Shown here: one piece after another, positions 1 through 4,771 of the stretch
Numbering within the stretch: the first letter of the stretch is position 1
How the letters are laid out: each line of letters opens with the position of its first letter
IMG/VR virus record: IMGVR_UViG_2778261502_000006
Origin: a virus
Lineage: Duplodnaviria; Heunggongvirae; Uroviricota; Caudoviricetes
Reading direction: 5' to 3' (one strand)
Length of the DNA stretch: 4,771 nucleotides
Notes under the pieces: model-generated
What the model was told of the DNA's origin: nothing
Databases searched by the model: none
What the model saw: the letters and a program-made list of their open reading frames with translations, nothing else
Position numbers and translations under genes: made by a program

Positions 1-315
1 TTATACACTTTGCTGTGGGATTTTCACGATTGAGGTACCATCAAATCGCCAGGTTAAATCAGCGTCAAAACCAGCAGGTAAAGCTTCAACTTCAGTCACT
101 GACATATCAACCGGGTACAGCATTGATACATCCTTTGCGCACGAACAAATAATACCGTCATCCCCATATACAATTTTCCAGGTATCTTCTCTGAATAACT
201 TTTGTGATTCGTACCAGTCATTGCCTTCATCATCACGAAGGTAAATGACTCCTGAAATGTATGTTTCTGGTGTGTAACGAGTCAGATTTTTTAACGTCAG
301 CATTTTGTTATCCAT
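1..315 (-). CDS. Tail-fibre assembly protein (Tfa; Mu U / P2 G family), N-terminal domain only, about 104 aa. Start ambiguous: ATG 313-315, TTG 316-318 or ATG 301-303.
   Basis: Minus-strand ORF ending TAA at 1-3. The segment DEGNDWYESQKLFREDTWKIVYGDDGIICSCAKDVSMLYPVDMSVTEVEALP matches the N-terminal signature I recall for Mu U / P2 G (EDGKNWYEE..PDT.K.VYD...I.....DVS..NP.....VEV). Its start overlaps the stop of an upstream tail-fibre-like frame (ATGGATAA), the usual stf-tfa coupling. The conserved C-terminal Tfa domain is absent. No clear SD. Confidence 0.6.
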   Translation of the reverse strand: MDNKMLTLKNLTRYTPETYISGVIYLRDDEGNDWYESQKLFREDTWKIVYGDDGIICSCAKDVSMLYPVDMSVTEVEALPAGFDADLTWRFDGTSIVKIPQQSV

Positions 316-544
316 CAATTGTTACCCAATTGCCATTCAGTCTCACCTGCATCGGCGCCACGCGTATTGCTGAAATTGTGATGTAGGTATCATTACTCAG
401 ATTGGTTAGCCCACACAGGAATGAACCACCAGGGGCGTCATAAGATTTTGACTCTCCACCACTACCACCTGGTGTTGCAATGGATGTGATAGCACCGCGC
501 CGGAACCCGCTAGGGTTACAGGTGGTTGTGGAACTGGTCGATAG
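308..544 (-). pseudogene. 3' remnant of a side tail-fibre (stf-like) gene: 78 sense codons with no start codon, ending TAA 308-310.
   Basis: Minus-strand frame is open from 544 to 311, bounded upstream by TGA (545-547). Translation is Gly/Ser/Thr-rich (...NPSGFRRGAITSIATPGGSGGESKSYDAPGGSF...NGNWVTIDG*) and ends 5 nt inside the tfa start, as tail-fibre genes do. The upstream body of the gene is missing. The tail-fibre call rests on position and composition only. Confidence 0.35.
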
Positions 545-632
545 TCATCCCTAAATCGGAAGCCATACCTAAGCGACCATGCTTGTGTGCCTTACACATC
601 AGGCGGATTGCTGTATTTATGCTGTCTACCAT
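516..632 (-). CDS. Small HTH-like protein, possibly a truncated cII-like regulator (38 aa from ATG 630-632; the longer 62-aa ORF from ATG 702-704 would overlap the cro 3' end).
   Basis: ATG at 630-632 is preceded by GAGGGA with an 8-nt spacer. It lies 31 bp downstream of the cro stop on the same strand, the lambda cII position. The product MVDSINTAIRLMCKAHKHGRLGMASDLGMTIDQFHNHL has a helix-turn-helix-like segment but is too short for a full cII, and its 3' end overlaps the tail-fibre remnant frame. Confidence 0.35.
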   Translation of the reverse strand: MVDSINTAIRLMCKAHKHGRLGMASDLGMTIDQFHNHL

Positions 633-663
633 GTTGATTTCCCTCTGGTAGTTAATAATCAAC

Positions 664-921
664 TTAAAGTTGACTATTGTTGTTAGCGGAAGGTATGCCG
701 TCATTTTTGTTCGGATAAATATCAGGTCGTAATTGATGGGGAGTTACTACCCATCCGCCCCATTGGCAGAGTTGAATAACTCTTTCAGAAGGTACTCGGT
801 TCTTTGCAATCCAGTTCGCAACAGATTGAACTGATTGGAATTCAAACCGCCTTGATACCTCTGAAATCGACCCGATCGCCTTCACAGCTTTAGCTGTTAC
901 ATTCTTGTGTTGAGATGACAT
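664..921 (-). CDS. cro: Cro-like DNA-binding repressor (Cro/YdaS-type HTH), 85 aa.
   Basis: ATG 919-921 is preceded by AGGAGA with a 5-nt spacer (reverse complement of 926-931); stop TAA 664-666. The segment FQSVQSVANWIAKNRVPSERVIQLCQWGGWVVTPHQLRPDIYP resembles the Cro/YdaS helix-turn-helix pattern (...S.W....RVP.ER...I...TGG.VT..ELRPD). It is divergent from the CI-like gene. The track ORF 664..978 adds an N-terminal extension with no RBS. Confidence 0.75.
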   Translation of the reverse strand: MSSQHKNVTAKAVKAIGSISEVSRRFEFQSVQSVANWIAKNRVPSERVIQLCQWGGWVVTPHQLRPDIYPNKNDGIPSANNNSQL

Positions 922-1026
922 GTGTTCTCCTATGACTAAGCCTGCATCAATACTACTTATGGTAGCAATTATTAGCAACTTAAAATAGAAATGACAACTA
1001 TGCCTTGTGCGCTTAATCTTCTACTT
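922..1026. promoter_or_regulatory. Divergent cro / cI promoter-operator region.
   Basis: Intergenic between divergent repressor genes. CTAC-N5-GTAG dyad CTACTTATGGTAG at 953-965 and related CTACTTATGGTGG at 1021-1033. A -10-like TAAAAT at 981-986 sits just upstream of ATG 991 on the plus strand. A -35-like TTGTCA lies on the minus strand (reverse complement of 992-997). Promoter assignments are by eye. Confidence 0.5.
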
Positions 1027-1710
1027 ATGGTGGAAAATGCTAAATACAAAGACTTTGCCGAAAGGCTAAACAGGTCTCTCCAAGAGCAATCTATTGGAGT
1101 TAAAGAATTGTCAGAGTTCAGTGGTGTCTCGTATGAGATGGCGCGGCGCTACACTCTTGGTACTGCAAAGCCGAGAGATGAGAAGATGATTCGAATTGCA
1201 GAAAGACTTGCCGTCTCACCGGCTTATCTTGATTATGGTGTGCCTGTTAATGGTGGCGACGCGCCAGCCAAAGGCACGGTCAGAATAGAGCAATTGGATG
1301 TTCATGCTTCAGCCGGTTCCGGATATATAAACCAACCATTCCCTACAATAGTGAGCTCAATAGAGATTCCAGAAGAGAGGATCTTCGAGTTGTTTGGTCG
1401 TAGAAGCCTTGATGGCATCGTCATGATAAATGTTGATGGCGATAGCATGATGCCCACGCTTTGCCCAAAGGACCTGCTTTTCATAGACAGCAAGGTTGAA
1501 CAATTCAGCGGCGACGGCGTTTATGTGTTCAATTTTGAAGACAGTACGTTCGTTAAACGTTTGCAGAAGGTAAAAGGGCGTCGACTGGCAGTTCTTTCAG
1601 ACAATGAACATTACCCGCCCTTCTTCATAGAGGAGCATGAAATGAATGAACTATACATATTCGGCAAGCTAATCAGATGCTTACCTCTAAAAATGATAGA
1701 GTTTGGCTAA
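991..1710 (+). CDS. cI: CI-like prophage repressor: N-terminal HTH plus C-terminal S24 (LexA-like) autopeptidase domain; 239 aa, or 227 aa if it starts at ATG 1027.
   Basis: Full-length ORF with stop TAA 1708-1710. HTH-like region (SIGVKELSEFSGVSYEMARRYTLG). S24 signature with nucleophile Ser in GDSM (VDGDSMMPT) and general-base Lys in FVKRL. Candidate Ala-Gly cleavage site in HASAGSG. No SD before ATG 991, so possibly leaderless like lambda cI. Confidence 0.9.
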   Translation: MTTMPCALNLLLMVENAKYKDFAERLNRSLQEQSIGVKELSEFSGVSYEMARRYTLGTAKPRDEKMIRIAERLAVSPAYLDYGVPVNGGDAPAKGTVRIEQLDVHASAGSGYINQPFPTIVSSIEIPEERIFELFGRRSLDGIVMINVDGDSMMPTLCPKDLLFIDSKVEQFSGDGVYVFNFEDSTFVKRLQKVKGRRLAVLSDNEHYPPFFIEEHEMNELYIFGKLIRCLPLKMIEFG

Positions 1711-1726
1711 TAATTAATTCATCAAG

Positions 1727-1750
1727 AAACCGGCGAAAGCCGGTTTTTTT
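1727..1750 (+). terminator. Rho-independent terminator downstream of cI.
   Basis: AAACCGGC-GAAA-GCCGGTTT stem with GNRA-type tetraloop followed by a run of 7 T. On the minus strand the same hairpin is followed by TTTCTT, so it may act in both directions. Confidence 0.75.
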
Positions 1751-1802
1751 ACGCCTCCAATTCCTCACCTCATAACACTACACTACTAAAAATTTCATTT
1801 TT

Positions 1803-1845
1803 CTACTTTTTGTTGTTGCAATTATCTACTTAAAGTAGCTATAGT
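1803..1845 (+). promoter_or_regulatory. Candidate sigma70 promoter with an embedded operator-like dyad.
   Basis: -35-like TTGCAA (1816-1821), 18-bp spacer, -10-like TATAGT (1840-1845). The spacer contains the perfect dyad CTACTT-A-AAGTAG (1826-1838), the same CTAC-N5-GTAG pattern as in the cI/cro intergenic region. A partial site CTACTTTTTGTTG lies at 1803-1815. Confidence 0.3.
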
Positions 1846-1941
1846 CATTGCATCGAAAGCGAACAGGCAGGACGCCCACGAAGTAGCCGCCGGTGGCGTA
1901 TGAATAACCGGATGATTCGCACAATGTCTGATGGAGGGATT

Positions 1942-2166
1942 ATGGATAGTAAAGAACCAAAGATTTCAGCCGGCGGTATGTCGAACGATGAACTGCTTGC
2001 CTGGATGAAAAATAAAACTAAAGCGGTTGAGGAACTCAAATCCGCTTTAGCTCATAAGGAATTTCTGGAAGAGCAGCTTCAGATTAATGCCGCGGAGATT
2101 GAAAGACTTACTCCACAAGCATGTATGAATATTCTTTTGAGTGATCAGGATTCCATTCCCCATTGA
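1942..2166 (+). CDS. Hypothetical small protein, 74 aa, predicted helical / coiled-coil (track ORF begins at 1900).
   Basis: ATG 1942 is preceded by GGAGGG (1933-1938). Product MDSKEPKISAGGMSNDELLAWMKNKTKAVEELKSALAHKEFLEEQLQINAAEIERL... is charged and helical. Its last 59 nt overlap the 3' end of the convergent 175-aa gene, so one of the two may be non-coding there. Confidence 0.3.
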   Translation: MDSKEPKISAGGMSNDELLAWMKNKTKAVEELKSALAHKEFLEEQLQINAAEIERLTPQACMNILLSDQDSIPH

Positions 2167-2635
2167 TGAAGTCATCAAAGGAAGATTCCCAAACATTTGC
2201 ATGAATTTTATCTAAAAAGCCCCTATATGACTGTGGAAGTTTTTCCAAAACAAGGTGGTGCTGAACGGCAATGATGACATCTTCGAGATCCATCTTTCTT
2301 ATTTGCTCGCCAGGCCAGCTGTAAGTCTTATTTAGCAAGTGGATGATTGCAGATTTTCCCTTGAGAGGGCTGAAAATGGTTCCATGCTCCTGACGGTGGA
2401 TGGCGAGCATGACATCTAGCGTAGTAAGAAGGATGGCTCTGTTTTTTACTTTATGTAGCTCATCTTGAGAAACAGCTCCCATCTGAGGGATGTCTCTTAC
2501 TGAATGAATGGTCGCTATATGCGCCTTGAAGATTGCTGAATAGAAAGCGGTGCTCATTATTTTATCCTTCTTGGCTGTGTAGGAACTCCAAGATACCACC
2601 GAGCCTGATGTGGTGAAAAGACAGGCACACAACAT
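2108..2635 (-). CDS. Hypothetical accessory protein, 175 aa (149 aa if started at ATG 2555-2557); no family recognised.
   Basis: Minus-strand ORF, opposite to the cI-int strand. ATG 2633-2635 is preceded by AAGGAG with a 9-nt spacer; internal ATG 2555-2557 is preceded by AAGGA with a 7-nt spacer. No transmembrane segment or motif I recognise. It sits between the immunity and integration modules, where lambdoid phages carry exclusion genes. Confidence 0.55.
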   Translation of the reverse strand: MLCACLFTTSGSVVSWSSYTAKKDKIMSTAFYSAIFKAHIATIHSVRDIPQMGAVSQDELHKVKNRAILLTTLDVMLAIHRQEHGTIFSPLKGKSAIIHLLNKTYSWPGEQIRKMDLEDVIIAVQHHLVLEKLPQSYRGFLDKIHANVWESSFDDFINGEWNPDHSKEYSYMLVE

Positions 2636-2703
2636 GAAAGCGCACTCCTTTACTTACCAGTTATGGGTGACAGGTGTGAAACAGGTGGAGTGCGCTTCCA
2701 GTT

Positions 2704-2780
<77 letters not shown>

Positions 2781-2832
2781 GAATCACGTAGTTCTCGTGA
2801 TCCAAGGAAGTAAGAAAGCTGTGTGGAGTCTT

Positions 2833-2878
2833 GGCGGTACCAGTACCAACCTTTGAAGTCCCTGGTACCGCCCTTTTT
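2833..2878 (+). terminator. Rho-independent terminator downstream of the tRNA.
   Basis: Perfect 11-bp inverted repeat GGCGGTACCAG (2833-2843) / CTGGTACCGCC (2862-2872) with an 18-nt loop, followed by CTTTTT (2873-2878). The long loop is atypical. Confidence 0.55.
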
Positions 2879-2963
2879 ACTCAACTGAAAGCGCGTTCTG
2901 TCCCTTGTCATTAAGTGCCAGTTCGTTAAATCCAAAACCAGCGGAACGCGCTTTCAATTGAGT
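2879..2963. repeat. Long inverted repeat: 20-bp arms with one mismatch, 45-bp spacer.
   Basis: Arm 2879-2898 (ACTCAACTGAAAGCGCGTTC) pairs with 2944-2963 (GAACGCGCTTTCAATTGAGT); the single mismatch is C2885 against T2957. It lies immediately after the terminator T-run and is not followed by a T-run itself. Confidence 0.6.
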
Positions 2964-3124
2964 GGAGAAACTAACCGGCGATTGCAGTCGCCCGTTTCAC
3001 TAAGTGCCTCTTCATGGGGCATTTACTGAAACGAAACCCAAACTTTTATTCGCCTTTTGGCGAGGGATTCGTGCAACCAAAATTCAGCGCCGTGCAGGGC
3101 GCATATAACACGGAGAAACTAACC

Positions 3125-3289
3125 ATGACGACCACACAGAACGTCACTGAGTTACAACCACGTATGACCAGAGAGCAACTGATCGATGCAGCTCGTAAAG
3201 CGGCCCCTCTTCTTCCGGTTGCTTACCGCGGGATCATGACAGAACTGGCTACGCCGACTGAAAGCCGATGTAGCATGGTGGAAATCTGA
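3125..3289 (+). CDS. Hypothetical small protein, 54 aa (track ORF 3014..3289 has an unsupported N-terminal extension).
   Basis: ATG 3125 is preceded by GGAG (3112-3115) with a 9-nt spacer. Product MTTTQNVTELQPRMTREQLIDAARKAAPLLPVAYRGIMTELATPTESRCSMVEI. Its 3' end overlaps a second open frame (from 3240). Confidence 0.4.
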   Translation: MTTTQNVTELQPRMTREQLIDAARKAAPLLPVAYRGIMTELATPTESRCSMVEI

Positions 3290-3311
3290 AGCTGAGTACT
3301 GTAAGGCGCGA

Positions 3312-3500
3312 GTGTTCGAACTGGCAAACGAAATTGCTGAACTAAGAAGCATGGTGATTCGTGTACCAATGCCGGTAATGGTGCCAGTAGAGATACTTCA
3401 TCAGCTAAATGGGAAGGGATCGAAAGAATATCCATTATGTCGCAATTGCAACGATGGAACCCGTCACGGGTGTTCATCGTGTGCTTACAGAATGAAGTAA
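3312..3500 (+). CDS. Hypothetical small Cys4 (zinc-ribbon-like) protein, 62 aa from GTG 3312 (49 aa from ATG 3351).
   Basis: The frame is open from 3240. GTG 3312 is preceded by AAGG (3303-3306). C-terminus CRNCNDGTRHGCSSCAYR gives C-x2-C-x7-C-x2-C. It is followed by hairpin AACCGG-GTGCAG-CCGGTT (3499-3516), just upstream of the xis SD. Confidence 0.4.
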   Translation: MFELANEIAELRSMVIRVPMPVMVPVEILHQLNGKGSKEYPLCRNCNDGTRHGCSSCAYRMK

Positions 3501-3533
3501 CCGGGTGCAGCCGGTTTAAGTGGAGAACTATGT

Positions 3534-3761
3534 ATGAGCGGACAAATCCAACGTTTTCTTACTCCTGATGACCTCTATCAATTAACTGGTTATCGTCGAC
3601 CTTCCCTACAGTGTAAGGCTCTGAGGGATAGTGGAGTTTTTTTTATCCCACGTAAGGACGGCAGACCTGGAACTACATGGGATCATGTATCAAACCCGGT
3701 TGGCCTTAAGTTGATAGTGAGCAATCCAGAGGAAGAAGAACCAAACTTTAAGGATATGTAA
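3534..3761 (+). CDS. xis: Excisionase (lambda Xis-like), 75 aa.
   Basis: ATG 3534 is preceded by GGAGA (3522-3526) with a 7-nt spacer. Stop TAA 3759-3761 overlaps the int ATG (TAATG), as in lambda xis-int. Similarity to lambda Xis is by remembered pattern (RRPRSL...PP.KDGR against RRPSLQ...IPRKDGRP). Confidence 0.7.
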   Translation: MSGQIQRFLTPDDLYQLTGYRRPSLQCKALRDSGVFFIPRKDGRPGTTWDHVSNPVGLKLIVSNPEEEEPNFKDM

Positions 3762-4771
3762 TGTCTAGAGCTCGCAAAAACCCTGATGATAACTGGATGC
3801 CTCCCCGCGTTCGCCGGGGAAAATCTGCTTATGAGTTTCGTACCACAGATGGTCGTACCATCAGGTTGTGCAATCCTGAGCTAACAAAATCGCAGGTATG
3901 GGCAGCTTACGAAAACTTCATAAACGATTTAAAGGTTGGTACGAACTTCAACGCACTTTGTGAAGAGTTCTTTAATTCCGGTGATTTCCACGAGTTAGCA
4001 ACTGAAACACGTAAAGACTACAGAAAATACGGTTCAAAGGTAAATGTTGTCTTCGGGAAAATGAAGCCGGATAACATCAAGCCAGAGCACATCAGAAAAT
4101 ACATGGATAAACGAGGTGTTAAGAGCAGAGTTCAGGCAAACCGCGAGAAAGCATTTATGTCCAGGGTGTTTCGGTGGGCATACGAACGAGGAAAGGTGAA
4201 GATGAATCCTTGCCAGGGCGTTAAGCAATTTAAAGAGCAGGCTCGAACCCGTTATATTAGCGATAGAGAATATGATGCACTTTATAGCGTAGCTTCTGTT
4301 CCAGTAAAAGTTGCAATGGAATTGGCATATCTATGTTGCGCCCGCCAGGGAGACATTCTTGACCTCAAAAAGAGTCAAATATTGAGCGAAGGAATTTTAA
4401 TTCAGCAGAGTAAAACCGCAGTTAGCCAGATCAAGGCCTGGACAAAACGTCTGGAGGATGCCGTTAATCTTGCTGACAGCATTCCTCTTAATAGCGGGAT
4501 GGTAAGTATTTTTGTCATCCACCAGCCATCAGGTCTGCGATACACACGCGATGCTTTTAATGCGCAATGGATGAAGACTAAAAAAATTGCTGCTGAAAAA
4601 TATCCAGACCTCGATTTCCAGTTCACTTTCCATGATCTAAAAGCCAAAGGAATTTCTGATCTTGAAGGTACGCTTAGTGAGAAGCAGGAAATTTCAGGTC
4701 ATAAAAACGCCTCGCAAACAGCGAGATATAACCGAAGAATTTCAGTTGTTCCGGTCGTCGGGGGGCAGTAA
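3761..4771 (+). CDS. int: Tyrosine recombinase / lambda-family phage integrase, 336 aa.
   Basis: Full ORF with stop TAA 4769-4771; AAGGA SD 6 nt upstream. Arm-binding-like basic N-terminus. Catalytic-domain blocks align with lambda Int: LAMELAYLCCARQGDIL (box I Arg), IQQSKTAV (Lys), FTFHDLKAKG (box II His), GHKNASQTARYNRR (His and nucleophile Tyr). Confidence 0.95.
   Translation: MSRARKNPDDNWMPPRVRRGKSAYEFRTTDGRTIRLCNPELTKSQVWAAYENFINDLKVGTNFNALCEEFFNSGDFHELATETRKDYRKYGSKVNVVFGKMKPDNIKPEHIRKYMDKRGVKSRVQANREKAFMSRVFRWAYERGKVKMNPCQGVKQFKEQARTRYISDREYDALYSVASVPVKVAMELAYLCCARQGDILDLKKSQILSEGILIQQSKTAVSQIKAWTKRLEDAVNLADSIPLNSGMVSIFVIHQPSGLRYTRDAFNAQWMKTKKIAAEKYPDLDFQFTFHDLKAKGISDLEGTLSEKQEISGHKNASQTARYNRRISVVPVVGGQ

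Follow-up and report, generated by a model that had tools for sequence, protein, structure and literature searches.

Cryptic lambdoid prophages of E. coli such as DLP12, Rac, Qin and e14 are integrated lambdoid genomes that have been cut by internal deletion, that are associated with tRNAs and flanked by att sites, and in which the functions for morphogenesis, lysis and replication were lost and the integrase, regulators and accessory genes were kept. A different kind of related phage is SfV of Shigella flexneri, a temperate myovirus with the genome organisation of lambda, which carries a Mu-like tail and a gtr serotype-conversion cassette at the prophage end. The loss of core viral genes and the retention of host-useful ones, by means of rapid large deletions, is how prophage decay is summarised from the work of Bobay, Touchon & Rocha (2014) where this is cited in PMC13626063, and in the same publication a 'rapid large-segment deletion' route of prophage domestication is distinguished as 'Mode 1' (PMC13626063). 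The leuZ gene, which is central to what follows, has been mentioned as an integrative-element site in STEC O145:H28 (PMC7067040).

The stretch of DNA analysed here in its whole length of 4,771 nucleotides (IMG/VR virus record IMGVR_UViG_2778261502_000006), which we will call the window, can be placed next to these systems. We hold with high confidence that its positions 517-518 are the join where a temperate prophage of lambda-like organisation, integrated at the leuZ gene of E. coli, lost a large internal segment in one event, which makes it an ordinary, though clear, case of prophage decay and no new kind of system. The K-12 cryptic prophages are old and more eroded, whereas this remnant keeps both att repeats and int/xis intact and has a breakpoint that is readable to the base; moreover, it is not located at the site of a K-12 cryptic prophage. 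With regard to the SfV-type phages, the common trait is the succession of a Mu gp44-48-type baseplate, a tail fibre, tfa and then an att-proximal glycosyltransferase cassette. The differences are that positions 1-516 of the window lack nucleotide similarity to any deposited phage searched that the small membrane protein of the cassette matches EamA and gave no GtrA match, that the 612-aa third gene matches no family, and that the element is integrated at leuZ. The locus offers a clean example, resolved to the base, of how prophage domestication can begin with one large deletion.

A first-pass annotation of the window had proposed a deletion scar around positions 500-560, and homology mapping now puts the breakpoint inside this interval, at 517-518, where the homologies to two parents meet. 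Alignment to intact relatives showed that the fibre homology extends through position 518 and that the cII-type (ymfL) homology starts at position 517. BLAST of the window against the tail-fibre/tfa loci (L002-L008) gave 99.8-100% identity over positions 1-518, and in megablast positions 517-1920 were 99.7% (99.6-99.7%) identical to the ymfL-cro-cI region of the E. coli Nissle 1917 prophage and others. When the whole window was compared by megablast with 5,426 complete E. coli genomes, a coverage of at least 80% was found in none of them, and the complete genomes listed as matching positions 1-620 (33 out of 33) align from base 517 onward. Positions 1-516 had no match in the 5,426 complete E. 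coli genomes, distant mode included, nor any nucleotide match in 50,697 phage records (blastn with a word size of 11, near and distant modes). Given that the fibre-side match reaches 518, that the ymfL-side match begins at 517 and that no E. coli genome in this set matches 1-516, the breakpoint is, as judged from these alignments, a real discontinuity, and a chance pattern of ORFs is ruled out.

A three-way alignment of the window with both parents gives a close-up view of this junction. The tail-fibre parent reads ...GCTAGGGTTA|TACACAAC..., the ymfL parent reads ...CTTCTGGTA|CAGGTGG... and the window reads ...GCTAGGGTTACAGGTGG..., with the 2 nt TA at 517-518 common to both parents. The search for microhomology, which the first-pass annotation had thought worth making at the breakpoint, yielded these 2 nt and nothing beyond chance level: overlaps of at least 2 nt are expected at about 16% of random junctions, so meaningful microhomology is absent from the compared sequences, and a homologous or microhomology-driven recombination is unsupported. 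The exact 26-nt junction pattern gave 0 matches in the GTDB species representatives, and no IS element was found at the join. A rearrangement of the fibre by an invertase of the Gin/Cin/Pin type was also considered and rejected, as neither a gix/cix-type core near position 517 nor an adjacent invertase gene exists; the crossover-site consensus used for the search was AAACCNNGGTTT, and invertase genes were looked for, without success, both in the window and in the contig that contains it (L009, see below).

The join is accompanied by a 13-nt inverted repeat (CCACTACCACCTG / CAGGTGGTTGTGG, complementary at 12 of 13 positions), with one arm in the fibre DNA (459-471) and the other in the ymfL DNA (519-531). 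The second arm directly abuts the join, and both arms pre-exist in the parents. Equally good repeats within 3 nt of the join appeared in 2 of 2,000 shuffles, a post hoc figure in which the length was chosen after seeing the repeat. It would be tempting to propose that pairing of the arms, or a protein bound to them, directed the illegitimate join, in a lineage whose relatives (L002/L004/L011 and L006) have also been truncated independently with the fibre-tfa-cargo end kept, and which would thus be predisposed to collapse into excisable mini-prophages with immunity and surface-modification genes, a scheme that we consider very unlikely. We know of no established mechanism using such an inverted-repeat geometry, and the repeat is reported here as a lead only.

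The DNA to the left of the join (306-518, minus strand) is the 3' remnant of a tail-fibre gene, comprising codons 313-381 of 381 together with the stop codon at 308-306, and is 99.8-100% identical to L002-L008. It keeps 69 of the 381 codons and has neither a start codon nor a ribosome-binding site. The full-length ORF is found in L005 (8863-10008, 381 codons, ending ...TVVYNPSGFRRGAITS...NWVTIDG), in the order Mu gp48-like baseplate gene, 381-aa ORF and tfa. It matches 13 PHROG families of the tail category, 12 of which are described as tail fibre proteins, whereas the fragment, searched by itself, is only weakly similar to phrog_12846 and phrog_4465, at their C-termini. From these matches and this gene order, the remnant is identified as the C-terminal tip of the tail-fibre ORF located between the baseplate genes and tfa. 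Pfam gave no match for either the fibre stub or Tfa, so that Tfa, the fibre stub and the ymfL stub were recognised by PHROGs alone, and tblastn with the 68-aa fibre stub found no match in phages.

The startless minus-strand frame is open from position 544 down to the TAA at 308-306 and overlaps the start of tfa at 315-313. The frame that had been described as tail-fibre-like over 311-544 does have such an origin, from base 518 downward. The stretch above it (519-544, minus strand) is ymfL-derived DNA that is open by chance in the fibre frame, where it translates as LSTSSTTTC, followed by NPSGF...; in the intact fibre the corresponding residues are ...GTWTVVY-NPSGF..., and LSTSSTTTC is unrelated to GTWTVVY. 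The 29-bp overlap between the stub ORF and the startless frame, already noticed in the first-pass annotation, is present at 516-544. It appears because the ymfL DNA at 519-544 is, by chance, free of stop codons when read in the frame of the fibre, and it is without biological meaning.

Next to the fibre remnant lies tfa (1-315, minus strand; ATG at 315-313, stop at 3-1), a tail-fibre assembly gene for a protein of 104 aa that matches phrog_136 (E=1.6e-33) and reaches up to 49% identity with the tail-fibre region of phage P1 in tblastn. An exact-protein look-up, the only means by which this left flank was identified, found the same Tfa in 12 contigs downstream of Mu-like baseplate genes, in the order gp44, 45, 46, 47/J and 48-type baseplate genes, an uncalled stretch of about 1.2 kb, and tfa. 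The protein of 104-105 aa covers only positions 1-105 of the 178-position phrog_136 profile. This short form is present in all the relatives found (L002-L008), with 356 nt of non-coding DNA before the cargo cassette, and it may represent either a naturally short chaperone or an older truncation.

The DNA to the right of the join begins with the stub of ymfL (516-632, minus strand; ATG at 632-630, stop at 518-516), the first 38 of 187 codons of a gene for a CII-like regulator, closed by a TAA that was made by the junction. Codon 39 is TAC (Tyr) in the parent, whose YmfL protein reads ...DQFHNHLY... around this position, and TAA in the window, where the third base comes from the fibre DNA. As the join turned codon 39 into a stop, the 38-aa ORF is a truncated gene. 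The first-pass annotation had described a cII-like ORF ending at 516-518, which was right as to the family and the end position; the ORF itself is a 38-codon stub of the 187-aa YmfL. In the Nissle prophage the YmfL CDS corresponds to L001 5553-6116 (564 nt, "YmfL family putative regulatory protein"), with window position 517 at L001 6001, and the genes after it are those for replication, a methylase, RusA, Ant and Q.

The intact Nissle YmfL (187 aa) matches phrog_101, "CII-like transcriptional activator", at positions 23-203 (E=2.8e-40), and also Pfam PF06892 Phage_CP76, "Phage regulatory protein CII". The window stub has no Pfam match and covers phrog_101 at positions 22-56 of 203 only (E=0.0025), a partial coverage by which the window copy is classed as a gene fragment and not as a functional member of the CII-like/YmfL family. 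Relatives of YmfL are encoded by 182 viral-contig stretches in IMG/VR, and among the 80 listed of these 182 many cover at least 161 of the 187 residues, on contigs whose length is about 40 kb. The 38-aa product, which the first-pass annotation had considered might prove to be a complete conserved small protein, corresponds to one of 187 aa in intact prophages. Both the 38-codon ORF and the startless frame should be annotated as pseudogene fragments and not as genes.

The window is 100% identical within NLUV01000013.1 of GCA_002233275.1 (L009), a draft contig of E. coli of 99,851 bp, and the exact 38-aa product was found in this one contig only, which is recorded for two samples. The host DNA that flanks the element on this contig (uvrC-pgsA-glyW-cysT-leuZ) shows 99.4-99.9% identity to E. 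coli. The element is inserted between leuZ and yecA, and the chromosomal synteny pgsA-leuZ ... yecA-tyrP is kept on both sides. The att sites, whose possible presence had been raised by the first-pass annotation, do exist beyond both ends of the window and are derived from leuZ. They consist of direct repeats of about 134 nt (83 nt at 92% plus 51 nt at 98%) at L009 5671-5802 and 15541-15674, which cover the 3' half of leuZ (tRNA-Leu) and a downstream hairpin and are 9,870 nt apart, as attL/attR.

This remnant carries int, xis, a pair of truncated early ORFs, tRNA-Arg and two small phage ORFs; in addition, it carries cI and cro, the stubs of ymfL and of the fibre gene, tfa, a convergent cassette of three genes, dinI and a umuD-like gene. 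The cargo cassette (L009 10988-14118, outside the window) encodes a glycosyltransferase of the GT2 type that PHROG matches as GtrB-like, an EamA-like membrane protein of 113 aa for which a GtrA match is absent, and a 612-aa polytopic membrane protein with no Pfam or PHROG family match; it may be a variant O-antigen modification (gtr-like) cassette. Essential lytic functions (replication, lysis, head and tail) are absent from the element and present in its intact relative L010. Bounded by att repeats, with truncated junction genes and with the lytic genes missing, the element has the sequence of a defective (cryptic) prophage made by internal deletion, and its missing genes would leave it unable to make phage particles. 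For annotation, where the finding is mainly of use, it should be recorded as a cryptic prophage of 9.9 kb located at leuZ.

The intact relative is a 45-kb prophage at leuZ of E. coli GDSC2BY4G (NZ_CP136025.1, 1903810-1949000; L010), with att repeats about 45.06 kb apart. It shares with the remnant the leuZ site, the integrase end (97.7%), the tRNA-Arg(TCT) region (94%), the cI-cro-ymfL region up to the breakpoint (99.6%) and dinI-humD (91%), in the order int-xis-early-tRNA-Arg-cI-cro-ymfL ... fibre, cargo, dinI, humD. From the ymfL breakpoint (L010 9955) to the end of the fibre gene (40,833) there are about 31 kb, where we find replication genes, RusA, Ant, Q-position genes, holins, lysin, terminase, portal, protease, capsid, tail tube, tape measure, TipJ and fibre. 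The first-pass annotation was thus correct in stating that replication, antitermination, lysis, head and tail are missing from the window, since all of them lie between the equivalent points of the GDSC2BY4G prophage. However, the tail of this prophage is of siphovirus type, its fibre/spike is another one, and an acyltransferase gene serves as cargo, where the remnant has the Mu-like fibre, tfa and the glycosyltransferase cassette; the siphovirus-type tail and acyltransferase cargo make it a mosaic cousin and not the parent. As for the Nissle 1917 prophage, it is 99.7% alike in the immunity region, and both this prophage and that of GDSC2BY4G keep the stretch of roughly 31 kb from ymfL to the fibre that is missing in the remnant.

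The L006 locus has the same int/xis/tRNA-Arg DNA (99.8-99.9%) joined to a Mu-like baseplate, a fibre tip and a tfa that are 100% identical to the window. Since the same integrase end is linked there to an identical fibre tip and tfa, a phage type with both ends exists, which supports the view that one parent type would have carried both of them. No intact genome with both the ymfL and the tail fibre of the window was found in E. coli genomes, GTDB species representatives or IMG/VR, and searches of IMG/VR with the full fibre and with the full YmfL gave no contig common to both result lists. The fibre-tfa-cargo-dinI block is also found, at 99.2% identity, at another chromosomal site next to different host genes (L002/L003), which makes it conceivable that a module exchange may have preceded the deletion.

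The intact fibre loci have a Mu-like baseplate, so that a myovirus with the genome organisation of lambda is the probable parent, rather than a siphovirus of the lambda type. The lambdoid origin put forward in the first-pass annotation consequently stands for the organisation of the genome but not for a lambda-like tail module, which is Mu-like in those intact loci. Other joins are seen among the relatives. In L002 (~5013), L004 and L011 (~6141), early genes are joined about 30 nt inside a gp44-like baseplate gene, with no baseplate-J gene called, and in L006 (~4642-5080) int-xis-tRNA-Arg is joined upstream of a diverged baseplate module, with the immunity region absent. Relatives with the fibre-tfa-cargo end thus show independent truncations, and the lineage seems to be mostly found as remnants.

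The existence of the same block elsewhere also brings in another history, in which the join would result from recombination between two prophages or from a module insertion, with the fibre-tfa-cargo-dinI block coming from a Mu-tailed prophage elsewhere in the chromosome. The 99.2% identical copy of this block beside different host genes in L002/L003 speaks for it, as does the siphovirus tail and acyltransferase of the intact leuZ relative L010 in place of the block, and no single parent was found. Against this, a crossover in direct orientation between two prophages would delete the chromosome between them, whereas synteny is intact (pgsA-leuZ ... yecA-tyrP) and both att repeats are leuZ-derived. 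Moreover, in L006 this integrase end stands together with a Mu-like baseplate and with a fibre tip identical to that of the window, and a 2-nt overlap located mid-gene in both genes is unlike a normal module exchange. On balance, we regard such a recombination or insertion as quite unlikely.

A chimeric contig in a short-read draft would be a more trivial source of the join. NLUV01000013.1 does come from a draft assembly (99,851 bp), prophage regions are prone to misassembly and the join is absent from the 5,426 complete E. coli genomes; however, the 2 nt that the parents share fall short of the k-mer-length overlap that a graph assembler requires, the contig is recorded for 2 samples, and the element has matching att repeats at its two ends in a chromosome whose synteny is otherwise kept, so that an assembly artefact is extremely unlikely. 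Finally, an element of about 10 kb with an integrase, an excisionase, a repressor pair and att repeats, and with no lysis or capsid genes, recalls an evolved phage satellite (PICI-like) whose short ORFs would be native genes. This reading is hardly credible and was rejected: both junction genes are truncated copies, 99.7-100% identical to full-length phage genes, the fibre stub has no start codon, and neither a primase/replication module nor packaging-redirection genes are present among the genes of the window or of L009.

Coming back to the single internal deletion, both flanks would derive from one parent prophage, and the deleted DNA would amount to about 25-31 kb. The deletion would run from ymfL codon 39, in the PR operon just downstream of cro, to fibre codon 312, and would have removed the replication, antitermination, lysis, head, tail and baseplate genes. 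As the ends have only 2 nt (TA) in common, the proposed joining is illegitimate and homology-independent, a mechanism that would exclude homologous or site-specific recombination. Three products would result from it: the 38-codon ymfL stub, the startless 3' stub of the fibre and the 9.87-kb cryptic prophage with both att repeats. The event appears to be recent in view of its flanks, which are 99.7-100% identical to intact relatives.

As to its consequences, the PR-like promoter (997-968), if derepressed, would drive transcription of cro, the ymfL and fibre stubs and tfa. With the lysis and replication genes gone, SOS induction would no longer kill or lyse the host cell. The cI/cro switch, int/xis and the cargo genes are apparently intact, as are both att repeats, and the remnant may keep homoimmune (superinfection) protection, modify the O antigen and excise. 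Such a retention of genes agrees with the known bias of prophage decay towards losing the core viral genes and keeping those of use to the host; the first-pass annotation had read it as a sign of selection, which a single instance cannot show.

A detailed view of the immunity region shows an intact gene at the position of cro (667-924, minus strand), which encodes a repressor with an HTH of the YdaS family (PF15943, E=4.9e-9; phrog_35) and is annotated as YdaS family in L001 and as a transcriptional regulator in L010. Upstream of it, a PR-like sigma-70 promoter (968-997, minus strand; TTGTCA-18-AATAAT, 10/12), a consensus match only, is directed toward cro, the ymfL stub, the fibre remnant and tfa, and is flanked between cro and cI by operator-like 16-nt direct repeats at 953-968 and 1021-1036 (CTACTTATGGTAGCAA and CTACTTATGGTGGAAA). 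The cI-type repressor gene (991-1710, plus strand) is intact and encodes HTH and S24 autopeptidase domains (PF00717, PF01381; phrog_4, E=2.1e-43). The second operator-like repeat extends into the 5' end of the long cI ORF, so that translation probably begins at the ATG at 1027, which would give a protein of 227 aa; the counterpart in GDSC2BY4G (L010) is annotated as a 227-aa LexA family regulator. A consensus scan of window positions 1-1800 found no terminator-like site on either strand. A stem-loop with a T run (AACCGGC-GAAA-GCCGGTT, 1727-1750) lies just 3' of cI, is typical of an intrinsic terminator and was not reported by that scan.

Beyond the immunity region, positions 1921-2596 are a mosaic segment absent from the Nissle and GDSC2BY4G prophages, with two overlapping convergent ORFs at 1900-2166 (plus strand, phrog_1744) and 2108-2635 (minus strand, phrog_5286), the latter having a counterpart in L010 annotated as an ECs1072 family protein. 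A tRNA-Arg(TCT) gene follows (2704-2780, plus strand), inside the prophage early region and not at the att site. It is kept at the same position in the GDSC2BY4G prophage (L010 7597-7673) and is 93% identical to tRNA-Arg genes of the Salmonella phages SPN1S and SPN9TCW. The window ends with a DUF4224 excisionase-like gene (3534-3761, plus strand; PF13986; phrog_1266 excisionase) and a tyrosine integrase gene (3761-4771, plus strand), which forms the left end of the remnant beside leuZ and lies 127 nt from tRNA-Leu in L009.

A second deletion scar is found in the early-left region at about 3251/3252 (3245-3260), where about 2.8 kb are missing in comparison with L006 and about 4.6 kb in comparison with L010; the genes absent relative to L010 include DUF551, DUF4014, HNH, ParB-like and others. 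The ORFs flanking this scar are partial, that at 3125-3289 corresponding to PHROG positions 33-76 of 151 and that at 3312-3500 to positions 31-87 of 89, and the join itself sits in an imperfect short repeat (CTA-CGCCGACTGA vs CTAACCGACTTGA).

What the first reader, a model, noticed from the sequence alone, without database searches (positions are those of the whole stretch)
953..1033. CTAC-N5-GTAG operator-like sites in the cI/cro switch region
CTACTTATGGTAG (953-965) and CTACTTATGGTGG (1021-1033) share an 11-bp core and a dyad-symmetric CTAC/GTAG (GTGG) arrangement. One sits in the likely cro promoter region and the other spans the alternative cI start. They are candidate CI/Cro binding sites defining the immunity specificity. 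Caveat: an exact 11-mer repeat is within chance expectation for a 4.8-kb window, so the case rests on dyad symmetry, position and the third site at 1826-1838.
Basis: seen in the sequence. Interest (0 to 1): 0.5.

Follow-up and report, generated by a model that had tools for sequence, protein, structure and literature searches.

The report
Operator sites of a prophage switch
These short palindromes are almost certainly the DNA sites where a dormant virus's repressor and its Cro partner bind to keep the virus silent: an ordinary lambda-style genetic switch, but with a recognition sequence I could not find described anywhere.

Summary
CTAC-N5-GTAG occurs five times in the window at up to one mismatch, against 0.9 expected. 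Four of those hits lie in the 0.9-kb cI/cro immunity region.

- 976-988, CAACTTAAAATAG
- 1803-1815, CTACTTTTTGTTG

Together the sites form two pairs with identical 23-bp spacing. One pair sits on the cro promoter (PR). The other sits on a PL-like promoter just after the cI terminator. A fifth site lies on the cI start codon.

In 90 related loci (CI 53-100% identical; Escherichia, Mixta, Pantoea, Rouxiella, Providencia phages, Phlomobacter) the sites keep the same positions. Their half-sites are invariant, their centres vary, and the flanking DNA has diverged. The CI recognition helix and the Cro-like gene are conserved alongside them.

The exact motif is absent from 100 kb of unrelated E. coli DNA and from phages of other immunity types.

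Verdict: a new immunity specificity of the classical lambdoid CI/Cro/operator switch. It is well supported and not surprising. No binding data exist.

In passing, I found a 66-nt structured RNA with strong covariation at 1857-1922, immediately downstream of PL. It has no Rfam match and recurs at early promoters of many phages.

The parts
953..965 (.). Operator OR-a, CTACTTATGGTAG. It covers the predicted +1 of the cro promoter PR.
   Evidence: Exact match. Present at the same offset (-74 from the cI ATG) in 90 of 90 relatives. CTAC and GTAG are invariant in 76 distinct contexts while the centre varies.
976..988 (.). Operator OR-b, CAACTTAAAATAG, with one deviation in each half-site. It lies in the spacer of PR and 2 bp upstream of the PRM -35. 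Its centre is 23 bp from that of OR-a.
   Evidence: The sequence is nearly invariant (CAAC or CTAC ... ATAG) at offset -51, with no indels in any relative.
1021..1033 (.). Operator OR-c, CTACTTATGGTGG. It lies on the predicted PRM start and on the cI ATG at 1027. Its centre is 45 bp from that of OR-b.
   Evidence: Present in 74 of 90 relatives at up to 1 mismatch. The Pantoea clade carries the symmetric variant CCAC..GTGG. C1021, A1023 and C1024 stay fixed even where the ATG991-frame codons change Leu to Pro or Arg.
1803..1815 (.). Operator OL-b, CTACTTTTTGTTG. It abuts the -35 of the PL-like promoter.
   Evidence: It pairs with OL-a at exactly 23 bp in 86 of 90 relatives.
1826..1838 (.). Operator OL-a, CTACTTAAAGTAG, a perfect palindrome inside the 18-bp spacer of the PL-like promoter.
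660..672 (.). Possible auxiliary site, CAACTTAAAGTTG, a perfect palindrome overlapping the cro stop codon.
   Evidence: It is kept, with a variable centre, only in relatives whose CI is at least 86% identical. One half overlaps the conserved Gln-Leu-stop codons, so the evidence is weak.
968..997 (-). PR (cro promoter): -35 TTGTCA (997-992), 18-bp spacer, -10 AATAAT (973-968). Predicted +1 is near 961.
   Evidence: Consensus scan, 10 of 12 matches. A997, which is T1 of the -35, is invariant although it is the first base of a variable codon in the ATG991 frame.
991..1019 (+). Candidate PRM (cI maintenance promoter): -35 ATGACA (991-996), 17-bp spacer, -10 TAATCT (1014-1019). Predicted +1 is at 1026/1027, which would give a leaderless cI mRNA.
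   Evidence: T1014, A1015 and T1019 (positions 1, 2 and 6 of the hexamer) are invariant in 63 distinct sequences while 1016-1017 and the spacer vary. The spacer length is constant. No Shine-Dalgarno sequence precedes ATG 1027. Inference only.
1027..1710 (+). cI repressor, 227 aa from ATG 1027. RefSeq starts it at ATG 991, giving 239 aa.
   Evidence: Pfam HTH_3 and Peptidase_S24. PHROG 4, transcriptional repressor. Ala-Gly, the Ser of GDSM and a Lys 37 residues downstream are conserved.
664..921 (-). cro-like gene, 85 aa, with Shine-Dalgarno AGGAGAA.
   Evidence: Pfam YdaS_toxin 35.6 bits (cut-off 30). PDB 3BD1 'Cro protein' E=1e-5. PHROG 35. Co-conserved in the relatives.
1727..1750 (+). Intrinsic terminator of cI, AAACCGGCGAAAGCCGGTTTTTTT.
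   Evidence: Read from the sequence. The stem changes in a compensatory way among relatives: GGC/GCC, GCC/GGC, AGC/GCT. The consensus scanner did not list it.
1816..1845 (+). PL-like early-left promoter: TTGCAA, 18-bp spacer, TATAGT. Predicted +1 is near 1852.
   Evidence: The -35 reads TTGACA in the Providencia phages, and its position is conserved. It points into an operon that ends with xis-like (3534-3761) and int (3761-4771) genes.

Best explanation
The CTAC-N5-GTAG palindromes are the operators of a lambda-type immunity switch in a defective lambdoid prophage. Dimers of the CI repressor most likely recognise the two invariant 4-bp half-sites, and so does the small Cro-family protein encoded divergently. 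CI has an HTH_3 DNA-binding domain and a LexA/UmuD-like self-cleaving domain.

Right operator:
- OR-b (976-988) lies in the spacer of the cro promoter PR, and OR-a (953-965) lies on its start site.
- A pair of CI dimers bound 23 bp apart would shut off cro and the replication and lytic genes beyond it.
- OR-b also ends 2 bp upstream of the -35 of the presumed cI maintenance promoter. That -35 overlaps the PR -35 on the other strand.
- Occupancy of OR-b should therefore both block PR and free or stimulate cI transcription.
- That transcript would begin at or next to ATG 1027, making it leaderless, as in lambda.
- OR-c (1021-1033) lies on that start. It would turn cI off when bound by excess CI or by Cro.

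Left operator:
- OL-a (1826-1838) lies in the spacer of a PL-like promoter, and OL-b (1803-1815) abuts its -35.
- Together they would silence the early-left operon that ends in xis and int.

RecA-stimulated self-cleavage of CI at its Ala-Gly bond would lift repression.

Shown here: the sites, their excess over chance, their positions relative to consensus promoters, their strict positional conservation, and their co-occurrence with one recognition helix. Inferred: which protein binds which site, cooperativity, activation of PRM, the leaderless start, and any OL-OR loop across the 850 bp that separate them.
For: Enrichment:
- 5 hits against 0.92 expected, with 0 of 200 shuffles reaching 5.
- No exact site in 100 kb of unrelated E. 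coli Nissle DNA, and none elsewhere in the Nissle prophage region that carries this cassette.
- In 345 kb from 90 related loci, every exact match lies at a predicted operator position.

Phylogenetic footprint:
- OR-a is present in 90 of 90 loci, and the OL pair at 23 bp in 86 of 90.
- Half-sites are invariant in 73-76 distinct contexts, while the central 5 bp vary (TTAAA, TTATA, TTATG, TTTAA, CAAAA and others) and the flanks are diverged.
- There are no indels between -74 and the ATG.

Promoter context:
- An independent consensus scan finds PR (TTGTCA-N18-AATAAT) and PL (TTGCAA-N18-TATAGT), each with a site in its spacer.
- The PRM -10 shows the TAnnnT conservation signature on bases that fall at variable codon positions.

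Proteins:
- CI carries HTH_3 plus S24, and Cro matches PDB 3BD1 Cro.
- Both are co-conserved with the sites.
- The recognition helix SYEMARRYTLGTAKPRD is conserved (YEMARRYT and AKPRD invariant; three conservative substitutions).

Specificity:
- The Phlomobacter protein has the same N-terminal domain and a different C-terminal part, and it keeps the sites.
- The 4A7 and ST160 repressors (38% and 37% identical) have another helix and other palindromes, such as ATACGCAAGCGTAT.
- ST64B, SfV, HK022 and HK639 lack the motif at cI-cro.

Cassette boundaries: window 517-1920 is 99.6% identical to a prophage in 33 E. coli genomes, with different flanks. That block spans all the sites from 660 to 1838.
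Against: - There is no binding, footprint, reporter or transcript-mapping evidence for this cassette in any source I could search.
- OR-b and OL-b deviate from the consensus half-sites.
- The near-invariance of OR-b could partly reflect the promoter elements it overlaps.
- The right half of OR-c is inside the coding sequence (ATG GTR GAA). Its left half lies in the ATG991 reading frame, which is open in all 34 distinct variants. Part of its conservation could therefore be protein-coding, and the leaderless-start idea could be wrong.
- PR, PRM and PL are consensus matches. The number of promoter-like hits in the region equals the shuffle expectation.
- Nothing tells CI sites from Cro sites.
- The window's prophage is a deletion remnant, so the switch may no longer control anything beyond its own genes, xis and int.
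Confidence: 0.85

Rival explanations
1. The repeats are a chance coincidence of an 11-mer in AT-rich intergenic DNA.
For: About 2.7 identical 11-mer pairs are expected in a window of this size.
Against: The motif-level excess is beyond all 200 shuffles. The sites hold identical positions in 90 loci from at least six genera while the flanks diverge. The exact motif is absent from 100 kb of background DNA.
Confidence: 0.01
2. The conserved blocks are promoter elements, or binding sites for a host factor or another phage protein such as the YmfL/CII-like regulator. They are not CI/Cro operators.
For: Every site overlaps or abuts a predicted -35, -10 or +1. OR-b is embedded in a 20-bp invariant block that includes both -35 hexamers.
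Against: The same dyad recurs in five different registers relative to promoters: spacer, +1, and upstream of the -35. Promoter elements do not do that. The conservation pattern is dyad-symmetric, with a free centre. The sites track the CI N-terminal domain, including through a C-terminal domain swap. Phages of other immunity types with similar promoters lack the motif.
Confidence: 0.05
3. Only one of the two regulators uses CTAC-N5-GTAG, for example the Cro-like protein alone. The other recognises a different or overlapping sequence.
For: Both proteins are co-conserved with the sites, so comparative data cannot separate them. In the shuffled phages that share the RNA element, the cassette always moves as a unit.
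Against: In the characterised lambdoid switches I know of (lambda, 434, P22), CI and Cro share the same operators; this is from my own knowledge. The OL pair on PL, next to cI and far from cro, fits repressor control. The Phlomobacter locus keeps the CI N-terminal domain, the Cro-like gene and the sites together.
Confidence: 0.1
4. The palindromes act as RNA or DNA hairpins, for example as attenuators or processing sites.
For: They are inverted repeats.
Against: The stems are only 4 bp with 5-nt loops. Three of the five sites lie in promoter spacers or upstream of a -35 and so are not transcribed from those promoters. There is no compensatory change: the half-sites are invariant rather than covarying. 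The true structured RNA at 1857-1922 behaves in the opposite way.
Confidence: 0.01

Closest known systems
Phage lambda immunity region (CI, Cro, OR1-3/PR/PRM, OL1-3/PL)
   Same: - Divergent cI and cro genes with three dyad sites between them.
- Adjacent sites 23 bp apart centre to centre (lambda: 24 and 23 bp).
- A site in the PR spacer, and a site next to the PRM -35.
- A second operator cluster on PL beyond the end of the cI transcription unit.
- A CI with an HTH N-terminal domain and an S24 self-cleaving C-terminal domain.
- Probably a leaderless cI mRNA.
- An early-left operon that ends in xis-int.
   Different: - The operator is a 13-bp CTAC-N5-GTAG core, not the 17-bp lambda consensus.
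- The PR and PRM -35 hexamers overlap (992-997 and 991-996), so one site serves as lambda OR1 does for PR and as OR2 does for PRM.
- The third site is 45 bp away, on the PRM start and the cI ATG, rather than in the PRM spacer.
- Only two clear OL sites are present.
- OL and OR are 0.85 kb apart, not 2.4 kb.
- Cro belongs to the YdaS / Xfaso-1 Cro sequence family.
- CI finds no lambda CI chain in PDB by sequence.
Phage 434 and P22 repressor/Cro operators (for example 434 ACAA-N6-TTGT)
   Same: Conserved 4-bp outer half-sites are read by an HTH_3-type helix. The A/T-rich centre varies and differs between sites. In 434 that centre tunes affinity without direct contact (from my own knowledge). Several sites of graded quality are present.
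   Different: The spacer is N5, not N6, and the half-site sequence differs. No detectable close sequence relationship exists: the nearest phage repressors outside this family are 37-38% identical and have another helix.
e14 and Rac cryptic-prophage immunity regions of E. coli K-12 (CohE/YmfK-CroE-YmfL; RacR-YdaS-YdaT)
   Same: The gene families and their order match: an S24 or XRE repressor, a divergent YdaS-family Cro-like gene, then a YmfL/YdaT-type regulator. Like e14, the window is a deletion remnant that keeps immunity, xis/int and a tail-fibre assembly fragment.
   Different: The operators of those elements are not the CTAC motif as far as I know (from my own knowledge; not tested here). 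This CI has a different recognition helix.
HK022 putL antiterminator RNA (relevant only to the element noticed at 1857-1922)
   Same: About 65-70 nt, structured, starting within about 10 nt of the PL start site, and cis-encoded ahead of diverse early-left genes.
   Different: There is no sequence or covariance-model similarity to HK022 putL or HK639 putL. Only one copy occurs per phage, with no putR counterpart. Its function is untested.

Membership tests
Lambda-type CI repressor (HTH N-terminal domain plus LexA-like self-cleaving C-terminal domain) | N-terminal helix-turn-helix DNA-binding domain | tested here: met
   Pfam HTH_3 23.6 bits (cut-off 23), residues 38-80 of the 239-aa form. PHROG 4, transcriptional repressor, E=3.9e-43.
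Lambda-type CI repressor (HTH N-terminal domain plus LexA-like self-cleaving C-terminal domain) | S24 peptidase domain with a Ser-Lys dyad and an Ala-Gly cleavage site | tested here: met
   Peptidase_S24 62.6 bits. The profile matches UmuD and UmuD' chains. A96-G97, S140 (in GDSM) and K177 are conserved in the alignment, and Ser-to-Lys is 37 residues, as in LexA.
Lambda-type CI repressor (HTH N-terminal domain plus LexA-like self-cleaving C-terminal domain) | RecA-stimulated autocleavage and SOS inducibility | not testable with these tools
   This needs a cleavage assay or mitomycin C induction.
Lambdoid operator/promoter switch (OR with divergent PR/PRM, plus OL/PL) | Multiple dyad-symmetric sites between divergent repressor and cro genes, overlapping their promoters | tested here: met
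   Three sites lie at 953, 976 and 1021. PR was found by the consensus scan with a site in its spacer. PRM was inferred from conservation.
Lambdoid operator/promoter switch (OR with divergent PR/PRM, plus OL/PL) | A second operator cluster on the early-left promoter | tested here: met
   Sites at 1803 and 1826 lie on TTGCAA-N18-TATAGT, and the pair is conserved in 86 of 90 relatives.
Lambdoid operator/promoter switch (OR with divergent PR/PRM, plus OL/PL) | Sites are bound by CI and Cro, and binding represses PR and PL | not testable with these tools
   This needs EMSA, footprinting or reporter fusions.
Lambdoid operator/promoter switch (OR with divergent PR/PRM, plus OL/PL) | Operator sequence co-varies with the repressor's recognition helix (immunity specificity) | tested here: met
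   The same helix goes with the same half-sites in 90 loci, including one with a swapped C-terminal domain. A different helix goes with different palindromes in 4A7 and ST160, and the motif is absent from ST64B, SfV, HK022 and HK639. No intermediate helix variants were sampled.
Cro family | Small DNA-binding protein encoded divergently from cI, with sequence similarity to known Cro proteins | tested here: met
   85 aa. PDB 3BD1 'Cro protein' E=1e-5 over residues 11-80. Pfam YdaS_toxin 35.6 bits against a cut-off of 30. PHROG 35.
HK022-type put antiterminator RNA (for the element at 1857-1922) | Sequence and structure similarity to putL/putR | tested here: not met
   Covariance model R1 finds nothing in the HK022 or HK639 regions that hold putL. 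BLAST finds nothing.

The most novel reading that the evidence does not exclude
The switch may be a compacted variant of the lambda design. The PR and PRM -35 hexamers occupy the same 7 bp on opposite strands. A single repressor dimer at OR-b could then occlude PR and, at the same time, unmask or activate a leaderless cI promoter. A third site on the cI start codon would be closed by a CI-mediated loop to the OL pair only 0.85 kb away. In addition, the always-open 12-codon frame from ATG 991 could yield a second, longer CI isoform from read-through (establishment) transcripts. Its variable N-terminal arm might touch the variable operator centres.
Probability: 0.25. Interest if true: 0.45.

Novelty: new member of a known kind. 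Interest (0 to 1): 0.3.

Why it matters
- **An immunity group.** The result defines one group (one repressor helix, one operator half-site) shared by prophages of E. coli and of Mixta, Pantoea, Rouxiella and Providencia. The E. coli hosts include the probiotic and engineered-therapeutic chassis Nissle 1917. This allows superinfection immunity and prophage cross-talk to be predicted from sequence.
- **An annotation point.** It bears on the disputed cI start codon.
- **A synthetic-biology part.** It offers a compact repressor/operator pair with no motif match in the host DNA sampled here.
- **Not conceptually new.** It is the lambda paradigm with a different recognition sequence and a tighter promoter layout.
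- **A side observation.** The structured RNA at the head of early operons may deserve more attention than the operators themselves.

Tried and rejected
1. A fourth OR site between OR-b and OR-c (998-1010, CTATGCCTTGTGC). It has 3 mismatches and is not conserved.
2. An alternative cI promoter using TAAAAT (981-986) inside OR-b. Its first T is replaced by A, G or C in relatives, and it lacks a -35.
3. A third OL site upstream of OL-b. Only a CTAC half-site is present (window 1778 and 1783), at variable distance (20-29 bp) in relatives. Left as uncertain.
4. The site at 2446-2458. It lies outside the conserved cassette and inside an ORF, and fits the chance expectation.
5. Literature. No paper in the library contains the operator sequences. 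The 'phage repressor pr' of E. coli Nissle studied by Bury et al. 2018 (PMC5987069) is a different gene: none of its four primers occurs in the 50-kb prophage region.
6. PDB. No chain matches CI by phmmer. The profile finds only UmuD and one HTH protein.
7. For the RNA element:
   - No Rfam family matches at E up to 1 on the whole window, or up to 10 on the element alone.
   - It is not HK022 or HK639 put.
   - It is not HK639's 'M3-like RNA'.
   - It is not one of the EHEC prophage anti-sRNAs, which lie at PR' (PMC4104026).
   - The single-sequence fold is no more stable than shuffles (z = +1.24), so only the comparative data reveal the structure.
   - King et al. 2011 (J Bacteriol, put-like RNAs) could not be read.
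8. I did not run the large protein-database searches or structure prediction. They would not have changed the verdict.
Full report
**What the window is**

The window holds the immunity region and early-left arm of a lambdoid prophage.
- A CI-type repressor lies at 1027 (or 991) to 1710 on the + strand. It carries Pfam HTH_3 and Peptidase_S24.
- An 85-aa Cro-like gene lies at 921-664 on the - strand. It matches Pfam YdaS_toxin and PDB 3BD1 'Cro protein' at E=1e-5.
- Downstream of cI come a terminator, a promoter, small ORFs, a tRNA-Arg(UCU) at 2704-2780, an excisionase-like gene (3534-3761) and an integrase (3761-4771).

Window 517-1920 is 99.6% identical to a prophage present in 33 complete E. 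coli genomes, including Nissle 1917. There it sits in a full-length lambdoid prophage with different flanking genes. This block behaves as an exchangeable immunity cassette and contains every site discussed below. In the window itself, a tail-fibre-assembly fragment (1-318, - strand) abuts a truncated ymfL-like gene at the homology break at 517. The host element is therefore a deletion remnant.

**Checking the observation**

An 11-mer repeat alone is within chance, since about 2.7 pairs are expected. The dyad CTAC-N5-GTAG at up to one mismatch is not: it occurs 5 times against 0.92 expected, and none of 200 shuffles reaches 5.

Relaxing the motif revealed two further sites, each exactly 23 bp from a perfect one:
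- 976-988, CAACTTAAAATAG, next to 953-965
- 1803-1815, CTACTTTTTGTTG, next to 1826-1838

The exact motif is absent from 100 kb of unrelated E. coli Nissle chromosome. In the 50-kb stretch that holds the Nissle prophage, only the two operator sites match it exactly. At up to one mismatch the background is 0.16 per kb, against 4.4 per kb in the immunity region.

**Anatomy**

A consensus scan run without reference to the motif found two promoters.
- PR is on the - strand: TTGTCA (997-992), N18, AATAAT (973-968). The site at 976-988 lies in its spacer, and 953-965 lies over the predicted start.
- A PL-like promoter is on the + strand: TTGCAA (1816-1821), N18, TATAGT (1840-1845). The site at 1826-1838 lies in its spacer, and 1803-1815 abuts its -35.

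Read along their own strands, PR and PL share one design: -35, then 3-4 nt, a 13-bp operator, one C, and the -10.

The third right-hand site, 1021-1033, covers ATG 1027. Upstream of it, ATGACA (991-996) and TAATCT (1014-1019) are 17 bp apart and form a candidate maintenance promoter. Its transcript would begin at 1026/1027. That would make it leaderless, as the lambda PRM transcript is.

**Comparative test**

I collected 90 loci that encode CI relatives 53-100% identical to the window's protein:
- two Providencia phages
- species-representative genomes of Mixta, Pantoea, Rouxiella and Candidatus Phlomobacter, plus one metagenome-assembled genome (MAG)
- 80 IMG/VR contigs, out of 362 relatives found

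Results:
- The sites sit at identical offsets from the cI ATG (-74, -51, -6), with no indel between them.
- A pair 23 bp apart follows the cI terminator in 86 of 90 loci.
- Across 345 kb, every exact CTAC-N5-GTAG lies at one of these predicted operator positions.
- In 73-76 distinct sequence contexts the half-sites are invariant. The five central bases vary, and the cro leader, the PRM spacer and the region upstream of OL have diverged.

Two of the sites have conserved deviations from the consensus:
- OR-b is kept as a deviant site (CAAC...ATAG).
- OR-c appears in a Pantoea clade as the symmetric variant CCAC...GTGG.

Invariant outer half-sites around a free centre, together with conserved weak sites, are the pattern I would expect of a dimeric helix-turn-helix operator set (from my own knowledge of 434 and lambda).

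**Link to the proteins**

The CI recognition helix region (SYEMARRYTLGTAKPRD) is conserved in all relatives aligned, with only three conservative substitutions, and the Cro-like protein is conserved with it. The Phlomobacter protein keeps this N-terminal domain but has an unrelated C-terminal part, and it still has the sites. The sites therefore follow the DNA-binding domain.

Conversely, the nearest phage repressors outside the family (4A7 and ST160, 38% and 37% identical) have a different helix (GVAQPTIWRLTSG). They carry different palindromes, such as ATACGCAAGCGTAT, in the same place. ST64B, SfV, HK022 and HK639 have no CTAC-N5-GTAG at their cI-cro regions.

**Promoter details and the cI start**

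T1014, A1015 and T1019 are positions 1, 2 and 6 of the candidate PRM -10. They are invariant in 63 distinct sequences, while 1016-1017 and the 17-bp spacer vary. A997, which is T1 of the PR -35, is also invariant.

In the ATG-991 reading frame these fixed bases fall in codons whose amino acids change freely: Leu, Asp, Ser, Asn, Phe, His, Cys and Ala at one codon, and Thr, Ile, Lys, Arg, Asn and Met at another. The constraint is therefore on the DNA, not on a protein. This supports the promoter assignment and the 1027 start.

Against that, the frame from ATG 991 is open in all 34 distinct variants despite several out-of-frame stops, and RefSeq annotates the 239-aa form. I leave the start ambiguous. 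A longer isoform made from read-through transcripts is possible.

**Mechanism proposed**

CI dimers would fill OR-a and OR-b, and OL-a and OL-b, as cooperative pairs. That would silence cro and the early-left operon. OR-b ends 2 bp from the PRM -35, and that hexamer overlaps the PR -35. Occupancy of OR-b should therefore favour cI transcription by contact with the polymerase, by relieving competition between the promoters, or both. OR-c would shut cI off at high CI or when Cro accumulates. CI has the Ala-Gly site and the Ser/Lys dyad, so SOS-induced self-cleavage is the expected inducer.

Only the sequence-level facts are shown. Binding, cooperativity, activation and looping are inferences by analogy with lambda.

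**Novelty**

I found no description of these sequences in the searchable literature. I found no characterised phage with this repressor: only three phage records reach 60% identity or more. The E. coli Nissle 'pr' repressor studied in PMC5987069 is a different gene.

This is therefore a new immunity specificity of a very well known kind of switch. Its layout is somewhat more compact than lambda's: the -35 hexamers overlap, the third site lies on the cI start 45 bp away, and OL and OR are 0.85 kb apart.

**Seen in passing: a structured RNA at 1857-1922**

This 66-nt element starts about 6 nt after the predicted PL start.

Distribution:
- It recurs after cI and its terminator in ST64B and SfV, which have other immunity types. 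BLAST also finds it in SfII, SfIV, phiNP, ZF40, YeP1-3, mEp460 and mEp237, among others.
- It recurs as a single copy in 77 of 100 IMG/VR loci recovered with a 14-mer.
- It also heads the pre-early A1/A2 operon of a T5-like Providencia phage, about 6 nt after a TTGCTT-N16-TG-TATACT promoter.

Structure:
- Two helices covary strongly, and 10 of 14 pairs show compensatory changes.
- 89.7% of cells are paired, against 69% in shuffles and about 40% when the partner columns are slid.
- The covariation score is 0.51, against 0.14 in shuffles.
- The joining strands are invariant: AGGCAGGACGCCCACGAAGUAGCCG, GGCAUAUGAA and GAUGA.

Context:
- The gene upstream on the same strand is often an S24 repressor (62 of 99 instances).
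- The first downstream ORF falls into 43 unrelated clusters, so there is no obvious protein partner.
- It has no Rfam match and is not HK022 or HK639 put.

My best guess is a cis-acting leader RNA that acts on the host transcription machinery, for example in processive antitermination or anti-pausing, as putL does. This is untested.

The E. coli Nissle/window homology ends exactly at the 3' edge of the element, at 1920.

Noticed in passing
window 1857-1922 (+); also L094 1500-1565, L095 1496-1561, L011 38589-38654, L220 2513-2580, and L096-L215: A 66-nt structured RNA element starts about 6 nt downstream of the predicted PL start. Two helices covary strongly: 10 of 14 pairs carry compensatory changes, and the covariation score is 0.51 against 0.14 in shuffles. 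The joining strands are invariant. It occurs as one copy per phage at the head of the early-left operon in many temperate enterobacterial phages of different immunity types (ST64B, SfV, SfII, phiNP, ZF40, mEp460 and others). It also heads the pre-early A1/A2 operon of T5-like Providencia phages. It has no Rfam match and is not HK022 or HK639 put. The first downstream genes are unrelated to one another. It is a candidate cis-acting leader RNA, possibly an antiterminator.
   Followed up: partly
window 991-1026 (+): The 12-codon frame from ATG 991 to ATG 1027 is open in all 34 distinct variants among the relatives, despite several out-of-frame stops. Its amino acids are not conserved, and the invariant bases fit promoter elements. 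A longer CI isoform remains possible, so the true start codon is unresolved. RefSeq uses 991.
   Followed up: partly
window 1-318 (-) and 516-632 (-); breakpoint at 517: A tail-fibre-assembly gene fragment lies directly next to a truncated ymfL-like gene. In the E. coli Nissle prophage the replication, lysis and structural genes would lie between them. The window's element is therefore a deletion remnant, resembling e14, that has kept an intact immunity cassette, xis and int.
   Followed up: partly
window 660-672: The perfect palindrome CAACTTAAAGTTG overlaps the cro stop codon. Its half-sites are kept and its centre varies in relatives whose CI is at least 86% identical, and it is absent in more distant relatives. 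It may be a sixth, weak operator, or it may be a by-product of the conserved Gln-Leu-stop codons.
   Followed up: partly
L010 2501-2914 (Candidatus Phlomobacter fragariae): A 137-aa repressor has the same N-terminal DNA-binding domain and the same operators, but an unrelated short C-terminal part with no S24 domain. This is a natural domain swap. It implies a version of this immunity type that cannot be induced through the SOS response.
   Followed up: no
window 2704-2780 (+): A tRNA-Arg (anticodon UCU) gene lies inside the early-left operon, between the immunity region and xis/int. It is on the same strand as the operon, so it looks phage-borne rather than an attachment-site tRNA.
   Followed up: no
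window 1920/1921 and 3251/3252: These are mosaic junctions. [quoted passage not shown] A second block (3252-4771: DUF4224 excisionase-like gene plus integrase) matches other E. coli genomes at 94-97% identity. ORFs 3014-3289 and 3312-3500 hit only partial PHROG profiles, so the 3251/3252 junction may have truncated a gene.
   Followed up: no
window 1778-1795: Two CTAC half-sites lie 20-25 bp upstream of OL-b (CTACACTACTAAAAATTT), with no right half. Relatives also carry a lone CTAC at a variable distance (20-29 bp). This may be a degenerate third OL site.
   Followed up: partly

Follow-up and report, generated by a model that had tools for sequence, protein, structure and literature searches.

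Our analysis indicates that a mobile two-gene cassette sits next to the immunity region of this phage. In the window, the 4,771-nucleotide stretch of viral DNA analysed here, the region from 1751 to 2700 is best explained as the accessory slot next to pL in a lambdoid prophage of the e14/SfV type, carrying such a cassette, and its convergent gene pair is a good candidate for a new phage-exclusion module. We would give about even chances to the fuller reading, in which the larger gene of this pL-proximal mobile cassette encodes an effector expressed in lysogens and most likely directed against superinfecting phages, its small neighbor encodes a partner, and the activity of pL shuts the effector off. 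The original prediction had placed the locus between the immunity and integration modules, which is true of the present copy but not in general, because the locus adjoins the integration module here only through loss of the early-left operon. The features on which the argument rests are as follows.

1027..1710, plus strand: cI-type repressor gene of the S24/LexA family (the reading frame is open from 991, and the annotated homologue begins with the ATG at 1027).
1724..1749, plus strand: intrinsic terminator after cI, an inverted repeat forming a stem followed by U7 (fold -16 kcal/mol, z -4.7).
1803..1845, plus strand: pL-equivalent promoter with two operator dyads, from a promoter scan and a shared dyad motif.
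1855..1924, plus strand: Block A, a structured RNA in the pL leader, recognized by covariation.
1942..2166, plus strand: small partner gene, 74 aa, phrog_1744.
2108..2635, minus strand: large reading frame of the ECs1072 family, open to 2635 (175 aa), with the gene proper probably 2108..2557 (149 aa).
2546..2629 (core 2595-2629), plus strand: Block B, a sas-like leader, recognized by homology to the P22 sas antisense RNA.
2635..2700, plus strand: long hairpin between Block B and the tRNA gene, with 14-nt arms that are 93% complementary (fold z -1.9).
2704..2780, plus strand, in the pL direction: phage-borne tRNA-Arg(UCU) (ARAGORN; Rfam tRNA, 66.5 bits).
2833..2880, plus strand: terminator-like hairpin 3' of the tRNA, an 11-bp perfect stem followed by CUUUUUA (-23 kcal/mol, z -4.8).

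Both open reading frames of the pair are real, conserved genes, as judged from matches to the profiles NF033230, phrog_5286 and phrog_1744. The large protein had been considered to carry no recognizable family signature, which is incorrect: it belongs to the ECs1072 family, a family that is named yet uncharacterised. It matches NCBIfam NF033230 ('ECs1072 family phage-associated protein') with 127 bits, against a curated cut-off of 70 bits, with residues 32-169 aligned to positions 3-140 of a 142-position profile, and it matches PHROG 5286 with an E-value of 5e-34. An exhaustive profile search recovered 105 cluster representatives of the family, nearly all of them between 143 and 157 aa in length. 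The 175-aa start, in turn, is probably wrong. All homologues and family profiles begin at residue 27, a methionine encoded by the ATG at 2555-2557, with the Shine-Dalgarno sequence AAGGA located 7 nt 5' of it, and the real start of the gene is almost certainly this codon at 2557, which gives a protein of 149 aa. The window holds two in-frame ATGs, at 2635 and 2557, and the upstream one is not conserved across the family; the 26-codon extension that leads up to it crosses the conserved non-coding Block B and is out of frame or absent in other alleles. What had been taken as a strong Shine-Dalgarno sequence, AAGGAG at 2645-2650, is one arm of the 14-nt inverted repeat (2635-2648 / 2687-2700) that precedes the tRNA. 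This hairpin, which contains both the ATG and the Shine-Dalgarno sequence earlier taken as the gene start, is shared only with L001, a relative that also bears the tRNA.

The 149-aa protein is predicted to be a single-domain, soluble, all-alpha protein of seven helices (AF2 pLDDT 84.8, pTM 0.82) with no transmembrane segment, its maximum KD19 hydropathy being 0.79 compared to 3.01 for P22 SieB. Searches of Pfam with this protein and with 55 family members gave no consistent family, a profile of the large protein found nothing among PDB sequences (best E 1.3), and Foldseek against BFVD and PDB returned nothing below an E-value of 0.48. The profile and structure searches suggested for the pair have thus supplied named families, but no fold or family match that points to a biochemical function. 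This cargo allele has no match in 5,426 complete E. coli genomes.

The small protein matches PHROG 1744 with an E-value of 3.9e-13 (residues 1-64 on positions 1-64 of a 68-position profile), and an identical 74-aa protein has been annotated by NCBI; its homologues form 94 protein clusters, all named hypothetical. The protein combines an N-terminal motif, EPxIxAxGMSxEE[LI]xxWMxxK, with a single long helix, in agreement with the helical character foreseen for it: the AF2 model (pLDDT 83.8) consists of an extended N-terminal segment of 14 residues and one long helix spanning residues 15-70. In the alignment the conserved core comprises residues 1 to about 64, and the tail encoded within the overlap is variable. 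The notion that one or both reading frames are non-functional chance frames in conserved non-coding DNA is effectively refuted for the core ORFs, as both retain protein-level conservation to about 28-30% identity, with frames intact in dozens of loci, both yield confident AF2 models, and their homologues are transcribed. Artefacts of this kind do occur at the locus, namely the 26-codon extension (2558-2635) of the large gene and an 88-aa version of the small one, read from 1900 through conserved non-coding DNA.

The convergent arrangement of the minus-strand 2108..2635 and plus-strand 1942..2166 frames, with an overlap of 59 bp at 2108-2166, was confirmed from the list of open reading frames, and a convergent overlapping pair is present in every full-length homologous locus that we examined, down to about 28% identity. 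This count covers 17 full-length IMG/VR and GTDB loci together with L001, SfIV, L146 and ST64B, and the 3' overlap ranges from 29 to 92 bp across them. The proposal to look for co-occurrence across prophages was therefore rewarded, with the small partner lying beside every full-length ECs1072-family gene examined, and the idea of a two-component system with antisense interplay is strengthened both by this strict pairing and by the convergent, antisense architecture that is built into it.

The locus of Salmonella phage ST64B is informative with respect to mobility and expression. There the cassette is placed between the Q-like gene sb49 and the holin gene sb51, the large gene is again antisense to lytic transcription, and the presence of the pair at this Q-lysis junction indicates that the cassette is mobile. 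The large homologue is about 28% identical (tblastn E 2e-4), the small homologue is recovered by profile at an E-value of 3e-10, and the two show the same convergent arrangement with an overlap of 71 nt. Unlike the present locus, the ST64B pair is located not at pL but in the interval between the Q-like gene and the holin, and it has no adjoining Block A or Block B. The 144-aa ORF of ST64B is unannotated in the phage record; STMMW_20121, at 435 nt, is equal to it in size. RNA-seq of ST64B lysogens gave 60-270 TPM for STMMW_20121 and 22-258 TPM for STMMW_20131 (sb50) in nearly all conditions, with 0.3-35 TPM for the holin and 1.5-7 TPM for the Q-like gene (PMC7067206), and the authors of that work describe STMMW_20121 as having its own promoter and being antisense to the lytic genes (PMC7067206). 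Since in ST64B lysogens both homologues are transcribed and the adjoining lytic genes are silent, we take the effector to be expressed in lysogens. Owen et al. 2020 had flagged this locus as a lysogen-expressed candidate accessory gene; the partner relationship and the family of the locus are unmentioned in that paper (PMC7067206).

Strict co-occurrence, combined with co-expression of both genes in ST64B lysogens, is also what one would expect of a toxin-antitoxin-like addiction or stabilisation pair in which the small protein neutralises a toxic large one, and the weak top Foldseek matches of the large protein are HEPN toxins of MNT-HEPN pairs. These matches, however, fall short of significance (E at least 0.64, TM about 0.22), and no Rx4-6H motif is found among the invariant or consensus columns of the ECs1072 family. 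The genes are moreover convergent and not co-transcribed as in type II toxin-antitoxin operons, and neither of them matched toxin or antitoxin models in Pfam, NCBIfam or PADLOC, which leaves this explanation improbable.

In the present prophage the pair lies downstream of the repressor gene and of a promoter apparently controlled by that repressor. The repressor matches Pfam Peptidase_S24 (E 3.5e-17) and HTH_3 as well as phrog_4 (E 2e-43), and the identical gene in L001 is annotated as a 'LexA family transcriptional regulator'. The promoter scan identified TTGCAA-18-TATAGT at 1816-1845. The dyad CTACTTAnnGTAG occurs exactly at 1826-1838 and again at 1803-1815, and the motif is also found at 953-965, 976-988 and 1021-1033, between cro and cI; allowing up to two mismatches there are nine matches, compared to 0.75 expected, a number reached in 0 of 200 shuffles. 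The earlier suggestion that the candidate promoter of the small gene carries a repressor-operator-like dyad is thus borne out, the dyad being that of the cI/cro region, and because its operators are common to oR we assign the promoter to the pL type. Judging from the sequence, it would read rightward through Block A, the 74-aa gene, antisense over the entire ECs1072-family gene, the sas-like segment and the tRNA-Arg, and the hairpin at 2833..2880, whose DNA is kept in phiNP and L001, may act as a terminator-like barrier within this transcript. The hairpin at 1724..1749 also folds on the minus strand (z -2.5), where it is followed by UUUCUU, and is a possible end point of the minus-strand transcript. 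For the minus-strand gene, the search for a sigma-70 promoter gave no consensus match; Block B was considered in this role and rejected, as the best candidate, TTCACC-16-TATCTT, matches at only 8 of 12 positions and its -10 element is not conserved.

Two conserved non-coding blocks flank the cassette. The first, Block A, is a leader RNA of wide distribution whose structure is backed by covariation. It has no counterpart in Rfam, where the tRNA is the sole match over the window at E-values up to 1 and Block B is likewise unmatched. Block A is kept in 53 phage records and more than 120 IMG/VR contigs, with one copy per phage in the stretches compared. Its outer helix pairs 1859-1863 with 1916-1920, its inner hairpin pairs 1890-1894 with 1907-1911, and a stretch of 24 nt is invariant. 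An alignment of 31 distinct sequences has 96.5% of its cells paired and compensatory changes in nine of the ten pairs; its covariation score of 0.739 compares with 0.185 in shuffles, and the resulting covariation model, R1, scores 94 bits on Block A of the window. Folding of single sequences gave z values of +1.6 and -0.07, yet the covariation supports two helices, and we rejected the view that the block is unstructured. We also rejected the view that it encodes an Arg-rich, N-like peptide, as it is without a start codon, its substitutions are non-synonymous and its frames vary among phages.

The position of Block A is that of nutL in lambda and putL in HK022, and phages with Block A have no N gene there. 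In common with HK022 put, Block A measures about 70 nt, lies directly 3' of pL in a phage without an N-type gene in the N position, and has terminator-like hairpins downstream on its transcript. It is not put itself: neither R1 nor a pattern search matched the HK022 immunity region (L150, L151), and the helices of Block A are nested, an outer helix enclosing the invariant strand and one hairpin, whereas put is formed by two side-by-side stem-loops. By analogy, Block A may be a new RNA element and possibly a put-like processive antiterminator required for passage through the terminators of the pL operon.

The second block ties the locus to sieB. Block B overlaps the start codon and the Shine-Dalgarno sequence of the ECs1072-family gene and is found upstream of such genes in 13 of 17 locus types. 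Its core recurs at 94-97% identity in 154 phage records, among them lambda and P22, where it lies just upstream of sieB, and the published P22 sas sequence contains it (PMC13397905). Nucleotides 31-113 of P22 sas aligned to 2546-2629 of the window are identical at 66 of 88 aligned positions and at 35 of the last 37; for any sas-like RNA here, the transcription start and the length covered are predicted solely from homology. The original prediction that the large gene occupies a place where lambdoid phages carry exclusion genes such as sieB is upheld in detail. Like sieB of P22 and lambda, the gene is located downstream of the repressor and pL and antisense within the pL operon; as sieB converges on gene 24 or N, so does the large gene on the first pL gene; and it shares a homologous leader, which in P22 is the sas antisense RNA, a design that lets pL activity oppose the gene of the lysogen. 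The mechanism of sas and Esc has been described previously (PMC12197685, PMC7067206). Unlike SieB, which is a membrane protein, the large protein is soluble and is unrelated to it (best blastp E 0.11 over 22 aa; profile score below 0 bits). The convergent neighbor is a separate, strictly linked small gene in place of N or gene 24, and a conserved internal start of the Esc type appears to be lacking in the large gene.

The interval between the two blocks is a variable cargo slot, vacant in some phages of otherwise similar make-up and filled with unrelated cargo in others. The ECs1072-family pair is the commonest cargo that we found in it. A membrane cargo of the slot (L031 type) was tried as a SieB homologue and rejected for want of any BLAST similarity. 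Another cargo is a BssS-family (biofilm regulator) protein (E 6.5e-17), so the slot is not specific to defence and location alone is weak evidence of function. The BssS-family cargo could speak for lysogenic conversion unrelated to phages, in which the cassette would alter host physiology (stress, biofilm or growth-phase responses) to the benefit of the lysogen. In keeping with this, ECs1072 itself is growth-phase regulated in uninduced O157 Sakai and STMMW_20121 also varies with growth condition, and the cassette has been retained with cI and O-antigen-modifying gtr genes in a grounded prophage remnant without lytic genes (L153). The growth-phase regulation of ECs1072 and the retention in the remnant also count in favor of the effector reading. 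We consider lysogenic conversion quite unlikely, given that pL coupling with a sas-like antisense leader is a design known to make an exclusion gene self-sparing and that the ECs1072 family has been found only in phage and prophage contexts.

An equivalent slot is found in e14 of E. coli K-12, where ymfJ and ymfI lie downstream of the cI-like ymfK, in an interval bounded by Block A (R1 73.9 bits) and Block B, as one plus-strand and one minus-strand frame that converge with a 63-bp overlap. YmfI and YmfJ were considered as homologues of the pair and rejected, as they have no sequence similarity to either protein. The e14 gene ymfJ is switched on, along with ymfM, late in the SOS response, which, coming from an equivalent slot, supports the pL identity of the promoter. 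We tentatively extend these comparisons to a broader proposal, which we would not yet expect to hold in full: Block A, cargo and the sas-like Block B may form a general plug-in chassis of e14/SfV/ST64B-type phages and, via Block B, of lambda/P22-type lambdoid phages, into which unrelated bipartite cassettes are swapped, each with a lysogen effector antisense to pL and a partner on the pL side that disarms it upon induction. In that case the ECs1072 pair would represent a new system of abortive infection or exclusion whose fold has no known relative, the same design would apply to ymfJ/ymfI and about a dozen other cargos, and Block A would be a new RNA.

The same promoter-proximal position invites the proposal that the pair acts in the life cycle of the phage itself, the small protein being an early pL regulator, like N in position or cIII in size, and the ECs1072-family protein a lysogeny-phase regulator turned off by pL that acts, for example, on the induction threshold or on repressor stability. 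The small gene is the first after pL, where lambda and P22 carry the regulators N and gene 24; the imm434 region has a repressor-protection gene beside cI; and ymfJ of e14 is SOS-induced along with early genes. However, the pair also occurs outside the immunity region, at the ST64B Q-lysis junction, and is lysogen-expressed there, and the slot is empty or differently filled in similar phages, which argues that the phage can do without the function of the pair. The small protein contains no Arg-rich motif, profile searches do not link it to N or gene 24, and overall we regard a role in the phage life cycle as unlikely.

Exclusion or abortive infection is, by analogy with sieB, the best-supported reading of the function of the pair. 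Under this reading the ECs1072-family protein would be a lysogen-expressed accessory effector that acts against superinfecting phages, by exclusion or abortive infection, as SieB does from this slot. The effector's physical partner would be the small coiled-coil protein, serving as a modulator or antidote or else as a co-sensor; a simple model of an antidote made only on induction fits poorly, because ST64B lysogens express both genes together. When the resident prophage is induced and pL fires, the small protein would rise and the effector would be shut down through convergent transcription and a sas-like antisense RNA over its ribosome-binding site, which would spare the phage's own lytic growth. 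No PADLOC-DB v2.0.0 model was matched by either protein at E-values up to 1; P22 SieB is likewise unmatched, which indicates that PADLOC does not cover Sie-type genes.

BstA has self-immunity and RexAB causes abortive infection; the genes for both are lysogen-expressed abortive-infection genes adjacent to the repressor. Like bstA of the Salmonella prophage BTP1 and lambda rexAB, the pair consists of accessory genes beside the immunity region that are lysogen-expressed, but the proteins are without homology to BstA and RexAB, the large one having no similarity to Rex, and the strand layout differs, rexAB being co-transcribed with cI. The bstA gene is discussed in the study of lysogen transcription cited above (PMC7067206).

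Should the pair prove to be an exclusion system, it would bring a new family of effectors whose fold is unmatched, and the sieB/esc/sas logic, in which a defence is switched off by the phage's own early promoter and an antisense RNA, would span many interchangeable cassettes. The orphan genes ymfI and ymfJ of K-12 would also gain a first hypothesis. Flank-based harvesting is what made the P2/P4 hotspots productive, and the two flanking blocks offer a similarly simple sequence handle for collecting cargo from thousands of enterobacterial prophages. As a minor observation, the ST64B sRNA STnc1310 was considered as a candidate Block B and rejected, since ST64B is without Block B there; STnc1310 is a different RNA, which ends in a terminator about 190 nt 3' of Block A.

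The two convergent genes of the window very probably form a conserved accessory cassette in the sieB slot, the pL-proximal interval occupied by sieB in P22 and lambda. Both open reading frames lie where the original prediction had placed them, at 1942-2166 (+, 74 aa) and 2108-2635 (-, 175 aa) with a 59 bp overlap, within a portion of an e14/SfV-type lambdoid prophage that is laid out as follows.

1-318, minus: tail-fibre-assembly gene fragment (phrog_136)
516-704, minus: YmfL/cII-type gene, cut to the first 34 of 143 profile positions
664-921, minus: cro/YdaS-type gene
1027-1710, plus: S24 cI-type repressor
2704-2780, plus: phage-borne tRNA-Arg(UCU), within the pL transcript
between the tRNA and xis: two gene fragments
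3534-3761: xis
3761-4771: int

The whole window is absent from every complete E. coli genome searched, and matches to these genomes are interrupted at 516/517 and 3251/3252. Near the first joint the phrog_136 fragment abuts the truncated YmfL/cII-type gene. The second is a deletion joint at which the genome matches stop exactly, with ORFs 3125-3289 and 3312-3500 around it; here a 215-aa early gene, whose intact form is present in L001 (9112-9759; an E. coli prophage that shares its cI and tRNA with the window), keeps its N-terminal part and runs into unrelated sequence, and the ORF after the joint matches the C-terminal part of phrog_14816 only. A draft assembly (L153) has exactly the reduced layout of the window, inserted beside pgsA and followed by gtrC/gtrA/gtrB-like O-antigen modification genes, and intact versions with a full early-left operon are found in L152, L154 and L155; the source of the window is therefore a grounded prophage remnant that has retained cI, the cassette, the tRNA and gtr. 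The predicted location between the immunity and integration modules thus holds for the window itself, but was produced by deletions. A hairpin with 14-nt arms (2635-2700) precedes the tRNA and a perfect, terminator-like 11-bp hairpin with a U-run (2833-2880; z -4.8) follows it, and phages lacking the tRNA carry a tRNA-like T-arm remnant, GGTTCGATTCC, at its position.

The larger ORF, in which no family signature had originally been recognised, matches phrog_5286 and also, at 127 bits over a cut-off of 70, NCBIfam NF033230 ("ECs1072 family phage-associated protein"), a family that is named and uncharacterised. Its proposed 175-aa start also requires revision. All homologues are 144-152 aa long and begin at the residue equivalent to Met27, and an exhaustive profile search returned 105 cluster representatives, nearly all of 143-157 aa. 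The DNA of the 26 codons upstream of Met27 is conserved at the nucleotide level in phages with unrelated cargo, the same codons are out of frame in other alleles, and the AAGGAG that had been read as a strong Shine-Dalgarno sequence is one arm of a 14-nt inverted repeat before the tRNA. Together these features place the predicted gene at 2108-2557 (149 aa), where it has its own Shine-Dalgarno sequence, AAGGA, at 7 nt spacing. AF2 models the 149-aa protein with confidence as all-alpha (pLDDT 84.8, pTM 0.82), and the protein has no consistent match in Pfam, PDB sequences or PADLOC. The small ORF matches phrog_1744, and its product is modelled as an extended conserved N-terminal peptide followed by a single 55-residue helix; neither protein of the pair has a transmembrane segment. 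In alignments the conserved core of the small protein stops near residue 64 and its tail within the overlap is variable, whereas the same stretch of the large gene encodes an invariant EW[ND]P motif, so that the importance of the overlap probably lies in transcription and not in dual coding.

The pair constitutes a single module. The co-occurrence across prophages that the original prediction proposed to check is borne out: a convergent, overlapping small partner accompanies the full-length large homologue in 6/6 phage records, and a convergent small ORF does so in all 17 IMG/VR and GTDB loci, with the motif EPxIxAxGMSxEE[LI]xxWMxxK and overlaps of 32-92 bp. In L001, alleles only 34% and 30% identical to those of the window are again convergent, with a 71-bp overlap. 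The most telling evidence comes from Salmonella phage ST64B, in which an unannotated 144-aa family member (28% identity) converges on sb50 with a 71-nt overlap, and the profile of the small ORF hits sb50 at residues 39-93 (E 3e-10). This pair sits between a Q-like gene and the holin, the large gene once more oriented against lytic transcription, and the pair therefore moves as a unit. In S. Typhimurium D23580 it corresponds to STMMW_20121 (435 nt) and STMMW_20131 (360 nt), with sizes, order and the 71-nt overlap in agreement. STMMW_20121, listed as a candidate accessory gene, has its own promoter and is transcribed in almost all conditions, antisense to lytic genes (Owen et al., PMC7067206). 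Its TPM values are 60-270 (4.9 in one condition), those of STMMW_20131 22-258, and those of the ST64B holin and Q-like gene 0.3-35 and 1.5-7 (PMC7067206). The co-expression of both genes in ST64B lysogens favours a small protein that works as a partner over one that is solely an induction-time antidote. ECs1072 itself is among the growth-phase-regulated genes of uninduced O157 Sakai (literature).

The suspected promoter with a repressor-operator-like dyad withstood scrutiny: dyads CTACTTAnnGTAG at 1803-1815 and 1826-1838 overlap a promoter-like site at 1816-1845, and the cro-cI intergenic stretch holds three more copies of the motif (9 matches in total, 0.75 expected). We read this site as the repressor-controlled counterpart of pL. 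Two more operator-like dyads, each with 2 mismatches, lie at 660-672 (cro stop/ymfL start) and at 2446-2458, the latter inside the ECs1072-family gene and probably due to chance.

The cargo is flanked by two non-coding blocks conserved in phages with different cargo. Block B, a sas-like leader, has a core (2595-2629) with 94-97% identity across 154 phage records, lambda and P22 among them, and lies upstream of the ECs1072-family gene in 13/17 locus types. Its distance upstream of sieB is 74-126 nt in P22 and lambda, where sieB likewise runs antisense to the pL operon and converges on the first gene of that operon (24 or N). The published P22 antisense RNA sas (PMC13397905; nt 11,387-11,513, pL-direction strand) includes Block B; aligned with 2546-2629 it is identical at 66/88 positions (35/37 over the last 37), and this stretch spans the start codon and Shine-Dalgarno sequence of the ECs1072-family gene. 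In P22, translation of sieB yields SieB or its inhibitor Esc, and sas switches it from the former to the latter, so that the phage escapes its own exclusion (PMC12197685, PMC7067206). By leader homology and shared position, the ECs1072-family gene takes the place of sieB as an alternative allele within one regulatory chassis; its product itself is soluble and unrelated to SieB. The positional intuition of the original prediction was right.

Four things are firm: the anatomy, the linkage of the two genes, the homology to sieB/sas in position and leader, and the transcription of a distant homologous pair in lysogens. The mechanism that we propose stands, in our judgement, at an even chance. In the lysogen, the ECs1072-family gene would be transcribed leftward from its sieB-type leader, across the small gene in antisense and towards the cI terminator hairpin, and the two products would act on a superinfecting phage or otherwise benefit the lysogen. 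On induction pL would fire and the small protein would rise, while pL transcription would collide with and cover the effector gene and make a sas-like RNA antisense to its ribosome-binding site, so that the phage's own growth would be spared. To an anti-phage role we give an even chance or slightly less. New here are the obligate partner, the sieB/sas chassis, a cargo-slot architecture common to e14, and a leader RNA.

The interval ~1925-2595 is a hypervariable cargo slot: the 71 loci holding both blocks, gathered by exact match to the Block A core and hence not giving unbiased proportions, fall into 24 sequence clusters of roughly a dozen unrelated cargo types, with ECs1072-family pairs in 25/71 and a nearly empty slot (280-300 nt) in 6/71. 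The usual cargo is a plus-strand ORF convergent on and overlapping a minus-strand ORF. One cargo of this shared slot is ymfJ/ymfI of E. coli K-12 e14, and ymfJ shows late SOS induction, as do other repressor-controlled e14 genes (literature). Others include a BssS-family protein and ClpX-zinc-finger-like small proteins; a PADLOC search of the other cargo proteins gave no match. The first pL-side ORF in some phages encodes a small protein with a C4 zinc finger of the ClpX type (Pfam zf-C4_ClpX, E 8e-6; L002 4065-4274 and L004 3065-3262, both plus strand, and also L105 cargo); in F1055 its partner is a BssS-family protein encoded on the minus strand (E 6.5e-17). Salmonella phage 118970_sal3 has, downstream of the slot (L004, 3781-3975, +), a sub-threshold Rfam match to the sRNA STnc100 (37.5 bits, gathering score 47; E 8e-5), in a region annotated as a minus-strand ORF that is probably spurious.

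Block A, the leader RNA, begins a few bases past the predicted pL start and is ~70 nt long, with copies that include the following.

1855-1924, plus: window
7339-7408: L001
3011-3080: L003
6110-6180, minus: e14 (L027)

In 31 distinct sequences it forms two nested helices (96.5% paired) with compensatory changes in 9/10 pairs, separated by an invariant 24-nt stretch; it scores 0.739 for covariation, where shuffles give 0.185 (0/500 reach its score) and slid controls at most 0.163. A 21-nt core occurs in >120 IMG/VR contigs, no Rfam family matches, and searches with a covariation model gave a single copy in each phage, e14 included. The same model found no Block A in the HK022, lambda and P22 regions searched, and by this measure it is unlike HK022 put. 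Block A occupies the position of nutL or putL, in phages that lack an N-type gene at that place, and its transcript continues into terminator-like hairpins (2833-2880 in the window; the terminator-ended STnc1310 in ST64B). A put-like antitermination role is conceivable. STnc1310, a Salmonella sRNA most abundant in prophage-inducing conditions, maps in the pL leader of ST64B (L156, record 27655-27728, -), at ~190 nt from Block A on the downstream side, and has an intrinsic terminator at its end; it resembles an attenuated transcript of the pL leader and not a Block B/sas homologue. An rrn-like boxA, GCTCTTTAACAA, absent from the window, lies ~25 nt downstream of Block A in some phages, preceded by a short hairpin (L001, ~7420-7450; L005-type loci, L125 and L144-L146).

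Follow-up and report, generated by a model that had tools for sequence, protein, structure and literature searches.

A probable CI-controlled early-left promoter-operator, followed by a conserved leader RNA, in an e14-like lambdoid prophage remnant

Introduction

In bacteriophage lambda, operators OL1–OL3 overlap the early-left promoter PL, which lies downstream of cI-rexAB and initiates transcription at the A of CATCAGCAG. The put RNAs of phages HK022 and HK639 are cis-acting antiterminator RNAs that bind RNA polymerase; those of the HK022 family have two tandem stem-loops with a conserved core and overcome terminators by way of the beta′ zinc-binding domain of the polymerase. Self-cleaving repressors of the S24 family typically carry AG, GDSM and KR motifs. 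In the Escherichia coli K-12 prophage e14 (ymfL, ymfT/croE, ymfK/cohE, ymfJ, ymfI, xisE, intE), ymfJ and intE are among the genes that the SOS response switches on late, an induction that the authors credit to the CI-like repressor (PMC11002266).

We analyzed a 4,771-nucleotide stretch of viral DNA (IMG/VR record IMGVR_UViG_2778261502_000006), called the window throughout. It is what remains of an e14-like lambdoid prophage, whose CI-controlled early-left promoter-operator (PL/OL) is very likely found at positions 1803–1845. As in lambda, the promoter is found downstream of cI and points away from it, with several operators related to those of OR, one of them within the core promoter; the operon ends in xis-int and the repressor is an S24 protein of the SOS-cleavable kind. 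Adjacent operators are about two helical turns apart in both, 23 bp in the window and 24 bp in lambda, and a recognisably lambda-like OL/PL fronts the same leader RNA in some other loci (L034/L125). Lambda differs by having 17-bp operators, as opposed to a 13-bp CTACTT-N-AAGTAG dyad, and the window differs from lambda in having two clear OL sites only, in the direct rather than mirrored arrangement of OL and OR, and in the absence of an N gene, of a boxA/boxB nutL in the leader and of rex genes. No boxA occurs between 1846 and 1942, no N homologue was detected among the window’s proteins (Pfam, PHROG), and the first downstream product, a 74-aa protein, belongs to phrog_1744 and has no Pfam match.

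The resemblance to e14 extends to gene order and strands, the convergent overlapping gene pair after the promoter, the YdaS-type Cro, the YmfL/CP76 gene, the S24 repressor, a promoter with a dyad in its spacer after the repressor terminator, and the same leader RNA, which scores 75.8 bits in e14 with our covariance model R1. The e14 CI is only distantly related to that of the window (29% identity over 72 residues), the two convergent ORFs of the window (74 and 149 aa) have no detectable similarity to YmfJ/YmfI, and e14 has a TGTACC-type operator and another integration site. Judged from its sequence, the promoter-operator is most probably an ordinary PL/OL, and the leader RNA behind it is the more unusual feature.

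A doubly deleted prophage

The left end of the window and the interval preceding the excisionase gene contain the following:

1–516, minus strand: tail-fibre C-terminus and tail-fibre-assembly fragment
516–632, minus strand: truncated YmfL/CP76 gene, a fragment that matches exactly the N-terminus of the complete gene of relatives (PF06892 in the complete gene)
Between tRNA-Arg(UCU) and the excisionase gene: two small ORFs

Two draft assemblies, L131 and L134, contain the window at 100% identity, and in them it is flanked on one side by a gtr O-antigen-modification cluster with dinI and on the other by pgsA-uvrC-uvrY-sdiA, with the integrase gene adjoining pgsA-uvrC. To the left of the window, L131 (2755–5885) and L134 carry a gtrA/gtrB/gtr-type-specific glucosyltransferase cluster, together with dinI at the far end of the remnant. 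A full prophage of 99.9% identity, found in L129/L130, served as reference, and the window corresponds to it minus two stretches. The first deletion removed everything from ymfL to the tail genes, fusing ymfL to the tail-fibre/tfa remnant at a junction at 517; the second removed ~2.8 kb of early-left genes, with a junction at 3250–3259. With these two stretches lost, the window is a doubly deleted, cryptic remnant of an e14-like lambdoid prophage in which the immunity region and int/xis have been retained; being a deletion remnant, its circuit may be partly decayed. Many E. coli genomes, Nissle 1917 among them, carry the block 517–1920 at 99.6% identity, and the immunity region of intact relatives is 99.6–99.9% identical to that of the window. 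The junction at 3250–3259 also creates a chimeric 91-aa ORF (3014–3289).

Repressor, Cro and the putative right operators

The immunity region is organized around the following elements:

991–1710, plus strand: cI-like repressor with HTH_3 and Peptidase_S24 domains (Pfam PF00717, 3.5e-17; PF01381; PHROG ‘transcriptional repressor / CI-like repressor’)
1729–1749, plus strand: cI intrinsic terminator hairpin, followed by U7 (fold: −16 kcal/mol, z = −5.1)
664–921, minus strand: cro-like gene with a YdaS-type HTH (PF15943, phrog_35, RefSeq annotation of an identical gene)
997–992 to 973–968, minus strand: candidate PR, TTGTCA-18-AATAAT, 10/12 matches, the best promoter in the window (promoter scan)
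953–965: putative OR operator, CTACTTATGGTAG, located at the PR start or immediately past it
976–988: putative OR operator, CAACTTAAAATAG, in the PR spacer
1021–1033: third site of the OR region, CTACTTATGGTGG, with three mismatches, overlapping the alternative cI start at 1027

The S24 repressor and the YdaS-type Cro are divergently encoded and followed by the YmfL/CP76 gene, the composition of an e14-type immunity module. Some annotations start cI at 1027 instead of 991. An AG cleavage site, GDSM and KR motifs can be read by eye in the CI translation. The minus-strand promoter overlapped by the operators at 953 and 976 is the PR expected for cro.

A PRM-like site (ATGACA at 991–996, a 17-bp spacer and TAATCT) would place a start at the ATG at 1027; together with the operator at 1021–1033, it hints, by analogy with lambda, at a leaderless cI mRNA and autoregulation. 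The cro stop codon is overlapped by a 25-bp palindrome at 654–678, AATAATCAACTT-A-AAGTTGACTATT, which lies a short way upstream of ymfL (start at 632) and has at its core CAACTTAAAGTTG, an operator-like dyad with two mismatches relative to that of PL. The palindrome could be an extra CI/Cro site, used for instance in looping, or could serve some other regulator. Work on the ‘phage repressor pr’ of E. coli Nissle (PMC5987069) was considered as a source of operator data and set aside, as the primers used there indicate a different gene.

The probable early-left promoter and its operators

The interval between the cI terminator and the first downstream gene contains:

1803–1815, abutting the upstream side of the −35 element: putative weaker OL2-like operator, CTACTTTTTGTTG
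1816–1821, plus strand: −35 element of the candidate PL, TTGCAA (promoter scan)
1826–1838, inside the promoter spacer: putative OL1-like operator, CTACTTAAAGTAG, a perfect 6-1-6 dyad (CTACTT-A-AAGTAG)
1840–1845, plus strand: −10 element of the candidate PL, TATAGT (promoter scan)
1852, plus strand: predicted transcription start (A), placed by register with the lambda-like PL of L125/L034
1857–1920, plus strand: conserved structured leader RNA of 64 nt at the predicted 5′ end of the PL transcript, scored at 93 bits by R1
1859–1863/1916–1920: leader helix P1, GCGAA/UUCGC

The original prediction had placed a perfect dyad within a candidate promoter downstream of the cI terminator, with a partial copy upstream and the same operator-like dyad elsewhere, and all of these observations held when checked on the sequence. 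The dyad lies exactly at 1826–1838, where it occupies 13 of the 18 spacer bases, and its symmetry extends to 1823–1841 if one mismatch is allowed. The surrounding TTGCAA/TATAGT pair matches the promoter consensus at 9 of 12 positions (promoter scan), with a spacer whose 18 bp is suboptimal. In the partial copy at 1803–1815, located 23 bp upstream of the 1826 site, the left half is perfect and the right half matches at three of six positions, giving three mismatches relative to the perfect dyad. The motif occurs three more times in the cro–cI interval. Both the 23-bp spacing and the spacer GCAATTAT are common to the pairs 953/976 and 1803/1826, and the OL and OR pairs are direct repeats, not mirror images. 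A possible third OL site at 1783–1795 (CTACTAAAAATTT) was not counted, having four mismatches and an off-register spacing.

The cI gene, its terminator and the promoter (1816–1845) are all on the plus strand, and the promoter points away from cI; the two operators, at 1803–1815 and 1826–1838, resemble the OR sites at 953, 976 and 1021, and one of them overlaps the core promoter. The position after the cI terminator, on the cI strand, the outward direction, and operators that copy the cro–cI sites are the defining marks of a canonical PL/OL, in which the perfect dyad is very probably an operator of the CI-like repressor. That this promoter drives an early-left operon is read from synteny, in Nissle, L129/L130 and e14; in the window itself, xis and int remain downstream of it on the same strand.

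Comparison across immunity types adds support for a PL/OL. A sigma-70-like promoter precedes the leader in 79 distinct upstream contexts, with a −10 element that most often ends 13–16 nt before P1; in the window this distance is 13 nt, the modal value among the other immunity types. The same-strand ORF just upstream of the promoter-leader unit is a CI homologue in 78 of 121 contexts, and most of the others look like inserted membrane or exclusion-type genes, comparable to lambda rexAB. The heteroimmune F1055 and Eeyore have TTGCG..CGCAA-type dyads in the PL region and in their own cI-cro region, and K-12 e14 has TGTACC-type dyads in both. Since the lambda-like PL of L125/L034 aligns with lambda PL, the start is expected ~8 nt before the first helix, that is, at A1852, where the window reads GCATCGAAAG in the same register as the lambda start sequence. 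If the assignment is correct, the catalogue of lambdoid elements gains one operator specificity (CTACTT-N-AAGTAG) and one PL/OL.

The early-left operon

Downstream of the leader, the window contains:

1942–2166, plus strand: 74-aa ORF with a GGAGG ribosome-binding site, called as a gene in L129–L134
2108–2557, minus strand: ECs1072-family gene of 149 aa (NF033230, 127.7 bits against a cutoff of 70; phrog_5286)
2704–2780, plus strand: tRNA-Arg(UCU), within the early-left transcription unit (ARAGORN; Rfam tRNA, 66.5 bits)
2833–2879, plus strand: terminator-like 11-bp GC-rich hairpin followed by CUUUUUA (−23 kcal/mol, z = −4.8)
3534–3761, plus strand: excisionase (DUF4224; PF13986; phrog_1266 ‘excisionase’)
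3761–4771, plus strand: tyrosine integrase at the distal end of the operon (PF00589, PF22022)

The 74-aa ORF starts 97 nt past the PL −10 element, and a homologue of its product, recognized at the protein level, is the second-commonest first gene after the leader. The 149-aa gene, which corresponds to the ORF earlier taken to be 175 aa long, starts at 2557 behind an AAGGA ribosome-binding site and is annotated at 149–151 aa in relatives; it runs towards the 74-aa ORF and shares 59 bp with the 3′ end of the latter. No PADLOC defence-system match was obtained for either protein. The hairpin at 2833–2879 stands between PL and xis/int and is a likely barrier to PL transcripts.

In intact relatives, the early-left operon is multi-kilobase and ends in xis-int. 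In Nissle 1917, an identical promoter heads a ClpX-zinc-finger gene, rdgC, several small genes, a 3′-5′ exonuclease and an excisionase, all on the same strand; in L129/L130, the order after the promoter is the 74-aa gene, tRNA-Arg, a ParB-like gene, others, xis and int. The first gene after the promoter-leader unit is highly exchangeable, belonging to 41 unrelated clusters among 83 contexts.

Two inverted repeats were seen in this region. One, at 2886–2956 on the plus strand, is a 16-bp perfect repeat, GAAAGCGCGUUCUGUC...CGCUUUC, with a gap of c. 39 nt and GAAAGCGCGUUCCGCU-type arms (−25 kcal/mol, z = −5.2). The other, GGAGTGCGCTT/AAGCGCACTCC, flanks 2640–2700, just upstream of the 149-aa gene and the tRNA.

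Alternative readings of the promoter

A single perfect dyad or a 9/12 promoter would be unremarkable alone, and the credibility of the site comes from recurrence and arrangement. Perfect 6-1-6 dyads are expected about once per ~4 kb, that is about one in 4.8 kb, and three are present (660, 1826 and 3459); promoter-like sites are not enriched in the window either, with 6 found against 7.9 expected in shuffled sequence (promoter scan). These figures are what a chance palindrome inside a chance promoter match, with no regulatory role, would have in its favour. Against this stand the matches to the dyad with up to three mismatches, which amount to 12 strand-hits in the window as opposed to 1.2 expected, a count reached by none of 200 shuffles. 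They lie at 660, 953, 976, 1021, 1803 and 1826, plus one at 2446 that is likely due to chance, so that the motif recurs far above chance and is restricted to the two regulatory regions; all four CTACTT hexamers of the window fall inside the sites at 953, 1021, 1803 and 1826. Combined with the spacing and spacer common to OR, the 99.6% conservation of the block and the same architecture across many immunity types, these counts make coincidence extremely unlikely.

The two remaining alternatives accept a regulatory function and assign it to another transcript. A minus-strand promoter-like site, ATGACT(1848–1843)-16-GATAAT(1826–1821), overlaps the same operators and, because the OL and OR pairs are direct repeats, is placed relative to them as PR is at OR; it also scores 9/12 (scan), although it is the weaker site. 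Instead of or besides PL, the operators might thus serve an RNA antisense to the 3′ end of cI. In heteroimmune relatives, however, the conserved promoter reads along the plus strand and keeps a fixed distance to a plus-strand leader RNA; the leader, the boxA that frequently follows it and the downstream genes are all plus-strand, and a transcript in the opposite direction would head straight for the cI terminator hairpin. We regard this arrangement as highly unlikely. A dedicated repressor-controlled promoter for an accessory pair of 74-aa and 175-aa genes, such as a lysogenic-conversion or moron locus, was the form in which the site was originally proposed. The 74-aa ORF is indeed the nearest downstream gene in the remnant, and both ORFs belong to phage families of unknown function. 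In intact relatives, however, the same promoter heads a complete early-left operon, and the gene that comes next is freely exchanged, as the 41 clusters indicate. The longer gene is convergent and on the opposite strand, so PL cannot express it, and a transcript from PL would run antisense to it. Keeping PL silent in the lysogen would, if it matters at all to the 149-aa gene, permit its expression and not control it directly. A dedicated accessory promoter is very unlikely. What stands of the original proposal is a promoter that is probably under repressor control; the special accessory switch gives way to an ordinary PL/OL heading a whole operon, and the special link drawn between immunity and the gene pair finds no support. 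The annotation changes accordingly: the ‘accessory pair’ is not a unit, and only its 74-aa member, the first PL gene, would be under PL.

Proposed regulation

From sequence features, statistics, gene identities and synteny, we infer repressor binding, promoter activity, a start site and SOS induction, which for the PL/OL reading would combine as follows. LexA-like CI dimers would bind the 13-bp CTACTT-N-AAGTAG dyads, strongly at 1826–1838 and more weakly at 1803–1815, at a distance of 23 bp that would let them bind cooperatively. CI occupancy would exclude RNA polymerase and keep PL off in the lysogen. Because CI has the Ala-Gly, GDSM and KR motifs, SOS should clear both PL and PR: RecA-stimulated self-cleavage of CI would free PL and, at the three related sites in the cro–cI interval, PR as well. 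Genes downstream of the dyad-bearing promoter should, on sequence grounds, be off in the lysogen and on after SOS. The late SOS induction of ymfJ and intE in e14, whose layout is the same, speaks indirectly for this. The transcript would run from about A1852 through the leader RNA, the 74-aa gene and the tRNA-Arg region, on to xis and int, and Cro would probably use the same operators later. The cryptic remnant is thereby predicted still to answer SOS with expression of xis and int, which could excise it along with the neighbouring gtr O-antigen-modification genes.

The leader RNA

Besides P1, the leader comprises two internal helices:

1866–1868/1874–1876: putative leader helix P2, GGC/GCC
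1890–1894/1907–1911: leader helix P3, CCGGU/ACCGG

Conservation and structure: The leader block is 85–97% conserved in more than 50 phages, including ST64B, SfV, SfII, SfIV, ZF40, mEp460, phiNP and Eeyore, and the sequences upstream (repressor, operators) and downstream (first genes) differ between phages. The first copies were gathered from viral contigs, and a second set consists of R1 hits from a one-genome-per-species scan. P1 and P3 can be seen by eye and were tested on 50 non-identical copies, in which compensatory double changes, with up to four pair types each, occur at every one of the five P3 pairs and at four of the five core pairs of P1; P2 never covaries. Covariation scores 0.508, as opposed to 0.134 in shuffled columns, and sliding the 3′ partners by 1–3 columns gives 0.112 at most. 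In the species scan, R1 yielded 45 clear hits; apart from one genome of Pseudomonas lundensis and one assembly labelled Chryseobacterium, they belong to Enterobacterales genera. Of the cells in this set, 97% are paired, and covariation is seen at 10 of 13 pairs. The unpaired core CCCACGAAGUAGCCG is invariant by construction, because it seeded both scans; unseeded BLAST hits also retain it largely intact. The structure emerged only from comparative data, the fold of the single leader sequence being not unusually stable (z = +0.19).

Distribution: The leader was found in 1840 of 5426 complete E. coli genomes, about a third (BLAST), and is unannotated in all of them. It occurs in more than 100 loci, including K-12 e14, where it lies between ymfK and ymfJ (L256, 3490–3566), and is unannotated in phage and RefSeq records. 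An Rfam search found only the tRNA in the whole window (E<=1) and nothing for the leader alone (E<=10), a silence that is weak evidence of novelty because Rfam is also without the put RNAs. The leader stands behind immediate-early promoters, also within the terminal repeat of T5-like Providencia phages, and no fixed protein-coding partner adjoins it. An rrn-type boxA, GCTCTTTAA(C/A)AA, follows the leader by 9–65 nt in 27 of 135 contexts, with several unrelated linkers; the window is without it, and the conserved RNA is not a boxB like that of lambda nut. A small hairpin, GCGCCC...GGACGC, often precedes boxA (L004 ~5411–5450; L014, L112, L204, L233, L251, L067 and others).

Comparison with put: The put RNAs of HK022/HK639 and the window leader are of similar length (~70 nt and ~64 nt, respectively) and sit at the very beginning of the PL transcript (PMC9378689; HK639 annotation); both come without a detected N homologue and without a fixed coding partner. 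The window leader has two hairpins inside a closing helix, as opposed to the two open tandem stem-loops of put. In addition, put copies are present in both early operons, and R1 found one leader copy per locus, with none in 4–5 kb of the PR operon of L005, L129 and L130. R1 also found nothing at HK022 putL/putR or at the HK639 putL-like RNA, even with filters off, and membership of the leader in the put family was rejected on this search.

Possible function: The 5′ position, the absence of a partner gene, the boxA, and a downstream hairpin in an operon with no detected N homologue point to a possible role in transcription elongation or antitermination, for which we judge the sequence-based case to be evenly balanced at best. 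More tentatively, and by analogy, the leader could be an undescribed class of cis-acting elongation-modifying RNA, a functional analogue of HK022 put; its rivals are a 5′-end stabiliser and a binding site for another host factor. If it does modify elongation, it would act alone, or with Nus factors where boxA follows, and the early-left transcripts of N-less lambdoid prophages (including K-12 e14) and of some T5-like phages would pass terminators such as that at 2833–2879; in that case, an RNA-based antitermination switch would have the repressor-controlled promoter as its entry point. The leader is a more useful lead than the promoter, as it sits where N-independent antitermination is expected, and it makes an old question testable in K-12, namely how lambdoid phages without N read through early terminators.

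Other resemblances: A riboswitch is less likely, since the RNA is not followed by a conserved expression platform, and divergence begins straight after P1. A hammerhead-like resemblance (GAUGA) was rejected by inspection, the junction strands being unfit for a hammerhead core, as was an ops/RfaH-like one (CGGTGGCGT compared with CGGTAGCGT), whose ops-like bases are unconserved and form part of the covarying P3 stem. The first 20 nt of the lambda PL transcript (AUCAGCAGGACGCAC; L257, lambda 35560–35582, minus strand) resemble the leader start and P2 (AUC...AGGCAGGACGCCCAC; window 1866–1880), which may be a vestige of a shared ancestry of PL leaders.

Follow-up and report, generated by a model that had tools for sequence, protein, structure and literature searches.

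A conserved hairpin at the long inverted repeat of a prophage early-left leader and its likely relation to dicF-type RNA processing

A densely structured stretch of DNA follows a tRNA gene in a lambdoid prophage, and the question raised by this locus is what the long inverted repeat in it is for. The window analysed here is a 4,771-nt stretch of DNA (record IMGVR_UViG_2778261502_000006), and all coordinates are window positions unless a genome is named. The original prediction had placed a tRNA trailer hairpin, a terminator and an inverted repeat one after the other in a stretch with no credible ORF. By repeat search, sequence reading and folding all three structures were recovered (2783-2801, 2833-2878 and 2879-2963), and the only ORFs are mechanical ones that overlap the tRNA. 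Absent from that prediction were a paralogous hairpin upstream of the tRNA, the continuation of the structured stretch to 3124, and the likeness of the terminator to DicF.

The structured stretch and its prophage context

The window covers the segment from the immunity region to the integrase gene in a defective, e14/mEp390-type lambdoid prophage. On the plus strand it carries a LexA-like cI repressor gene (1027-1710; Peptidase_S24 plus HTH), a DUF4224 excisionase-like ORF (3534-3761) and a tyrosine integrase gene (3761-4771), and on the minus strand a YdaS/Cro-like gene (664-921). The records closest to 2600-3130 are E. coli chromosomal prophages (98.9% identity), and E. coli PCP07014 and GDSC2BY4G carry near-identical regions; phage mEp390 is approximately 77% identical. 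The early-right side (1-704) is truncated, with a YmfL/cII-like ORF ending after ~38-62 aa where relatives have roughly 155-185 aa, which makes the prophage a defective one. This ORF is followed by an unrelated minus-strand ORF (1-318) for which a Pfam search gave no match. No N gene could be recognised in the window or in related phages, nor was an N-like protein seen in the window.

Promoter scanning and sequence reading gave a candidate pL on the plus strand, 3' of the cI terminator (1816-1845; TTGCAA, 18-nt spacer, TATAGT). It is overlapped by an operator-like palindrome, CTACTTAAAGTAG, another copy of which is found between the cro-like and cI genes, and the leader 3' of the candidate pL is homologous to the pL leader of phage Flotzy. 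The inverted repeat therefore sits in an untranslated early-left leader, the first ORF of which begins at 3125. Relative to the Flotzy leader, the window contains an insertion of ~670 bp (1925-2595) with two small ORFs, one of 74 aa (plus strand, 1942-2166) and a convergent one of 150 aa (minus strand, 2108-2560), neither of which had a match in a Pfam search. Relatives carry sieB, a member of the ECs1072 family or a BRCT-domain protein on the minus strand at this position, which is a hot spot for moron insertion.

The arms of the inverted repeat (2879-2898 and 2944-2963) are 20 nt long, 95% complementary with one C-A mismatch, and 45 nt apart. In 40 dinucleotide shuffles of 2001-3500, searched with at most one mismatch and a spacer of 3-100 nt, the longest inverted repeat was 13 nt, which bears out the earlier claim that a 20-bp repeat with one mismatch and a 45-nt spacer is far beyond chance. 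Folded as RNA the repeat extends to 11+16 pairs between 2874-2901 and 2941-2968 (-37.7 kcal/mol, z = -5.5). This structure, termed hairpin B (plus strand, 2874-2968), was recovered by repeat search, folding and a family model. It has a helix of ~27 bp with one mismatch and the apical motif GUUCGUUAAAUC, and is a predicted RNase III substrate. Rfam searches of the whole window and of the sub-region returned no family over the repeat, but only the tRNA and a sub-threshold DicF match.

The minus strand of hairpin B folds about equally well (-38.9 vs -37.7 kcal/mol), and the conserved A-C mismatch of the sense strand becomes a G-U pair if read antisense; therefore thermodynamics leaves the strand of hairpin B undecided. 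Covariance model R1, in the training alignment of which the hairpin is included, scores it at 71 bits sense and 46 bits antisense. On the plus strand the whole of 2781-3124 folds far better than its shuffles (z = -7.6). As hairpin B lies downstream of an intrinsic terminator, it would be transcribed only on read-through or from a separate promoter, and a promoter scan of 2500-3300 found none. A candidate promoter inside the repeat (TTGTCA, 16-nt spacer, TAAATC) was rejected for its poor -10 element and the negative scan. An intrinsic terminator formed by the repeat itself was likewise rejected, the 3' arm being followed by GGAGAAACUAACC on the plus strand and by AAAAAGGGCGG on the minus strand, with no U tract.

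The terminator preceding the repeat consists of a perfect 11-bp stem (2833-2843 with 2862-2872), an 18-nt loop and then CCC and UUUUU (2874-2878). It was missed by a consensus terminator scan only because loops were limited to 3-8 nt. Together with a 5' single-stranded part, GCUGUGUGGAGUCUU, this terminator hairpin and its U tract make up a DicF-like candidate small RNA (plus strand, 2815-2878). The only Rfam match in 2780-3130 is to DicF (RF00039; 2820-2873) at 14.6 bits (E = 1.3), far below the gathering cut-off of 48 bits, and it appears only in the small search space and is absent from the whole-window search; so 2833-2878 may be a terminator only. Relatives at the same relative position have graded DicF scores of 76.7, 58.9, 28.5 (K-12 e14) and 22.7 bits, and among them the 5' part of the DicF-like RNA is conserved while the hairpin top is variable.

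DicF and the window RNA share the terminator core UUGGCGGUAYCAG...CCGCCCUUUUU, ~15-20 single-stranded bases 5' of it and a position between two long hairpins, so that an intrinsic terminator with a U tract stands at the dicF position. They differ in their 5' region, which is GCUGUGUGGAGUCUU in the window and UUUCUGGUGACGUUU in DicF, so any targets of the window RNA would differ as well. DicF acts by base pairing on ftsZ, manX, xylR and pykA. The e14 prophage of K-12 carries a window-type DicF-like variant, GCUGUGUGUAGUCUUGGCGGUACCAG...CCGCCCUUUUU, inside the annotated ymfH region (L136, 2706-2759; 28.5 bits, below the cut-off). This element, which overlaps the ymfH ORF, may be an unannotated K-12 small RNA.

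Upstream of these structures lies hairpin A (plus strand, 2625-2710; -38.4 kcal/mol, z = -4.6), the paralog of the inverted repeat, with an R1 score of 90 bits as a member of the training set. It is ~70% identical to hairpin B, and the differences in the stem are compensatory changes. Its 3' arm extends into the first bases of a tRNA-Arg gene (anticodon UCU; plus strand, 2704-2780), which was identified by ARAGORN and by Rfam (tRNA, 66.5 bits). The tRNA 3' trailer hairpin (plus strand, 2783-2801; AUCACG/CGUGAU, 6 bp, 7-nt loop) is not significant alone, a perfect 6-bp hairpin being found in 20% of shuffles of the stretch. It is probably real nevertheless, because the same stem recurs with different loops after tRNA-Arg in most of 18 sequence variants.

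Hairpin B is followed on the plus strand by a Shine-Dalgarno-like sequence, GGAGAAACUAACC (2964-2976), with no start codon after it, and then by the rest of a structured 5' leader (2977-3124) with hairpins at 2977-2992, 2993-3033, 3049-3062 and 3087-3102. The Shine-Dalgarno-like sequence is one copy of an exact 13-nt direct repeat, GGAGAAACTAACC, the other copy of which (3112-3124) serves the first early-left ORF (ATG at 3125) as its ribosome-binding site. A Shine-Dalgarno-like copy is conserved after hairpins at the B position in many loci, and in the window the extended stem of hairpin B pairs the U tract (2874-2878) with the GGAG-containing 2964-2968. The hairpins at 2977-2992 (loop UUGCAG) and 3087-3102 (loop GUGCAG) have 5-bp G+C-rich stems and near-identical 6-nt loops. 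In relatives these stems covary and the loops are fixed, which suggests a recognised RNA motif. The interval 3016-3117 is conserved in 408 E. coli genomes as a yfdQ-yfdR-type intergenic region. A coding frame over 2975-3125 was considered and rejected, as ECONIH4 has an in-frame stop 15 nt upstream of the ATG and relatives show indels.

A hairpin family in prophage early-left leaders

A search pattern was derived from the arms shared by hairpins A and B and scanned over viral contigs. The element was found in more than 100 contigs from Enterobacteriaceae prophages, and about a dozen of the matches were unrelated chance occurrences. The family consensus runs ACACAAC, a bulged A, UGAAAGCGCAYUCC, a variable apical part, GGAGUGCGCUUCCA and GUUGUG. 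Hairpin A is a canonical member, and further canonical copies occur in Kosakonia, Kluyvera, Enterobacter, Citrobacter, Raoultella, Buttiauxella, Shigella and Escherichia ruysiae. No Rfam model matched the family, and no description of it was found in the accessible literature, with key older papers outside that coverage.

In a second scan, which was anchored on a leader motif and left the hairpin sequence unconstrained, more distant variants were retrieved. These keep a long helix with the outer CACAAC/GUUGUG pairs, the bulge and the fixed mismatch two pairs further in, and their inner arms are entirely different yet complementary. Conservation of sequence in the outer helix exceeds the known needs of RNase III. 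In an arms-only alignment of 40 distinct sequences, 88.4% of cells pair as compared with 33-49% with slid partners, the percentage paired being inflated because the sequences had been pre-selected for at least 15 basal pairs. Both sides change in 11 of the 20 pairs, and the covariation score of 0.320 (0.126 in shuffles) was reached by none of 500 shuffles. A double-stranded helix of at least 20 bp, about two turns, is kept by compensatory change in hairpin B and in the family. Looking for compensatory changes in related prophages had been proposed with the original prediction, and the answer is positive, orthologous copies of hairpin B in mEp390 and strain C3728 having such changes.

The position of the hairpin is as constant as its fold. 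A cI-type repressor was detectable in 72 loci, and in each of them the hairpin shares the cI strand and follows the gene at a distance of 92-2300 nt; in the window the distances from cI are 928 nt for hairpin A and 1179 nt for hairpin B. At the shortest distances only a few bases lie between a consensus-like promoter and the start of the hairpin. In the complete phages mEp390 and Flotzy all copies are in the left operon, and covariance-model scores are always higher on the pL-sense strand.

The motif on which the second scan was anchored, termed L2 (plus strand, 2596-2628; ACCACCGAGCCTGATGTGGTGAAAAGACAGGC), stands directly 5' of hairpin A. Of 5426 complete E. coli genomes, 2743 contain it; in K-12 it is found in both the e14 and the Qin prophage, and in some phages it is near the 5' end of pL transcripts. 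The 30-nt motif reads ACCACC(G/T)CGCCTGAYGTGGTTAAAAGCAGGC and recurs in many other loci, for example in L137 (2503-2535). What follows it differs from prophage to prophage and may be the family hairpin, a terminator or coding genes. L2 may act in the leader RNA or mark a junction of mosaic recombination. A leader peptide across L2 (MNDRMIRKWLTTAPDVVKSRPKQ in Flotzy) was rejected, the start codon being missing in other phages.

Some family members are considerably longer, at 130-138 nt (L043, 1926-2063; L062, 1242-1379; L145, 7938-8072). Their conserved basal stem closes off one or two stem-loops that contain a T-loop-like GGTTCGATTCC and may be tRNA-like inserts.

Relation to the Qin dicBF operon and proposed processing

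The dicBF operon of the Qin prophage (ydfABC-dicF-dicB) occupies the same position as the structured stretch, in the early-left operon of a lambdoid prophage and downstream of the repressor gene. We know of no description of DicF maturation by RNase III outside Qin. The RNase III processing sites of Qin dicBF were reportedly characterised by Faubladier, Cam and Bouche in 1990 and by Ragunathan et al. in a preprint of 2023. Long imperfect hairpins in early polycistronic RNA serve as RNase III sites in the lambda N leader, in sib and in the T7 early region, where they punctuate the transcript and change the stability or translation of neighbouring RNAs. These sites have no sequence relation to the window hairpins, and they flank mRNAs, in contrast to the tRNA and small RNA of the window.

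In Qin, L2 is followed by a hairpin that R1 scores at 48.5 bits (E = 9e-15), the model having been built without the Qin sequence, and this hairpin does not fit the search pattern. By this score the window hairpins are homologous to the hairpin upstream of Qin dicF, and in the alignment the Qin hairpin and hairpin B have the apical motif GUCGUUAAAU in common. The Qin hairpin is situated 125-210 nt upstream of dicF, with bona fide dicF starting 125 nt past its 3' end. In MG1655 the hairpin spans 1,649,172-1,649,257, and its 3' arm occupies 1,649,238-1,649,257. The spacer of 125 nt in Qin corresponds in position to the tRNA-Arg of the window.

The placement of the Qin RNase III cuts on these hairpins relies on RNA sizes (190, 72 and 53 nt). 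According to a preprint, a 190-nt DicF species has a 5' end made by RNase III and the same 3' end as 53-nt DicF, and loss of RNase III destabilises the upstream RNA in Qin (bioRxiv 10.1101/2023.04.14.536235). The 5' end of 53-nt DicF is made by RNase E according to published work, and the 3' end of 72-nt DicF is described in two papers as an RNase III product on the full-length RNA (PMC9438474, PMC5069750). Simple size arithmetic puts the 5' end of the 190-nt species at 1,649,245 in MG1655, 137 nt upstream of the DicF 5' end and within the 3' arm of the family hairpin. The 3' end of 72-nt DicF would be at 1,649,453, in the 5' arm of a 21-bp stem (1,649,442-1,649,462 with 1,649,574-1,649,594). 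These sizes would thus place the two cuts of RNase III in Qin within the family hairpin and within the stem downstream of dicF.

A long stem stands directly after a DicF-type terminator in Qin and in the window alike. In Qin the 21-bp stem begins 8 nt after the DicF terminator stem, and in the window hairpin B begins in the U tract of the terminator. The Qin stem is of other sequence and its helix closes a structure of ~110 nt resembling Rfam STnc100, whereas the window has at this position a second copy of the upstream hairpin. Given the same layout and a repeat that starts in the U tract, the inverted repeat occupies the position that the second RNase III stem has in Qin. Since the repeat is a conserved hairpin related to the Qin RNase III hairpin, the most likely reading of the stretch is an ordinary site of RNA processing in a prophage early operon rather than an element of a novel type.

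By analogy with Qin, we consider it probable that 2590-3124 is the untranslated dicF-type processing region in the pL operon of a defective e14/mEp390-like prophage and that RNase III cuts hairpins A and B. The region would be the counterpart of the Qin ydfC-dicF-dicB interval. A pL transcript starting near 1850 would contain, in this order, L2, hairpin A, tRNA-Arg(UCU), the trailer hairpin, the DicF-like RNA with its terminator, hairpin B and the structured leader. Host RNase III would cut the paralogous helices of A and B (~20-27 bp). The cut in A is predicted from Qin homology at 2694/2695, where it would separate the upstream RNA and leave a tRNA leader of ~9 nt on which RNase P would act. 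Hairpin B would be cut in read-through transcripts, at predicted positions 2893/2894 and 2950/2951 if the usual 2-nt stagger applies. The former would give an alternative 3' end of the DicF-like RNA ~20 nt past the terminator stem (19 nt in Qin), and the latter a new 5' end and hence a trimmed leader of the downstream mRNA. In this way RNase III would release the tRNA and the DicF-like RNA from pL transcripts. The exact cut positions are to be taken as putative, each being built on the likewise deduced placement of the Qin cuts.

A stable RNA or RNase III substrate processed together with the tRNA had been among the functions first suggested. Of the three first suggested it is the one favoured by the compensatory changes in related prophages and by the homology to the Qin hairpin; the link to the tRNA proved to be secondary, because the majority of the family lacks a neighbouring tRNA and in mEp390 both hairpins persist beside a mere tRNA stub. 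The tRNA-Arg is present in only about 25 of ~110 family loci, and with only about a quarter of loci carrying it the tRNA was rejected as the cause of the hairpins. It is a later insertion between hairpin A and the DicF-like hairpin and not the scaffold's reason for being. In mEp390 (L003, 3086-3116, corresponding to window 2760-2780), hairpin A is followed by a tRNA-Arg stub of the last ~20 nt, AACCGTAGTAGCTGTACCA, then by the DicF-like terminator and hairpin B. This stub looks like the outcome of tRNA loss through deletion.

A more ambitious version of the processing model, which we regard as rather unlikely, takes the family as a dedicated modular punctuation element. The conserved CACAAC/GUUGUG base, the bulged A and the fixed mismatch would be recognised by a specific factor or would position precise cuts, and arrays of two to three hairpins would release interchangeable non-coding cargo from one repressor-controlled transcript, with the hairpins serving as cargo-exchange junctions between phages. 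Cargo would then include DicF-like small RNAs, tRNA-Arg and the T-loop-bearing inserts.

DicF was among the first bacterial small RNAs to become known, and it bears on cell division, metabolism and EHEC virulence. If the processing model holds, the RNase III hairpin is a conserved, covarying RNA family of Enterobacteriaceae prophages without an Rfam model, ranging over Escherichia, Shigella, Klebsiella, Kosakonia, Kluyvera, Citrobacter and Raoultella. It would mark loci with divergent DicF-like small RNAs, sometimes with a rare-codon tRNA-Arg, and could thus be used in genomes as a simple marker of prophage small-RNA variants that have new target specificities, the one in K-12 e14 included; exact cleavage-site predictions would follow as well. 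As regards the window, the outcome chiefly clarifies what was seen, the densely structured stretch being then an ordinary processing region of a defective prophage.

Other explanations for the repeat

The hairpins might act as structural RNA without RNase III, either as a barrier to 3' exonucleases for the tRNA or small RNA or as a 5' stem-loop that stabilises or controls the downstream mRNA, a possible route being sequestration of GGAGAAA by the U tract. The pairing of 2874-2878 with the GGAG-containing 2964-2968 in extended hairpin B would suit such a role, as would the fact that in some phages only a few bases separate the hairpin from the predicted pL start, where 5' stabilisers are classically found. 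The upstream RNA of Qin is reported to be destabilised on RNase III loss, so stability effects are involved. However, an RNase III-dependent end has been mapped in Qin at the position of the homologous hairpin, and RNase III readily accepts a near-perfect helix of 27 bp, so that its escaping cleavage in vivo would be surprising. As a replacement for RNase III cleavage we consider this explanation unlikely; it supplements the processing model more than it replaces it.

Cis-acting antitermination is quite improbable. The hairpin would here be an RNA of the HK022 put type, or a nut-like site for a protein, that lets pL transcription read through leader terminators. It is always in the pL leader downstream of cI, sometimes directly after the promoter; terminators do occur within the leader, for example 2833-2878; related phages have no recognisable N gene; and the geometry of outer helix, bulge and mismatch is conserved beyond the needs of simple double-stranded RNA. 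The put RNAs of HK022 and HK639 are likewise structured RNAs in the pL leader of lambdoid phages without an N gene. They are, however, two-stem RNAs of ~70 nt and of other sequence, as opposed to a single long hairpin, and HK022 additionally has putR in the right operon, whereas the pR operon of the complete phages contains no second copy of the hairpin. Comparison with HK022 pL-putL and the annotated putL-like RNA of HK639 gave no likeness, R1 with filters off remaining below 12 bits in both genomes. A put site should also lie upstream of the terminators it suppresses, but the U tract of the preceding terminator is where hairpin B begins, and the Flotzy-type copies, too, are directly downstream of a terminator. 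A lambda-type nut site was rejected, there being neither a boxA nor a boxB consensus, no right-operon copy in mEp390 or Flotzy and no N-like protein. The HK639 record annotates, besides its putL-like RNA, an 'M3-like RNA' after the cII-like gene (L135, 37910-37969).

Action at the DNA level is likewise quite improbable. A protein-binding palindrome pair and a relic recombination site had both been suggested for the repeat, and the corresponding possibilities are a pair of half-sites for a dimeric protein, a cruciform or a junction for cassette swapping by recombination. Hairpins A and B are indeed direct repeats flanking the tRNA and DicF-like cassette, L2 is followed by many unrelated modules across prophages as at a mosaic junction, and the window leader has its 670-bp insertion relative to Flotzy. 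Against this, the arms change wholesale with pairing kept (GAAAGCGCAC with GUGCGCUUCC as compared with GAGAGCAUUG with CAGUGCUCUC), which fits base pairing and not a fixed protein-recognition sequence. The arms are ~40 to 110 nt apart, some of the sense-strand pairs are G-U, and the orientation to cI does not vary; both earlier suggestions are thereby disfavoured. Use as a junction could moreover follow from conservation rather than cause it. A cI operator within the repeat was rejected, as the operator-like CTACTTAWRGTAG, found near cro/cI and near 1828, is absent from it.

The chance of a fortuitous palindrome or a dispersed REP/MITE-type repeat is practically nil, for only the palindromic shape speaks for it, shuffles never exceeded 13 nt against the 20 nt observed, and the element occurs in one or two copies per prophage, at a median of one place per genome and always in a prophage immunity region.

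Follow-up and report, generated by a model that had tools for sequence, protein, structure and literature searches.

The integrase gene at the end of the 4,771-nucleotide stretch of viral DNA analyzed here (the window) encodes a lambda-type tyrosine recombinase that has a lysine, Lys294, at the position of the second catalytic arginine (Arg II). Very probably this is an intact, competent integrase from a lambdoid prophage related to phage mEp390, in which the lysine is a conserved ancestral state and not a lesion, and the remnant condition of the element that carries it is an unrelated matter.

Lysine is the normal state in the clade to which this integrase belongs, which includes the integrases of phages that complete a temperate life cycle. 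The lesson for annotation is that lysine in place of the second arginine in the R-H-R-Y tetrad is not, on its own, sufficient ground for calling a tyrosine integrase dead or a prophage immobilized. There is nothing new here for recombinase chemistry, since lysine at this position is already on record (0.5% of the family), its effect was examined earlier in Cre, Flp, and TopIB, and a natural integrase is known to work with it. What is added is that the natural lysine variants found group into a single large and coherent clade, made up of phage integrases of enterobacteria, and that the lysine tracks a changed box I motif, an association that could be used in a mutagenesis study.

The integrase and its active site

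The int product is assigned to the phage integrases by several profiles: Pfam PF00589 (Phage_integrase; 32.8 bits versus a gathering score of 27.1, over integrase residues 176–325), PF22022 (the phage-integrase central domain; 31.4 versus a cut-off of 27), and PHROG 1 ("integrase"; E 5e-48). NCBIfam offered no specific family for the protein, its sole match being a sub-threshold one to XerA. The translation of the int open reading frame (ORF) includes DLDFQFTFHDLKAKGISD; its sequence at box II is FTFHDLKAKGISD, and the protein also contains FQFTFHDLKAKGISD.

The structure prediction that the first-pass annotation of this DNA had proposed as a check returned a lambda Int fold. With the family alignment as input, the AF2 model has a mean pLDDT of 94, and its top Foldseek match is lambda Int (1z19; target-normalised TM 0.81, rmsd 2.9 Å), followed, after the lambda Int chains, by Tn1549 Int, XerA, IntI4, XerH, and Cre. 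In the model, the predicted arm-binding domain comprises strands at residues 17–19, 24–27, and 33–37 and then a helix at 43–58; the family profile aligns with lambda Int from residue 1 of each. The three-domain architecture and fold are those of lambda Int (1Z1B, 1Z1G, 1Z19, 1P7D), although the two proteins share only 16–18% identity. The adjacent xis product matches Pfam PF13986 (E 3.6e-14) and PHROG 1266 ("excisionase"; E 1.5e-29); its family (DUF4224) is not that of the lambda excisionase. The xis-int gene pair is common to mEp390, Fostie, and BUCT708.

The first-pass annotation had set the box II lysine against the Arg II of lambda by eye, and three independent alignments place it there (Table 1). 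A phmmer search against the lambda Int chains in PDB (1p7d, 1z1b, 1z19) sets tfhdlkak over TFHELRSL, ungapped, at E ~1e-7. An HMM built from 56 family members, aligned one-to-one with lambda Int, covers residues 1–344 at E 1.8e-39 with Lys294 opposite Arg311, and the same 56-member profile recovers lambda Int residues 1–344 from PDB at E 1.3e-34. MAFFT alignments with lambda Int likewise put Lys294 in the Arg311 column; by all three routes the stretch from His291 to Lys294 is ungapped. A profile alignment had been suggested as a further check, and in the one with the family HMM the residue at the box II position is Lys, not Arg. The interval originally given for the feature, 4615–4640, is on the right feature but begins some 8–10 nt early and ends on the first base of the Lys codon.

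Table 1. Positions in the window of int, its active-site codons, and the neighboring features discussed in the text
Feature	Position	Strand	Description
int	3761-4771	+	336-aa lambda-type tyrosine integrase; N-terminal arm-binding, core-binding, and catalytic domains; last ORF of the window
Box I, C192-C193-A194-R195-Q196-G197-D198	4334-4354	+	Cys192 in place of the usual Thr of T-G-x-R
Arg195 codon (Arg I)	4343-4345	+	Lambda Int R212
Asp198 codon	4352-4354	+	Lambda Int D215
Lys218 codon	4412-4414	+	Lambda Int K235, the general-acid Lys on the beta2-beta3 hairpin
Box II, T-F-H-D-L-K-A-K	4625-4648	+	From the sequence and alignments to lambda Int H308/R311
His291 codon (His II), cat	4631-4633	+	Lambda Int H308
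Lys294 codon, AAA	4640-4642	+	Arg II position, lambda Int Arg311
His314 codon (His III)	4700-4702	+	Lambda Int H333
Tyr323 codon	4727-4729	+	Lambda Int Y342, the nucleophile
xis	3534-3761	+	75-aa DUF4224 excisionase; stop codon overlaps the int start codon
Tail-fibre assembly gene fragment	1-318	-	N-terminal 105 codons; PHROG 136 positions 1-105 of 178
ORF shortened by deletion junction 2	3014-3289		PHROG 14171 positions 5-76 of 151

The box I Arg, the catalytic Lys, both His residues, and the Tyr had also been reported as present, and each aligns with its counterpart in lambda Int (R212, K235, H308, H333, and Y342), as does Asp198 with D215. Arg195 and Asp198 are invariant in one alignment (A1), and Lys218, which sits in the turn between the predicted hairpin strands 211–215 and 222–226 of the AF2 model, is invariant in two (A1 and A3). 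Of the catalytic pentad and nucleophile, therefore, Arg I, Lys, His II, His III, and Tyr are all found, and Lys294 stands where the H-x-x-R motif has Arg II. The integrase nevertheless stays in the tyrosine recombinase family, because that family is defined by fold, profile, and nucleophile. Apart from the replacement of Arg311 by Lys294, the active-site region differs from that of lambda Int in box I, where T-G-Q-R is replaced by C-C-A-R. The active site, as read from the sequence, is R-K-H-K-H plus Tyr, with Lys294 at the Arg II position.

One way to avoid this assignment would be to suppose that Lys294 is not the counterpart of Arg II at all and that an arginine from elsewhere in the fold enters the active site. 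A displaced arginine does serve as Arg I in IntDOT, of the CTnDOT subgroup (PMC8138268), and a screen for conserved Arg or Lys residues specific to the lysine clade returned two positions in the catalytic domain (Arg230 and Lys308) and two in the core-binding domain (Arg112 and Arg143). Lambda Int also has Lys at the position matching Lys308. Arg230, a conserved, clade-specific residue of the catalytic domain (Arg in 84% of the Lys group versus 15% of the Arg group), is in favor of such a relocation. The CTnDOT precedent, however, concerns Arg I and not Arg II; the H-x-x-K spacing equals that of H-x-x-R, ungapped and on a helix (residues 291–300) that is predicted with high confidence in the AF2 model; and lysine is a conservative replacement known to work at the Arg II position. 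We give a relocated arginine scarcely any credence, and take Lys294 to be the occupant of the Arg II position in what follows.

Lysine at the Arg II position across the clade

Two sets of homologues were used to follow the Arg II column. The first consists of the 120 matches listed from a search of 5.8 billion proteins, which are 63–98% identical to the integrase and come from many genera of Enterobacterales; all 120 of these nearest homologues among the matches listed have HDLK. The second comes from cluster representatives at 50% identity, searched exhaustively with HMMER, among which 3,734 relatives were found. The best 150 of these were examined, and 124 of them are full length and 31–62% identical to the integrase. 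Among these 124 full-length representatives from the best 150 of 3,734, the Arg II column holds Lys in 95, Arg in 26, and another residue or a gap in three. The catalytic Lys and the Tyr are essentially invariant in this set, as is Arg I: Lys218 is matched by Lys in 124 of 124, and Tyr323 by Tyr in 122, the other two having a gap.

In a rough neighbor-joining tree rooted on lambda Int, Arg is placed at the root and two changes suffice to account for the distribution. On this tree, Lys arose in a single gain basal to a clade that numbers about 100 representatives, and the second change accounts for a small Arg group nested inside that clade. As judged from the alignments and this tree, Lys294 is a lineage trait, the ancestral and maintained state of a large integrase clade of the Enterobacterales and related proteobacteria.

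The clade includes the integrases of known phages. The motif [F/C]TFHDLKAKG[I/V]S occurs in mEp390, Fostie, ZF40, ST64B, 606R7, and BUCT708, and the corresponding proteins are 86% (mEp390), 66% (Escherichia phage Fostie), 59% (Pectobacterium phage ZF40), and 46% (Salmonella phage ST64B) identical to the integrase studied here; that of Escherichia phage 606R7 is also of the Lys type. Four of these Lys-type phages, mEp390, Fostie, ZF40, and BUCT708, were recovered as virions or by induction: Fostie from water sediment, Stenotrophomonas phage BUCT708 from sewage, and ZF40, according to its record, from an "induced lysogen". The nearest relative is the integrase of mEp390 (AFM76123.1, JQ182729), whose 86% identity extends over 336 residues and which has the identical FTFHDLKAKGISD motif; it differs at 46 amino acids, none of them an active-site residue. 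The integrases of ST64B (Sb28) and ZF40 (gp02) share the [C/F]TFHDLKAKG[I/V]S motif and belong to inducible prophages, but they use other attachment sites and their arm-binding regions are more divergent. ST64B itself has been described as cryptic. Its excision has been quantified by attP qPCR in work that did not separate the share of its own integrase (PMC12455584), and its reintegration was credited partly to a second, host-encoded integrase (PMC12455584).

More distant phage integrases, those of KL3, F10, LESphi2, PHB09, and Xfas53 (27–30% identity), have Arg at the Arg II position. Four of these Arg-type relatives, KL3, F10, LESphi2, and Xfas53 (L008, L009, L010, and L012), read F-R-D-[LI]-R at box II, so that Arg II is kept and His II is replaced by Arg; the pentad thus varies at further positions in the wider group.

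The lysine is encoded by both of its codons: the window, mEp390, and Fostie have AAA, and ZF40, ST64B, 606R7, and BUCT708 have AAG. The codons adjoining Lys294 likewise differ synonymously among relatives. Comparison of int with two close E. coli prophage integrases, one of which belongs to a seemingly complete prophage of 43 kb that occupies the same site, gave dN/dS values of 0.034 and 0.12 (Nei-Gojobori); values are given for these two only, because dS is saturated in comparisons with mEp390 and Fostie. Judging by these ratios, int is under purifying selection.

The first-pass annotation had suggested that the integrase may be impaired by the lysine. In its full form this reading holds that Lys294 is disabling, so that the integrase is dead or nearly dead and its failure contributed to an immobilized, domesticated remnant. 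The element is indeed a deletion remnant without replication, lysis, or morphogenesis genes, and in a tabulation of over 12,000 tyrosine recombinases (Gibb et al. 2010; PMC2943603) Arg II is Arg in 99.1% and Lys in 0.5%. A disabling substitution is nonetheless hard to reconcile with fixation of Lys across a deep clade, in all of the near homologues listed and about three-quarters of the full-length representatives among the best 150 of 3,734, with the use of both synonymous codons, and with the low dN/dS. It is equally at odds with the occurrence of Lys in phages isolated as particles or induced, with the identical protein in larger prophages, and with the experimental tolerance of Arg-to-Lys changes at Arg II. 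We regard a disabling Lys294 as very improbable. The annotation had offered the opposite possibility as well, a natural active variant, and this is where the evidence leads: clade-wide conservation, inducible and isolated phages, purifying selection, and published Lys variants all support it. The integrase is most likely catalytically competent, as the lifestyle of the related phages, the anatomy of the att sites, and the selection on int suggest.

A competent enzyme might still differ from the Arg type. Across the sequences compared, the residues at positions 192 and 294 are C/K in 85, T/R in 25, T/K in two, and C/R in none, and position 192 is the column most strongly associated with position 294. 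The nested Arg group inside the Lys clade again has T-G in box I. It could be proposed that members of the Lys clade are active with a shifted balance of cleavage and ligation, for which Cys192, the lost box I Gly, and Arg230 or Lys308 compensate or which they exploit. This would fit the covariation, the regained T-G, the enrichment of Arg230, and the ligation defect of the corresponding Cre mutant. The association, however, spans only about two evolutionary transitions and so may be plain shared ancestry, and we consider a shifted balance unlikely. A related idea is that the Lys-bearing integrases represent a distinct active-site solution, in which Lys co-evolved with the change of box I Thr-Gly to Cys-Cys/Ala and with Arg230, offsetting or using the ligation defect. 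We put this forward only tentatively, as a fairly unlikely reading; if it were true, the Lys clade would be a natural experiment on the role of Arg II in leaving-group activation.

Lysine and catalysis in other recombinases

A natural active Lys variant is already known from the literature (PMC2943603, PMC4381057, PMC12884075), and the effect of the substitution has been followed in laboratory mutants. [quoted passage not shown] The ligation defect of Cre R292K implies that Lys is not a neutral swap in every scaffold. In these two mutants and in Flp R308K, Lys replaces Arg at the catalytic position that Lys294 occupies, but they are laboratory derivatives of Arg-type enzymes with a ligation defect, whereas the lysine of the present integrase is natural and long conserved, possibly together with compensating changes.

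A 2026 study described two natural integrases in which the second arginine is a lysine (PMC12884075). One, Pal_Y-Int_1, integrated in 18.7% of plasmid-receiving cells (PMC12884075); the other, Pal_Y-Int_2, gave no recombinants, the cause of which was not established by the authors (PMC12884075). Pal_Y-Int_1, a Pseudomonas integrase from the "Integrase-On-Demand" study, resembles our integrase by description, as a natural tyrosine integrase with lysine for the second arginine; it differs in host and is classed as Y-BPP1Arm. The family-wide analysis of Smyshlyaev et al. (2021), apart from the displaced arginine of the CTnDOT subgroup, describes the pentad as strictly preserved and leaves the Lys clade unmentioned, and our literature search found no account under R311K, box II lysine replacement, or R-H-K-Y.

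By analogy with the Cre vanadate structure and with TopIB, the ammonium group of Lys294 would bring positive charge and donate a single hydrogen bond to one of the non-bridging oxygens of the scissile phosphate, less effectively than the bidentate arginine, which also contacts the Tyr oxygen; the lysine would probably support that oxygen more weakly than Arg does. The charge and the hydrogen bond could nevertheless suffice for an enzyme of the Lys type to cleave, exchange, and religate strands.

A deletion remnant and its attachment sites

The window is identical to L015:6241–11011 (GCA_002233275.1) and L018:1322–6092 and represents the integrase-proximal 4.77 kb of an approximately 10-kb deletion derivative of a lambdoid prophage. 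In L015 the element (L015:1072–11224) has yecA on one side and, on the other, the leuZ-cysT-glyW tRNA cluster that lies upstream of pgsA and uvrC. Compared with larger versions of the element, it has two deletions, and both junctions fall within the window. At the first (window ~516/517), a fragment of a tail-fibre assembly gene is joined to a truncated ymfL-like ORF. At the second (window ~3250–3259), about 2.8 kb of early genes are gone, approximately 10 bp are shared at the junction, and an ORF has been shortened (Table 1). The mEp390 genome, with a DUF4224 excisionase directly upstream of int as in the window, is that of a complete 40-kb lambdoid phage, whereas the window is part of a deletion remnant.

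Larger relatives of the element occupy the same site or carry the same protein. E. coli 2017C-4173W12 (NZ_CP030768) has at this site the apparently complete 43-kb lambdoid prophage mentioned above, with head, tail, lysis, replication, immunity, and early genes and an integrase of ~97% nucleotide identity. The exact 336-aa integrase protein is found on 20 contigs, in larger prophages (among them those of L013, L014, and L020) and remnants alike. Different deletion variants are seen in other strains; L019, for example, is without the immunity region and has kept xis and int. The proposal in the first-pass annotation of a domesticated or immobilized remnant was right in that the element is a prophage deletion remnant, but its connection with Lys294 is not supported: because the same integrase protein sits in much larger prophages, remnant status and Lys294 are unrelated.

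Both ends of the element are intact. In L015 they are marked by a 126-bp imperfect direct repeat, 94% identical between its copies (~1199–1324 and 11071–11194, both outside the window), which adjoin yecA and the 3' side of int and form the attL/attR repeat. The repeat takes in the terminator of leuZ together with the 3' half of the tRNA, and identity stops at the anticodon loop. In the mEp390 attP, this leuZ 3' segment is again present and the right arm is the one seen in the attR of the element; this attP is equal to the left (int-side) arm of attL plus the right (far) arm of attR, a composition that is the signature of Campbell integration. These relationships provide sequence-level evidence that the insertion was catalyzed by an integrase of the Lys type. 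The prophage would insert into the 3' half of leuZ, which encodes tRNA-Leu(UAA), with the crossover probably near the anticodon loop, so that the target is a tRNA gene, unlike the gal-bio attB of lambda.

The leuZ copy beside int (L015:11138–11224) has a phage-type T-stem, and the displaced copy (L015:~1260–1324) one of the bacterial type. What sets them apart is a compensatory pair: GAGTGGG...CCCACAC on the int side versus GAGCGGG...CCCGCAC in the displaced copy. Since leuZ has been rebuilt with a phage-derived 3' half, a lysogen would express a slightly different tRNA-Leu.

On L013, L014, and L020, int is followed by frv/rha genes (frvX) and not by leuZ-cysT-glyW. The switch occurs about 190 nt after the int stop codon (~11200), past the anticodon stem of the phage-type leuZ half. 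A second attachment site was considered for these three and rejected, in that leuZ bases are retained beyond the attP/attB identity block before the sequences diverge. A break beyond attP/attB identity points to a later rearrangement inside leuZ and not to an Int crossover; the junction looks like a chromosomal rearrangement that destroyed leuZ.

Several other genes of the element can be recognized. A divergent immunity pair consists of a YdaS/Cro-like helix-turn-helix (HTH) protein (664–978, minus strand) and a CI-like repressor (991–1710, plus strand) of 239 aa that combines an HTH_3 domain with a self-cleavage domain of the S24 (LexA) type. The segment at 517–1920 matches, at 99.6–99.7% identity, a prophage segment present in E. 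coli Nissle 1917 and in numerous further strains, and this near-identity shows the mosaic make-up of the element. A phage-borne tRNA-Arg gene (anticodon UCU; 2704–2780, plus strand) is located between the immunity region and the block of early genes; Salmonella phages SPN1S, SPN9TCW, and SPC32H have a tRNA-Arg ~93% identical to it. A 93-codon ORF (2654–2935, minus strand) that overlaps the tRNA-Arg gene of the window looks spurious. At the far end of the remnant, L015:1511–5885 encodes a family-2 glycosyltransferase, a small EamA-like membrane protein, and a 612-aa protein, together probably an O-antigen modification module. The far end also keeps dinI-like and umuD-like genes, and the cargo there could explain why the remnant has been retained.
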